64,000 nt of DNA from an uncultured Gemmatimonadales bacterium (GTDB lineage Bacteria; Gemmatimonadota; Gemmatimonadetes; Gemmatimonadales; GWC2-71-9). A model generated the notes under the pieces. The model was not told where the DNA came from. It saw nothing but the letters and a program-made list of their open reading frames with translations, and did no database searches. Each line of letters begins with the position of its first letter. Positions within the stretch are counted from its first letter, which is position 1. This document shows positions 1 to 64,000 of this stretch, one piece after another. The translations under genes were made by a program, and so were the position numbers. The stretch is from positions 64,001 through 128,000 of the forward strand of contig CAWJIM010000006.1 in assembly GCA_963842945.1 (NCBI GenBank), written 5' to 3'.

Positions 1-96
1 AGCTTTCAGCGGTTTTTCCCCAACTGGGAGTCATTCGCGTCCCAGATCGACCCCAAGTTCTCCTCCTCGTTCTGGCGCCGTGTCAGTGCGGCATGA
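1..96 (+). CDS. 3' end of FAD-binding oxidoreductase (DprE1-like), partial
   Basis: Frame 1 reads SFQRFFPNWESFASQIDPKFSSSFWRRVSAA*. This resembles the C-terminus of DprE1-like oxidases and overlaps a DprE2-like SDR. Confidence 0.6.
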   Translation, partial: SFQRFFPNWESFASQIDPKFSSSFWRRVSAA

Positions 97-838
97 CGCG
101 CCCGCCAGGGTGCTCATCGTGGGCGCGACGTCGGCCATCGCGGGTGAAACGGCAAAGGAATTCGCCAAAAACGGAGCCCATCTGTTCCTGACCGGTCGGA
201 ATTCCGACCGCCTGGCCGCGGTGGCAGACGATCTCCGAGTCCGGGGAGCGGCTCGGGTCGAGACAGCTATCCTGGATGTCGCCGATCTTACCACCCAAGG
301 CCTCATGATCGAATCGGCCTTCGCCACCCTTGGGGGGATTGACGTGGCACTGGTGGCGCATGGGACTCTTCCGAATCAGGAGCGTTGCCAGGAGCAGGTA
401 GAGGAGACAGTGAAAGCGCTGCACGTCAATTTCACGGGGACCATCGCTCTGCTTACGCTGCTCGCAAATCGGCTACAATCCCAGCGGCACGGCTGCCTTG
501 CCGTCATCGGTTCCGTGGCCGGCAGCCGGGGCAGGCGGACGAACTATGTCTATGGTGCAGCCAAGGGAGGAGTCGAGATCTTCCTTCAGGGTCTCCGCGG
601 CCGTTTGTTCCAGTACAACGTGACTGTCCTGACGGTCAAACCGGGGTTCGTTGATACCCCGATGACCGCGGGACTAAAAAAGAATTTGCTCTTTGCCGAT
701 GCCGGACGCATTGGGCGCGGTATCCACCGTGCAATCGTGCGGCGCAAGGACGTCGTCTACCTACCCTGGTTCTGGCGTCCGATCATGGGCGTGCTCACCA
801 GCCTACCGGAGAGGGTGCTTAAACGGCTTCCCCTCTAG
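80..838 (+). CDS. SDR family oxidoreductase (DprE2-like)
   Basis: VLIVGATSAIA Rossmann motif, YxxxK (YGAAK), KPGFVDTPMT. Confidence 0.85.
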   Translation: MSVRHDAPARVLIVGATSAIAGETAKEFAKNGAHLFLTGRNSDRLAAVADDLRVRGAARVETAILDVADLTTQGLMIESAFATLGGIDVALVAHGTLPNQERCQEQVEETVKALHVNFTGTIALLTLLANRLQSQRHGCLAVIGSVAGSRGRRTNYVYGAAKGGVEIFLQGLRGRLFQYNVTVLTVKPGFVDTPMTAGLKKNLLFADAGRIGRGIHRAIVRRKDVVYLPWFWRPIMGVLTSLPERVLKRLPL

Positions 839-884
839 GATTTCGCATGCGAGCCTGTCTGTCCTCGTGAACCTGTCGCCCCGC

Positions 885-1662
885 TCACCAGCGCACAGAT
901 AGACAGCTCAGGCCCCCATCCATTTTCCGGTACTCCGACATATCGATCGCCAGGAGGTCGTAGCCCAGATCGCCCAGCCGAGCCGCGGTCTTCGGAAACC
1001 CTTTTGCGATCAGGACTGTGTCGTTCACCCGGATGCAGTTGGCCGCGTACTCCTCGCCTTGCGGCACCTCCACCACCTCCCACCCCCGAAACGCCTCGTG
1101 TCCAGCGATTCCGCGCCACGCCAGCAGCCGGCGACCGCCCAGCCAGGAGATCCCGGTCTTGTGGTGCAGCATCCCTGAAATCTCCCGGATATCGATCAGA
1201 CTCGACCCGAAGCCGCGCTGCTCGAGCCACCCCGCCAGTTGAGCGGCCCCCTCTTCGTTGGTGCGGTGCGATACGCCGATGAAGAAGTGGTCGCCCGCCT
1301 CGCAGACATCGCCGCCGTCGAGTGTGCCCGGCGGAGGTAATCCGGTCCAGCTGGGGAAACCACCGGCCCAGCGCCTCGCCCAGCGCCGTGCACCTCTCCT
1401 GCTCGAGCTGGGAGCACCGGGACGGGTCAGGATCGCGCCCTCGGGCGGTGACGATGGCGGCATCCTCGACGAAGGTGGAATCGGGGAACTCGGGGTCGGC
1501 CGGCAGCCGGGTGAGCGAGAGGCCCAGGCGCTCGAGGGTCCGGCAGTAGCTCTCGTGCTGCTGCAGCGCGAGCGACAGATCGGGAGGGCCGAGCCCGGCT
1601 GACGTGATTCCCTGGACGAACGTTGTTGCAGGGGGACGGACGATGGCGTGGGTGAAGTGCAT
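885..1662 (-). CDS. ddaH: Dimethylarginine dimethylaminohydrolase / amidinotransferase family (frameshifted)
   Basis: MHFTHAIVRPP...FPDSTFVEDAAIV in one frame; GTLDGGDV, RTNEEG, YAANC and KMDGGLSCLS in another. Frame shifts at about 1340-1440. Confidence 0.8.
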
Positions 1663-3060
1663 GGTCTGGTCTAGGTCTGGAGGCCAGGGTCTAAAGTCTA
1701 GCGACTGGGGTCTGGCGCTCTGGCGTCTGGCAACTGCAATGCGGTACACCGGGTAACTCAGGGCCAGCAGCACCATGGATTTCCAGCTATGACTCCAGTC
1801 AGTGACCACCGATCCCGCCAGGAATGCCAGCGAGCCAACGAGCGCGAGACCGGTGGTGAACGGGAACCCCGGCACCCGGAACGGTCTGGGCGTGTCGGGC
1901 TCCTTCCGCCTGAGGGTGAACACACTGATGAACGACAGGGTGTAGTTGACCACAAAGAAGAAAGCGCAGAGGGCGAGCACCGACTCGACGGTACCGCTGA
2001 CGATCAGTCCGGCCGCCACCCCGATGCTGGTCCAGTGGGCCACGCGTCGGAGTGCCGCCCGGGTTCACCGTCTCCAGCGCGGAGGGAAGCAGCCGGTCCC
2101 GGCTCATGGCCAGCAGGACCCTGGGCGCCATCAGGGCACAGGCATTCATGCCGCTCAGGATTGAGACCAGCACGATCAAGCGGATCACCAGGTCGCCGCG
2201 TTCGCCGAAAAGCGCCTTGCCCGCACTGGCGGCCACGAAGGGATCGCCTGCCATCCGGCCCACGCCGAGCACGCGCACGAAGGCGACGTTGACCATGACG
2301 TAGATCAGAATGACCAGCAGCACTCCCAGTCACCATGGACCGCGGGTATGTCGCGGCCCGGATTCTTGGTCTCCTCACCGAAGTAGAGCGGGCCGGTCCA
2401 GCCGTCATAGGTGTAGATCACCGCCTGTAGCGCCAGCAGGATCGCAGTGACCAGGGCGAAGCCCGAGGGCAGCGTTGCCGCCGAGCCGGCGCTTCCGCCC
2501 GGCACGGGGACCAGGAGGCAGACCGTAATCAGGCTCCCGAATGCCAGCGCCTTGGCCGCACTCAGGATCTGCTGGGAGAGGTCGCCGATCCGGATTCCGC
2601 GCCAGAGCAGCAGTCCGAAGAGCAGCACAAGTCCTACGCCGGCCGGCACTCTTCGCCCCGCTAAAGCCGGAACCAGAGACTCGAGATACTCCATGAAGAC
2701 CATGCCGCCGAGCGCGACCGGTCCGCAGGTGGAGATCCAATCACTCCAGCCCACCACGAACGCCGGATACACGCCCAGTCCTCGACGGACGATCACGTAC
2801 TGGCCGGCGGATCGGGCGAACATCGCACCGGGTTCGGCCAGGGAGACGGCCCCGATCAGGGCATACAGGCCGCCGATGGTCCAGACCCCGATGATGAGCG
2901 CGGGATGGGGCAGCCGTGCGGCCACATCGCCGGGCGTCCGCAGAATCCCTATCAGAATGGTATTGCCGACCAGCACCGCGATGCCGAAGGAGACGCCGAG
3001 GACCTGGCGCAGCCTGCCTGTTCCGGTGGCGCGTTCCGGGCGAATGACGGTATCGGTCAG
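1663..3060 (-). CDS. APC family amino acid permease (frameshifted; start and stop uncertain)
   Basis: Three consecutive ORF segments: GNTILIGILRTPG, YTYDGW, PRVLLAMSRD, RPFRVPGFP. No stop before the ddaH start; possible CTG start at 3060. Confidence 0.8.
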
Positions 3061-3137
3061 CTGGAATTCCTGCGAGGGGTGGCCTCTAGGCTACAGGCCC
3101 AGAGGCGAGAGTGCCAGTGGTCGAGATTGCTTCGGCT

Positions 3138-3365
3138 TCAGCGAGCTGCCAGCGTATCTCGATCGGCTGCATCGATGGCAATGCTGTCGAGCTGGGAGCC
3201 GGCCGCGTCCCCATAGGCCCGGTAACCCTTTTCCTCGCCCGACGAGATCCAGGAGTCCTGCACCGCGATACGCTGCTCCCCTATCCGGTGCGCCAGGTAG
3301 GTCAGACCCGCCCCGGCCAGCAATACCGCAACTACAAACGAGAGCACCACGCTCAGTATCCGCAT
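3138..3365 (-). CDS. Small hypothetical protein with N-terminal membrane anchor
   Basis: GGAGG RBS before MRILSVVLSFVVAVLLAGAGLTYL. Confidence 0.5.
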   Translation of the reverse strand: MRILSVVLSFVVAVLLAGAGLTYLAHRIGEQRIAVQDSWISSGEEKGYRAYGDAAGSQLDSIAIDAADRDTLAAR

Positions 3366-3574
3366 TGGCTTAGCCTCCAAATCGTTGGGGGCAGGATAAG
3401 CGAGGGGAGTCAAGCACCAGTCAAGCCGCAACAAACTCGCCTCCAAGCCACTCCCGGTCAGCGACTTGGATCACAGGTGACCGGGCCAAGCCCGAAGCGG
3501 TGACCTCGACCACAACGCCCGCCGGTCCTTTAGTCCATACTGTGATCAAAGATTTACTCAGCGCTGGAGGCGCG

Positions 3575-4243
3575 ATGGCCATTCGAGCGACGCTGCTTGA
3601 GACGAGAGTTCAGGGGCTGCTGCTCCTCGGAGCCGCAGCCGGACTGATCTCGGCCTCAGCCGCCCCGCTCGCAGCCCAGCAAATCGAAGTTCGACCCATC
3701 GCCAGATTCTCCCTCCCAACCAAGTTCTCGCTCCGCGACGGCACCCTTCAGGTGAGCCAGCGGGTGGGTTTCCGTTTCGGCGCCCAGATGACGCTCGCCT
3801 TCAACCAGCGCTTCGACGTGACCAACGCGGTCACGTACAGTCCCGGTTATGCCACGGTGAGCGGCTCGACCAAACGGGTCCAGGTCAGCTCCGGGGCACA
3901 GTCGGTCGCCGGGGTCACGGCGGCGCGATACTGGATCCGGCCGCCGGATCTTCCGCTCTCCTGGGAGGTGCACACCGGGCTGGGTCTGGTCTTCGGCGGG
4001 CAGCCGTCCTACCTGGATCTGCTCGACGGGTCCACCATGACGGCCGCGGTCGGCACCCGTGTTCGGTACCAGTTCCGCCAGCTCGTGAGCTTCTCCCTCC
4101 GGGTGGAGCAGCGCCTCCTGCGCCTCCAGTTCGGCGACCAGCTGGGCGGCAGCTCACGGCCGTTCCGAGTCGCGTTCGGCGTGGGGCTGCCCTTCCTGGA
4201 AAAGATTTCAATTCGAGAGTTGATCAGTAGTCTGCCGTTCTAG
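3575..4243 (+). CDS. Hypothetical secreted protein, probable outer-membrane beta-barrel
   Basis: GGAGG RBS, signal peptide ending LAA-QQ, alternating beta-strand pattern. Confidence 0.55.
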   Translation: MAIRATLLETRVQGLLLLGAAAGLISASAAPLAAQQIEVRPIARFSLPTKFSLRDGTLQVSQRVGFRFGAQMTLAFNQRFDVTNAVTYSPGYATVSGSTKRVQVSSGAQSVAGVTAARYWIRPPDLPLSWEVHTGLGLVFGGQPSYLDLLDGSTMTAAVGTRVRYQFRQLVSFSLRVEQRLLRLQFGDQLGGSSRPFRVAFGVGLPFLEKISIRELISSLPF

Positions 4244-6328
4244 CGGGGGAAGGCTTCGGGTAGTCCTCCGTCCACGGTGAGGATGTCTCCGGTAGTGAAC
4301 CGGAACCGATTGCTGGCGAGCAGTACGGCCAGATCCGCCACCGCTTCCGGGGGAATCAGCGTGGCTCCCATGAGGTTTCGGCTCCGATATGCCTCCAGCT
4401 GCTGCTCGACGGAAACGCCGCGGCTGGCGGCGCGCTCCCGCACGAACTGCATGAACAGCGGAGTCTCGACCTGGTCTGCGTTGATGGCGTTCACCCGGAT
4501 GTTGTGCGGCCCCAGCTCGACCGCCGCGACCCGGAGGGCCTGGAGCAGCGCGGCCTTGCTCCCGGCATACGCCACTGCGTCTCGGCCCGGCACCAATGCG
4601 GCCTTGGAGACCGACGCGACGATCGAGCCACCCAACTCCTGGCGCTGCATGATGGCCGCCGCCCGGCCGATCGCCCGGACAGCGCCCAGGTAGTGCACCT
4701 CGAGCTGCCGCTGGAGATCGTCCCGGGTTATTTCGGTGACTGGAGCGAAACGCGGCGGCAGGCCGGCGGTGTAGAACAGGCAGTCGAGGCCACCGAACTC
4801 CAGCACCGTCCTTCGGAACAGCGCGTCGAGACTGGCGTCGTCCCGCACGTCGGTAGGCACCGCTATGGCGCGCGCGGGAAATTTTCGCCCGACCTCATCC
4901 GCGACCCGGTCGCACTGCTCGCCATCCAGATCGGCTACCACCACGTGGGCGCCCTCTTCGGCAAAGCGTTCCGCTGCCGCTTTCCCGATCCCGCTGCCGC
5001 CACCGATGATCACGACGATGTGCCGAGCAAGGAGTTTGGTGGCGCGGTCTCTCGCGATCTGCTCCTCGATCTTGCGGCGCTCCAGCGGCCAGTGCTCGAA
5101 CTCGAACACGTCCGCTTCGGGAATAAACTCGAAGCGATCGATCGCCTCGGCATTCTCGATGCTCTCGAGCACCGCGCGATAGCAGACGTTCGCGGTGACC
5201 GCGCCGCGCTTGTCGGCGAAGGCGGTAACCATGCCGAGGCCGGGGAGGAGGATGACCTTGGCCCAGTCGTCGAGCGGGGATTCGCCGCTTTTGGCGTGTC
5301 TGCGGTGATAGGCCTCGTACTCGGTGCGGGCGGTGGAGAGCGCGGCGCGGATGGTGGCAGGGATTCTTCGCTTCGCTCAGGAGGACAGGAGGGGCTCAGG
5401 ATGACGGGCAAACGCCCGGCACGGAGCAGGTGCTCGGGGGTGGCCATGCCGCGGCGGACCAGCTCAGGGATCTCCTCGCCATCCAGCGCCAGCACCAGCT
5501 CATCCGAATCGTCGAAATGGAGAATGACGCGCTCGTTCCGGCCGAGTGCGCCGCGAATGACGGGGAGCACGAGCTCGGCGAGCTGATGCCGCTCGGCCGG
5601 CGGCGGAACCGGGCGCAGAGAGGCCAGGTCCGAGGGGCGGTCGGCTCGCCTGATGGCGATGAGCTCGTCCATTTTGCCGGTGATCTCGACCAGGCGGTCG
5701 TAGCATTCGGGGGCGTCCTTACCCCATACGACCAACCCGTGATGTGCCAAGGCGAAGGCGATCGCCTGTTCGGGATCCCTCAGCCCTCCGCCCTCCGCCC
5801 TCCGCAATGAGCTGGGCAACTGCCCGGGCCAGCGGAAATCCGGGACGCACGTACGGCACATACATCACCCGGCCATCGAACAGCTCATCCAGCAGCCGCT
5901 CGGCCTCGCTGTCCCTGATGTTGGTGAGGCTCATGGTGGGGACATCATGGGTATGGGCGATGACCCGTGTAGGGGAGCAGCGCGTGGAGCGGAGTCTCGA
6001 CGCTGGGCGCGGGACCCTCCTCCATCATGCACTGCGCCATGAACCGCATCATCTCGGCGTCGCTCATCGAGTCCGCGTCGCGTAGCGGGGCCAGACGGGA
6101 GAGAGAGAGCCGAGTGAATCCAGCGCGGTTGATGGTGCGGAGATCGGTGCCGCTCCCCTTTACCAGCAGAGTGTCCCCTTCCTTTACGGAAGTGTTCCCG
6201 CCGCCGGGCTGAACCAGACGGGTGTCGTGACCGATGAGATGGGAGAGATAGACCAGCTGGTCGAGCGGGTCGGGGCCGACTTCAGCCCAGCCCCCCGCCC
6301 GATCGCTTCGGGTGCGGGTCTCAGTCAT
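4240..6328 (-). CDS. Bifunctional class II aldolase / short-chain dehydrogenase (rhamnulose-1-P aldolase/SDR type), frameshifted
   Basis: GGGNTSVK, VKGSGTDL, PSVETPLH, HHG and TPEH in the aldolase part; GGGSGIG, YAGSK and VDGG in the SDR part. Spread over four ORF segments. Confidence 0.85.
5360..5405 (-). repeat. REP-like GTCATCCTGAGC...GAAGCGAAGAATCC element inside a CDS
   Basis: Minus strand reads GTCATCCTGAGC-CCCTCCT-GTCCTCCTGAGCGAAGCGAAGAATCC. Confidence 0.55.
5777..5805. repeat. Tandem heptamer (CCCTCCG)x3 plus CCCTCAG
   Basis: Directly visible in the sequence. Confidence 0.8.
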
Positions 6329-6337
6329 CGATGATGA

Positions 6338-6496
6338 TCAGACGTCGCCGCCCACCCGCCGGAAGAAGCCGACGATAAGCATGATGATGCCGACGATGAT
6401 CAGGAGATGGATCAGGATCCCGGCGACCTTGAACACCATGAAACCGACGACCCAGGCGATCACCAGCAGTATGCCGATGGGAATCAGACCTCTCAC
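6338..6496 (-). CDS. Small membrane protein, lmo0937/DUF5670-like (52 aa; not in ORF track)
   Basis: GAGGAGG RBS and GTG start: MRGLIPIGILLVIAWVVGFMVFKVAGILIHLLIIVGIIMLIVGFFRRVGGDV*. Confidence 0.8.
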   Translation of the reverse strand: MRGLIPIGILLVIAWVVGFMVFKVAGILIHLLIIVGIIMLIVGFFRRVGGDV

Positions 6497-6582
6497 GATG
6501 CCTCCTCTTCAGGGTGGCGACGGATGCTCCGGCCGAATGTGCAGTCCAAATCGGACGTTGGCTACGGGCGCGTGCGCCGACC

Positions 6583-8315
6583 TCACTCCGCAATAGGAAC
6601 CACCGGCAGCACAATGCGCGAGGCCCGATCGGCCGAGTGCCCGATTCGGATCTCCCCGGCTCTGACGCTGTCGCTCTCGAACTCCTGCGCCCCCGTCTGG
6701 GGATTTACGGAGAACAGGGGATAGAACTGCGGAGTGATAACCAGCCGCAGGCGGTGCCCGGGCAGAAATCGATTGGCGGTCACCATCCGGTCCATCCGAA
6801 GTCTTACCGTCTCGCCCGATCTCACCAGCCGCCGCTCGGGCCCGCCTTCCCGGTAGCTTGCTCGTTGCAGCGCCGTGCCGGGAGTCGAGAGATTCCAGGC
6901 CGTGCCATCGGGCGCCACATCGAAGAGCTGGGCCCAGACGTCGAAGTCGGGCACTGTGGCACTCACGGCCAGCTCGATGACCACCTGGCCGATGATCTCG
7001 ACCGCCGTGCTGAACGCCGAAGTCTCGAACACCGCTATGCCAGGGCCGGCCACCAGCGAGCGGTAATCGTGCGCGCCGAACTTTCCATCGAAGGGATCAG
7101 TGACCGGACGGGCGGGATCGGAGCGAATTACTGTTGTCCCGGCGCCGCTCGCAGGCGCACGTCGCATCAGAAGACCCGGCAGACCCTCCGCTGCGGTCTG
7201 GGGGACCCGCCAGGTAGAAGGTGTCCGAATGCACGCCGGCGAGGGGCCAGCGATCTGAAGTTCGCCAGTGGTTCGCACCCATCACGAACACCCGCACCCG
7301 CGGCTGGGTCCTGAGAGAGTCCACTCTCTTGAGGTGCCGGTCCATCCAGCCCAGGACCGTCGCCCCGTAATCCAGCGCCGCCGATGGTCCGAAGTCACGG
7401 TCGCCGGCCTTGCTCCGCTGGACCGATGCTACGCCATGGGTCCAGGGGCCGAGCACCAGGGCGTCGCCGGCGCCCAGAAAATTTTCTACCGCGCCGGCCG
7501 GGCCGTACATCTCGTCAAACCAGCCCGAGAGGTTGAGCACCGGCGCATCCACCCGGGCGTAGCGCCCGCCCAGCCGGGCAAAGCTCCAGTACGAGTCGCC
7601 GGGCGGATGGCGCATCCACTCGAAGTACCAGGGCGTGACCCCCTCGAGCTGGGGCAACTCGAGCATAGGCCGGTATCGGCGAGCGGCGGCTCCCTCCTTG
7701 TCCCAGCTCCGGGCGGCCTCCTCATCGGTCCTGGGTCCCGCGACGCCGAGCCGGCGCCGGAGGTCGGGGGCGATGTTGAGCCAGGTCCAGTCGAGCCAGG
7801 ATCCATCCCACACTCCGCCCGAGTACCAGAAGCTCTCCGGGCTGGAGAAGGTCATGGCCGGGACCATCGCCTTGAGGGATGGCGGGTGTTCGACGGCGGC
7901 GAGCCACTGCACCGCGCCGGGGTAGGAGAGCCCGAAGGTACCGACCGATCCGTTGGACCAGGGCTGACGCGCAACCCACTCGATGGTGTCGTACCCGTCC
8001 CGGCCCTCCTGCTGGTAGGGCTCGAAAACACCACCAGAGCCGTAGCGGCCCCGGACGTCCTGCAGCACCACTGCGTAGCCCCGGCGCACGGCCGCGAGCA
8101 CCAGCGGGTCAGGAGGAGCTTCGACCCGGCTGTACGGGGTTCGGTAGACCAGGACCGGGAACCGTCCGTCGCTGGGGGGCCGGTAGAGATCGGCTCGGAG
8201 CACGACGCCGTCTCGCATGGGGATGGCCACTCCGGTGTCGACCCGGGCGGGTGACTGGCCGGCAAGCCGGGAGGCGGCCAGAAGAAGGGCAAAGAGAGAC
8301 GACGATGCGCTTCAT
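6583..8315 (-). CDS. CocE/NonD family hydrolase (peptidase S15), frameshifted
   Basis: IPMRDGVVLRADLYRP, RTPY, DVRGRYGS, GLSYPG nucleophile, GPWTH and a PepX-like C-terminal domain. Signal peptide MKRIVVSL. Confidence 0.85.
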
Positions 8316-8333
8316 GATGCGCGACCTGCCGGA

Positions 8334-9983
8334 CTACACCACCTTACCGATATGGGCGTGGACGAAGCTGACGGCCATTGCCCCTTCGCCGACGGCTGAG
8401 GCGACGCGCTTGATCGAACCGCTGCGCACGTCGCCCGCGGCAAACACGCCGGGCAGGCTGGTCTCCAGGAGAAAGGGTGACCGGCCGGCCGCGCGCCACC
8501 GGTCGTTCGCCACGATGCTCCGGGGAAGCCCGTCGCCGGTGACGACGAATCCCTTGTTGTCCAGCTCCACGCAGTCGCGCAGCCACTCGGTGTTGGCGTC
8601 GGCGCCGATGAAGAGAAACAGCGAGCTGGTGTCGAACCGGAACTCTCGTCCATCGGGCCGCTGGGCACACACCGCGTCCAGTCGCCCGTTGCCTTCCAGC
8701 TTGGTCACCCGAGTTTCCAGGTAGGTCTCGACATTCTCCAGCCCGCCCACTCGGTCGATCAGATAGCGCGACATGCTGGCGTTCAGGTCCTTGCCTCGCA
8801 CCAGGTGATGCACCCGCCGGGCATACTTCGCGAGGAAGACGAGGGCCTGCCCGGCGGAATTGCCCGCGCCCACCACGACCACCTCCTCGCCACCGCACAG
8901 CTTGGCCTCCATCGGCGTCGCCGCGTAGTAGATGCCCGCTCCTTCGAATTCGCCGAATCCGGGCACGGCGAGCTTTCGGTATTCCACGCCGCTCGCGATC
9001 AGCACGCACCGGCTCTGGAGCCGAATCCCGTTCTCCAGCTTCACCTTTCGGTCGCCACCGTCGAGGCCCAGGGACTCCACCGGGGACGCAATGGTGATCT
9101 GGGCACCGAACCGTTGGGCCTGCATCATCGCATTGTCGGTGAGCTCGGCGCCCGAGATTCCCGAGGGAAAACCGAGATAGTTGTCGATCCGGGAGCTGGT
9201 GCCGGCCTGCCCCCCGGCGGCCAGCGAGTCCAGCGTCAGCACATCGAGCCCCTCCGACGCGGCGTAGACCGAGGCCGCCAGACCGGCCGGTCCGGCACCG
9301 ACGATCACGAGATCATAGACGTGACCCGGCTCCAGCTCGGCCGTGAGCCCGGCGCAGCCGGCGAACTGTTCGTTGCTGGGATTGCGGTGAAAGCGGCCCT
9401 GCTGTCCCACCACTATCGGTGTGTCCGCTGGGGGCACGCCCAACTCCCGCAGCAGCACCTCAGCCTCGGGATCGGTCTCCACATCCATGAAGCGATAGGG
9501 AATCCCGTTACGCTGGGCGAAGTCACGGAGACGGTGGGCGTCGGAGGAAAAGCGGGAGCCAACAATCCTGACCCCCTCGAACCCGTCCGCCCGGATCAGC
9601 TCCCGGCGCCGCAGAAAGGCCTTGATGATGGTATCGCCCAGCTCGGGCAACTCGTCCGCCGCCCGGCGGAGATCTGCCGAGCTCAGCTCGACCAAGCTGC
9701 CATCCTCTATGGCCCGTCCGGTGACCAACACGGAGCGACCGCTGAGCACGTCGATATCGCCGGTGAACTGGCCCGGGCGATGCACCGTGATTTGCCGGGG
9801 TGTACCCCGGGAGTTCTCCACGATCTCCACTGCTCCGTCCAGTACGAGGAAGAAGGCGCGGTTCCGATCGCCCTCGGAGAACAGGGTGTCGCCGGCGTGC
9901 ATCTCACGCGGCTTGCCGCGCGCTGTGAGTGCAGCGATGTCAGTGGGGCTGAGAACGGGAAAGGCTACATCAAGGTCGGCCAT
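8334..9983 (-). CDS. cNMP-binding domain / FAD-dependent thioredoxin reductase-like protein
   Basis: N-terminal cNMP fold (LFSEGD...PGQFTGD), GAGPAG, IDNYLGFP, GAGNSAGQ, FAAGDVRSGS. Confidence 0.88.
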   Translation of the reverse strand: MADLDVAFPVLSPTDIAALTARGKPREMHAGDTLFSEGDRNRAFFLVLDGAVEIVENSRGTPRQITVHRPGQFTGDIDVLSGRSVLVTGRAIEDGSLVELSSADLRRAADELPELGDTIIKAFLRRRELIRADGFEGVRIVGSRFSSDAHRLRDFAQRNGIPYRFMDVETDPEAEVLLRELGVPPADTPIVVGQQGRFHRNPSNEQFAGCAGLTAELEPGHVYDLVIVGAGPAGLAASVYAASEGLDVLTLDSLAAGGQAGTSSRIDNYLGFPSGISGAELTDNAMMQAQRFGAQITIASPVESLGLDGGDRKVKLENGIRLQSRCVLIASGVEYRKLAVPGFGEFEGAGIYYAATPMEAKLCGGEEVVVVGAGNSAGQALVFLAKYARRVHHLVRGKDLNASMSRYLIDRVGGLENVETYLETRVTKLEGNGRLDAVCAQRPDGREFRFDTSSLFLFIGADANTEWLRDCVELDNKGFVVTGDGLPRSIVANDRWRAAGRSPFLLETSLPGVFAAGDVRSGSIKRVASAVGEGAMAVSFVHAHIGKVV

Positions 9984-10043
9984 ACAAAGATTCCCTGAAG
10001 GAGAAGCGCTTCAGGGAATCTAGAGGTAGAATGGATTAACCGC

Positions 10044-10469
10044 TCAGGGATACGCGCCGCCGCCTCCGCCGCCACTGCCGCCGCCCCCGGTCCCACCACT
10101 GCCTCCGGACGAGCCGGTAACGGTGACGGTACCGCTCATGGCGGCGCCGTGAATGGTGCAGAGGTAACTGAAGGTGCCGGCGGCGGCGAAGGTCCGCTGG
10201 AAGGAGCCCGAGCTCTTGTTGCCGGACGTGGTGCCGTCCTGGAAGGTGACGTTGTGCACCACCCCGCCGGAGCTCCAGTTCCAGGTGACCGTGGTATTGA
10301 CCGGTACCGTAAGGGCGGCCGGGCTGAAGCTGAGGGTTCCGCTGGGGCCGACGCTGACAGTCGAGGCGCCACCGCCGTCCGTGGGACTGCTGGGACTGGG
10401 ACTGTCGTCTCCCGAGCACGCCAAGGCAGCAACGCCCGCCACGGCCAGGATTAGACGCAGGTGTCTCAT
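10044..10469 (-). CDS. Plastocyanin/azurin-like cupredoxin lipoprotein
   Basis: Lipobox ALAC; type-1 Cu ligands HNV...CTIHGAAM; Gly-rich tail. Confidence 0.85.
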   Translation of the reverse strand: MRHLRLILAVAGVAALACSGDDSPSPSSPTDGGGASTVSVGPSGTLSFSPAALTVPVNTTVTWNWSSGGVVHNVTFQDGTTSGNKSSGSFQRTFAAAGTFSYLCTIHGAAMSGTVTVTGSSGGSGGTGGGGSGGGGGGAYP

Positions 10470-10659
10470 GGGATCTCCGGTTGAAGAAGGCGCCCACCGG
10501 AAAATTCCCGGCTAAGGAGCGGGGTAGCCGAAGTAGCTCATTGCCAATCGTTTCCTGACGCTAGCCGAGACCTTGACCGAGGTCTTGTAAGCGGATAGCT
10601 CCCTTGTAGGGATCTAGCGCTGTGAGGCTGGGTGCGCCAGAGACGTCAGTAGGGACACT

Positions 10660-11475
10660 ATGGTACGCAAAGCGAGAGCTGACTCCAGCAGGAGCCGGCG
10701 CATCGTCGCCGGCGGGTTTACCGTCACCGAGGGCATCCACCGGCACGGGGCCGAGCTGCCCTGGCACGATCACCCGACACCAACGATCTGCTTTGTGCTC
10801 AAGGGGGCGTTCACCGAGGCATGGCGCGGAGGTTCCATCGCCTGCACCAGCTCGACCCTGAAGATTACGCCCGCGGGCGAGCGCCACTGGGATCGATTCA
10901 ATCGGGGGGACGTCCGTGGTCTTCTGATCGAAGCGGATCAGCAGCAGGTCGCCGCCATCCGCCCTCACTCGGCGGTGCTGGACGAGCGGGAGGCGTTCCA
11001 GGGTGGGCCACTGTCGACCTACGGCTGGCGGGTGTATCACGAGCTGCAGGTAATGGACGCGACCGCGCCACTGGCGATCGAGGGCTTACTGCTGGAGCTG
11101 GTGGCAGCAGCGTCGCGGCTGAAGGTCCATAGTCACCACGGCCGGAGCCTGCCGCACTGGCTGCAGGAGTCGCGGGAGCGGATCCACGCCGAGCTGGGCG
11201 GCCGGCCGAGTTTGAGCGAGCTGGCGGGCGCCGTTGGGGTACATCCGGTTACTCTGGCGCGGGGATTCCGGCAGGCGTTCGGCTGTACTGTGGGCGAGTA
11301 TATCCGCAACCTTCGGATCGAGCGAGCGACGCTGCAGCTGGCCGACACCGACCTCCCGCTGGCGGAGATTGCGCTGGGGGCGGGATTTTCCGATCAGAGC
11401 CACTTCTCCAACATGTTTCGGCAGCACACCGGGTTTTCGCCCTCGAAATTCAGAGAGATTTCCCGGTCTGCCTAG
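10660..11475 (+). CDS. AraC family transcriptional regulator
   Basis: Cupin (WHDH) plus C-terminal HTH (GFSDQSHFSNMFR). Confidence 0.9.
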   Translation: MVRKARADSSRSRRIVAGGFTVTEGIHRHGAELPWHDHPTPTICFVLKGAFTEAWRGGSIACTSSTLKITPAGERHWDRFNRGDVRGLLIEADQQQVAAIRPHSAVLDEREAFQGGPLSTYGWRVYHELQVMDATAPLAIEGLLLELVAAASRLKVHSHHGRSLPHWLQESRERIHAELGGRPSLSELAGAVGVHPVTLARGFRQAFGCTVGEYIRNLRIERATLQLADTDLPLAEIALGAGFSDQSHFSNMFRQHTGFSPSKFREISRSA

Positions 11476-11513
11476 ACCCAGATCCTTCGCTCACGTACCG
11501 CTTACCCTTCTTC

Positions 11514-12029
11514 CTAGGAGAGCGCCGCGAAGCCTGCGCCAACGACCATAGCCACTCCCAGCCCCATCTTGATCGCGACGGCGGCCGCCCGGCCGAGCAC
11601 CGCGCCCCAGCCGGCTCGAACCGAGCCTTCCGCTTGGCGGGCCTTGGTGTACTCGAACACCGCCGCGCCGATGAAGGCGCCGACGAACCCGCCGATGACC
11701 GATCCAACGACTGGAATGGGCACCCCGACCACGGCGCCGACCAATCCTCCCACCAGCGCGCCCCAACCCGCCCGGCTCGATCCGCCGTAGCGCTTGGCGA
11801 ACCGGAAGCCGATCCAAGACTCGAGCACCTCTCCGAGCAGGGCCAGGGCGACCGCCAGGATGAGGAAGCCGGTGCTCAGAGTTCGAAAGCCGGTGATCCA
11901 GCCGTAACCGATGATGCCCAGCAGAATCACCCAGAGGCCAGGCAGGCCGAATGGGATCAGCAGCAGGCCGATGACGCTGGCGGCCGCGAGAAGCAGGGCG
12001 CCGGTGGAGTCAGTGAGCTCCAGAGACAT
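11514..12029 (-). CDS. DUF456 family membrane protein
   Basis: LPGLW and KRYGGSSRAGWGALVGGLVG motifs. Confidence 0.85.
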   Translation of the reverse strand: MSLELTDSTGALLLAAASVIGLLLIPFGLPGLWVILLGIIGYGWITGFRTLSTGFLILAVALALLGEVLESWIGFRFAKRYGGSSRAGWGALVGGLVGAVVGVPIPVVGSVIGGFVGAFIGAAVFEYTKARQAEGSVRAGWGAVLGRAAAVAIKMGLGVAMVVGAGFAALS

Positions 12030-12039
12030 GACGTTCGCG

Positions 12040-12453
12040 TCAGCCTACCAGCACCGCGACCAGCTCCCGGTCGCGCGCCCGATTGTCCAGGTTGATGGCT
12101 ACGACTTGTTGCCAGGTGCCGAGCACGAGCTCGCCATTGACGACCGGCACCGAGATGCTGGCTTTAAGTAGAGCGGAGCGCACGTGGGAGAAGCCGTTGC
12201 CATCGCCCCAGCGAGCGTTGTGGGCGTAGTCGGCGTCGGTAGGTGCGAGCAGGTCAAGAGCGCGGCGGAGGTCGGTGAGGGCGCCAGACTCGTATTCGAT
12301 GGTCGTGATGGCGCCGGTCGAGCCGATGAGTTCTACGGTGAGTGTCCCGCTTTTCACCCCCGAGCCACTGACGAACTTCTCCAGCTCGGGGGTGATGTCG
12401 GCGTGGCCGAACTCGGCGGCGAGCCGAAGGGTCCAGCGGTGAGTCGCGGCCAT
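12040..12453 (-). CDS. yjbQ: YjbQ/UPF0047 family protein
   Basis: GSTGAITTIEYE, HNARWGDGNGFSH, LGTWQQV. Confidence 0.88.
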   Translation of the reverse strand: MAATHRWTLRLAAEFGHADITPELEKFVSGSGVKSGTLTVELIGSTGAITTIEYESGALTDLRRALDLLAPTDADYAHNARWGDGNGFSHVRSALLKASISVPVVNGELVLGTWQQVVAINLDNRARDRELVAVLVG

Positions 12454-12474
12454 AGACCAAGATAGCCGCAGTAT

Positions 12475-13857
12475 CTATCTCTTTCCCTCCACCGGCAGGC
12501 CACTCGGTACCCGGCCCGGCACCACGCCGGCAAGGTTGCGAGCGGACGGATCGGTCAGCGCCTTCATGAACTCGGTAACCTCATCCACCGTCTGCGGCGC
12601 GAACACCACGCCCTGGAGTAGCGGATCACGCGTGGCCAGGATGTCGGCCTTGTTGCCGAGAATTGTCCCCTGAAGCACCGGTTCCAATTGGGCGATGTTG
12701 AAGTTCATCAGCTTGATGTCCGACTCGCTATAGTGGTCCACGAACTCGCGCAGGCTGAAGAAGGCACCGTTGTGTCCGTACGGCGCCGTCAGCTCGACAT
12801 TCCGGAGCGCGGGGGTGCGGAAGGCATACTTGTCAGCGGCAATGCCGGTTTCCCGGAAGCGGCCGAAGTCGTCCCGCAGACTGGGGCCGTCACCCTTTCC
12901 CGGCCCGAACTGGGCCACGGCCACATTGTGGAACTTGTTGTCCGTCAGCGCCGACCCGTTGTGGCAGATGGAGCAGCGGGCGCTCATGAAGTTCTTGGCT
13001 CCCTGCAGCTGGACCTGGGTCATCGCCTCATCGTTCCCCCGGAGAAAGCGATCCCAGGGAGAGTTGTTGAACGACAGCCGATCGATCAGGAACCCCGCGA
13101 TGGCGTTGCTGGCGTGGGCAAACGTCATCTGCTCGAACCGCTGCCCGGGGTAGGCCTTCTCGAACATGTGGCGGTACTGCCGGTTCGCACCCAGTCGTGC
13201 CATCAAGCCGGCCCAGATCTGCTGGGGATGGTCATCACCGATTGCGGCCAGCTCGTTGCCGCCGAAGGCCCGCATCTCCTCGCGGGAGAGCACAGGGAAG
13301 AGCGGCAGGGCGGACGCGGTCCCGAACTCGAACACCTGCGTCATTGCCGGCGTCAGGTCTGCGCCCGCCGGCGTGTGGAAGTTGCCCAGCCCGTCCCGAT
13401 TCACGCGGCCGTCCCAGAAGAGTGGCTGGAGCGCGGCCAGGTTGAAGAGGGGAGGAGCGTTGCGGGGGATGAACAGGCCATCGGGGTGGAGCCGAGCCGG
13501 CCCAAGACCAGTCGCCCCCTGCCCGACCGAGAGGCTCCGCGCGTCGCCGGTGGCCATCGAGGGCAGATGGCAGGTCATGCAGGAGATGTCGCGGTTGCCG
13601 CTCAGGATCTTGTCGAACGCCAGCGCCTGGCCCAGCTCCACCAGCGCGGGACGGACCTGGGGCGGCTTGGGCAGCGCGGTGATCCCCCGTCCCGCCGTGA
13701 GTAGACGGACCTCGGCCGCCAGAGCGTGCACTCCGGCTCGAGAAGCGTCGGCCGAAAGAACTTTGCCCGGAGCGGTGGAATCGTCCTCGCTGCAACCGAA
13801 CAGCGCGACCACCGCCGCGGATACGGCTAGTCTGCCGACCCACGCCCCGCCTGCCAT
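12475..13857 (-). CDS. Di-heme cytochrome c peroxidase/MauG superfamily lipoprotein
   Basis: Lipobox LFGC; CMTCH and CSICH; RNAP, LFWDGR, FRTPALRNVELTAPYGHNG. Confidence 0.88.
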   Translation of the reverse strand: MAGGAWVGRLAVSAAVVALFGCSEDDSTAPGKVLSADASRAGVHALAAEVRLLTAGRGITALPKPPQVRPALVELGQALAFDKILSGNRDISCMTCHLPSMATGDARSLSVGQGATGLGPARLHPDGLFIPRNAPPLFNLAALQPLFWDGRVNRDGLGNFHTPAGADLTPAMTQVFEFGTASALPLFPVLSREEMRAFGGNELAAIGDDHPQQIWAGLMARLGANRQYRHMFEKAYPGQRFEQMTFAHASNAIAGFLIDRLSFNNSPWDRFLRGNDEAMTQVQLQGAKNFMSARCSICHNGSALTDNKFHNVAVAQFGPGKGDGPSLRDDFGRFRETGIAADKYAFRTPALRNVELTAPYGHNGAFFSLREFVDHYSESDIKLMNFNIAQLEPVLQGTILGNKADILATRDPLLQGVVFAPQTVDEVTEFMKALTDPSARNLAGVVPGRVPSGLPVEGKR

Positions 13858-14015
13858 ACCTGCCTCCGAGCCTTCGCTTGACTGATGAGGGGTGAACTAC
13901 TGGAGATCCTCTATTTCTAAATCGTAATCGGGACCACAAACCCGACACGGGCGGTCACACTCTTCCCTAGTCGTCGGGAAGCCGTCCCTATCCCTTCCGG
14001 AAGGGTCACCAGGAG

Positions 14016-14044
14016 AGTATGCAGAACGGATCAGTGGCGTGCAA
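14016..14044 (-). promoter_or_regulatory. Putative sigma70 promoter for the peroxidase gene
   Basis: TTGCAC-N17-CATACT on the minus strand. Confidence 0.45.
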
Positions 14045-14067
14045 GTAAGCGTCGCTCGGGATGAGAC

Positions 14068-16824
14068 TTACGGCCTGCTTTGGCCGGTGCCGGACCGGGC
14101 ATTCAGCCGGTCGAGTGTCTCGCCCAGCCGCCGCATCTCCTCTCCGTATTTCGCCCAGTCCAGATCCCGTTGGGCTTGGATGGCCGCTTGGTAGTGCTGC
14201 TTCGCTTCGCGAAGCAGAGTCGGGAGCTGGGAGTCGGGAGTCGGGGGCTCGATTGGCCCGAGAGTATCTGGGGTAACTCTCCCGACTCCTGACTCCCGAC
14301 TCCTGACTCCTCCCCCGAACATCTCCGCCAGCCCTTCATCCAGCGTCTCCCGCATTACCACCCGGTTCTGATACGCCACCACCACCCGCTTGAGCTCGGG
14401 AATCCGGCCCCCCTCGGCTCTCAGGTAAATCGGCTGGACGTACATCAACGCTTCCTCGATCGGAATCACCAGCAGGTCGCCCCGAATCACCTGTGAGCCC
14501 CGCTGGTCCCAGAGCGTGAGCTGCTGGGAAACCTCGGTGTTCTGGTTGATCCGGTTCACGATCTGCTGGGGCCCGAAGGCGAGACTCTGCCGGGAGAGCC
14601 GGTACACTCGGAGCTTGCCGTACTCAGCTCCATCGTTCCGGGCCGCCATCCAGGCCGCCAGGTTGTCCTTCCCCCTGGGGGTGAAGGGAACCATGTAGAT
14701 GTACTCCGCGCTCTTCTCCTCCGGCAGCCGCATCACGATATGCCGCATGAAGGGGACTTTGCCTTCGGCCTCGGTGGCCTCGGGGATTTGCCACTGGTCC
14801 TCCCGGTGATAGAAGTCCACCGGGTCGTCCATGTGATACGTGGTGTAAAGCCCGGCTTGAACCCGGTAGATCTGGTCGGGGTAGCGGATATGCGCCCGGA
14901 TATCGGCGGGCATCCTCTCGAGCGGAGCGAAGATGCCGGGGAAGACCCGGGACCAGGTCTGGATGATGGGATCGCCCGGCGCGCTCACGTAGGCCACCAT
15001 CGTGCCGTCGTAAGCATCGAGCACCAGCTTGACGCTGTTTCGCATGTAGCTGGTGCCGTTCCGCAGCCGCTCGGCGTAGGGATAGCGGGTGGTGCTGGTG
15101 TAGCCGTCCAGGATCCACTTGAGGGTGCCGTCGTTGGCCACCACCAGATAGGGATCACGGTCGAAGCTCATGAAGGGGAGCGCCTTCCTGGCCCGCTGAA
15201 CGATGTCCCGATTGTAGAGCACCCGGCTGGAATCGGTGATGTCGCCGGAGAAGAGGATCTTGGAGGAGCCGAACTGGGCCGCGAACACCGCCCGGCGGAG
15301 GAGGCTCCCGATCGGCACTCCGCCCTTACCGGTGTATGAAGCGTAGACGTTCTTTTCGCCCGAGGGATGATCGAACTCACGCTGCCGGGTATGCACGAAG
15401 ACGAAGTCGCCGGCCAATTCGCCGTAATAGAGCTGCGGCCGGCTGACCTTGAGCGACCCGGTAGAGACCGGCGGCAGGTCCTTGATGAACAGAACCGGCA
15501 ATCCTTCGATGGTCACCTGATTGACCGGACTCAGGGTGAGCCCCATGCCGTGAGTAAAGGTGAGATGCTCGTTGATGAAAGTCCGGGTCGGCAGCGATCG
15601 GGCATTCAGCTCCCGGGGCGACAGCAGGACCTGGCGGTACTTCCCATCGATCCAGTAGCGGTCGTCGTCCACCGAGACGAAGTCGTAGTAGGTGCGAATC
15701 TCCTGCAGCTGGCCGAAGGTCTGCAGCAGGGGATCGCGATCCCAGAGCCGCACATTGTCGATGGTCGGCGCGTTCGCCCGAATATCCGCCATGGTGAGGT
15801 TGGTCTCACCGGTGAGCTCGCGGGTCTCGACGCTATCCAGTCCCCAGGCCTGTCGGGTCGCCAAAATGTGGGAACGGAGATAGGGAGTCTCTCTGGTCAG
15901 CTCGGTGGGAGACACCAGAAACTTCTGGACGAAGCCCGGTACCAGGCCGCGCCCGACGATCGCCGTCACCAGGTAGGCGGCGATCGCAAGTACGGCATAG
16001 CGACCCAGCTCTCGCCGTGCGGCGCCGACGATGACGGCTGCAGCAGCCAAAACGGACACGCCGGAGAGGATTCTGAGAGCAGGTAGCGTGGCGTGGAGGT
16101 CGGTGTAACTGGCGCCTACCAGAGGGCCGGTAGTGGAGTAGAGCAGGTTCGAGGTGTCCACCAGCCAGAGTCTGAGAGCCAGCAACAGAAACACGGCGGC
16201 CAGCAGAGCCGCGATGTGGGTTCCGGCCGACGGCTCGATCCGGAGGCGGGGCGTTCTCCGGGCGCCCGGGCCGATCACGATGTCGCCCCGAACCACATAG
16301 ACCGGAACGATCACCACCAGGGAGATCAGCGCGAGGGTCGACAGGAATCCGAGAGCAGCCGAGAGCGCGGGAAGGGTGAAGACGTAGAAGCCCACGTCCC
16401 GGGAGAAGACCGGATCGCGAATGCCGAAGGGTGTGCGGTAGATGAAGCGGAGCACCAGGTCCCAGGCCGGGGTCGCCCCGAATCCGGCGATCAGTGCAAC
16501 CGCGAGCGAAACCGGCAGGCTGACACGGCGAAGCGGTCCGGTGAGATCGACCCGCGGCTGATTCTGGGCAAAGCGGAGCACCACCGGATATGGCACCAGG
16601 CCCCGTTGGGCGAGCCGCAGGTTGCCGTAGAGTACGCCGAAGGTGATGCCGCCGACGCCAAGGAAGAGCACCAGACTGGTAAGGAGCGGCCGGGAGAAGA
16701 CGGCCTGGTAGCCGATTTCCTGGAACCACCACCAGTCGGTGAGAAGGCCGATAAGCGCCGGAAAGAGGATCGCCGCCAGAAAGGCGACGATGGCGATAGC
16801 CAGGATCAGCCGGCGTTGGGACAT
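14068..16824 (-). CDS. UPF0182 family membrane protein
   Basis: 918 aa; TDWWWF, DPVFSRDVGFYVFTLP, NVRLWD, QEIRTYY, DPYL, YMRNSVK, YVQPIYL. Confidence 0.92.
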   Translation of the reverse strand: MSQRRLILAIAIVAFLAAILFPALIGLLTDWWWFQEIGYQAVFSRPLLTSLVLFLGVGGITFGVLYGNLRLAQRGLVPYPVVLRFAQNQPRVDLTGPLRRVSLPVSLAVALIAGFGATPAWDLVLRFIYRTPFGIRDPVFSRDVGFYVFTLPALSAALGFLSTLALISLVVIVPVYVVRGDIVIGPGARRTPRLRIEPSAGTHIAALLAAVFLLLALRLWLVDTSNLLYSTTGPLVGASYTDLHATLPALRILSGVSVLAAAAVIVGAARRELGRYAVLAIAAYLVTAIVGRGLVPGFVQKFLVSPTELTRETPYLRSHILATRQAWGLDSVETRELTGETNLTMADIRANAPTIDNVRLWDRDPLLQTFGQLQEIRTYYDFVSVDDDRYWIDGKYRQVLLSPRELNARSLPTRTFINEHLTFTHGMGLTLSPVNQVTIEGLPVLFIKDLPPVSTGSLKVSRPQLYYGELAGDFVFVHTRQREFDHPSGEKNVYASYTGKGGVPIGSLLRRAVFAAQFGSSKILFSGDITDSSRVLYNRDIVQRARKALPFMSFDRDPYLVVANDGTLKWILDGYTSTTRYPYAERLRNGTSYMRNSVKLVLDAYDGTMVAYVSAPGDPIIQTWSRVFPGIFAPLERMPADIRAHIRYPDQIYRVQAGLYTTYHMDDPVDFYHREDQWQIPEATEAEGKVPFMRHIVMRLPEEKSAEYIYMVPFTPRGKDNLAAWMAARNDGAEYGKLRVYRLSRQSLAFGPQQIVNRINQNTEVSQQLTLWDQRGSQVIRGDLLVIPIEEALMYVQPIYLRAEGGRIPELKRVVVAYQNRVVMRETLDEGLAEMFGGGVRSRESGVGRVTPDTLGPIEPPTPDSQLPTLLREAKQHYQAAIQAQRDLDWAKYGEEMRRLGETLDRLNARSGTGQSRP
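14217..14310. repeat. Inverted pair of tandem heptamer tracts (GAGTCGG)n / (CCYGACT)n
   Basis: Tracts at 14217-14246 and 14281-14310, inside the UPF0182 3' end. Confidence 0.8.
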
Positions 16825-16879
16825 GGAGCCAACTTACACTTTGCTGGGCCAGTCGCTACGCTGGACTGGACCGGGTGAG

Positions 16880-17072
16880 CTAACCCTTCATCGCAGCGAA
16901 GGGGCTACGCCTAGGCTCCAGCCGATCATAGTACCGGGCGGGATTCGACTCGAAGTCCCGTCGGCACTGGTCGGAGCAGAAATACACTGGCCTGCGATTC
17001 GTATGTGGTGCTGCCCGCGGCGTCACTCACCTCGATCCACATACCGCAGACCGGATCTTTCACGTTACTCAC
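16880..17072 (-). CDS. YHS-domain protein (one extra base; not in ORF track)
   Basis: AGGAG RBS, then MSNVKDPVCGMWIEVSDAAGSTTYESQ / PVYFCSDQCRRDFESNPARY...; shift near 16990. Confidence 0.8.
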
Positions 17073-17127
17073 ACTGCACTCCTGGCTAGACACTGAGTTC
17101 AGTGTTGCGGGCCAGGCACGAGGGCTC

Positions 17128-17143
17128 TGTGATGTGAATCACA
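17128..17143. promoter_or_regulatory. CRP-type binding site TGTGA-N6-TCACA
   Basis: Perfect TGTGAtgtgaaTCACA, centred about 63 bp upstream of the YHS start codon. Confidence 0.65.
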
Positions 17144-17186
17144 AACAAAACGGCCCGCACTTCCGGGTGGAAATGCGGACCGTTTT
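17141..17186 (-). terminator. Intrinsic terminator
   Basis: Long stem with two G-U pairs on the minus strand, ending in UUUUGUUUG. Confidence 0.8.
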
Positions 17187-17510
17187 CACACTGGCTATCC
17201 GGAGTCGGAGGATTTGCTCCTCCGTTTTTCTTCCCTTGGCCACCGCCTAAACTGAAGCGTTTGCGGTCTGGCCTCAGGAGCTCCGGTTTTTATTCCCGAA
17301 TGATTTGCGCGACCACTCGGTTCACCAGCGTGTGCGCTGCAAGTCGGCTGAATCGCGGATCAACCTCTTGCTCGGCACGCTGCCGCGCTACTGCAGCGTG
17401 GATGAGACGCGCGATTGGTCTCAACAATCCAACACGAAAATGATCTTTTTTCGAATTGGCGAAGACAACATAGGAAGACTGTTTCCATCGCGCAAGAGGG
17501 TGGCAGTTAT
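17147..17510 (-). ncRNA. Candidate large structured ncRNA of unknown family
   Basis: About nine nested stems, minus-strand G-U wobbles, TTGACA at 17536-17541, terminator at the 3' end, no convincing ORF. Confidence 0.55.
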
Positions 17511-17586
17511 CCACTTACGTGAACATTTCTAACATTGTCAACAGCTGCGTGGGAGGGCGAAACCATTGGCCGGTTCACTGGGTTAG

Positions 17587-18631
<1,045 letters not shown>

Positions 18632-18632
18632 C

Positions 18633-19679
18633 ATGGTTCCCTTCTCTGTCCTGGATTTGGCTCCGATCACGGAGGGCAGCGATGCCGCGGAGGCGCTGCG
18701 GCGGTCGCTGGATCTGGCGCAGCACGCGGAGATCTGGGGATACCGCCGATTCTGGTTGGCCGAGCATCATGGCATGCCGGGAATCGCGAGCGCGGCCACG
18801 TCGGTGGTGATCGCGCACATCGCCGGGGGCACCTCGACCATTCGAGTTGGTGCCGGCGGAATCATGCTGCCGAATCATTCGCCACTGGTGATCGCCGAGC
18901 AGTTCGGAACCCTGGCCTCGCTCTTTCCCGGTCGAATCGATCTCGGGCTGGGCCGCGCTCCCGGCACCGACCAGCTCACGGTGCGGGCGCTGCGCCGGCA
19001 TCCATCCGCCGCCGACAGCTTCCCCCACGATGTTGCTGAGCTGATGCACTACTTCCAGCCGGTGCAGCCGGGGCAGAAGGTTCAGGCGGTTCCGGGCGCC
19101 GGCCTCGAGGTTCCGATCTGGATACTGGGCTCGAGTCTCTACGGCGCGCAGCTCGCCGCGGCGTTAGGTCTTCCCTTTGCCTTTGCTTCCCATTTTGCCC
19201 CCGCGCTGCTGGATCAGGCGCTGGATCTCTACCGCTCCGGCTTTCGTTCATCCGAGCAGCTGGAGCGTCCTTACGTCATGCTCGGCGTCAACGTCTTCGC
19301 CGCGGACCAGGAAGAAGAAGCTCAAACGCTCTTTACCTCGCTGCAGCAGGCGTTCATCAACCTTCGCCTGGGGCGCCCCGGCAAGCTGCCGCCTGCCCAG
19401 AAGGGTTACGCCGACCGCCTCGGCGCGCTGGAGCGTTCGATTCTGGAGCAGACCCTGAGCTCCGCCGTCGTGGGTACCGAAGAGATCGTCGCAAGAGGGC
19501 TGGAAGCATTCGCCGAGCGGACCGGAGCGGATGAGCTGATGCTTACGTCGCAGATCTTCGATCACCGGGCACGGCTGCGGTCGTTCGAGATCGTAGCGAG
19601 GGCGATAGAGAAGACCGGAGGGATAGAAAAAAGGGGCGCCCCGGAGGACGCCCCTTCTTTCTCAATTCGAGACCTCTAG
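18633..19679 (+). CDS. LLM class flavin-dependent oxidoreductase (luciferase-like)
   Basis: [37 protein letters not shown]. Confidence 0.92.
19627..19660 (-). terminator. Intrinsic terminator, probably bidirectional
   Basis: AAGGGGCG...CGCCCCTT stem with A/T tracts on both sides, between convergent genes. Confidence 0.7.
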
Positions 19680-19682
19680 TCG

Positions 19683-21316
19683 TTACTTATCCTTGTTCTT
19701 GTCCTTGTCCTTGTTCTTGTCAACGTCGGTCCGGTTCTTCAGCGCCTGCTCCGGATCCACGCCGAGCTGCCGGCCAAGCTGCTTGGCCTCGTTGAAGTTC
19801 TGCTCCAATGTGGGCAGGCCGGCGTTGACCAGCTGCCGCACCTGGGCCGACTGGCTCGCGCGACCTTCCTTCTGCCAGTAGCTCGTCTCATCGGAGTACT
19901 GCTGGATCATGGTAACCATGTAGGCCTGATCGAAGTTCTTGTCGCCTACCTTCTTCAGGTTGGTGACCTTCTCCTTATGCATCGGGCCAAGGCCTTTGCT
20001 CAAGGTCATGCCGTTCTTCGAGGCCATGGCGCTCCACTGGTTCTGCAGCCGGTTGTGATCGGTGATGGCCTGCTCGGCGAACTGACGCACCTGCGGGTTT
20101 TTGGATCTCTCCCGCGCCAGCTGAGCCAGCTCGATCTGCATCTGGTTGTCTGCGCTCACGTCACGAATGAATTCGGCATCGGCTTTGATGTCGCCGTGGC
20201 GCGCCACCGCCGTTCCCACCGGCATTGTTCCCGGTGCTATCGGCGCCGACCTGACTACCGACCTGCACCGCCAGGCTCAGATGCTGCTGCATCACCGGGA
20301 GGCTGTTGGCCGCCAGGGTGCGTACTTGGAGCGGAATTGGCCGACTGGCTCTGGGTCTGGAAGTGGCTCACGTCCCGCTGATGGGCGCGGATCATGAGGC
20401 TCATGTAGTTGCGGTCGAATTCGGCACCCGAGAGGCCCTGGAGCTGGTTGATCTGATTCTGGTGGCGCGAATCCATCGTAGGCGTGAAGCTCTGTCCGCT
20501 GGTGGACGCCACGCTCGTGAGCTGATTCTGCAGGTTGTTGTGATCGGCAACCATCCGCTGGGCAAACTGCTTGACTGCCGGGTTGGAGGCCTTGCTCTGG
20601 GCCATCTGTCCCAGACTGATCTCCATGAGATTGGCGCTCGGCGCTTCACGCACGAACGGCATATCCGCGCTGATATCACCCGGTGTGGTCACCTGCCCCG
20701 GCTGCGTGCTCACCGGCGGGTTCTGCGTGGTCGGAGAGGTAGTGGGATTCCGGTATGGCTGGGTGGCGACGGCCACTCCACCGTTGGCGCCCACCTGTCC
20801 ACCTACCTGGGTGGCTGTGCTCAGGTGCTGCTGCAGCACCGGCAGGGCCGCGGCAATCATCTGCCGAGCCTCGGAAGACTTGGCTGTCTGACCCTGACTC
20901 TGGAGCGTCGAGATGTCCTGCTGATGGTGCTGAATCATCGAGGTCATGTACTGCTGGTCAAACTGCGCCCCGGAGAGCTTCTCCAGCCGGGAGACTTCGG
21001 CTTCGTTGTCCTTGCTCATCGCAGGCTGGAAGTTGGCGTTGTTCTTGGAGACCAGGCCGGTGAGCTGGTTTTCCAGATTAGTGTGATCGGTCACCATCTG
21101 CTGGCCGAACTGCTTGACGGCGGCATTACTGGCCTTCTGCTGCGCCATCTGTCCCAGCCTCACTTCCATGATGTTGCTGCTGGCCATCTGGAAGATGAGT
21201 TTGCTGTCCTGGCTCAACTGGCTTATCTGCCCCTGCGCATGGATCGGGGCGAGAGGCACGGCGGCAAGGGCGATCACCAGCCCGCTGGCCGCGGCCATGA
21301 TTCTCGGTCCTGACAT
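19683..21316 (-). CDS. Secreted protein with three DUF4142 domains (frameshift near 20330)
   Basis: Signal peptide, then three repeats of ME/Q-LGQ/AQ-A...V(K/R)QF...DH...FD..YM..MI. Confidence 0.8.
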
Positions 21317-21661
21317 TCGACCTTCCTTTCGTTACGTGTGCTCGAAAACACCCGCGCCACTCGGCGCCACAATCTTTCGGATACCGGCTGAGGATAGGGC
21401 TCTGGCCCGCCCTGAGATGTGATGGCAAGCACCACGTTCCCCACCCTCCGGCGCAGCGGTTCTAGCAACTCCCAGACCACAATCGGGGCGAACGGCGCAA
21501 GTCCTTGATGAGGGGGATATGTGGCTCAGTCGTCGCCGATCCGGCAGCGCCCCTGAATGCTCCTCTGTGTCCCTCCGGGCCGGATCAGTGTCACCTGGCG
21601 AGTACAGATGAGGTTCCTATAGTTCTAGACCGTGCGTTTCGGATTCTGGCGCCTGACTCCC

Positions 21662-22615
21662 ATGCAGAGACCACCTGTGGACTCGACTCTCTCCCGGAGA
21701 GAACTGCTCCGGCTGGCAACGGCTGCCGCCGCGGCAATGGCCTTCCCCACCCCGCGTTGGCCTGCCGCGCGGAGACCAGCGCCTGCACGGTAGCGGAACA
21801 TCCGATACCGATCAGGAGCGCCTGATCTCCTGGACGGACCATCTGCGCACCGAGGGGCTCACCAAGGCCCGAAGCTGCTCTTGGGCGCGAGCGTCGGCCG
21901 CGTGGGGGAGCTGGCCGGTGGCAGCCCGTACGTCCCGTTCACCCTCGAGGCGTACCTCGAGCACGGCGGCGACCCCTCCGCTGAGCCGCTGACTCTTTCC
22001 CTGACCCGGTTCGACTGCGTCACCCTGGTCGAGGCGTGCCTGGCGGTAAGCCGGGTAGCGGCCATCGAGCAGCCGGCAAGCTGGGAGCAGTTTGGGCGCG
22101 AGGTGGAGCGGATGCGCTATCGCGACGGAAAGCGGCTGGGCTACAGCTCCCGGCTGCACTACTTCAGTGAATGGATCACCGATGGAGCGCGGCGCGGGCT
22201 GGTGAGAGAGATGGGCCCGGAGCTGGGCGCCGCCGAAGACAGCCGTCCGCTTCGATTCATGACGGAGCATCGGGCGAAGTACCTGGCCTTGCACGATGAC
22301 CACGTATTCCAGGAGATCCAGCGCATCGAGCGGGGCCTGGATGACCGGCCGCGCCATGTGGTACCAACCAAGCAGATCCCCGCGATCGTCGACCGAATCC
22401 AGACTGGAGACGTTCTGGCTTTCGCCACCGAGATTCCCGGGCTGGACGTGACTCACTCGGCGCTGGCATACCGCGATCGGGACGGAGTACTGCGGGTGTG
22501 TCATGCACCTCTGTCCGGCGGGGTAGTAGAAATCACCCGAACAACGCTTCCCGAGTACGTGGCTGCTATCCGCCGGGCCAGCGGAATTCTGGTGGCCCGG
22601 CCGCTTCGCGGCTGA
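21662..22615 (+). CDS. DUF1460 (NlpC/P60-like amidase) protein with Tat-like signal; N-terminus frameshifted
   Basis: SRRELL signal; FDCVTLVE, RYRDG, SRLHYFSEW, GLDVTH, CHA. Confidence 0.8.
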
Positions 22616-22616
22616 C

Positions 22617-23195
22617 ATGGCCAGGAAGCAGCTCTCCCTCTTCGGCAAGAGCGAAACCTGGCCCGAGGGTTTCAGGTACCAGGCGAACGTGGTGCCTCCC
22701 GATGAAGAGGCGGCGTTGCTGGAGCAGGTACGAGGACTGCCGTTCAAGGAATTCGAGTTTCAGGGCTTTGTTGGGAAGCGGCGCACGGTCTCCTACGGCT
22801 GGCGCTACGATTTCAACGAGCGAGCGCTGCAGAAGGCCGACGATATACCTTCCTTTTTGCGCTCGCTTCGCGAGCGGGCCGGCGCATTTGCCGGGCTGCC
22901 GGCCTCCCAGTTTCAACAGGTGCTGGTGACCGAATACGGGCCGGGAGCCAGCATCGGCTGGCATAGGGACAAACCGGTTTTCGGGGAGGTCATCGGCATC
23001 TCCCTCCTCTCCAGCTGCCGCTTCCGGTTTCGGCGCAAGGCCGGACCCGGTTGGGAGAGGGTGTCCCTGATGGCAGATCCGCGCTCGGCCTATCTGCTGA
23101 GCGGCCCCTCACGCAACGAGTGGGAGCACAGCATTCCCGCGGTGGATAGCCTGCGTTATTCCATTACCTTCCGAAACTTCCGCGAACCTCGATAG
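22617..23195 (+). CDS. AlkB-like 2OG-Fe(II) dioxygenase
   Basis: YGPGASIGWHRD, WEHSIP, RYSITFR. Confidence 0.85.
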   Translation: MARKQLSLFGKSETWPEGFRYQANVVPPDEEAALLEQVRGLPFKEFEFQGFVGKRRTVSYGWRYDFNERALQKADDIPSFLRSLRERAGAFAGLPASQFQQVLVTEYGPGASIGWHRDKPVFGEVIGISLLSSCRFRFRRKAGPGWERVSLMADPRSAYLLSGPSRNEWEHSIPAVDSLRYSITFRNFREPR

Positions 23196-23209
23196 CGCCG
23201 GCCTGCCGC

Positions 23210-24034
23210 ATGATCGTTCATCTTCTCGATGGGACCTACGAGCTGTTCCGGCACTTCTACGGCCTGCGCCGCTTCACCAAGGGCACTGACCGGCCCTATG
23301 GCGCGGTGGCCGGCGTGCTCCACACGGTGCTGCAACTGATCGAGACCGGGGGGACCCATGTCGGAGTGGCCACCGATCACATTATTGAATCCTTCCGCAA
23401 CGACCTGTGGCCTGGGTACAAGACCGGTGCGGGGATCGAGCCCGCCCTGCTCGCGCAATTTCATCCGTTGGAGGAGGCCCTGGCTGCAATGGGCGTGGTG
23501 GTGTGGCCTATGGTTGAGCTGGAGGCGGATGACGCGCTCGCGTCAGCCGCGACCATCGCCGCCAGGGACGAATCAGTGGAGAAGGTTTGCATCTGGACTC
23601 CCGATAAGGATCTCGGGCAATGCGTCCGGGACGACCGCGTGGTTCAGGTGGATCAAAAGAGTCGCAACATCAGGAACGCGGCCGGGGTTCGCGAGAAGTT
23701 CGGAGTGGACCCGGTGTTGATTCCCGATTTCCTCGCCCTGGTGGGCGATGCCGCCGACGGCTATCCCGGCATTCCGGGCATTGGGAAAAACACGGCGGCC
23801 CGCCTGCTCAATCAGTACGGTCCCATCGAGGCCTTTCCCGCAACTGTTCTGGGAGAAAGGCTGGAGCTGGCCCTGCTCTTCAAGCGCCTGGCCACCCTGG
23901 TCGTGGACGCCCCGCTCTTCTCCAGCGTGGACGAGCTTCGCTGGCGGGGTCCGACTCCCGACTTTGCGGCGATGACCGAGCGGTTCAAGGAGGGTCGGCT
24001 GCTGGAGCGATCACTCAAGGCCCAGGTCGCGTAG
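23210..24034 (+). CDS. 5'-3' exonuclease / flap endonuclease
   Basis: LLDGT, YK, EADD, DKD and the LVGDAADGYPGIPGIG H3TH motif. Confidence 0.9.
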   Translation: MIVHLLDGTYELFRHFYGLRRFTKGTDRPYGAVAGVLHTVLQLIETGGTHVGVATDHIIESFRNDLWPGYKTGAGIEPALLAQFHPLEEALAAMGVVVWPMVELEADDALASAATIAARDESVEKVCIWTPDKDLGQCVRDDRVVQVDQKSRNIRNAAGVREKFGVDPVLIPDFLALVGDAADGYPGIPGIGKNTAARLLNQYGPIEAFPATVLGERLELALLFKRLATLVVDAPLFSSVDELRWRGPTPDFAAMTERFKEGRLLERSLKAQVA

Positions 24035-24040
24035 CTACCG

Positions 24041-24067
24041 TGTCGATTCCAGGAATCCTCGTTCGAC
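24041..24067 (+). promoter_or_regulatory. ECF42-type promoter
   Basis: TGTCGA-N17-CGAC upstream of a DGPF gene, with an ECF42 sigma nearby. Confidence 0.65.
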
Positions 24068-24129
24068 GGGTTACAGGAGGGGGAAGCGGGGATGCGGGGG
24101 AACGGCAACCACATCGAGAGGGTAAGACA

Positions 24130-24546
24130 ATGCGTTTCATGGTGATCGTTAAAGCCGACAAGAGCAGCGAGGCCGGGGTACTGCCAAGCAAGGAGCTGCT
24201 CACCGAGATGGGGAAGTACAACGAAGAGCTGGCCAAGGCGGGCGTTATGCTGGCTGGGGAGGGTCTCCAGCCGAGCTCCAAGGGTGCGCGGGTCAGATTC
24301 TCGGGCAACAAGCGAAACGTCATCGACGGGCCCTTCTCTGAGACCAAGGAGCTGGTCGCCGGGTTCTGGCTCTGGCAGGTGAGATCGAAAGAGGAAGCAA
24401 TCGAATGGCTCAAGCGCGCGCCATTCCGCGAGGGAGAAGTCGAGATCCGTCAGGTGTTCGAAGCTGAGGACTTCGGAGCCGAGTTCACTCCCGAGCTTCG
24501 GGAGCAGGAGGAGCGAATCCGGCAACAGGTATCGAGCAAGAAGTAG
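24130..24546 (+). CDS. YciI/DGPF family protein
   Basis: MRFMVIVKA...GEGLQPSSKG...DGPFSETKELVAGFW. Confidence 0.92.
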   Translation: MRFMVIVKADKSSEAGVLPSKELLTEMGKYNEELAKAGVMLAGEGLQPSSKGARVRFSGNKRNVIDGPFSETKELVAGFWLWQVRSKEEAIEWLKRAPFREGEVEIRQVFEAEDFGAEFTPELREQEERIRQQVSSKK

Positions 24547-24568
24547 CCCCTCGGTGCTGCTGGCCTCC

Positions 24569-25768
24569 TCACGGGGCCAGCAGCGCCATTGCGGCGCGCT
24601 TGGTGGCCGTCCAGCCTGCTTCCTCCCCGGCCGGGTCGGCCTCGTTGGTGGTGTTGAGCACAGTGACGATGGCGCTCCGGGTATCGGGCCGGAGATAAAA
24701 GAACGACCGAAAGTTGGCCTGGTCTCCCGTGTGTCCCACCAGTGTGACCTGTCCCCGCTTGAAGAGAAAGAACGAGAGTCCCACGGAACCGGGTATGTCG
24801 TCCTGGGAGCCGGCGGGCACCACCGCGCGCCACATCTCCTCTAGCGAGGCGCGGCGCAGTACCGACTCGTACCGCTTTGCCAACGCCGTGTCTGCCCGGC
24901 CGGCGCCGGTGAGAAAGCTCAAGTAAACGGCTAGATCGGTGAGAGGCGCGTTCCAGCCGCTGTTCGGAATGGTGATCCCGGGGTCGAAGTCCGGGCTGTT
25001 TCCCTGCACCCACACTCGATCCGCGCTGTCCCGCCGAACCGTGTAGTTGTTCGAGCGCCAGCGCGCGAGGTGATACGGCGTTGTCCCGAAGTAGCTCCAG
25101 CCGAGACCCAGTGGCGTCCAGATGTTCTTCTGGATGTAGTTCTGATAGGGATCTCCGGTGAGCTGCTCGATCACTCGAGCCAGATAGATGAACGCCGGGT
25201 TACTGTAGCCGAACCGCGACCCGGGCCGGAAAATGATCTCCTGGTATGGCATCATCGATACCAGCTGCTCCCAGCGGGTCGGTTCGAACGGCTCCCAAGG
25301 CAGGCCTCGCCTGTATGGCCAGGTGGGATCCTGGAACCCGGCGGAGTGGGAGAGGAGCATCCGGATGGTGATCTCATCCATCGAGCCGAAGCTGTCGTGC
25401 ACCTGCCGCAGCTCCGGCACGTAGCGGGTGATCCTGTCGTCCAGAGAGAGCTTGCCCCGGTCGCGCAGCTGCATGATGGCAATGGCGGTGAGCGTCTTGG
25501 TGATCGAGGCCCAGTGGAAGATGGTTCGCTCCTCCACCCGCTGCTTCCGCTCCCGGTCAGCCCAGCCGTACTCGTGGTGAGCCGTAGTCTTCCCATCATT
25601 CAAAAGAAGGGTGCTGGCCCCGACTGCACTGTCGCGCTGAGCGAAGGCATCGAATGCCTTGGTATACGCTGCCCAGCCTGCCGGATCAGTGACCATGCTC
25701 CTCCGCTGGGCTGCGCCCGGCCTGATCGAGAGCACCACCATCAATGGAATCAGCGCTGCGCAGCGCAT
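24569..25768 (-). CDS. Serine hydrolase, beta-lactamase/peptidase S12 family
   Basis: Signal peptide; SxxK (SITK), LLSHSAG, YSN, GHTG. Confidence 0.88.
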   Translation of the reverse strand: MRCAALIPLMVVLSIRPGAAQRRSMVTDPAGWAAYTKAFDAFAQRDSAVGASTLLLNDGKTTAHHEYGWADRERKQRVEERTIFHWASITKTLTAIAIMQLRDRGKLSLDDRITRYVPELRQVHDSFGSMDEITIRMLLSHSAGFQDPTWPYRRGLPWEPFEPTRWEQLVSMMPYQEIIFRPGSRFGYSNPAFIYLARVIEQLTGDPYQNYIQKNIWTPLGLGWSYFGTTPYHLARWRSNNYTVRRDSADRVWVQGNSPDFDPGITIPNSGWNAPLTDLAVYLSFLTGAGRADTALAKRYESVLRRASLEEMWRAVVPAGSQDDIPGSVGLSFFLFKRGQVTLVGHTGDQANFRSFFYLRPDTRSAIVTVLNTTNEADPAGEEAGWTATKRAAMALLAP

Positions 25769-25799
25769 GATTTTCCCCCTTCTCCTTAAATTGGGACTC

Positions 25800-27086
25800 G
25801 TGACCATTGCCGACACCCACCGCACCATAGACGCCGTCTGGCGCATTGAGTCGGCCAAGCTCATTGCCGGGCTGACCCGCCTGGTCGGAGATGTTGGCCT
25901 GGCCGAGGACCTGGCTCAGGATGCGCTGGTTGCCGCACTGGAACGCTGGCCCGAGTCGGGCATCCCTGAGAAGCCTGCGGCCTGGCTTATGGCCACCGCC
26001 AAGCATCGCGCCATTGACCAGCTGCGCCGGGGCAAGATGCTGGACCGAAAGCACGTGCAGGTCGGCCACGAGATGGAGATCCGCCAGGAAGCCGCGGCTC
26101 CCGATCTCGATGCGGCGCTCGATGACGATATCGGCGATGACCTGCTCCGGCTCATGTTCATGGCGTGTCACCCGGTGCTGTCCACGGAAGCACGAGTCGC
26201 CCTGACCCTGCGACTGGTGGGCGGCCTCACCACCCCGGAAATCGCGCGGGCTTTTCTGAGTGCGGAGCCGACTATCGCGCAGCGAATCGTTCGCGCCAAA
26301 CGCACCCTGGCAGACGCTCACATTCCGTTCGAGGTTCCTCGGGGCAGCGAGCTCCAGTCCCGTCTATCATCGGTGCTCGGCGTCCTATACCTGGTGTTCA
26401 ATGAAGGCTACTCGGCCACCGCTGGAGACGACTGGATGCGTCCCCAGCTCTGTGAAGAAGCCCTTCGGCTGGGACGGATCCTGGCGGAGCTGACGCCGCA
26501 GGAGCCAGAGGTCCATGGACTGGTGGCGCTCATGGAGATCCAGGCCTCCCGGCTCCGGGCCCGGACCGGTCCCACCGGTGAGCCAATCCTCCTGCTGGAA
26601 CAGGATCGGGCCCGGTGGGATCAGCTGTTGATCCGGCGTGGTCTGGCGGCGCTCGCGCGGGCCGAGGCGTTGGCCGACTCCCTGGGACCGTACGCGCTGC
26701 AGGCTGCGATCGCCGCGTGTCACGCGCGTGCGCGAGTGGCTGAAGAGACCGATTGGGCCCTCATCGCATCATTGTACGAACGGCTGGCGCAGCTCACCCC
26801 GTCTCCCGTCGTGGAACTGAACCGTGCGGTCGCGGTGGGCATGGCATACGGCCCGGCCGCCGGTCTGGAGCTGGCGGACAAGCTGCTGACCGACCCCCTG
26901 CTCGAAGAGTATCATCTGCTGCCCGCCGTCCGGGGCGACCTGCTCAGCAAGTTAGGACGGAATGAGGAAGCCCGGGGCGAGTTCGAGCGCGCGGCCTCGC
27001 TGACCAGGAACGCCCGGGAACGCGAGCTCCTGCTGCAGCGAGCCGCGTCCTCCGGGCCGAACCGGGCCACTCACTCCGCGTCGTGA
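25800..27086 (+). CDS. ECF42-group RNA polymerase sigma factor with TPR-like extension
   Basis: LAEDLAQDA, DDLLRLMFMACHP, YLVFNEGY, GPYALQAAIAACH, SPVVELNRAVA. Confidence 0.9.
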   Translation: MTIADTHRTIDAVWRIESAKLIAGLTRLVGDVGLAEDLAQDALVAALERWPESGIPEKPAAWLMATAKHRAIDQLRRGKMLDRKHVQVGHEMEIRQEAAAPDLDAALDDDIGDDLLRLMFMACHPVLSTEARVALTLRLVGGLTTPEIARAFLSAEPTIAQRIVRAKRTLADAHIPFEVPRGSELQSRLSSVLGVLYLVFNEGYSATAGDDWMRPQLCEEALRLGRILAELTPQEPEVHGLVALMEIQASRLRARTGPTGEPILLLEQDRARWDQLLIRRGLAALARAEALADSLGPYALQAAIAACHARARVAEETDWALIASLYERLAQLTPSPVVELNRAVAVGMAYGPAAGLELADKLLTDPLLEEYHLLPAVRGDLLSKLGRNEEARGEFERAASLTRNARERELLLQRAASSGPNRATHSAS

Positions 27087-27781
27087 AAGATGATGCCCAG
27101 TGTGTGCCGCCGTCCGGACCGGATCCGGCTCACGCCGTGGCGCAGGTTGACCCGGTACACTCCGCGGGAGCCCTGCACCGGCCGCTGCCGCACGGTGAAG
27201 ACAACTCCATCACCCTGGCTGAGAGGCACCACTTCGGCCCGGGACTGCATCCGGGGGCGCTGCTCCGTCATGACGAACTCACCCCCGGTAAAGTCCTGAT
27301 CCGGCCGGGAGAGCAGGATGGCGACTTGCAGCGGGAAGACGTGCTCACCGTAGACATCCTGATGGAGACAGTTGTAGTCCCCTGCCGTGTAGCGCAGGAG
27401 AAGCGGGGTCGCCCGTCGCTGCCCGGCCTGGTGGCAGCGCTCCAGAAACTCGGCGTGGCTGCCAGGGTATCGCACGCCGATGCCCATGGCCTCGTTCCAC
27501 CGATTGGCGATTGGCGCCAGCTGCCGGTAGAGCGAGGTGCGGAGCTCGGCAATGAGCGGGGGTAGCGGATAGTCGAAGTATTTGTACTCGCCCCGGCCGA
27601 AGCCGTGCCGCGCCATCACAATACGGGACCGAAAGCCCTCCTCCTGATCGTAGAGGGCGGCCAGTTGCCCGCACTCCTCCGGGGAGATGAGCTGATGCAG
27701 CACCGCGTTGCCCTGGATGTCGAGATCCCGCTCCAGCTCCAGCCAGCTGTTTGGCGCTGCCATGACCGCGGGCGCGCTCAC
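27071..27781 (-). CDS. DUF2086 2OG-Fe(II) oxygenase
   Basis: FRSRIVMARHGFGRGEYKYF, LHQD, EQRPRMQSR, RHGVS, GIIFHDA. GTG start overlaps the ogt stop. Confidence 0.88.
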   Translation of the reverse strand: MSAPAVMAAPNSWLELERDLDIQGNAVLHQLISPEECGQLAALYDQEEGFRSRIVMARHGFGRGEYKYFDYPLPPLIAELRTSLYRQLAPIANRWNEAMGIGVRYPGSHAEFLERCHQAGQRRATPLLLRYTAGDYNCLHQDVYGEHVFPLQVAILLSRPDQDFTGGEFVMTEQRPRMQSRAEVVPLSQGDGVVFTVRQRPVQGSRGVYRVNLRHGVSRIRSGRRHTLGIIFHDAE

Positions 27782-28305
27782 CGCTGGGCCTCCCGTTCCA
27801 GCAGGATTCGCTTCCGCTCCAGTCCCCAGCGGTAGCCCGTAAGACCGCCATCCTTTCCGATCACACGATGACAGGGGACCACCAACGCCAGCGGATTGGT
27901 GGCGCAGGCGCGAGCTACCGCTCTGACCGCGTTGGGCGCTCCGATCCGGCTGGCCACTTCGGTATAGGTGGAGGTGGTGCCCGCAGGAATTTCCCGTAGC
28001 GCCTGCCAGACCCGCTGCTGAAAGGTGGTGCCGCGAAGATCGAGCAGGAGGTCGAGAGGCCGGCCAGGGGCTTCGATCAATCCCACTACCTGAGCCAGGT
28101 ATTGAGCGAGCTCCTGGTCTCGCCGGAGCAGAGTGGTCTGGGGAAATCGTGTTTCCAGCTCCCTGGTAACGGATTCCGCATCGTCGCCCAGGAGAACGCC
28201 ACATACCCCCCGCTCTCCCCGGGCGACCAGGACGGAGCCCAGAGAACAATGGCCGATCGCATAGTGGAGCTCGGCTGGTTGCCGAGCGATGGCGGGAACG
28301 CTCAT
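27778..28305 (-). CDS. ogt: Methylated-DNA--protein-cysteine methyltransferase
   Basis: GTTFQQRVW, RAVARAC, PCHRV, GYRWG. Confidence 0.9.
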   Translation of the reverse strand: MSVPAIARQPAELHYAIGHCSLGSVLVARGERGVCGVLLGDDAESVTRELETRFPQTTLLRRDQELAQYLAQVVGLIEAPGRPLDLLLDLRGTTFQQRVWQALREIPAGTTSTYTEVASRIGAPNAVRAVARACATNPLALVVPCHRVIGKDGGLTGYRWGLERKRILLEREAQR

Positions 28306-28388
28306 TGATCGTCCTTTCAGGTTCAGGTTCTGCCTGCTGACGATCAGTCTACGGATTCCCGCTCGATCTCGCGCTCCGGTTCTTGCGA

Positions 28389-29024
28389 TCAAAGTCCCCG
28401 GCGCCGCCGGGCAGACTCTGCCCGCATCCGTTGCATCGCGTCGGTTTCCTGGGCCGCGTAGCGCTCTTCCCTCCAGGGATCCGCTCTCAAATGGTAGCCG
28501 TTCTGCTCCCAGAACCCTGGCGCGTTGTGATCGAGAAACTCGAACCCGCGCACCCATTTGGCACTTTTCCAGAAGTACAGCCGGGGTACCACCAAACGGC
28601 ACGGCCCACCGTGCTCCACCGGCAGCGGGATGCCGTCATGCCGGTACGCGAGGAGAGCATCCTCGCTCGCCAGGTCCGTTAACAGGAGGTTGGTGGTGTA
28701 ATCCGGATCGGCGTGGACCATCACCGCGCTGGCCTCGGGCAGAAGCTGAGCCCGGCGAAGTATCTCGGGCACCGCCACTCCCTCCCAGCGATTGTCGAAC
28801 CGGCTCCAGCGGGTGACGCAGTGCACGTCGGAGGTCACCTGAATCCGGGGAAGCTCGAGGAACTCCTGCCAGGTCCATGTCACCGGCTCCTGAACCAAAC
28901 CAAAACAACGGAAGGTCCAATTGGCGAGATCCAGACGCGGCGTCTCGCCATAGGTCAGGACCGGCCATTTCCTGGTGAGCACCTGCCCGCGGGGCAGACG
29001 ATCCTGGGGCGCCGCTTCTTTCAC
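28389..29024 (-). CDS. Sulfite oxidase-like molybdopterin-dependent oxidoreductase
   Basis: RLPRGQ, DVHCVTRWS, HGGPCRLVVP, WKSAKW, GFWE..GYH. Confidence 0.88.
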   Translation of the reverse strand: MKEAAPQDRLPRGQVLTRKWPVLTYGETPRLDLANWTFRCFGLVQEPVTWTWQEFLELPRIQVTSDVHCVTRWSRFDNRWEGVAVPEILRRAQLLPEASAVMVHADPDYTTNLLLTDLASEDALLAYRHDGIPLPVEHGGPCRLVVPRLYFWKSAKWVRGFEFLDHNAPGFWEQNGYHLRADPWREERYAAQETDAMQRMRAESARRRRGL

Positions 29025-29128
29025 GTGGAGCTCCGGTTCAGAAACTCTGCCAATCTAGTTGACAACCTTTCGGCGTGGTGGCGTGTCAAAGACCCCTGCA
29101 GCCAAGGAGCCATCAGCCGAGGAGTCGT

Positions 29129-31813
29129 ATGCTCAGCGGAATTTCCATCCCGCTTGCTTATATCATGCTTGCCACCCTGCAGAACCCCACACCCACCCAG
29201 TCCCGCGATTCAGTTCGCGCCGGGAGCGCGCACGCCCACGCCCGGGAGATCCGGGCTGCCCAGCTGGAGGGGAACGTCGAGGTAGACGGGCATCTGAATG
29301 AGCCCGCGTGGGCGCAGGCGGAGCCCGCGTCGGGGTTCATCCAAACCGACCCGATCGAAGGCGACCCCGCCACCGAGAGGACCGAGGTCCGCGTGTTGAT
29401 CGGCACCGAGGCACTCTATATCGGTGCTCGGCTCTATGATCGAGGGCCAGGGCGGGTCAAGGCAGTGCTGGCCCGGCGCGATGACGATGTCGAGTCTGAC
29501 GAGTTCGACGTGTACCTCGACACCTTCCACGACCATCTCAGCGGGGTCCGGTTTCGGATAACGCCCGGAGGCGCCATCCTGGACGGCATCCTGGGTTCTT
29601 CGGCGCAGGGAAGCGACGAAGACGATTCCTGGGACCCGGTCTGGGAGAGCGCCACTCAGGTCGATTCGCTCGGCTGGACCGTGGAGCTCCGCATCCCGCT
29701 CTCTCAACTCCGCTACAACTCGACGGCGAACGGCATCTGGGGCATTCAGCTGTACCGCAAGATCCTGCGGAAGGGCGAGGAAGACTGGTTTTCCTTTGTG
29801 CCCAAGAGCGAGTTCGGTGGAGTCAGCCGCTACGCCCATCTGGTGGGCCTGGGAAAGCTGCGGCCGCAGCGGCGGCTGGAGATGGCGCCGTATCTGCTCG
29901 CTCGAGCAGCCTACCAGCCCACGGTAGCGGGCGACCCGTTTCGGAGCGGACACGATTATAACGGCTCGGCCGGGCTCGACCTCAAGTACGGTCTCACCAG
30001 CGATCTGACTCTCAGCGCTACAGTGAATCCGGATTTCGGCCAGGTCGAGGTTGACCCTGCGGTCGTGAATCTCAGCGCATTCGAGACGTTCTATCCGGAG
30101 AAGCGACCCTTCTTCGTCGAGGGTGCCGACGTCTTTCGCTTCGGCGGGATTCGGGCCAACAACAGCTTCAACTTTCCGGAGTCTTTCTTCAGCCGTCGGA
30201 TCGGCCGCGAGCCGCAACGCAACCTCGAAGGCGATGGGGTGAGCTACCTCGACCGGCCCACCGAGACCTCGATCCGTACGGCCGCCAAGCTGACCGGGCG
30301 TACCCACTCCGGCTGGTCTCTGGGCGTGCTGGATGCGGTGACTGCCGGAGAGCGGGCGCGCTACGTGGACGACTTGGGGTCGAGGGTAACGGCTCCGGTC
30401 GAGCCGCTGACCAACTATTTCGTGGGGCGGGTCCGCAAGGATCTTCGGGAGGGCAATACCACGCTCGGCGTCATCGGCACCGCGGTGAACCGGGATCAGG
30501 GCGATGCTCAGCTGATGTCGCTGTTGCGGAGCAGCGCGTACCTGTTCGGCGCCGACTTTACCAACTCCTGGTCCAATCGCGCCTGGTCGTTCGACGGCGC
30601 CATAGGGATCAGCAGGGTTGGCGGCACGCCAGACGCGATTGCTCGAACCCAGCGGTCGAGCGCCCGGTACTACCAGCGCCCCGATGCCACCAGCTTTCAC
30701 TACGATTCCACCCGCACCTCGTTGACCGGCTACTCCTATCAGCTGGCCCTGGCCAAGAACAGCGGCCGGCATTGGGAGGGCGGCCTGGTATATCAGGAGG
30801 TCAGCCCCGCTTTCGAGTCGAACGACCTCGGCTTCCAGTCCGATGCCTCACAGCGCGGCATCTCCACCGACCTGGAGTACCATGAGCGGCAGCCCGGCAA
30901 GGTGTTCCGGAACTATCAGATCTTTCCGTTCACCAACCACCAGTGGAACTTCGACGGCGATCTGATCTTCGGCTCATACGGGCTCATTTTTGCGGCCCAG
31001 CTCAAGAACTTCTGGGACTTTCAGCTGCGCGGGGACTATGCACCACCGGTCTATGATGACCGGCTGACCCGGGGCGGACCGCTCGCTCAGCAGCCCCGCT
31101 TCGGCGACGTGCGGGTGACGGTGAACTCGGATACCCGAAGGACCACCAGGTTGTCGGGGAACCTTACCCAGTCGTGGACCGCCGCCGACGAGCATCGGAC
31201 CGAGGCGGACCTGACCCTCAGCATGCGGCCCTCGTCGGCCTTTCACCTGAGCCTGGGGCCGGCCCTCACCTTGAACCGGACCAAGGCCCAGTATGTGACC
31301 ACGGTGGCCGACCCGGCGGCAACCGCGACCTTCGGCTCCCGCTACGTATTTGCCACACTGGATCAGCAAGAACTTTCCATGATCGCCCGCCTGGACTGGA
31401 CCTTCACTCCCACCCTCAGCCTGCAGTTCTTCTTTCAACCCCTGATCTCTGCCGGTGACTTTACCGACCTGAAGGAATTCAGCAGTCCCCGGAGCTACGA
31501 CTTCTCGGTGTACGGCCGAGACAAGGGCACCATAGCAACGACCAGCGAGGGAACCGAAATCGATCCGGGCGACGGAGGAGCTTCGTTCACTGTTCCCCCG
31601 CAGGATTTCACCATCCGCTCACTCAGGGCCAACGCGGTTCTGCGCTGGGAGTGGAGTCCCGGGTCGACGCTGTTCCTGGTATGGCAGCAGAACCGGGCCA
31701 ACGACGAGTCGTTCGGAAATCTGCGGCTGAGCCGGGATGTGAACGCGCTCTTCGCCGGCGGCGAGTCACTGAACGTGCTCGCCGTCAAGGCGAGTTACTG
31801 GCTGAGCTGGTAA
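29129..31813 (+). CDS. DUF5916 / CBM9-like outer-membrane protein
   Basis: DGHLNEPAW, NPDFGQVEVD, EKRPFF, FSRRIG, NAVLRWE, C-terminal KASYW. Confidence 0.85.
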   Translation: MLSGISIPLAYIMLATLQNPTPTQSRDSVRAGSAHAHAREIRAAQLEGNVEVDGHLNEPAWAQAEPASGFIQTDPIEGDPATERTEVRVLIGTEALYIGARLYDRGPGRVKAVLARRDDDVESDEFDVYLDTFHDHLSGVRFRITPGGAILDGILGSSAQGSDEDDSWDPVWESATQVDSLGWTVELRIPLSQLRYNSTANGIWGIQLYRKILRKGEEDWFSFVPKSEFGGVSRYAHLVGLGKLRPQRRLEMAPYLLARAAYQPTVAGDPFRSGHDYNGSAGLDLKYGLTSDLTLSATVNPDFGQVEVDPAVVNLSAFETFYPEKRPFFVEGADVFRFGGIRANNSFNFPESFFSRRIGREPQRNLEGDGVSYLDRPTETSIRTAAKLTGRTHSGWSLGVLDAVTAGERARYVDDLGSRVTAPVEPLTNYFVGRVRKDLREGNTTLGVIGTAVNRDQGDAQLMSLLRSSAYLFGADFTNSWSNRAWSFDGAIGISRVGGTPDAIARTQRSSARYYQRPDATSFHYDSTRTSLTGYSYQLALAKNSGRHWEGGLVYQEVSPAFESNDLGFQSDASQRGISTDLEYHERQPGKVFRNYQIFPFTNHQWNFDGDLIFGSYGLIFAAQLKNFWDFQLRGDYAPPVYDDRLTRGGPLAQQPRFGDVRVTVNSDTRRTTRLSGNLTQSWTAADEHRTEADLTLSMRPSSAFHLSLGPALTLNRTKAQYVTTVADPAATATFGSRYVFATLDQQELSMIARLDWTFTPTLSLQFFFQPLISAGDFTDLKEFSSPRSYDFSVYGRDKGTIATTSEGTEIDPGDGGASFTVPPQDFTIRSLRANAVLRWEWSPGSTLFLVWQQNRANDESFGNLRLSRDVNALFAGGESLNVLAVKASYWLSW

Positions 31814-31890
31814 GGGTTAGCGCTTCTTCCCGATCCCAGCTCAGACGCCCCGGGATTACGGCGTGTCCCTGCGGAAGTAACTTGAGAGCC

Positions 31891-32995
31891 ATGAGTTCCA
31901 AACCCGAAGGCGCCACCGGGGTAGAGCCTCCGATCGAACCGATGCTGGCCAAGCTGGCCGACAGCTTGCCGCCGGAAGGCAGCTTTCTCTACGAGCCCAA
32001 GTGGGATGGCTTCCGCTCGATCGTATTTCGCAGCGAGTCGGAGGTGTACATCCAGAGCCGCGACCTCCGGCCGTTCGATCGCTACTTCCCCGAGCTGCAC
32101 GAAAGCCTGCTGGAAAATGTGCCTTCGGGTTGCGTACTCGACGGAGAGATCGTGATCATGACCCCGCGCGGCCTCGACTTCGACCTCCTCCAGCTCCGGC
32201 TACATCCGGCGGCCTCGCGCGTAGCCAAACTGGCGAAGGAGACGCCGGCCTCGTTTGTGGCCTTCGATCTCCTGGCGCTGGATGGCAAGAGTCTGATGGA
32301 TGCTCCCCAGCATGAGCGCAGGCGGCACTTGGAGCGCCTGGCGGCAAAGCTCGGTCCTCCGGTCTACATCACCCCCATGACCACCGACCGGAAAAAGGCG
32401 CTCCGGTGGCTGGATCAGTTCGAGGGTGCCGGCCTGGATGGGGTCATCGCCAAGCCGGCCGACAGCCGGTACCAGCCGGGCAAGCGGGCCATGCTGAAGA
32501 TCAAACACGTGCGCACAGCGGACTGCGTGGTGGCGGGGTTCCGCTGGCACAAGACGGGAAAGGGTGTGGTGGGATCGTTGCTGCTGGGTCTCTACGATAA
32601 CCGAGGCGTGCTGCAGCACGTCGGCGTGACCTCATCATTCACCATGGCCATGCGACGGGAACTCGCCGTCGAGCTCGCCCCCCTCCGCGAAAATGCTTTC
32701 GAGAATCACCCCTGGAAGGAGTGGGCCCAGGTAGACGGGAGTGAGACCGACCGCATGCCGGGAGCCCAGAGCCGCTGGAGCGCCGGGAAAGAATCTCTCC
32801 TGGGAGCCGCTCCGGATCGAGCGGGTGGTCGAGGTCAAATACGACCACCTGCAGGGCGACCGCTTCCGCCATGCCACCACCTTCCTCCGCTGGCGGCCTG
32901 ATAAGGACCCGAAAGACTGCCGCTACGATCAGCTCGAGGTCACCCGAGCCTACGATTTGGAGAAGGTCTTCTCGTCGGGATCGAGCGGCTCCTGA
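31891..32995 (+). CDS. ligC: ATP-dependent DNA ligase, LigC type (frameshift near 32790)
   Basis: PMLAK, EPKWDGFR, LDGEIV, DGVIAK, KIKH, LSWEPLR, RFRH. Confidence 0.88.
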
Positions 32996-34233
32996 ACCGG
33001 CCGGAGGTCGGACGGGACGTGCTGCAGGTTTACCCGGATCCGGGTCCAGGTGGTGAAGCGGCCGCGCATGGAGTCGACCAGGACATCGGCGGGCTCCAGG
33101 TGTGAAGCGGCTTGAGGATGACGTTCCTTCCAGCGCTCGAGTCCGGCGAGCGCGTCTTCCTTCCGCTGGGCGCGACCGATCTCGATCAGGGGAAACTTCG
33201 AAGTTCGGCGTTTGGAGGGCTGCACTCGGGCCGGCTCACCCTCCTGTTTCTGGTAGTGGGGAGGCCAGGGGGCATCGCCCAACCCCTCGCGCTCGTGTTC
33301 GGCCGACAGCTGCAACAGGGCCTCGAGTGATCCGGCGTGCTGGTCGATGGCGGCATGGCGGTCTCCAATGCTGGCAAAGCGGGCCGGCATGGTGGCCAGG
33401 GTAAAGTCACCGGGCTCGCAGGTCTCCACCTCTTCCCAGCTGAGCGGAGCCGACACCGGCGCTTCGGGTTTGGGGCGGACCGAATAGGCCGAGGCTACGG
33501 TCCGGTCCTTGGCGTTCTGGTTGTAGTCCACGAATACCCCGTGCCGCTCCTCCTTCCACCATTTGCTGGTGGCGATGGCGGGCGCGCGCCGCTCCACCTC
33601 CCGGGCCAGCGCCAGAGCGGCACGCCGCACTTGATCGAAGTTCCACCGGCGCTCGATCCGCACATTCACATGGATGCCGCGCGAGCCCGAGGTCTTGGGC
33701 CATCCGGTCAGGCCGAAGTCCCGGAGCGTGTGGTTCACGATTCCGGCGACGTCACGCACCTGCTGCCAGCTCACTCCGGGGACCGGATCGAGGTCGACCC
33801 GGAGCTCATCGGGGTGCTCCAGATCGTCGGCCCGGACCGGATGAGGATGCAGCTCGAGGCAGCCGAGGTTGGCCAGCCAAGCCAGGGCCGCGGCGTCCCT
33901 CGGCACCACCTCATCGGCGCTCCGCCCCGAGGGAAAGCGGAGCGAGACCACCTCGATCCAGGGCGGCCGGGATTCCGGGGCACGCTTCTGATAGAAGTGC
34001 TCGCTGGCGATGCCGTTGGGGTAGCGCACCAGCATGTTCGGCCGGCCGCCGGCGCCCCGGAGGGCGCCGTCGGCCACGGCGAGATAGTAGCGCACTACGT
34101 CGAGCTTCGTGTACTTCCGCTCGGGAAAGAGCACCTTGCCCGGATTCGTGACTGCGACCTCGTGCTCCCCGATCACGAGCAGCTCGGGCCCGCTCCCCTT
34201 TGAGCTCGAGGACTTGCTCCTCGGTTTTGCCAT
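32950..34233 (-). CDS. LigD polymerase-domain / Prim-PolC-like AEP protein
   Basis: TNPGKVLFP, RYPNG, FYQKRAP, DLDP, KTSGSRGIH, DYNQN, YSVRP. Confidence 0.88.
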   Translation of the reverse strand: MAKPRSKSSSSKGSGPELLVIGEHEVAVTNPGKVLFPERKYTKLDVVRYYLAVADGALRGAGGRPNMLVRYPNGIASEHFYQKRAPESRPPWIEVVSLRFPSGRSADEVVPRDAAALAWLANLGCLELHPHPVRADDLEHPDELRVDLDPVPGVSWQQVRDVAGIVNHTLRDFGLTGWPKTSGSRGIHVNVRIERRWNFDQVRRAALALAREVERRAPAIATSKWWKEERHGVFVDYNQNAKDRTVASAYSVRPKPEAPVSAPLSWEEVETCEPGDFTLATMPARFASIGDRHAAIDQHAGSLEALLQLSAEHEREGLGDAPWPPHYQKQEGEPARVQPSKRRTSKFPLIEIGRAQRKEDALAGLERWKERHPQAASHLEPADVLVDSMRGRFTTWTRIRVNLQHVPSDLRPVQEPLDPDEKTFSKS

Positions 34234-34278
34234 ACCGGAAAGGATACTCTTGCCCGGGAACTCTGTCCCGGTCCCGGC

Positions 34279-35322
34279 TTACGGGATGTACAGCTCGCTT
34301 TCGTGCGGCTCCAGTGGCGGAGGGGGACCGGCTCCCTCACTTCCACCTACCGCCAGGAGGCGGAAGTTGCCGTTGAGGCTGACCCGAACCATGGCGTCGT
34401 GCGCATGCGCCGGTGCCGCCCGGGCGCTCCAGGTATTGGTCTCGGGGTTATAGGCGTAAGTGTGCAGCCCGTCGCCTCCGCTCACGGTCACGAAGAGCTT
34501 CCCTTGTATCACGTCGGCAATGGCCGCTCCAGCCGTGGGAATCGGAGCCAGCGACTTCCAGCTATTGGATCCGGGGTCATACACGTCCAGATTGGCGACC
34601 GGATCGAAGTCGTGGAAGCCGCCGACAACGTAGAGCTTGCCATCGATGACTCCGGCTGCGCCTCTTCGGTGGTACTGCGGCGCCTGTCGCCGGCTGGTCC
34701 AGGTGTTCGCATCCGGGTCATAGCGGTAAAAGCGCCGGGTGGGCTCCTCGGCACAGTAGCCGGCGTTGGGATACTGGTCGCCGGAGCAGGCACCCGGAAG
34801 CACGTAGAGCTTGCCGGCAATCACGCCGGAAACTCCTTCGGCACCGAAGATGGGAAGATCCGCCTTCCTGCTCATCCGGTCCCTGCCGTAGTCATAGGCC
34901 CAGACTGCTTTGGTGAAACTGGAGGGCGTCTCGACCGCATTGTAGCCGCCGGTGAAGTAGATCCTGCTTCCCAGTTTCTCGGCTCCATTGGAGCCGAATA
35001 CCCCGACCCGCGACATCATCCGGGTCCAGGTATCGGTGGCCGAATTGTAGGCCGTTACGCCAAAGCCGGTCCCCCCTTGACCATCGGTGCCCCCCATGAG
35101 GTACACGATGGATTGGCCGGCGGAGTTGGGCGCCATGGCAGCAAAGGCGTCGAAGAGACCGGGAACCGGATAGGCGGCTTTAGGGGTCCAGCTGTTGACG
35201 GCACTTAGCGCCGCTGCGATGGGCGAGGCATCCTCGGAATCGGCGGGCTGAGTCGGGATATCGGCGGTGCAGCCCAGTATCAGAAGTGCCCCGAGGCATG
35301 CAACGAGATTGAGAAGCTTCAT
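34279..35322 (-). CDS. Kelch-repeat lipoprotein
   Basis: Lipobox ILGC; repeated Y..GG...YDP...W units. Confidence 0.8.
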   Translation of the reverse strand: MKLLNLVACLGALLILGCTADIPTQPADSEDASPIAAALSAVNSWTPKAAYPVPGLFDAFAAMAPNSAGQSIVYLMGGTDGQGGTGFGVTAYNSATDTWTRMMSRVGVFGSNGAEKLGSRIYFTGGYNAVETPSSFTKAVWAYDYGRDRMSRKADLPIFGAEGVSGVIAGKLYVLPGACSGDQYPNAGYCAEEPTRRFYRYDPDANTWTSRRQAPQYHRRGAAGVIDGKLYVVGGFHDFDPVANLDVYDPGSNSWKSLAPIPTAGAAIADVIQGKLFVTVSGGDGLHTYAYNPETNTWSARAAPAHAHDAMVRVSLNGNFRLLAVGGSEGAGPPPPLEPHESELYIP

Positions 35323-35387
35323 GGACCTGCTCCTTTCGAGAAGCGGTCGCGCTGGAGTCCAGGAGATGTGATTCTTGCGGCGCAGGA

Positions 35388-36188
35388 TCAAGCAGCAGTC
35401 AAGCCGATTATTAACCAGAGTCCCCAGCCGATCAGCAGCAGGGCGGCCGCCCGACCCACCAGTCGCCCTCGGGGGAGGAGCTTCTCGACCAGCACGAACA
35501 CCGCGATGGCAATGACCCAGAGCAGGTTCATCACCCCCGCGACGAAAAGCAGCGCCATCAAGGCCCAGCAGCAGCCTACGCAGTAGGTCCCATGCTCGAG
35601 TCCCATCAGGAGGGCACCCCAACTGCCCTCCCGCCAGTGATCGCTGAAGAACCCCAGGGGAGAGCGGCAGTGAGAGAGGCACGCTCCCTTGGCCGGCAGC
35701 CACTGATAGATGCCCGCCAGGAGGAGAAGTCCTCCACCCAGGAGCGGGCTTGCGGCGGCCATGGCCGGAGAGAGGAGGGCAAGCCGGTGCAGCTGCCACT
35801 GCGTGGTCGCGGCGATCGTGGCGTACAACGCCCAAACCAGCAGGTACCCCAGGGTAAACACCGCGGCGGACGCGGTGGGCACGTTGCGGATCTTGCGCTG
35901 CCGTGCGACGCCGGCAAAGAGCAGAATCATGGGAGCGGCCGATGGGATCATCATTGCCACCATCATCACGATCCACATCGGCACCAGCCAGGAGAGCTGC
36001 GGCCCGCTGGACTCAGCGGGCAGCGGCATCGCCATGCCAGCCGGCATTGCGGAGGACATCGTGCGACTCATGTGGATGATGTATCCCCAGGCCAGGGCGG
36101 CAAGGAAGGCGAGGCCGCCGGCGACAACCAGCCGATCCCGGCGGAGGATCTGGTCAATGAGCCCCGGGCCGGCCGTGGTGCTGCTCAT
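35388..36188 (-). CDS. DUF2182 membrane protein (predicted metal-binding)
   Basis: MMVAMMIPS, KGACLSHCRSP, CVGCCWALM, GVMN, EKL. Confidence 0.88.
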   Translation of the reverse strand: MSSTTAGPGLIDQILRRDRLVVAGGLAFLAALAWGYIIHMSRTMSSAMPAGMAMPLPAESSGPQLSWLVPMWIVMMVAMMIPSAAPMILLFAGVARQRKIRNVPTASAAVFTLGYLLVWALYATIAATTQWQLHRLALLSPAMAAASPLLGGGLLLLAGIYQWLPAKGACLSHCRSPLGFFSDHWREGSWGALLMGLEHGTYCVGCCWALMALLFVAGVMNLLWVIAIAVFVLVEKLLPRGRLVGRAAALLLIGWGLWLIIGLTAA

Positions 36189-36197
36189 CAGGGGAAG

Positions 36198-36824
36198 CTA
36201 CCGCTGATTGGTCCAGGTCGTGATGGCGTAGCTGGCGAATCCGCCCCCGTGGCGGAACTTGAACGGACCGTAATTGACCTCGAGCGCCTCGGTGGTCGCG
36301 ATGTTGCCCGTGTTCCAGAAGAAGCCACCCTTGGGATAGACGATCTGCACCTCCTTGTCCTGACCCGACACGGCATCGCGAATGGGAGTTTGCCTGAGCT
36401 CCAGCACGCCGGGAATTCGATAGCTCGAGCGGGTGCCGTTCACCTTCATCTCGATCGGCTTGCGTACCGGTCCCTCCAGCACCGCGATCGTCCCTGCCAG
36501 TGCCTCAAACGGCATCCCTCCAGCCTGGCCCGAGAGAATCATGGCGATCGCCTCGGCCTGCTTGTCGCTGGCCTTGTCGTCGATGAACACCGCGACCTTC
36601 CCGTTCCCCTGGTGGATGGCCTTGGGATAGTCGATGGCCAGCACATAGCGGACTCCATTGAGCACAACATCGCCGTACTTCCCTTCCTTTACTTCTCCTC
36701 CGATCAGTGCCTCACAGCCTCCGTCGTTGGAGGTGGGGAAGCCGGAAAACTGGCAGCCGCAGGCGGTGTCGCAGTTACAGGCTTCGATGTTGTGAACCGT
36801 AATCCGGTAAGGCACGGGCGCCAT
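36198..36824 (-). CDS. DUF1326 protein
   Basis: EACNCDTACGC...CEA, GKYGDV.L.G, ILSGQAGG; usual partner of DUF2182. Confidence 0.85.
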   Translation of the reverse strand: MAPVPYRITVHNIEACNCDTACGCQFSGFPTSNDGGCEALIGGEVKEGKYGDVVLNGVRYVLAIDYPKAIHQGNGKVAVFIDDKASDKQAEAIAMILSGQAGGMPFEALAGTIAVLEGPVRKPIEMKVNGTRSSYRIPGVLELRQTPIRDAVSGQDKEVQIVYPKGGFFWNTGNIATTEALEVNYGPFKFRHGGGFASYAITTWTNQR

Positions 36825-37053
36825 CTGTCTGTCTCCTGACGAAACGAGTGATAAGACCGGCACGCGCAAGGATACCCACCAGGTTGGCCGAGCACCTGGT
36901 TGACGATCCCAGATAGATATGTCGGTTGGGATGCGCGGGGAAGAACGGCTGGAGGATATCCCGGGGCGGTAGGTGATTCCGGCGGGGTGTGGGCCGAGCA
37001 GCTCGGGTCCGCGTGGTATCGAAGCTGCGGACCCAGAGCTGCCCGTCGCCGGA

Positions 37054-37570
37054 CTATTTCTTGACCTCGAGCTGTACGACCTCGGGATGGCCGTAGGCCC
37101 CCATCCCCAGGGTCTTCGTGATCTCCACGGCGTTCGGCTGCGTGGTTACGATGAGCAGCGCCGATTCGCTGGGATTGAACATGCCTAAGACTTTTTTCAG
37201 ATCCTCTTCCGACAAGCGTGTGGCCCCGGCCTTTACTGCGTAAGCCTGAGCCGAATCGGTGCTCGCTCAGGCGCGCGATCGCGCTGTCTACCGTCTGGCT
37301 TGACTGGACGCCGGTGACGGAATTGCCCCTATGGTGCCTCATCCGGGTGTCCACTTTCCCTTCCGAATCCTTGATGAGCACGGCGTAGGCTTCGATCTGG
37401 TCCTTGGCCGAGTTACTCATGCGCTTCACAGCGCTCTCGGCTCCGGTTGTATCATGCCAAACCGCGAAGACCAGCTTGACCGGCGCCTCGGACTGGGCCT
37501 GTAGTGACCACGGACTGGCAACCAGTAGAGATGAGGCAAGTGAAAGGTACAACGCGCGATAGGTGCTCAT
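37054..37570 (-). CDS. Secreted hypothetical protein, DUF1269-like (frameshift near 37260)
   Basis: GGAG RBS; signal peptide; EAYAVLIKDSEGKV...RLSEEDLKKVLGMFNPSESALL; paralog at 57854-58385. Confidence 0.7.
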
Positions 37571-37774
37571 GCTCTTCTCCATCAGGTTGGGAATCGGGGG
37601 GATGGACTGCACGCCGTGTCCAATTTAGGAACAGAAAACGAGTTCCACACCTCGATGTTAGTGCAGGTATCCGATTGACCTAGCCTTTCGTGTAGTTGGC
37701 CGCCCTTCCAGCGCTCCCCATATTTGCCCCATATTGGGTTTTTTCCTGACTCTAGTCTGACGAGACCTCGTGTG

Positions 37775-38455
37775 ATGCGCTCATCCACGCGTAACTGGTG
37801 CGTCCGCTACGGCCTTCTGCTGCTTTGCTTTCTCCCCCTGATAGCGTTAGGCACCGCCTGCCATCCCGGCGAACCGACCGGACCTGCCCAGCTGGATGTC
37901 GTCGCTACCGCCCACGACGACACGGTGAACTTCGCCAGCATCGGAACATTCGTCATGCCGGACTCCGTGGTCGAGATTGTCCCTCCGGAAAGCGTGGCCA
38001 CCACTCTGCCCTTCGATCACACCTACGATCAGCTGATTCTCGATGGTGTTGCCGCTCAAATGGCCACTCTGGGCTACACCCGGCTTCCGAGTTTCGATCC
38101 CAACAACCCGCCCGACGTAGCGGTGTTAATCAAAGCGGTTGCGGTCAGAAATACCGACATCTATGTCAGCTATCCGTGGTGGGGCTACTGGGGATGGTAC
38201 GGTTGGCCTTGCTGCTACGGCCCAGGCTGGGGGGTCGGATATCCCGTGGTGAGCGCGTCGCAGTATGACGTTGGTACCATTGCGATCGACATGTGGGACC
38301 TTCGGCGAAGCGACGTAGTAGCGCAAACAGTACCGGCTATCTGGACCGCCGCGCTTCGAGGACTGCTCGAAGGCTCTGCAACCGATGCCCCGTTTCGCAT
38401 AGACCAGGCCATCGATCGCGCCTTTGCTCAGTCACCCTATCTCGGCCATCCGTAG
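37775..38455 (+). CDS. DUF4136-like lipoprotein
   Basis: Lipobox GTAC; W/Y/G-rich loop; YDVGTIAIDMWD; AIDRAFAQSPYL. Confidence 0.75.
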   Translation: MRSSTRNWCVRYGLLLLCFLPLIALGTACHPGEPTGPAQLDVVATAHDDTVNFASIGTFVMPDSVVEIVPPESVATTLPFDHTYDQLILDGVAAQMATLGYTRLPSFDPNNPPDVAVLIKAVAVRNTDIYVSYPWWGYWGWYGWPCCYGPGWGVGYPVVSASQYDVGTIAIDMWDLRRSDVVAQTVPAIWTAALRGLLEGSATDAPFRIDQAIDRAFAQSPYLGHP

Positions 38456-38470
38456 AGGAGCAGACACACC

Positions 38471-39073
38471 ATGCGAGCAATCCGCCGGATCATGGCGTTT
38501 GCCCTTCTGCCCGCGGTCCTCAGTGTGTCGCCGGCCTCCGCACAATGGTGGACGGCAATCAGTTATCAGCCTGCCCAGCCAATGGCAAACACCCAGGAGT
38601 TTACCGATGCATTTGCCTGGCGGGGCATAGGGCTCGACTTCAAAAAGCAGATGAATGACAACGTGGCGCTGGGTCTCAGCTTCGCGTGGCAGGTGTTCGA
38701 CCAACAGACCGACGAGGTGGTATCGGCGTTCGGGGTGGACATAAGCGGGGATCAGTTCCGTTACGTGAACTCCTTTCCGATGCTGGCCAACGTCTCCTAC
38801 TTTCTCGGCAGTCCGGGTAACGTCCGGCCGTATCTCGCTGCCAACGTAGGGACCATTGTCCTGGAGCAACGTATGGATGTCGGTCTGTACTCGATCCACG
38901 AGACGAACTGGCACTTCGGCTTTGGCCCCGAAGCCGGGCTTGCCATTCCGGTTCGCCCCGGACTGGCCGCGGTGCTGAGCAGCCGATACAACTACGCACT
39001 GTCCGCTGGAAACGTCGACGACCAGTCGTACGTGAGCTTCGGCCTCGGTCTCGCGTGGACTCACGGATACTGA
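38471..39073 (+). CDS. Outer-membrane beta-barrel protein
   Basis: GAGGAG RBS, signal peptide ASA-Q, RPY motif, terminal YVSFGLGLAW strand. Confidence 0.8.
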   Translation: MRAIRRIMAFALLPAVLSVSPASAQWWTAISYQPAQPMANTQEFTDAFAWRGIGLDFKKQMNDNVALGLSFAWQVFDQQTDEVVSAFGVDISGDQFRYVNSFPMLANVSYFLGSPGNVRPYLAANVGTIVLEQRMDVGLYSIHETNWHFGFGPEAGLAIPVRPGLAAVLSSRYNYALSAGNVDDQSYVSFGLGLAWTHGY

Positions 39074-39149
39074 TGTGCCTGGGTTAGCCTCCCGAGAGTA
39101 AGGCAGCTCGTCCATTCATCTCGACTCACCCACAGCCAGGTAGGACACC

Positions 39150-39995
39150 ACGGTCTCTGCCATCCGCCCCATTCAGTCGATATTCCATCCGTCTGACTTC
39201 TCCGAAGGCAGCGAGGTGGCGTTTGCGCACGCGCTCAAGATCGCGCTCGCTGCCCAAGCCGGACTCGACATGCTCCACGTTTCGGAACAGCGGAATCAGA
39301 GCTGGACCGAATTCCCGGGTGTCCGCGAAACACTCGAGCGTTGGCAGCTGTTGCCTCCCAACAGCCCGCGCAAGGCGGTAGCCTCGCTGGGAATCGATGT
39401 GCGGAAGGTCGTGAAGAAGGACTCCGATCCGGTCCGGGCGGCGGAGCGGTTCCTCGAGAAAAACCCGACCGATCTGGTGGTGCTTGCGGCGCACGCCCAG
39501 CAGGGTCATATGCGCTGGACTCGCAGCTCGGTGTCTCAACCGATTGCCCGGGCAGCGGCGGCGGCTACGCTCTTCCTCCCGTATGGAACTCAGGGCTTCG
39601 TATCCCAGGCCGATGGGAGCTCTTCTCTTCGGAGCATCCTGCTGCCGGTTGACACGGCACCCCGGCCGGAGCCGGCAATGGAAGCCGCCTGGCGGCTGGC
39701 GTGGGCCCTCCACTGTCCGGAGGTCACCTTCACTCTGCTGCATGTGGGCCGAGCCGAAATCCCTTCCGTCGAGGCCGAGGAGCAGCCCGGCTGGACCTGG
39801 AAGAAGGTGACCCGGGACGGCGACGTGGTGGATGCTATCGTTGCCGTGGCCGGCGAGTGCGCGGCGGACCTCATTGTCATGACCACGGCCGGGCGCAACG
39901 GTTTCCTCGACGCCCTGCGGGGATCCACGACCGAGCGCGTGTTGCGCAGCGGAGTCGCACCGCTCCTCGCTATTCCAGCCGCCGCGCTGATGTAA
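39150..39995 (+). CDS. Tandem universal stress protein (start codon atypical)
   Basis: SIFHPSDFSEGS, DLVVLA, SILLPVD, DLIVMTTAG...GSTTERVL. Confidence 0.82.
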   Translation, partial: TVSAIRPIQSIFHPSDFSEGSEVAFAHALKIALAAQAGLDMLHVSEQRNQSWTEFPGVRETLERWQLLPPNSPRKAVASLGIDVRKVVKKDSDPVRAAERFLEKNPTDLVVLAAHAQQGHMRWTRSSVSQPIARAAAAATLFLPYGTQGFVSQADGSSSLRSILLPVDTAPRPEPAMEAAWRLAWALHCPEVTFTLLHVGRAEIPSVEAEEQPGWTWKKVTRDGDVVDAIVAVAGECAADLIVMTTAGRNGFLDALRGSTTERVLRSGVAPLLAIPAAALM

Positions 39996-40004
39996 GGACT
40001 GGCC

Positions 40005-41312
40005 TTGCCTACTCGCCGGCTCGCGGCTGCCCTCGCCGGCCTTGCTATTCTCGGTGCAGGGGCCTGGATGGTCCTGACCGTGGGCAGCCCTTTCCCTCCA
40101 CATACGCTCATAATGGTCACCGGCCCAAGGGCAGCGCCTACGATGAGCTCGGGGTCCGCTACCAGGAGGTGCTCCGGCGCGCGGGGATCGATCTGCAGGT
40201 GATTCGCACTGAGGGCGGGGTGAAGAACCTCGCACGCCTGCAGGACCCTGCGGGCGAAGTGAAGGTTGGCTTCCTGGAGAGCGGACTGACGAACCAGAAG
40301 GAGTCGCCCGAGCTGGTTTCACTCGGCACGGTCTCGCTCGAACCGCTTTGGTCCTTCTTCCGCGGCGGAACGCAGGGAAACGGAGCCCGAGCAAAGCTCA
40401 CGAGCAAACGCATCTCCATCGAGCCCGAAGGCAGCGCGACGCGGGTCCTGGCTCGACGGCTGCTGGCGCTCAACGGTGTGGCCGAGACGAGCGTCGTGTT
40501 GCTCGGCCTCCCTCCGGAGCAAAGCGCCGAAGCGTTATTGCGTGGGGAAATCGACGGCGCCGTAATGCTGAGCTCGTGGCAGTCGCCGGTGGTGCGGAAG
40601 CTTCTGGTGGCCGACGGCGTTGTGCTCGAGAGCTATCCCCGCGCAGACGCATACGTCGCGCTGTTTCCCAGCCTCTATAAGGTGGTGCTCCCCACCGGCG
40701 TCGCAGACCTGGCGAGGAATATCCCGCCGCGGGACGTGACCCTGCTCGCCGTTGAGACAAGTTTGGTGGTGCGGAAGAACCTCCACCCTGGGCTGCAGTA
40801 CCTGCTACTCGAGGCTGCCTCCGAGATCCATGGCGGCCCGGAGATCTTCCACAAGGCCGGCCGATTCCCTGCTGCCGAGGCGGTCAACCTGCCCTTGAGT
40901 ACCCAGGCACGGGAGTTCTATCAGTCGGGCCTGCCGTTCGTCTATCAGGTGCTGCCGCTGTGGTTGGCGGGCATAACCCAGCGGCTACTGATCCTCCTGA
41001 TTCCGCTGTTTGTCATCGTCTTTCCTGCGGTCCGGTTCCTGCCCGCCATCTACTCATACATGATCGAGCGCCGGATCTACAAACTCTATGGCGAGCTAAT
41101 GATGCTGGAAGCGGAGTTGGACCGGGCCGGGCTCTGGCCCACCCCCATACGATCTGGTCGCAGGGCTGGAAGACCTGGGGAGGCGGGCGAACCGCCTGTC
41201 GGTCCCGCTGAGCTTCACCCAGCGGCTGTTCATCCTGAAGAGCCATATTGCCCAGGCCAGGGACGAGGTGGAGAAGCGGCAAGGAGGAGTGCCCGCCGGT
41301 GCCAGGGGGTAA
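40005..41312 (+). CDS. TAXI-family solute-binding protein with C-terminal membrane segment (frameshifts near 40128 and 41135)
   Basis: TGPKGSAY, TEGGVKNL, EPLW, LVVRKNLHPGLQ, GRFP, LPLW..., YKLYGEL. Confidence 0.78.
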
Positions 41313-41622
41313 GGCTAGCTGAGAACAGACGATCAGGCCGATGGCTAGGAAGGCTTATTCGCCAGCGGGAGTGAGACGATCACGGTGGCGCCCCGGTCTG
41401 GATTGTTGACCGCTGCACATGGGAGCACGTATGCGGTGAACAATGACAAAAGGCGCGGAAGAACTTCATACCGCCTCGCACTAGTCTGCGGGACCATTGA
41501 GCGGTTCGGTGATGTATACCAAAGTCCAGTGCCTTCATGAGCGCCGGGCGCAGACATTTGGTCTGGTCAAATATCGGCGGGGCGTTCCTGCTGGGGCTGC
41601 CCCTCACTCTGGAGGAATAGCG

Positions 41623-42126
41623 ATGCACCGCATTCTGGCATGGCTCGTAGCCTCATGTCTGGTTGTCAGTTCTGCGCAGGCTCAAAGTACCGCCCAGCAG
41701 GCATCGACCACCACACCCTCATCCGCGTCCAGCGAAGAGGTGCTGAAAAACCTGCGGGCGGACATGCAGAGCAGTAGGGCAGACATCATGGCCAAAAACC
41801 TGACGCTCAGCGCCGATCAGGCGGCCAAGTTCTGGCCGGTTTTCGAGGCCTATCAGAAGCAGCAGAACACTATCATGGACGCCCAGCTCAAGGATCTGCA
41901 AAAGTACGTGGAAGGCTATAAGACGCTGGACGACGCCGGGGCACTCGCCCTCATGAGCGCGCATCTGGAGCGGGACGCCAAGATGACCGCCTTGCGGCAA
42001 AAGTGGCTGGGCGAATTCCAGAAGGTATTGCCCACGAAGCTCGCCGTGCGAGCGATGCAGATCGACCGACGACTCTCTCTGCTGGCCCAGATGGAGGTCT
42101 CCGGCCAAATTCCGTTGGTGCACTGA
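41623..42126 (+). CDS. Secreted alpha-helical hypothetical protein
   Basis: GGAGG RBS; signal peptide; NLTLSADQAAKFWPVFEAYQ motif. Confidence 0.75.
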   Translation: MHRILAWLVASCLVVSSAQAQSTAQQASTTTPSSASSEEVLKNLRADMQSSRADIMAKNLTLSADQAAKFWPVFEAYQKQQNTIMDAQLKDLQKYVEGYKTLDDAGALALMSAHLERDAKMTALRQKWLGEFQKVLPTKLAVRAMQIDRRLSLLAQMEVSGQIPLVH

Positions 42127-42238
42127 GGCATCGCTCGGCCTCTGACCCATCTCCGCCGAACAGGCGAGGCGCCACACCAGGTACGCTGATGTGGCGCCTC
42201 TTGCTTTACCGCCGCGCAAACAGCAGCGGCACCCTCCC

Positions 42239-42823
42239 CTACTTGCCGGTGGAACTCTGCCCGGTCGCGGCGGCCGATGCGGTGACGTTCACCCCGATCG
42301 AACCAGCCGTCTGGGTGGCAAGGCTTAGATGCTGCTGCAGATCGGGCAGCATGCTGGAGGCTACCTGTTTCAGCAGCTGCACCTTCCCGCTCTCGGATTC
42401 CCGCTGAAATAGCCTCACCTCGTCGGCGTGCTGCGTGACCATTTCGGTCATGTAGGCCTTATCGAAGGAGGAGCGGCCCATCCGGCTGAAGCGGTCGAAT
42501 GCCTGCTGGTGCTGTCTCAGGAGGACCGGTGCCGGGAAGGCAGCCTGCTTCGCTGCTGCGGCCAAATCCTGGTTGGTCTTGGAATAGTCGCTTACCATCC
42601 GCTTGCCAAAGTCAACGACGGCCGGGCTGGAGCCTTTCTTTTCCGCCAGCTTCCCCAGCTTCACCTGCAGTAGACCAACACTCCCGGCTGTTTGAATGAA
42701 GACGCTGTCCGCAGCCAGCGACACTGGCTGCTGTGCCGCCGCCGGGGTAACGCCTGCGGCAGCGCTCAGCATCAAACCGACCAGCGCTGCGGGAACGAGC
42801 ATTTTGACGGCCATTTCCTTCAT
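42239..42823 (-). CDS. DUF4142 protein
   Basis: Signal peptide; LGKLAEKKGSSPAVVDFGKRMV, FDKAYM, LPDLQQHL. Confidence 0.8.
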   Translation of the reverse strand: MKEMAVKMLVPAALVGLMLSAAAGVTPAAAQQPVSLAADSVFIQTAGSVGLLQVKLGKLAEKKGSSPAVVDFGKRMVSDYSKTNQDLAAAAKQAAFPAPVLLRQHQQAFDRFSRMGRSSFDKAYMTEMVTQHADEVRLFQRESESGKVQLLKQVASSMLPDLQQHLSLATQTAGSIGVNVTASAAATGQSSTGK

Positions 42824-42859
42824 CCTTTCCCTGTGTCGTTTTCTACTCATCGGGGGTCA

Positions 42860-44080
42860 CTAGCCTTGGACGGCCGGTTGCCCCAAATGGTTTCGTCCGA
42901 GACGGGGGCGCAACCGTAACAGTCTTGCAACTGTCCAATCCTGAGTGGAGGAAGTCGTGGCGCTGAAACGAAGAGACGCGACCGGGCCTAAGCTCGATCG
43001 CGTCTCTGATTGCCTTGCTGGGGCCCCGGACCAGACGTCCTGCTCCCGGGACCTATAACTCTGGGATGTTAAACCGGGGTTTCCACCGAGGCTGGAGCGG
43101 CCACGGGATGGATGATCCAGGCCTCTGCCCGCCGCATGCTCCCGGGTCATCCGGGAATACAGCGAGATCTCGGGGTCGAACAGAAATCGGAAGAGGAGCC
43201 GGGTCCAGGAGCTGTGTGCTGTTAGATCGACATACCACTCCGGCGCGATGGCGCGGATCCGGGGCAAACGGTGCCACGGAACTGAGGGAAAGTCGTGGTG
43301 TTCGTTATGGTATCCGACGTTGAACGTCAGGAGATTCAGCTTGCCGTAGTAGCTGAAGGTTTCCTGTTCTCCTGCCTCGACGAGATAATGCCGCTGGATC
43401 CAGCGGGCTCCCAGAGGGTGCAGGCCGATGGAGAAGAAGAACGACAGGACCAGGTAGGCGAGCGACTTGGGCCCCCACATCAGATATACGCTCAGGTTGA
43501 CGCCGATCTGGATCAGGAGGTTCGTGGTGGTCCAGGCGTCAAGCGGTGGCACTGCCTTGACCCGGAATGAGCGCACCGCCTGGAACAGCGGATAGAACAT
43601 GAGCCAGAGCGCCTTCCCCAGGGGTGAGCGGCCGACCAGCCGAGCCTCCCAAATGCTGGGTATGTCGGCATCCAGGTCGTAGACGCCCTGAAAGGCGTGA
43701 TGCTTCAGATGGTACTTCTGAAAGGAGAACGAGCCCGGCACAAAGAGCGGAAGGTTAGCGACGATACCGGTGAGCACATTGGGCAGCCGTCGCCGGAAGA
43801 CCAGACGGTGGGCGCATTCATGGATCATGACGAACAGCCCATGGCTGGCGAACGCTCCAACGCTGTAGGCCAGAACAAGTACGAGCCAGATCGGCCGGTG
43901 TGCCACAAACCACGCAACGCTGAACTGCAGGCTTACCAGTCCCAGGATGCACCAGAAGGTGACCGGGCTTGATCCAATGAGTTTCCGAATCTCAGGATGG
44001 CGACGGAGTATCTGTTTGGTGCGGTCGCGGTGAGGCTCGGGGCCGGCGGAATATAAAAATCCGGACTGATGCTCTGGCAA
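42860..44080 (-). CDS. Fatty acid desaturase, sphingolipid Delta4-desaturase-like (true 3' end probably nearer 43050-43150)
   Basis: EPHRDRTKQILRRHPEIRKLIG N-terminal motif; His boxes HECAH, HLKHH, HNEHH; GLHPLGA; ETFSYYG. Confidence 0.85.
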   Translation of the reverse strand: MPEHQSGFLYSAGPEPHRDRTKQILRRHPEIRKLIGSSPVTFWCILGLVSLQFSVAWFVAHRPIWLVLVLAYSVGAFASHGLFVMIHECAHRLVFRRRLPNVLTGIVANLPLFVPGSFSFQKYHLKHHAFQGVYDLDADIPSIWEARLVGRSPLGKALWLMFYPLFQAVRSFRVKAVPPLDAWTTTNLLIQIGVNLSVYLMWGPKSLAYLVLSFFFSIGLHPLGARWIQRHYLVEAGEQETFSYYGKLNLLTFNVGYHNEHHDFPSVPWHRLPRIRAIAPEWYVDLTAHSSWTRLLFRFLFDPEISLYSRMTREHAAGRGLDHPSRGRSSLGGNPGLTSQSYRSREQDVWSGAPARQSETRSSLGPVASLRFSATTSSTQDWTVARLLRLRPRLGRNHLGQPAVQG

Positions 44081-44357
44081 CGAGGTTCTCGTCGTAAAGA
44101 GGGAATGTCCTTCGGGAAATGCAGTATGGGCCCAGCGGACTGCGCGGAAATATACCAGTCTTCACCGCGTGGATACTAGCCGCGCCTTCGGCTCCCTTGT
44201 TCTTTGACGGCGCCCGGGCCAGGGTGCAACTAGGTCGTTCTCCTCTTCGCGGCCAACCATCACCGGCGCTGAACCCTTGAAGTAGTAGGTTGGTTTGCCC
44301 GGCTCTTGCGATCCCGGGTGGCACCTCCTTCTACTGCTCTCCCTTCTCGAGACTCCC

Positions 44358-45238
44358 ATGTTACTGCTTAGCCTGGCTCTCCTCACTCTCCCGGTCGACA
44401 GCGCGGTGGTGCGTGACATCGAAGTCGCCGATGGTGAGACCCTCCGCACTACTTCCGTCGGGACCGGCCAGCCGATCGTCCTGATTCCGGGACTCTTCGG
44501 TGGCGCATTTGGCTATCGAAAAATCACCGGACCACTGGTGGCCCAGGGCTATCGTGTCATAGTGGTGGAGCCACTTGGCTACGGCTCCTCCTCTCATCCC
44601 AAGAAGGCGGACTACTCGTTCGGCGCCCAGAGCGACCGCGTGGCCCGCACCCTCGACCAGTTGAGCATCAAGCGCGCGCTCATCGTCGCCCAATCCAGCG
44701 GGGCCGCCATTGCCTTTCGCCTCGCGGTCAAGCGGCCCGACCTGGTGCGGGGGCTTCTCTCCATTGATGGCGGTCCCGCCGAGAGCGCGGCCACGCCGGG
44801 AATGAAGAAGGCATTCAAGTTCGGCGGCGGGCTGGTCAAGCTCACCATGGATGAATCCAGGCTGAGACACGAGGTGCGCCGTGAGATCGTGAAGAACACG
44901 GGAGACTCCAGCTGGGTAACCGACGCGGTGGTTCGGAGCTACACCGCCGGGCAAACCGCCGACCTCGGCGGGTCGATCGATGCGTTCCACCAAATGGCCA
45001 AGTCGAAGGAGAACACCTCGCTTGCCGATCGGCTTCATCAGTGCCTGGCGCCTGTGCTGTTACTGGTGGGCTCAGTGGCCCACCCATCCGAGATCCCGGA
45101 TGAACAGCGGCAACTGCTCAAAACCAAGCTTCGCGCCTTCAGGATGGAAACCGTCCGCGGGGCAGGCCAGTTTATTCAGGAAGAGCAGCCTCCGTCGTGC
45201 TCTCTGCCATAACGCGGCTGAACCGGGTGGCGCGCTAG
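44358..45238 (+). CDS. Alpha/beta-hydrolase fold protein (frameshift near 45190)
   Basis: PIVLIPG, EPLGYGSS, AQSSG elbow, GAGQFIQEEQP. Confidence 0.8.
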
Positions 45239-45252
45239 CAGGGAGAAATCCA

Positions 45253-45281
45253 TTGCCCTCGTAGGCAGGTCCCGCTATTAT
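45253..45281 (+). promoter_or_regulatory. Putative sigma70 promoter of the cold-shock gene
   Basis: TTGCCC-N17-TATTAT. Confidence 0.55.
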
Positions 45282-45450
45282 CATGCGGCGAGGACAGGGG
45301 ACTGGCTTGGCGCCGGTCCCTCTTTTTTGGCGATAGTTCCTGGCGCAGTAGCGCCGCTTTCGCCGGCCCGCGTGGGGGCTGAACCCACGCATACAACGTA
45401 GTCGGGAGTGCGGCACGTCCGGCTCCGATTACCAGTCTCAGGAGTAGGAC

Positions 45451-45666
45451 ATGGCACGTACCACCGGCACGGTCAAGTGGTTCAATGACGCGAAGGGCTT
45501 TGGCTTCATCACGCCCGAGGACGGTCAGAAGGATTGCTTCGTGCACCACTCGGCCATCTCAGGTCAGGGCTTCAAGAGCCTGACCGAGGGCGACCGAGTC
45601 GAATTCGATGTCGTGCAGGGCCAGAAGGGCCCAGCGGCAGAGAACGTCGTAAAGATCACGAAGTAA
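45451..45666 (+). CDS. Cold-shock protein (CspA family)
   Basis: [36 protein letters not shown]. Confidence 0.97.
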
Positions 45667-45684
45667 GTCTTCGTTGATTCGGAT

Positions 45685-45720
45685 GACGGCCGGTTCCTCT
45701 GGAGCCGGCCGTTTTCTTTT
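45685..45720 (+). terminator. Intrinsic terminator
   Basis: GACGGCCGGTTCC-TCT-GGAGCCGGCCGTT followed by a T-rich tail. Confidence 0.8.
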
Positions 45721-45753
45721 AGAGGCGGTTCCAGGCCACCGGCTTCTATTCCC

Positions 45754-47133
45754 TCAATCGAAACCGAACAGCGGTGGGAAGCCGACGACGACAATGGCGG
45801 CCCAGAAGGAGTACGCCGGCACGTAGGCTGTTTGCCAGCGCTCGAGGCCGGCAAAGGAGCCACGGCCGCGGAGAAACCGGACGTAGAGGACGGTGGACCA
45901 CCCCAGGTTCACCAGCAGGATCACGTTCTCGCCCAGCGCGGCCACGCGGTTGGGCGTGAAGCCGAACTCAGAGATCCGAGCCCCAATCGCTGCCAGGGCG
46001 AAGGCATCCGCGATCAGCGCACTGACCAGGAGCAGCACCAGCAGCAGATCGAATGCGCCAGGGGGCGATTCGGGGTCTCGCGCGGAAATGGAGTAGAGCA
46101 GCAGGCCCAATACCAGCACCAGCAGCAGGTCGAAGGCAATCAGCGCGTTGCGCTCGATGTCGATCCCGCGGCCGGTCCAGAGCATGGTCCCCAGGAAAGC
46201 CAGCAGGGTAAGCGCGAAAAGAGGAGTGAAAATCCGGGTCAGCACCGGAGCCATGTTCTCGATCACGCTCTGCTTCGCCTCGACCAGCCAGGCACCCACG
46301 ATCACCGCCCCGGCCATTCCGCAGGGCACCAGCCAGCCCTCGACCAAAGGCTCGGCGTCTATCCCAATCGCCCGAAACATCCCCATCGTAAAGGCGATGA
46401 GTACGCCGCCGCCCAGCGCGATCAGCGCATAGTAGATGAACAGCTCACCGGAGAAGCGGACGAAATCCATGCGCCTGGCGCTCTCTCCCCAGCGTCCGCC
46501 CGCATAGGCGACTCCCACGAGCAGCCACAGCGCGATCGGGAGATGCAGCACGGTGAGTCTTTCCGTGTCGCCACCGGCCTTGAAGGGATAGACGTTGGCA
46601 AAGAGGGCTGCGGCCCCGAACGCCAGCGCCAGCCACACGCAGGAGCGTGAGTTCAACCGCCGTTTCCAAACGAAATACCCCACGAGAATGGGAAGCACGA
46701 AGAAGCCGGCGTTCCGGAACAAGGCCATGTCAGCGCCCCATTCCAAGCCGAACAGCGTCGGTACTTTGACCGCCAGTGCGGCGAGTGCCGCCAGCGCCAG
46801 GGTGACGGCCGTCTCGGTCTGCACCTCGGCACCGGGCCCGACCGTTGCGGCAGAGGACATCACCAGCTGCTTCCAGAGCCGCTCCGAGTGCTCGCGGGCG
46901 AACTCGTTGGAGATGGCGTCCAGCGCACCCATCCGCTTTACCGCCACGAGGAACGCCTCGTTCTCGGACAGGCCGGCGCCACACAGGGCCGTCACCTCCC
47001 CCCGGAGGTGATCCTCCAGCTCCTCCACGTCAACCGGGCGGATGGCCTGCCGGCGGCGAAGGTAGCTCCGCCACTGTTCGATCTGTCCTTCGAGCGAGTC
47101 GCTCGACCGGGCTTCTCTGGCCGGCTCAGCCAT
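45754..47133 (-). CDS. Membrane protein with permease-prefix (HAAS-like) domain, DUF4153-like
   Basis: ELEDHLR...EAFLVAVKRMG followed by many TM helices; GFTPNR. Confidence 0.82.
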   Translation of the reverse strand: MAEPAREARSSDSLEGQIEQWRSYLRRRQAIRPVDVEELEDHLRGEVTALCGAGLSENEAFLVAVKRMGALDAISNEFAREHSERLWKQLVMSSAATVGPGAEVQTETAVTLALAALAALAVKVPTLFGLEWGADMALFRNAGFFVLPILVGYFVWKRRLNSRSCVWLALAFGAAALFANVYPFKAGGDTERLTVLHLPIALWLLVGVAYAGGRWGESARRMDFVRFSGELFIYYALIALGGGVLIAFTMGMFRAIGIDAEPLVEGWLVPCGMAGAVIVGAWLVEAKQSVIENMAPVLTRIFTPLFALTLLAFLGTMLWTGRGIDIERNALIAFDLLLVLVLGLLLYSISARDPESPPGAFDLLLVLLLVSALIADAFALAAIGARISEFGFTPNRVAALGENVILLVNLGWSTVLYVRFLRGRGSFAGLERWQTAYVPAYSFWAAIVVVGFPPLFGFD

Positions 47134-47500
47134 GGGACGGCCGTGGTGACAGGGCCGACCGCGCCGGAAGCGAGACCGTGCGCCAGATGTTCCGCAGCGC
47201 GGAGTCCACCATCTGCCACTGCTGGCGCTGGTCCGCCAGCTGTGCCTTGCCCTGTGCCGTGAGGTGGTAGTACTTGCGCTTTCGGCCGGTCTCAGAGGTG
47301 TCCCATTTGCCCCTGATATGACCCTGCCGCTCGAGGCGGTGGAGCACTGGGTACAGCATTCCGTCGGTCCATTGTAGATCTCCGCCGGAAAGCTCGTTTA
47401 CCCGCTTGAGGATGGCGTAGCCGTAGGAGTCGCCCTCGGCCAGGATAGCGAGGACCAAAGGTGTGGCGGAAGCGGCGACAAGATCCTTGTTGATGTCCAT
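47126..47500 (-). CDS. PadR family regulator
   Basis: YGYAI, GMLYPVLHRLE, RKRKYY.LT..G. Confidence 0.92.
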   Translation of the reverse strand: MDINKDLVAASATPLVLAILAEGDSYGYAILKRVNELSGGDLQWTDGMLYPVLHRLERQGHIRGKWDTSETGRKRKYYHLTAQGKAQLADQRQQWQMVDSALRNIWRTVSLPARSALSPRPSHG

Positions 47501-47524
47501 GGTTTTCTTCATGCATGGGTCGTC

Positions 47525-47561
47525 AGTACCTAGTTGTACTATACATTGTTCTTCTATGTAT
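47525..47561. promoter_or_regulatory. Two adjacent palindromes, probable PadR operator
   Basis: AGTAC-N6-GTACT and ATACAT-N9-ATGTAT. Confidence 0.5.
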
Positions 47562-47632
47562 GTCGAGGCAGACGGGGAGAAGAACATCCTGACTAGCTAG
47601 TCCAATCAAGCCGTCTCATTTTTGCAGTACCA

Positions 47633-50616
47633 ATGGGTGCCAGCTTGCCAGATTCCCTCGGCTCAGTTCAGGCAGCCCTCGGCGACCGCTATCGCTTGGA
47701 GCGCGAGCTGGGCCGCGGTGGGATGGCCATCGTTTACCTCGCCCGCGATCTGAAGCATGATCGCCTGGTCGCTCTCAAGCTCCTGCGCCATGAGCTCGGG
47801 GTCGCACTCGGCCCTGAGCGCTTTCTCCGGGAAATTGCCGTCACAGCCGGTCTGCAGCATCCACATATCCTTCCATTGCTTGATTCGGGAACGCTGCAGG
47901 CTGGCGGATCTCCCTATTATGTCATGCCCTACGTCCAGGGCGAGTCACTTCGCGACCAGCTCGAACGTGAGCGGCAACTTCCGATAGACCAGGCCCTGCA
48001 CATCACCCGGGATGTGGCGGCCGCACTGGGCTATGCCCACGCAACACGGCGTAGTGCATCGCGACATCAAGCCCGAGAACATCCTGCTGTCCGGCGGCCA
48101 GGCGGTCGTGGCGGACTTCGGTATCGCACGAGCGCTTTCCGCCGCGGGCGCCGAGCGGCTGACGGAGACCGGGCTCGCGCTGGGCACACCGCACTATATG
48201 AGTCCCGAGCAGGCAGCCGGCGAGGCTCGCGTAGACGGCCGTGCGGACATCTACGCCCTCGGGTGCGTTCTGTACGAGATGCTCGCCGGAGAGCCGCCCT
48301 ATACCGGGCCAACCGCCCAGGCGATCATCGCCAAACGCATGCTGGAGCCGGTACCCCGGATACGAACCGTCAGGGAGAGCGTTCCTCAGGAGCTGGAGCG
48401 TGCCATCATCCGGTCGCTGGCCAAGACGCCGGCCGACCGGTTCGGCACCGCGCAAGAGTTCGCGGACGCTCTCTCCCAAACGACGGGCAGCGCGCTGGTG
48501 CCTGGCTCGAGTGGTATGGGCCGTCGCTGGCGAACCGCGGGAATGCTGGTCGCCGTTCTGGCCGCGGCCGGTCTTGTCCTTCGTCTCTGGTCGGGGCGAT
48601 CCAGAGCGGGCGTCAGTCCTTCAGCGTCACGCATCGCAGTCCTGCCATTCACGCCGAGCGGGTCCGATACCGGGCTTTCCCGGTTGGGGCGCGACCTGGT
48701 GTTTACGCTGAGCGCAGAGCTGGACGGCCTGGGCGCCATCCGTGTGGTGGACGCCCACACCGTGCTTGCCCATTCGAAACAGGACGGCCTCTCCTCTCCC
48801 GCCGAAGGAGCGGCGCTGGCCCGCCGGTTCGGCGCGGGCAGCATCGTGCATGGCAGTCTCGTGCGAGAAGGCGCCGATGTGCGCCTGGACTTCGTGCTGC
48901 GCTCGACCGACAGCAGCGCCACCCCACTGGCTCGCGCATCGGTCTCCGGAGCATCCGATTCAGTCGCTGCGCTCACCGACTCCGCCGTCCACGTTCTCCT
49001 GCGACAGATCTGGACTCGGGGATCTGCCCCTACTCCTAGCCTCGAGGCGGCACTCAAGACCCGCTCGGTTCCGGCGTTGCGCGCATTCCTGGAAGGGGAA
49101 CGACAGATCGTCGGCGGTCGGTGGGACAGCGCATCGGCCTCATACGGTCGCGCCAGGGAAGCGGATCCAGCCTTCTGGCTGGCCTACGCCCGGCAGGACT
49201 ATGCCCTGCACTGGTCAGTAAGACCACCGCTGGAAATGCTGATCGACTCACTCCAGCGCCATCGGTTCGAGCTGCCGGAATCCGAGCGTCTTTTGGCCGA
49301 GGCGATCATGCTCTGGTCGCGCGATAGCGTCGCCCTCGCCCTCGACCGTGCCCACCAACTCACTGAGCGAGATCCCAAGCTCGTGGTTCGGGTGGCTGAA
49401 CTACGCCGACCAGCTGTTGCACAACGGCCCGCTGCTGGGCCGCTCGCGAGCCGAGGCCTGGTCTGGATTCCAGCGGGCTCTCGAGCTCAATCCGAACCTG
49501 ATCCCGGTGCACGAACACCTGATGCTGTTGGCGCTCGAGGACAGAGACACGGCTGCGGCCGGCCGGGGCCTGCGGGAGCTGAGCCGGCTCGACGCCGGCC
49601 CAAGCCTTACGGCCGACGGCTACGGCAACAGAATGCTGCAGTTTCGCTTTCTCGCTGCAATTGAGCGGGGCGATAGCCTGCTCACTCGGGTTTTGGCCGA
49701 CAGCATTGCCCAAGACCCCGAGCCGGCAGCTGTGCCGGATGGGAGCTTTTACGACGCGTATCGCCATGGCCTGCCGGCGGAGCAGATTCAGGTCAGCGGG
49801 AAGGTGGTCCGGTCACGGGCACGGCCGGCTCGCCGAGCAACACATGGTAGACTGCTGGCACTCTCGTGGGTGCAGCGGGGGGCGTGGGATTCGGCGTTGG
49901 TCGCCATGGACCATTTGGTGGCCAGCGAAACCGATTCGGCTGCGGCCCTCGAGTCGTATGGGTTGGCGGTCGTGGGGGCATGGCTCGGAGCCGTAGAGCA
50001 ACGTGAAGCCGAGGTGCGGCGCCAGGCTGCGGTGACGCTGGCCGGAGCGGACGACACGGACCGCGCAGAAGTGGCCTGGCTCGACGGCTTGGCAGCGGCG
50101 GGTCGGCGCGACCGGCGTGCGCTAGCCGGGGCGCGTGCAGCACTTCGTGCGAGTGGAGACTCCAGCGCCAACGCGCTCGATCGCTCCCTCGCCGCCTTTG
50201 AGGCCGCGCTCACCGGAAACCCAAGGGCCGCCGGAAGGTCGATGGCGGACCTCGAATCGCAGGAGGCGGCGCTTTCCGCTCCGGATTTCACGCGCCATCC
50301 CTACACGATAGGCGTTGATCGATTGGCTGCCGGCCGATGGCTGGCGGCTTCGGGCGATTCCGAAAGGGCTCTTCGGCTGCTGACCTGGGTGGACGGCCCC
50401 TATTTCATTCATCCCAGTACGGTATACAGCCTGATGCTGACGCCTTTAGTCGACCTCGAGCGCGGCCGGATTGAGGAGCAGAGCGGACGCGCCGGTTCGG
50501 CCAGGAACTACTATCGCGAATTTCTGAGGCGCTATGACCGGCCAGTAATCGGCCATCGGCGACTCGTGGAGGAAGCGAGGAACGCCGTTGTCCGGCTGAT
50601 GGACCGAGGCGATTAG
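47633..50616 (+). CDS. Hanks-type Ser/Thr kinase with TM and TPR-like region (frameshifts near 48045 and 49375)
   Basis: LGRGGM, VALK, HRDIKPEN, DFG, GTPHYMSPE, IAVLPF. Confidence 0.88.
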
Positions 50617-50617
50617 G
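50555..50617 (+). repeat. 63-bp direct repeat, copy 1
   Basis: 60/63 identical to 56998-57060. Confidence 0.92.
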
Positions 50618-50619
50618 TC

Positions 50620-53601
50620 CTACCGCTCTTCCGCCGTCTCCCCCACCAGCCGGGCCAGCTCCTCCCGCACTTGCTTGACGACCCGCTGCACCCGAGGCTC
50701 CGGCCGATTCACCAGAGCCAAGTAGTGGGTGTATGCCCGCACGGCCGCTTCCCGCTCCCCGGCGGCCGCGGCCAGCCGGCCTTCCGTGCGCAAGCGAGTT
50801 GCCAGATAGGATGCGCCGCCAGGGTCGTCATATTCGAAGCGCCTCACTGCTTCGAGTGCCCGCGGCACGTCGCCCGCGGCTTCCCATAGCCGGGTCAGCA
50901 CCACGTTTAGGGGTGCGGTAGCAAACCAGCCCAGTCCCACCAGTGAGTCCGCTCGGGCGATGACCGGCCGGGTGTCCGATCGACCCCGACCGACGGCCAC
51001 CGACGCCTCGATCACGCTGGCGCAGACCTCGCTTGGAGCCCACGCAGGGACCACTTCTTCCGGGATGCCCGGCTCCCGCATCCGCGCCAATGCCCGCCGT
51101 GCGACCCCCCACTCGCTCCGCTCGGCGTACCAGAGCCCAAGCACACACAGATCGGTATTCAGCTCCGCGCGACCGATCGAGCTGCGCGCCGGCGGTCCGG
51201 TTATGGCTGGTAGGAGGCGTCGCACCGCGTTGACTGCGCTGGCACTGTCACCCTCAGCGAGAAGCGCATTCAACACGTGATTCCAGAGCACGTCGTGCGT
51301 CGTGCCGAATCCGGCGAGCGCCTCGACGTCCTCACGTGCAAGGCTCGGACGCCCCTGGTTGAGTGCCGAACCGACTAGAGTCCAGTGGGCCCCTTCGGGA
51401 TCGGCCGTCCTTTGGCCGACGGCCCGGCGCAGCGCGTCCGACGCCGGCTCCACGTCCTCTTCGCCGATCCCGCTCAGCTGCGCAAACGTCACGATGCGGG
51501 TGAGACTTCGGACGTTCGTCCGATCGAATCCGCGCCGCATCTGTGCCCGCGCCGAGTCGCTCCCCAGCACCGCGGTCAGCCGCCAGCGCACGAAATCGGA
51601 GAGCTCGGCCTCGGGGTAGCGGGCGAGGTAGAGGTCCCCCAGTCGGCGAACCTCTGCGGTGTCGCCATTCAGTACAGCGATCTCGACCAGATGGTCGAGC
51701 GGGGCCGCGAAGCTGGAGTCGAGCTCGAGGGCTCGGCGAAATGCGGCCGCTGAGCGCTGAAGCGGCCACCCGCCACCGGCGAGCGGTACCCGATGCAAGA
51801 GAACATCCGCCAGCTGATACCAGGTCTCGGGCGAGTCCCGCAACACGTCGGCTGCCCGCTCCCAACCGGCCAGCTGCTCCACAAAGGGGTAGGGGGCGGG
51901 ATACCGCGGACCGGCGAAGGCAGCGAGGAGTACGCGGTCGCGGGGGCTGAGGCGATCCCGCCTACTGGTGGCGACGCGGAGCGCGCGATTGAATGTCTCC
52001 GGGGCCTCCCAGGTACCGGCAAGCACCAACCCTAGCGCTGCGAGAGCAAAGGTCGAATCCTGTTCCAGCGCCCGGTCGAACCACTCGACTGCTTCACCGT
52101 AGCCTCCTCGCCGGTATGCCGCTTGGCCCTGGAGGTAGGCTCGAAGCGCCGGAAGCGAAGTGCTGGTGAGCTCGGCCACTCGTCCGGTTGCCACGCCGGC
52201 CTCGCGCGCGAGAAGCTGGCTGGCGAGCCGGTCGATCAGGACCCCCAGACTGTCGGATTTCCCCGCAACGCTCGCAGCCGCGCGGGCGCCTCCACCCGGC
52301 ACCTCCAGCAGCGACGCGTTGATCACCAGCCGGTCTTGGGTGCCGACGATCCCGCCGAGCAGGAGCCGGCCGGCGCCGAGCTGGCGCGCAAGAAGCAGGG
52401 CTGAGTCCTGTGGCAGATCATCGTGCTCGTCCCCAACCTGGCGGCGCCAGATGCTCATGACGGAGCGGGCGTCTGTCGCCCGAGGCCCGCCATCTCCGGT
52501 GAGCTGGGCACCGAGCAGGTCCAGCATCCCCTCGCGCAGGTAGGCGAGTGATGCGTCGGCCCCCGCAATCCGGAAAGGCACCACGGCGACCAGATTGGGA
52601 TCGAGCGGCTTTGCACCTGTGGCCCGGGGCCAGAACAGCACCAGTCCGGCGAGCAGGAGCACCCCTACACCGATCGCAGCCTTCGATAACTCGCGACTCG
52701 AGACCCGCGACTTTCCCGCGAGTCGCGACTTCCCCGCCGGCTCGGGGGCGACGAGTGGCACAGCCTTCGTGGTCGAGATCGACTCCAGTTTGCCCAGCAG
52801 CGCCGCAGCTGTCGGCGGCCGATCGGCGGGATTCTTCTCCAGGCAGCGCATCACCAGCGCGGCAAGGTGGGGTGACACCGAAGGTCGCCGCTTCGAGATC
52901 GGCTCCGGCGTTGCGGTGGCGTGAGCGGCGAGCAACGCGTAGTGCGGCCTCCCTGTGAAGGGCGGGTCGCCGGCCAACATCTCGTAGAGGACGCAGCCGA
53001 GGGCGTACACATCGGTCCGGCCATCCACCGCGCTCCCGGTGGCTTGCTCGGGGCTCATGTATGCGGGTGTACCCAGCGCGAGTCCGGTCTCGGTCAACTC
53101 TTCCGCGCCGAGCGTGAGTGCTTTGGCCACCCCGAAATCCGCCACCCGCGCCTGGCCCTCACTGAGCAGGATGTTCTCCGGCTTGAGGTCCCGGTGCACG
53201 ACGCCTTCGCGGTGGGCGTAGTCGAGGGCCGACGCCACTTGGCGGGTGATCTCCAGTGCCAGCTCCACCGGCAACTGGGTCTCGTGCCGCAATCGGTCGC
53301 GCAGCGACTCGCCGCGCACATACGGCATCGTGTACCAGAGCTGGCCCGCGGCGCTGCCGGAATCGAGAACGGGGAGGATGTGCGGGTGATCCAGTCGGGC
53401 GGTCAGGCGGATCTCGCGTTGGAACCGCTCGGGGCCGAGCGTCGCCGCAATTTCCGGGTGCAGCACCTTGAGCGCGACGGGTCGGTCGTGCTTGAGGTCG
53501 CGCGCCAGGTACACGGTCGCCATGCCACCGCGGCCGAGCTCGCCCTCGATCTCGTAGTGATCACGGAGTGCGTCGGCCACTGCGGAATTGCCTGCGGCCA
53601 C
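50620..53601 (-). CDS. Hanks-type Ser/Thr kinase with TM and TPR-like region
   Basis: Intact 993 aa; HRDLKPEN, DFG, GTPAYMSPE, VAVVPF. Confidence 0.92.
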   Translation of the reverse strand: MAAGNSAVADALRDHYEIEGELGRGGMATVYLARDLKHDRPVALKVLHPEIAATLGPERFQREIRLTARLDHPHILPVLDSGSAAGQLWYTMPYVRGESLRDRLRHETQLPVELALEITRQVASALDYAHREGVVHRDLKPENILLSEGQARVADFGVAKALTLGAEELTETGLALGTPAYMSPEQATGSAVDGRTDVYALGCVLYEMLAGDPPFTGRPHYALLAAHATATPEPISKRRPSVSPHLAALVMRCLEKNPADRPPTAAALLGKLESISTTKAVPLVAPEPAGKSRLAGKSRVSSRELSKAAIGVGVLLLAGLVLFWPRATGAKPLDPNLVAVVPFRIAGADASLAYLREGMLDLLGAQLTGDGGPRATDARSVMSIWRRQVGDEHDDLPQDSALLLARQLGAGRLLLGGIVGTQDRLVINASLLEVPGGGARAAASVAGKSDSLGVLIDRLASQLLAREAGVATGRVAELTSTSLPALRAYLQGQAAYRRGGYGEAVEWFDRALEQDSTFALAALGLVLAGTWEAPETFNRALRVATSRRDRLSPRDRVLLAAFAGPRYPAPYPFVEQLAGWERAADVLRDSPETWYQLADVLLHRVPLAGGGWPLQRSAAAFRRALELDSSFAAPLDHLVEIAVLNGDTAEVRRLGDLYLARYPEAELSDFVRWRLTAVLGSDSARAQMRRGFDRTNVRSLTRIVTFAQLSGIGEEDVEPASDALRRAVGQRTADPEGAHWTLVGSALNQGRPSLAREDVEALAGFGTTHDVLWNHVLNALLAEGDSASAVNAVRRLLPAITGPPARSSIGRAELNTDLCVLGLWYAERSEWGVARRALARMREPGIPEEVVPAWAPSEVCASVIEASVAVGRGRSDTRPVIARADSLVGLGWFATAPLNVVLTRLWEAAGDVPRALEAVRRFEYDDPGGASYLATRLRTEGRLAAAAGEREAAVRAYTHYLALVNRPEPRVQRVVKQVREELARLVGETAEER

Positions 53602-53739
53602 GGGAATTGCCGGATGGGGAAGGGCTTGAATCTGACCCGAGGAGCGGGGGAATGCCAGGCGATACGCCCTCCCGCTCGGCTAGGGCCAGCCAGCTCGAAG
53701 GGTTCGGCTGGTCAATACTTGAACCAGTCCCACAGCAAC

Positions 53740-56283
<2,544 letters not shown>

Positions 56284-56308
56284 CCCCAGTGCTGATGAAA
56301 GGAGGGTG

Positions 56309-56869
56309 TCAAGGCTCCTGCATGGCGCGATGCAGCAGCAGTCGGGCCTTGCGCCAGTCCCGCTGCACCGTACGCTCCGACACTCGCCGCAGCTCGGCCA
56401 CCTCGGCGAACGAAAAGCCGCAGAAGAAGTGCAGGTCCACCAGTTGGGCCAGCCCGGGATCCGCTCCGGCGAGCGTGTCGAGCGCGCTACCGAGCTGCTC
56501 GAGGTTGTCAGAGGGAGCTCCGTCGAGGGCCGCCACTTCCGCGCCCGACGAAGTGATGTAGAACTCGCCACCCCGCTTCTTGGCCCGGCGGCTGCGGGCG
56601 TAGTCGATCATCAGTCCCCGCATCGCCCGGGCCGCATAAGTCAGGAACTGCGGCCGGCTGGCAAAGTGGACTCCTTCTCGCTCGGCGATGTTGAGGTAGG
56701 CTTCGTGCAGGAGGGTGGTCGTGCCGAGGGTGAGCTCGGCGCCGCTGCGATGAAGCTCGCGCTCGGCGATCGCGTGCAGCTCGCGATAGAGTACCGCGAA
56801 CAGCGCGCTCGCCGCCGCTCCGTCACCGGTTTCGGCAGTGGAGATGAGCTGGCCGATGGGCGCGTCCAT
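56309..56869 (-). CDS. ECF-type sigma factor (TIGR02999 / kinase-associated type)
   Basis: LYRELHAIA, TLGTTTLLHEAYL, AARAMR, A.KRGG, ERTVQRDW..AR. Confidence 0.9.
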   Translation of the reverse strand: MDAPIGQLISTAETGDGAAASALFAVLYRELHAIAERELHRSGAELTLGTTTLLHEAYLNIAEREGVHFASRPQFLTYAARAMRGLMIDYARSRRAKKRGGEFYITSSGAEVAALDGAPSDNLEQLGSALDTLAGADPGLAQLVDLHFFCGFSFAEVAELRRVSERTVQRDWRKARLLLHRAMQEP

Positions 56870-56997
56870 GCCCGCTTGCTCCCCGAACCACGATTGTGTC
56901 CGGAGAACTTACGGTTCTCCCGCGAGAGCGTCAAACAGGCTGCACTACGCAGTCGACACCGGTAACGGATCGCGGTCGCGAGAATGGCCTCTGTGGT

Positions 56998-57060
56998 ATC
57001 GGCGACTCGTGGAGGAAGCGAGGAACGCAGTTGTCCGGCTGACAGACCGAGGCGATTAGG
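56998..57060 (+). repeat. 63-bp direct repeat, copy 2
   Basis: Duplicate of the last codons and stop of the 47633-50616 kinase. Confidence 0.92.
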
Positions 57061-57062
57061 GC

Positions 57063-57789
57063 TTACGCTATGTCAGCCCCTACCTCGCCCGCGTTTTTAG
57101 CAGCTTCGGCAATGAGATCGACTACGGCTTCAGGGCGGGAAACGTAGACTGCGTGACTGCCGGGCACTTCCACGACGGTCGAACCAGCGCGCTGGGACAT
57201 GGCGCGCTGTGCCGGCGGAGGTATCATGCGATCGTCCTTAGCGACCAAATACCAGCTTGGCTTGGACTTCCAGGCCGGCTCGCTGATCGCGCCCTGAAGC
57301 GCCTCTAACCCCCACGGCACTTGAGCGTCGGCCATGAACGCGGCGAGCTCGGGGTCGACATCGGCAGCGAAGGAAGCAGCGAACTTCGCCTTGTCGAGTA
57401 GAAGGAAACCGTCTCGAGGTGGCAGGATAGGAGGCACCGGTGCTCCAGCCGGCGGGTCCTTGATCAACGAAGCCACCGACTCGCCAGCGTCCGGCGCGAA
57501 CGCGGCAATGTAGACCAGTCCTGCGACGCTGGGATCATTGCCGGCTTCCGTTACGACCACTCCACCGTACGAATGGCCAACCAGGATGACGGGGCCCTTC
57601 TGCTGCGACAGCACCCACCGGGTCGCCCTGACGTCGTCCGCCAGGGATGTAGTCGGATTCTGAACTATGCTGACGGTGAACCCTTGCTGAGCGCAGTTGC
57701 CGGTAAACTCCTTCCCAACCGGACCCGTCCACGAACCCTCCGTGAACCAGCACGATGTTCCTGATGGTACCGGCAGCTTGATCCGACAT
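57063..57789 (-). CDS. Alpha/beta hydrolase (frameshifted near 57620-57690)
   Basis: VLVHGGFVDGSGW, GHSYGG, YIAAFAPD, DRMIPP, SHA. Confidence 0.85.
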
Positions 57790-57853
57790 AGATGAACCTC
57801 ACAAAAGGATGGCGACGGCCTACCGGCCGCCGCCCTGCGCGCAATAGCCGGTG

Positions 57854-58385
57854 CTAGTCCTCTTTGATGTCTACTTCAATGATCTCAGGAGTTCCCTGCC
57901 CACCCATCCCCAGGGTATGCTCCATCTCCGAGACGTTCGGCTTCGGCGAAATGAGGAGCACCGCGGATTCGCCGGGGTTCAACATGCCCGACCACCTTCT
58001 TTAAGTCCTTCTCCGACAAGCGGCTGGCGGGCCCGCTCTTGGGCGCGTAGGCCTTCGCCGAATCTTCCGCATTCGCCGGCAACGCGCTCAGCCTTGCGAT
58101 TGAGGTGTCGATGGTCTCGCTGGCTACCATTGCCCTGTCGGAGCCGCCGGCCTTATTGTGCCGCTGCGTGACCTCCACCTTGCCGGTCTTGTCCTTAACG
58201 AGGACGGCGTAGGCTTCGACCAAGTCATAGGTCTTCTTGTTCATGTTCCGCATTATGGTCGCCGCCGACCCTGGGTCTCCCCAGACGGCGTAGACCATCT
58301 TGAGGTCTTGGGCCAGTACCGCACGGGGGCCGGCGACCAGCATAAACGCGGTAAGTGACAGGTACCACGCGCGATAGGTTCTCAT
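57854..58385 (-). CDS. Secreted hypothetical protein, DUF1269-like (frameshift near 57990)
   Basis: GGAGG RBS; paralog of 37054-37570. Confidence 0.7.
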
Positions 58386-58488
58386 GCCCTCCTCCAAAGA
58401 CTCAGTTGAAATGGGAGACCGAGTGGCCGGCTCACCCAATCTAGGGAGAAGGAGCTGGTCCGGCACCTCGATGTTAGTGTAGGTCCAA

Positions 58489-59820
58489 TTACCGAAACCG
58501 CGCTGACTCGAACTCCTTGGTGAGCCGATGCGGGGGGGCTTTCGGTAGCAACAGCGCTCCGACAAACGTCACCGCAGCGGCTCCGGTCAGATACAGCGCC
58601 GGCGCTAGGGGCAGCCCACTCCGGGAGACCATCCAGGCCGCGACCAGCGGAGTGGTCCCCCCGAGCACCGCCATCCCGATGTTGTACGCGACCGAAAGCA
58701 CGGTGCAGCGCACCCGCCAGGGCGCCAGCTCGGCCATGGTGGCGGGCAACAGCCCGGCGTTTCCCGAAACCAGCAGGGCCAGCCCGGTTTGGCCCACGAG
58801 CATTCCGCCTGTCTTGCCCTGCGCCATGAGCACCATGAGCGGATACGCCAGCAGCGTAAACGCTGCGGCCGTCAGCAGGAATACGGGGCGCCGCCCCCAT
58901 CGATCGCTTGCCAGCCCCGACAGGGGAAGCGCGAAAAGCGATAGTGCCATGGCCAGAGTGTTGATCTCGAGCGCGGTGCTGGACGGCACCCCGGTAACCT
59001 GGTGCAGCCAGGTAGGCGCGTACACGAAGGTGGTGTAGAAGCCGACGCTGATGGCGGAGACCAGCGCGACGAGGTGCAGCATCGTCCGCCAGTGGCTCCG
59101 GAACGCTTCGCCCAGAGGCGACTTGGCCGGCGCCTGGTGGGGCACCCGTTCGATGTAATGCCTTCGGATCGCGAGTCCCCCCAGCCCGACGCCGAGTCCG
59201 AGGATGAACGGGATGCGCCAGCCGTACGCCATCACCGCTGCGGGCGACATGGTGGCATTCACGATCGCGCCGGCCGCCGAGCCCAGCAGAACCCCTGTCG
59301 TCGCGCCGATCGGGCCCCAGCTTCCCATCCATCCCCGTCGCCCTGGATCGGCGCCCTCGACCAGGAACACGGCCGAGGCCATGTACTCGCCACCCACGGC
59401 GAGGCCCTGGAGAAGCCGGAACACCAGGAGCAGGATGGGCGCCGCGAGCCCGATGGTCGTCGTGCTCGGCAGGACTCCGATCAGGAAGGAAGGGATCGCC
59501 ATAGCCAATACCGACCAGATCAGCGCCTGCTTGCGGCCGTACCGGTCGCCGACCAAGCCAAACAGGGCCCCACCAACGGGTCGCATGAAAAACCCGGCGG
59601 CAAAGGTGCCGAAGGCAGCGAGGAGGGAAGCGGTGGGGTTATCGGCCGGGAAGAAGTGAGCCCCAATCTGCTGGGCGAAGAAACCGAAGAGAGCGAAGTC
59701 GTACCACTCGAGGATGTTGCCCACGACCCCTGCGATGACTCCCCGGCGGACTGCGAGGGGGGTGCGGAACTCCTGCGTGATCACATCGGGCGGAGTGATC
59801 GAGGGTTCGATGACAGTCAT
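58489..59820 (-). CDS. MFS transporter, metabolite:H+ symporter (ProP-like)
   Basis: GNILEWYDF, MRPVGG, GDRYGRK, RLLQGLAVGGE, WRIPF, SDRWGRRP. Confidence 0.92.
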   Translation of the reverse strand: MTVIEPSITPPDVITQEFRTPLAVRRGVIAGVVGNILEWYDFALFGFFAQQIGAHFFPADNPTASLLAAFGTFAAGFFMRPVGGALFGLVGDRYGRKQALIWSVLAMAIPSFLIGVLPSTTTIGLAAPILLLVFRLLQGLAVGGEYMASAVFLVEGADPGRRGWMGSWGPIGATTGVLLGSAAGAIVNATMSPAAVMAYGWRIPFILGLGVGLGGLAIRRHYIERVPHQAPAKSPLGEAFRSHWRTMLHLVALVSAISVGFYTTFVYAPTWLHQVTGVPSSTALEINTLAMALSLFALPLSGLASDRWGRRPVFLLTAAAFTLLAYPLMVLMAQGKTGGMLVGQTGLALLVSGNAGLLPATMAELAPWRVRCTVLSVAYNIGMAVLGGTTPLVAAWMVSRSGLPLAPALYLTGAAAVTFVGALLLPKAPPHRLTKEFESARFR

Positions 59821-60127
59821 GGCTACGGTCCCGCGAGGATGAAGGAGAACTGAGCGACCGCCTCGCTCGTACCAAAGTCCAGTATCTGACCCTCAGTCTC
59901 GCCACCATCTTGCTTTTTCGCCAGGATGTTCAGGCTTCGGCCTGCGGTTAGTCTCGATCACCAGAATGTGATACGTGAACGCCCCGCCTTCTTGAGACCA
60001 GGCTACCAAGAGCATCAGCGCAGATCCAGCGAATGGTCCAGCGGGTGCGGGATCGTCACATAGAGCCGGGCCGTCGTGGCGGCCCCACATAGCCATGATG
60101 TGCAATCATTCTTAAGGAGACGGAGCA

Positions 60128-60892
60128 ATGGCCGGGAGAAGCGCAGCGCCAGGGCCGGCTGAGCCTAAGGTGGCCAACAGTCGCCAACATCGGAGGAAGC
60201 CCGAGAACGGGTCTGAGACCACGGCGAACCACAGGAAAACCGAGAAGGACGTCGATAAGCTGATCCACTGTCTGGCCGAATGGACTGAGGATGTGCGAAC
60301 AGCACGCTCCGCCGCCCCAGAAGCACCCCTGCGCAAAAGGCATCCCCCCTCCCACGGGCGAAGGGTTGTCCCTACCGTGTCACTGGCTCGGTTCTATCCG
60401 CGGGGGGATCCCCTCACTCAATCCATGGAATTCAAGGATCGGGACGGAGCGGTTTGGCTGGCGTACGTCGAGGGCGCTCCAGGGACTCCACGGCGGCAAC
60501 GGGGACGGGTACGCGGCACCACTCTACCGGAACGCCACCTCCGCTTTGACTCGGCAACCGAGTCGCTATTCACGTCCGTTGTGCCCGCGGGCTCGCCGTT
60601 CCTGGCGGAAGCCCGGCTCCAATGCCTCTTGGACGAAGCCCGATCCGACCCACCCCTGGCCTCGACCAACCGCCCGCCGGCGCCAGCCATCTGGTATCGG
60701 CGGATTGAGTGGCCCACTCGGGCCGTTGAATCGGGTCGTGAGGAGATAGCGGGCTGGGCCCGACGGTGGCAGCAGACAGCGAGTCGCAGGGAGGCACTGC
60801 GCCACCACTTCGTCGAGCTGCTGTCCGGAGCCGCCAACACGATGCACGGGATGCTCGAGGTCCTCCTGGGCCAGCGGCCGGCTCGGCCGTAG
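60128..60892 (+). CDS. Hypothetical protein, possibly two genes (second start ATG 60425)
   Basis: AAGGAG before ATG 60128; the MEFKDRDGAVW...HLRFDSATE segment looks protein-like. Confidence 0.4.
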   Translation: MAGRSAAPGPAEPKVANSRQHRRKPENGSETTANHRKTEKDVDKLIHCLAEWTEDVRTARSAAPEAPLRKRHPPSHGRRVVPTVSLARFYPRGDPLTQSMEFKDRDGAVWLAYVEGAPGTPRRQRGRVRGTTLPERHLRFDSATESLFTSVVPAGSPFLAEARLQCLLDEARSDPPLASTNRPPAPAIWYRRIEWPTRAVESGREEIAGWARRWQQTASRREALRHHFVELLSGAANTMHGMLEVLLGQRPARP

Positions 60893-61182
60893 GCCGGCCG
60901 TCCGCCCGGCGCAAACCAGCCCAGCTCAGGAGTTGCCGCCGGAAGATGAGACCCAAACAAAATGGCTCCCGCGATCGCGGGAGCCATCGGCTCATGCATC
61001 AGTTCCGTTCCCAGGCAACCTCACACCCGCACCACGTTCTTTCCCACGCTCCGCCTGAGCTGCGCCGTCGCATATTTCCCCCGTATGGGATGCCTGAGCT
61101 AAAAAGATTGCAGGGCACTCGAGTCCGGCGAGAGACTCATCCGTAGAAACCTTGGCCTTCCGGGACCCTGGAGGATGCTGAA

Positions 61183-62748
61183 ATGACGTATGCGGCCCCG
61201 TCGAGATCCAACTCCCGTATGGTGGCGCTTTGCCTGTCGGTGGCCACTCTGTTGTACGCCAGGCAGATAGCCATGTGGGCCGTGCCTCGAAACCGGTTCT
61301 ACACCCTCTGGCAGCGGACAGACACGTTGGTACTCTGCGTCAGTCTCCTGGGAATGGCGTTGTTGCTTTATCTCGCCGCCTGGATGGTGCTGCGAGCCTT
61401 TCGGGGCGGAAGAGTCCTACGCTGGCTCACCATCATTCTCCTAGCTGACATCCTCATCGGCTACGCCGGTGGGGGGAGGGCCAGCCGTCACGTCGCCGCG
61501 TTCACCGCGGCCTGGGCAGGCGTGGCGGGCGTCGGGCTCTATGCCGCGTCCCGCCCGGGCTCACGGCTGCTCGAGCGGGGCACAACCATCCTGGCCGCCC
61601 TGGCGTGGCTCGCGCCGATCTGCCTGTTGCAGATGCTGCTCTGGAAACCATGGGATGTGCGGACGACTATCGAACGGAGCGCACCAGGTCAGACGACAGG
61701 CACCCGGATACCGGTCTTCCTCTTCGTGTTTGACGAGTGGTCGTTTCAGCGTAGCTATGACCACAACGAGCTACAGCCGTTCTTTCGAAATCTCCGGAAG
61801 CTGGCCAGCCACTCTCTCGAGTTCACCAATGCCCACTCGCTTGCCGGATCGACCAACCCTTCCATACCCCGCTTGATCTTCCAGCGCGATGGCGTGCTGA
61901 TACCGAAGAACGGTGTTGCCCTGTGGAGGCAAGGAGATACGACCCTGCCCTCCGCCAAGCTGCCTAGCATCTTCGCCGCCGCCCGAGAGCGCGGCTACCA
62001 CACTTCACTTATCGGGTTCTACTTTCCCTACCGCGCGCTCCTGGGCGATCAAGTGGACCATATCGTCCATCAGTCCTACGACTCCAAAGGTCTGCGGTTG
62101 GGGCAACGGCTGCTGTTGTTCAGCGCCTGGAATCTTTATTTCCTGGCCGATCCCCTGAGCCAGCTCCTCTGGAAGACCTGGAACACCCCCCGGGTGAGCG
62201 AGAACTGGGTGGACATCAATCAGGCCTGGCGCGGCTTCGTCCGCGAGCTCGTGCGGGGCTCCGATGCGAACACCTTCGCCATGGTACACTGGCCATTGCC
62301 CCACGGGCCCTTCGTCCTGAACGAGGACGGCACTTATCACGGGCCATTCAAGGTGAGCCGGGTGGAGGGCACACCGGAGGAGTACCGGCGGCATCTCGCT
62401 TTTCTGGATCGGGTATTAGGCGAGGCGATTGCGGAGCTGGATTCAGCCGGCCTGCTGGATCGTGCGCTCGTGATCGTGACCTCCGACCACTCCTGGAAGA
62501 CCGAAACCGACTCGGCGCTGTGGTCCGCTCCGGAGGCCAGGACCTGGGTGCCGCTCATCGTGAAGCTGCCGCACCAGACCACCGGCCTCCGGGTGCCGGA
62601 GCGGTTCTGTTTGGGCCAACTGGATGCGCTGCTGCAGCGGGTGATGGATACAACGCTGACCGAGCGGAGCGCGGCTGAGGAAGTCAGAACGCTACCGTCG
62701 AGCAGCCCGTGCATCCCACCCCGAGTCCGGCACCGGCAGCACCACTGA
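61183..62748 (+). CDS. Membrane-anchored sulfatase-like / alkaline-phosphatase-superfamily protein
   Basis: GGAGG RBS; several N-terminal TM helices; VFDE, ST..SIP, LPHGPF, VTSDH, VPLIVK. Confidence 0.78.
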   Translation: MTYAAPSRSNSRMVALCLSVATLLYARQIAMWAVPRNRFYTLWQRTDTLVLCVSLLGMALLLYLAAWMVLRAFRGGRVLRWLTIILLADILIGYAGGGRASRHVAAFTAAWAGVAGVGLYAASRPGSRLLERGTTILAALAWLAPICLLQMLLWKPWDVRTTIERSAPGQTTGTRIPVFLFVFDEWSFQRSYDHNELQPFFRNLRKLASHSLEFTNAHSLAGSTNPSIPRLIFQRDGVLIPKNGVALWRQGDTTLPSAKLPSIFAAARERGYHTSLIGFYFPYRALLGDQVDHIVHQSYDSKGLRLGQRLLLFSAWNLYFLADPLSQLLWKTWNTPRVSENWVDINQAWRGFVRELVRGSDANTFAMVHWPLPHGPFVLNEDGTYHGPFKVSRVEGTPEEYRRHLAFLDRVLGEAIAELDSAGLLDRALVIVTSDHSWKTETDSALWSAPEARTWVPLIVKLPHQTTGLRVPERFCLGQLDALLQRVMDTTLTERSAAEEVRTLPSSSPCIPPRVRHRQHH

Positions 62749-62821
62749 ACAAACGCGCGAGACAGCCTTACGGTCGAACGGAAATTCTGCCTCTTCCGGA
62801 CAGTCACAGTGACCCGGCGGC

Positions 62822-63985
62822 CTACAATATTTCCGGAACAGGATTCAGCTCCCCCTCCTGAAACCGGCTGGGTCGGAGAGGACGGACGTCCATCGTCGAG
62901 GCCGCGCCGTCGCTTATTACCTCCGCCAGGAGCTGGCCCAGGGCCGGCGCATGCATCACTCCGTGCCCCGAGCAGCCATTCAACAGGAACAGGTTGGGGC
63001 AGCCCGGGGCGGCGCCGAGGATGGCGTGCTTGTCGGGCGAGACCTCGTAGAGTCCGGCCCAGCAGGCGTCTCGGTCGATAGTCGCGCGACGCAGGACCGG
63101 CACCCGCCGGTGTGCCTTTTCGACCACCGCCTCGATCCACTCACCGTCCACGCCAGTATCGAATGGTCGTCCCGGCACGCCGGGCGTGGGCCAGAGCAGC
63201 AGAATCCGCCCGTCCCGCACCCGCAGATGAAAGCCGTCGGCCGTGAAGATGGTCATCGGCATGGTGTCGGGCAGGAGGTCGGTCGGTGCGGTTGCGGCCA
63301 CCTGTCGCCGGAGCGGGGCGACCGGCAGATCGAGACCGGTCCACTGCGCCACCTGGGCGGCCCACGGGCCGGCTGCGTTTACCACTGCCTCCGGGGAAAC
63401 CGGACCCCGGGAGGTCTCCACGACGGCAATGCGATTGCTCTCCGCGAGCCTGAGCCCGGTGACCTCGACCTGCCATTCCAGCTCCGCCCCCAGCCTCCGG
63501 GCCGCGGCGAGATACCCTTCAACGATGCCCAGGGGACGGATGAAACCGTCGCTGGGGCAGAACGCTCCCCCGATTACCTCATCGAGAGCGACTGCGGGAT
63601 TGAGCCGCACAATCTCCTCCGGCCCCACCTCGACCGCCTCGGTCAGGCCCTCCTGGTGCTGAACTCTCCGCGCTGCCCGGAGTACCTCGAGCTCGCTGGC
63701 CGTGGAAGCGAGCCAGAGGTACCCCGCCGGAAGGTATCCCGCATTCCCACCCGTCTCCTCGGTAAAGCAGCGGAGCTTGTCGCGGGAGAGCAGCGACAGC
63801 CGCACATTGATCGGCGTGGCGTATTGGGCGCGGAACCCGCCGGTCGCCTTGCCGGTGCTGCCCTGCCCGGGGCCGTGGGAGCGGTCGAGCACCAGGATGT
63901 CGCGCCAGCCTCGGCGCGCGAGGTGATATGCCACGCTCGCGCCGATCACGCCGGCACCGATGATGACGACCGAGGCCGTCCTCAT
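62822..63985 (-). CDS. FAD-dependent oxidoreductase (sarcosine oxidase beta / DAO family)
   Basis: IGAGVIG, GSTGKATGG, NAAGPW, WAGLY..SPD, GCSGHG. Confidence 0.9.
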   Translation of the reverse strand: MRTASVVIIGAGVIGASVAYHLARRGWRDILVLDRSHGPGQGSTGKATGGFRAQYATPINVRLSLLSRDKLRCFTEETGGNAGYLPAGYLWLASTASELEVLRAARRVQHQEGLTEAVEVGPEEIVRLNPAVALDEVIGGAFCPSDGFIRPLGIVEGYLAAARRLGAELEWQVEVTGLRLAESNRIAVVETSRGPVSPEAVVNAAGPWAAQVAQWTGLDLPVAPLRRQVAATAPTDLLPDTMPMTIFTADGFHLRVRDGRILLLWPTPGVPGRPFDTGVDGEWIEAVVEKAHRRVPVLRRATIDRDACWAGLYEVSPDKHAILGAAPGCPNLFLLNGCSGHGVMHAPALGQLLAEVISDGAASTMDVRPLRPSRFQEGELNPVPEIL

Positions 63986-64000
63986 GCGGTGAAGACGTGC

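What the first reader, a model, noticed from the sequence alone, without database searches (positions are those of the whole stretch)
17147..17541. Candidate ~360-nt multi-domain structured ncRNA with its own promoter element and terminator
Seen (plus-strand coordinates): Domain 1 is closed by CCTCTTGC 17364-17371 / GCAAGAGG 17492-17499. It contains hairpins CACGCTGC/GCAGCGTG (17376-17400), TGAGAC/GTCTCA (17403-17423) and CGAAAA/TTTTCG (17435-17453). Domain 2 is a long stem at 17301-17362 capped by CAGCG-4nt-CGCTG. Domain 3 is closed by CCGGAG 17199-17204 / CTCCGG 17281-17286 and holds hairpins at 17206-17224 and 17238-17273. A terminator follows at 17141-17186. Mismatches become G-U pairs on the minus strand. 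TTGACA lies at 17536-17541, but the -10 is imperfect (TAAGTG). The one ORF listed on this strand (74 aa, GTG) starts inside the predicted -10 and has no RBS. Known: it lacks the tmRNA, RNase P and group II intron hallmarks, and is branched, unlike the rod-shaped 6S. Inference: a free-standing RNA gene of a family I cannot name.
Basis: partly seen in the sequence, partly recalled or inferred. Interest (0 to 1): 0.8.

Follow-up and report, generated by a model that had tools for sequence, protein, structure and literature searches.

The report
Abundant double-pseudoknot RNA of soil Gemmatimonadales
This is a real, apparently undescribed non-coding RNA gene with a tightly conserved double-pseudoknot fold, carried by almost every member of two families of uncultured soil bacteria and well represented in soil RNA samples, so it adds a new class to the short list of large bacterial RNAs whose job is still unknown.

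Summary
Homologs put the promoter at -35 17495-17490 and -10 17472-17467, so the RNA starts near 17460 and runs about 275 nt to a terminator at 17186-17147 (minus strand). A covariance model finds it in 73 of 74 genomes of the window's family, 2 of 2 of a sister family and 0 of 74 other genomes of the phylum. Its constant part is a 97-nt core of three hairpins tied by two pseudoknots; 25 of 38 pairs show compensatory change in 61 sequences. No Rfam match. The 74-aa ORF is not conserved. Soil metatranscriptome contigs pile up over the RNA and not beside it. The window copy is a second paralog. The main copy lies within 2 kb of an orphan 205-aa gene in 75 of 76 genomes, often with a yhaM-like RNase gene. 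Best reading: a new trans-acting ornate RNA that works like raiA-motif or OLE RNA without being either; function inferred only.

The parts
17507..17543 (-).
   Evidence: Conserved in the genus alignment. At least one box within 1 mismatch in 64 of 123 promoter regions (17 of 20 of this subtype), against 8.7% of shuffles and 1.6% of random genome windows. Box consensus recalled; binding protein inferred.
17490..17495 (-). Sigma-70-type -35 hexamer
   Evidence: The -35/16-17 nt/-10 pattern lies upstream of 123 of 143 distinct members, against 0.007 expected per 330 nt. It stays just before the RNA when the 5' extension is deleted.
17467..17472 (-). -10 hexamer; predicted +1 about 17460
   Evidence: Homologs vary toward the consensus, including TATAAT. 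Contig cover falls to about 0 above 17491, and loose ends of divergent homologs run 27-37 letters past 17422. The start was not mapped directly.
17187..17460 (-). Structured RNA body, about 275 nt (second paralog, subtype II)
   Evidence: The MFE of exactly this span reproduces the comparative model, z = -5.55. Model R1 scores the core-to-terminator part at 299 bits.
17429..17459 (-). P1 hairpin with a self-complementary loop word at 17441-17446; remnant of a 140-nt 5' domain in the main paralog
   Evidence: Loop word self-complementary in 68 of 73 registrable rows; 50 of 123 rows could not be registered.
17403..17423 (-). Core hairpin P2; its loop (17410-17415) forms pseudoknot 1
   Evidence: 6 of 8 pairs of this helix with compensatory change.
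17352..17357 (-). Loop of P4: 3' side of pseudoknot 1 (kissing loop, 6 bp)
   Evidence: 97.5% of cells paired; 3 of 6 pairs change on both sides. The outer pair ranks 5th of all column pairs by MI-APC, G-C 34, A-U 19, C-G 1 of 61.
17376..17400 (-). Core hairpin P3; its loop (17385-17388) forms pseudoknot 2
   Evidence: 6 of 8 pairs compensatory.
17339..17371 (-). Core hairpin P4 (two stacked helices around a conserved bulge)
   Evidence: 8 of 12 pairs compensatory.
17334..17337 (-). 3' side of pseudoknot 2 (4 bp)
   Evidence: 99.6% of cells paired; C-G to U-A in 6 and G-C to A-U in 1 of 61 rows.
17187..17332 (-). 3' domain: closing helix P5 (17325-17332 with 17187-17194), P6 (17296-17320), P7, P8 (17238-17273), purine linker (17224-17235), P9 (17206-17224)
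   Evidence: P5 7 of 8 and P6 7 of 9 pairs compensatory. Full domain in 112 of 143 members; shortened or lost in others.
17141..17186 (-). Intrinsic terminator
   Evidence: A strong hairpin with at least 4 U around its 3' end in 118 of 143 members.

Best explanation
A lineage-wide, independently transcribed, abundant structural RNA that acts in trans. SHOWN: own promoter pattern and terminator, a fixed-geometry double-pseudoknot core with optional 5' and 3' domains, presence in nearly every genome of two Gemmatimonadales families, extra paralogs, and heavy representation in soil RNA libraries (about 0.95). INFERRED: the compact core is the functional unit and serves as the scaffold of a ribonucleoprotein, as OLE and raiA-motif RNAs are thought to. 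The orphan 205-aa protein encoded beside the main copy is the first candidate partner, and the particle acts in the switch between growth and dormancy. The window copy is a duplicate, stripped of most of the 5' domain, under its own upstream elements.
For: Covariation: 96.3% of cells paired, 25 of 38 pairs compensatory, 0 of 500 shuffles as high, slid controls 35-41%; the 17 top MI-APC pairs are all model pairs. Not tied to a downstream gene: the next gene is convergent in 42 of 72 loci, same-strand in 26, uncalled in 4, and of many families. RNA-library depth in the thousands to hundreds of thousands over 17184-17447 in 3 of 4 runs (10-51 in the fourth), 0 over 16832-17095 and 17492-17667, at most 26 on the flanking genes. 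The orphan gene occurs in exactly the same 76 of 151 genomes, one copy each, within 2 kb of an RNA copy in 75 of 76. The linkage survives a rearrangement: upstream in the window's family, convergent downstream in 8 of 8 sister-family loci. 11 of 14 extra copies with a non-standard promoter lie beside universal stress protein, ribosome hibernation factor, RtcB/archease, phosphoribosyltransferase, CBS or baeRF10 genes; reading these as a dormancy set is recalled knowledge.
Against: No function was tested. RNA and orphan gene could both be clade markers kept by plain synteny; kin are not independent. The orphan protein is acidic (pI 5.2-6.2 in 6 rows) and its confident model has no clear fold match, so nothing points to RNA binding. 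The window copy and the other extra copies have no orphan gene beside them, and the window copy is not in a dormancy-type cluster. The dormancy-type neighbours may stem from one duplication. The expression evidence is unstranded contigs summed over many organisms, the tool warns that such depth cannot rank genes, and no DNA run was laid. The range is narrow (two families), unlike raiA or OLE.
Confidence: 0.5

Rival explanations
1. The 97-nt double-pseudoknot core is a new ribozyme (self-processing, or acting on another RNA); the other domains are peripheral supports.
For: Fixed core length, 12 invariant and 24 near-invariant positions in 61 sequences, and minimal natural versions of about 180-200 nt that keep only core, closing helix and terminator. 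PMC10861870 (part 1) notes that most large bacterial ncRNA classes of known function are catalytic. RNA ligase (RtcB) and RNase genes recur nearby.
Against: No match to any Rfam ribozyme. Contigs show no common internal break (joints: none). A stand-alone gene with promoter and terminator has no obvious cis substrate.
Confidence: 0.2
2. The RNA is an adaptor in RNA decay or repair, tethering the orphan protein to the YhaM-like 3'-5' exoribonuclease, as Y RNA does for Ro60 and PNPase (analogy recalled).
For: A yhaM-like gene (NCBIfam NF010007, below cut-off) lies in 20 of 35 main-copy loci with 3-kb flanks and in 6 of 8 sister-family loci in a different order.
Against: 15 of 35 loci lack it nearby, and no yhaM was found in the window's own genome (86.9% complete). 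yhaM also occurs in 17 of 42 genomes chosen for lacking the RNA.
Confidence: 0.1
3. A remote member of the raiA-motif class.
For: Two pseudoknots, one a 6-bp loop pairing; abundant stand-alone transcript; some extra copies lie by hibernation-factor and phosphoribosyltransferase genes, which echoes raiA/comFC (PMC10861870 part 2).
Against: The raiA model finds nothing at E <= 1 in 5 genomes, 4 of which carry the RNA (no control genome passed the cut-off, so sensitivity was not shown). No 5'-3' closing P1, which PMC12968392 (part 3) calls remarkably conserved. The order of the pseudoknot partners differs.
Confidence: 0.08
4. A free-standing small-molecule sensor or sponge whose 3' domain derives from a c-di-GMP-I aptamer.
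For: The 3' domain has a P1-P2-P3 layout and junction words that resemble the c-di-GMP-I consensus by eye. The genome has 10 such riboswitches over cut-off.
Against: Profiles of the 3' domain recover 0 of 12 c-di-GMP-I loci among 335 and 166 hits to E 200. The positions that would form the pocket pair with each other instead (G-C 23, A-U 6 of 30). 31 of 143 members lack the full domain.
Confidence: 0.07
5. A cis-acting leader or riboswitch for the downstream UPF0182 gene, or a small-protein gene.
For: UPF0182 lies 318 nt downstream on the same strand; a 74-aa ORF overlaps the RNA.
Against: UPF0182 was within the fetched flanks in only 3 of 30 loci. The next gene is convergent in 42 of 72 loci. 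The ORF stays open for 70 codons in 1 of 21 genus homologs, stops at codon 9 in the closest one, and shows no third-position bias.
Confidence: 0.03

Closest known systems
raiA-motif RNA (Rfam RF03072; PMC10861870, PMC12968392)
   Same: Stand-alone, abundant, trans-acting-type RNA; compact core with two pseudoknots; variable peripheral stems; natural minimal forms.
   Different: No model match. No closing 5'-3' P1 with its two conserved bulges; the core is three consecutive hairpins. Found only in Gemmatimonadota here, against Bacillota and Actinomycetota. Has paralogs and a tightly linked orphan gene.
OLE RNA (PMC12286853, passages; OapA linkage as noted in PMC10861870)
   Same: Large ornate RNA with a linked protein gene. 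OLE L9.3 switches among the same three palindromic tetramers seen in the P1 loop here, which in OLE mark an intermolecular kiss.
   Different: Half the size or less; no Rfam match; the linked protein is a soluble orphan fold; palindrome covariation here is weak.
ROOL and GOLLD RNAs (PMC12286853)
   Same: Kissing loops, multi-stem junctions, function unknown.
   Different: No Rfam match; not found in viral contigs, phages or plasmids; chromosomal and near-universal in its clade.
c-di-GMP-I (GEMM) aptamer (RF01051)
   Same: The 3' domain has a similar three-helix layout and junction words by eye.
   Different: No statistical similarity; pocket positions paired; domain dispensable.
tmRNA, RNase P RNA, SRP RNA, 6S RNA
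   Same: Housekeeping-like distribution and abundance within the clade.
   Different: The genome has tmRNA, RNase P and SRP RNA elsewhere and a syntenic 6S-like candidate elsewhere.

Membership tests
raiA motif | Score above the RF03072 cut-off (101.3 bits) | tested here: not met
   0 of 5 genomes at E <= 1; no hit. No positive control over cut-off was among the controls.
raiA motif | P1 formed by the 5' and 3' ends with two conserved bulges (PMC12968392) | tested here: not met
   The 5' end forms local hairpins; the 3' closing helix starts after the core.
raiA motif | Two pseudoknots, one a 6-bp apical-loop pairing | tested here: met
   but the partners are another hairpin loop and a 3' linker, not one shared linker.
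raiA motif | Triangular tertiary core | not testable with these tools
   Needs a structure.
raiA motif | Between comFC and raiA genes | tested here: not met
   The main copy lies by an orphan gene and often yhaM. Hibernation-factor genes were seen in 2 extra-copy loci only.
c-di-GMP-I riboswitch | Score above the RF01051 cut-off, or sequence kinship to the genome's own members | tested here: not met
   Neither RNA copy is among 12 matches; the reverse profile search recovers 0 of 12.
c-di-GMP-I riboswitch | Upstream of a regulated same-strand gene | tested here: not met
   Next gene convergent in 42 of 72 loci.
c-di-GMP-I riboswitch | Ligand binding | not testable with these tools
   Needs in-line probing.
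6S RNA | Rod-like hairpin with a central bubble; RF00013 match | tested here: not met
   Branched and pseudoknotted; no RF00013 match in the genome; a separate 6S-like candidate lies on contig C23.
tmRNA / RNase P / SRP | Family model match; being the genome's copy | tested here: not met
   each is found elsewhere in the genome, none at this locus.
OLE / ROOL / GOLLD | Rfam family match | tested here: not met
   No hit among 4227 families for the window or 11 divergent loci.
OLE / ROOL / GOLLD | Homo-oligomer through symmetric kissing loops | tested here: inconclusive
   18 of 23 non-majority loop words stay self-complementary, null 13.3: 13 of 5000 shuffles as high by rows, 493 of 5000 by distinct words; 50 of 123 rows dropped. 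An unregistered version showed nothing.

The most novel reading that the evidence does not exclude
The 97-nt double-pseudoknot core is a new catalytic RNA or the heart of a new core ribonucleoprotein machine with an orphan-fold protein, self-assembling through palindromic loops. It would be one of the more abundant non-ribosomal RNAs of soil, and would have been duplicated into dormancy gene clusters as a regulated isoform.
Probability: 0.25. Interest if true: 0.93.

Novelty: new variant of a known kind. Interest (0 to 1): 0.8.

Why it matters
Large, pseudoknotted, stand-alone bacterial RNAs are few, and those whose function is solved are mostly ribozymes or core machines (PMC10861870, PMC5737381). 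This class comes with what is usually missing: natural minimal versions that mark the functional core, a single-copy orphan gene with an identical distribution as a partner candidate, paralogs under different promoters, and strong representation in public soil RNA data. It belongs to soil lineages known here only from MAG records, which would explain its absence from Rfam. It is small enough for in vitro probing and cryo-EM now.

Tried and rejected
Rfam at gathering and E-value thresholds on the window and 11 divergent loci: noise only. ARAGORN: nothing in the window. One search covered an irrelevant family (mistyped accession) and carries no information. A search for new tertiary pairs by complementarity alone was swamped by G-U noise and was replaced by MI-APC. 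111 of 119 hits were true by model and all 111 are Gemmatimonadota; the 6 titled hits from other phyla and 2 untitled ones were not confirmed. Viral contigs gave 2 chance hits and then 0; metagenome contigs 5 hits, none confirmed; phages and plasmids none. The core-only model found nothing in 13 genomes of the third family of the order or in 22 genomes of other orders and classes; only about 104 candidates per genome were scored. Nothing beside yhaM in 17 RNA-less genomes. c-di-GMP-I ancestry of the 3' domain: not supported; a GEMM-style inter-domain pair did not covary. Orphan protein: no Pfam, NCBIfam, PDB-sequence or Atlas family. Foldseek gave nothing at E <= 0.001. VIA-align best Z 5.5 over 60 residues (AP2; WGR domains at 4.5-4.9), within the range of common arrangements. 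A complex prediction of the orphan protein with YhaM gave no verdict (score 0.00) and is not evidence either way. The spacer 16830-17128 is not unusually structured (z = -1.0). No GGA word lies wholly in a hairpin loop, so a CsrA-sponge reading was dropped. Literature: nine answered searches returned no paper on such an RNA. The library lacks most subscription papers and I opened no supplements, where a motif catalogue could list it. Earlier scan notes: nothing relevant.

Full report
OBSERVATION. The minus strand of 17135-17515 folds at -162.6 kcal/mol, z = -6.98, 0 of 100 shuffles as stable. The terminator is found at 17186-17147. Rfam gives no hit at gathering score in the whole window and 7 sub-threshold noise hits at E <= 10. 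The flanking genes are UPF0182 (minus strand, start 16824) and a divergent aldo/keto reductase.

HOMOLOGS. BLASTN found the element in 32 of 61 relatives. A covariance model built from 30 of them found it in 76 of 151 genomes of the phylum: 73 of 74 in the window's family besides the window's own genome, 2 of 2 in a sister family, 0 of 31 in the third family of the order and 0 of 43 in the nine other families. 19 of the 76 genomes have more than one copy, the window's genome two: here and C19:311653-311939. Nothing was confirmed in viral contigs, metagenome contigs, phages or plasmids. These are samples, so this means not found, not absent. Two genomes are unpublished: G003 (locus L020, one of 30 rows in A1 and one of the 3 UPF0182-adjacent loci) and G102 (locus L036, in the counts and in A2). 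No conclusion depends on them.

CORRECTED ENDS. The genus alignment shows a -35/17 nt/-10 pair at 17495-17490 and 17472-17467. The pattern lies upstream of 123 of 143 distinct members, against 0.007 expected per 330 nt. Its distance to the core is 120-155 nt in 96 members, 30-45 nt in 20 (the window's subtype) and under 20 nt in 5, so it tracks the 5' end through deletions. The start is therefore near 17460. TTGACA is present in 2 of 22 genus homologs; the others mostly carry a DnaA-box-like word, and such words are enriched upstream (64 of 123 against 8.7% of shuffles; consensus recalled). Folding 17460-17187 alone gives the comparative structure (z = -5.55).

STRUCTURE. In 30 full-length sequences 98.0% of cells pair and 43 of 82 pairs change on both sides; slid controls pair 37-41%. 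The constant part is a 97-nt core: hairpins P2, P3 and P4, a 6-bp kiss between the P2 and P4 loops, and a 4-bp pseudoknot between the P3 loop and the strand after P4. In 61 diverse cores (63 of 152 kept at under 90% identity, 2 more left out as too divergent to align) 96.3% of cells pair and 25 of 38 pairs are compensatory. Without being given the model, the 17 top MI-APC pairs are all model pairs, the outer kissing pair is 5th and the best pair of the second pseudoknot 22nd. The inner kissing pairs are almost invariant, so they are supported by few changes. The shuffle control ignores relatedness, and R-scape was not available. The periphery is modular. The main paralog (about 430 nt) has a 140-nt 5' domain, with 20 of 30 predicted pairs in that alignment compensatory. 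The window subtype keeps one hairpin of it. 31 of 143 members lack the full 3' domain, and the shortest forms are about 180-200 nt.

NOT CODING, NOT CIS. The 74-aa ORF stays open in 1 of 21 genus homologs and stops at codon 9 in the closest. The next gene is convergent in 42 of 72 loci by a crude ORF caller and of many families. A terminator-like end is present in 118 of 143 members.

EXPRESSION. 14 RNA-labelled runs, all soil or rhizosphere metatranscriptomes, hold 0.30-0.42 of the sampled words. Four were laid at 80% likeness. Summed contig depth over 17184-17447 is 2,052-12,794, 2,450-205,094, 10-51 and 3,342-393,060. It is 0 over 16832-17095 and 17492-17667 in all four and at most 26 on the flanking genes. 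Some contigs are near-identical to the window (147 nt with 0 differences, depth 505; 78 nt with 1, depth 3,796). Most cover ends at 17182-17191, the foot of P5, though one contig reaches 17134; this may be trimming or a library effect at the hairpin. Limits: contigs give no strand, depth is pooled over organisms, runs were chosen for holding this stretch, and no DNA run was laid.

CONTEXT. The main copy lies beside an orphan gene of about 205 aa. Its profile hits exactly the same 76 of 151 genomes, once each, within 2 kb of an RNA copy in 75 of 76; in the exception the two lie on different contigs, the RNA about 600 nt from a contig end. It is upstream in the window's family and convergent downstream in 8 of 8 sister-family loci. 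A yhaM-like exoribonuclease gene is in 20 of 35 main-copy loci with 3-kb flanks but was not found in the window's genome. The orphan folds confidently (pLDDT 88.7), matches no known fold, has only a handful of full-length clusters at 50% identity and is acidic. A tree of 69 rows, terminators trimmed, groups the window's subtype with 13 other extra copies (support 90/93, not starred) apart from the main copies. 11 of 14 extra copies with a non-standard promoter lie by stress or dormancy-type genes; the window copy does not.

HOW IT MOST LIKELY WORKS. Shown: a stand-alone, conserved, pseudoknotted RNA gene with RNA-library support (about 0.95). Inferred: the core is the working unit, acting in trans as the scaffold of a particle with the orphan protein, in growth-to-dormancy control (0.5 for the whole statement). 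Rivals: a new ribozyme (0.2), an RNA-decay adaptor with YhaM (0.1), a remote raiA member (0.08), a ligand sensor (0.07), a cis element or small ORF (0.03). A self-complementary word in the P1 loop is kept in all three long subtypes and varies among the palindromes that mark OLE's intermolecular kiss (PMC12286853, passages). My test of this was weak and dropped 50 of 123 rows, so dimerisation is a lead only.

COMPARISON WITH WHAT IS KNOWN. It behaves like raiA-motif RNA (PMC10861870, parts 1-2 of 7 read; PMC12968392, parts 1-3 of 6 read) but lacks the closing P1 and any model score, so it is not filed there. It is not tmRNA, RNase P, SRP or 6S, which have their own loci or candidates. The resemblance of the 3' domain to c-di-GMP-I failed a direct test. 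PMC5737381 (passages) does not mention the phylum in its main text. Nine answered literature searches found no description; supplements and subscription papers were not seen.

VERDICT. A new family within a known broad kind (large ornate bacterial RNAs of unknown function), with a fold I could not match to any of them. Interest 0.8.

Noticed in passing
window 17128-17143: Perfect CRP/FNR-type inverted box directly after the terminator, also kept in the closest relative (L002); probably controls the downstream UPF0182 promoter. Consensus recalled.
   Followed up: no
window 17632-18631: The aldo/keto reductase gene is split over two overlapping frames (227 and 164 aa), while the closest relative L002 has one open frame: a frameshift or a sequencing error.
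   Followed up: partly
L064 4913-5806 (G000:C19): The orphan gene of the window's genome reads 297 aa instead of about 205; similarity to relatives fades after about residue 190, suggesting a frameshift near its end.
   Followed up: no
G000:C23:176300-176437: Candidate 6S-like RNA below Rfam's reach: homologous (E 2.3e-5) and syntenic to a weak RF00013 hit in G057.
   Followed up: partly
G000 C21:353634, C3:187304, C5:174857, C21:118877, C18:66010: c-di-GMP-I riboswitches with a long, apparently branched P3 insertion and altered junction letters; the last two fall below the Rfam cut-off. A possible lineage-specific variant.
   Followed up: no
G000 C16:176381 and C10:29575: Two full tmRNA genes in one assembly (contamination 6%).
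   Followed up: no
L065 (G024:C9:32300-46000): Cluster of two universal stress protein genes, archease, RtcB and a hibernation factor, then an RNA copy, then HemJ-like and radical-SAM genes; a decayed second RNA copy lies 6.5 kb on.
   Followed up: partly
L048, L051, L053, L059, L076, L080, L083, L137, L156, L182 upstream regions: Extra copies share a different promoter with repeated short TTCA words before a -10-like element; regulator unknown.
   Followed up: no
window 16930-16960 and 17090-17105: Small strong hairpins in the spacer before UPF0182; the spacer as a whole is not unusually stable (z = -1.0).
   Followed up: partly
window 19683-21316: Two neighbouring minus-strand ORFs that look like DUF4142 proteins by eye (not scanned); a DUF4142 gene flanks the RNA in L006.
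   Followed up: no
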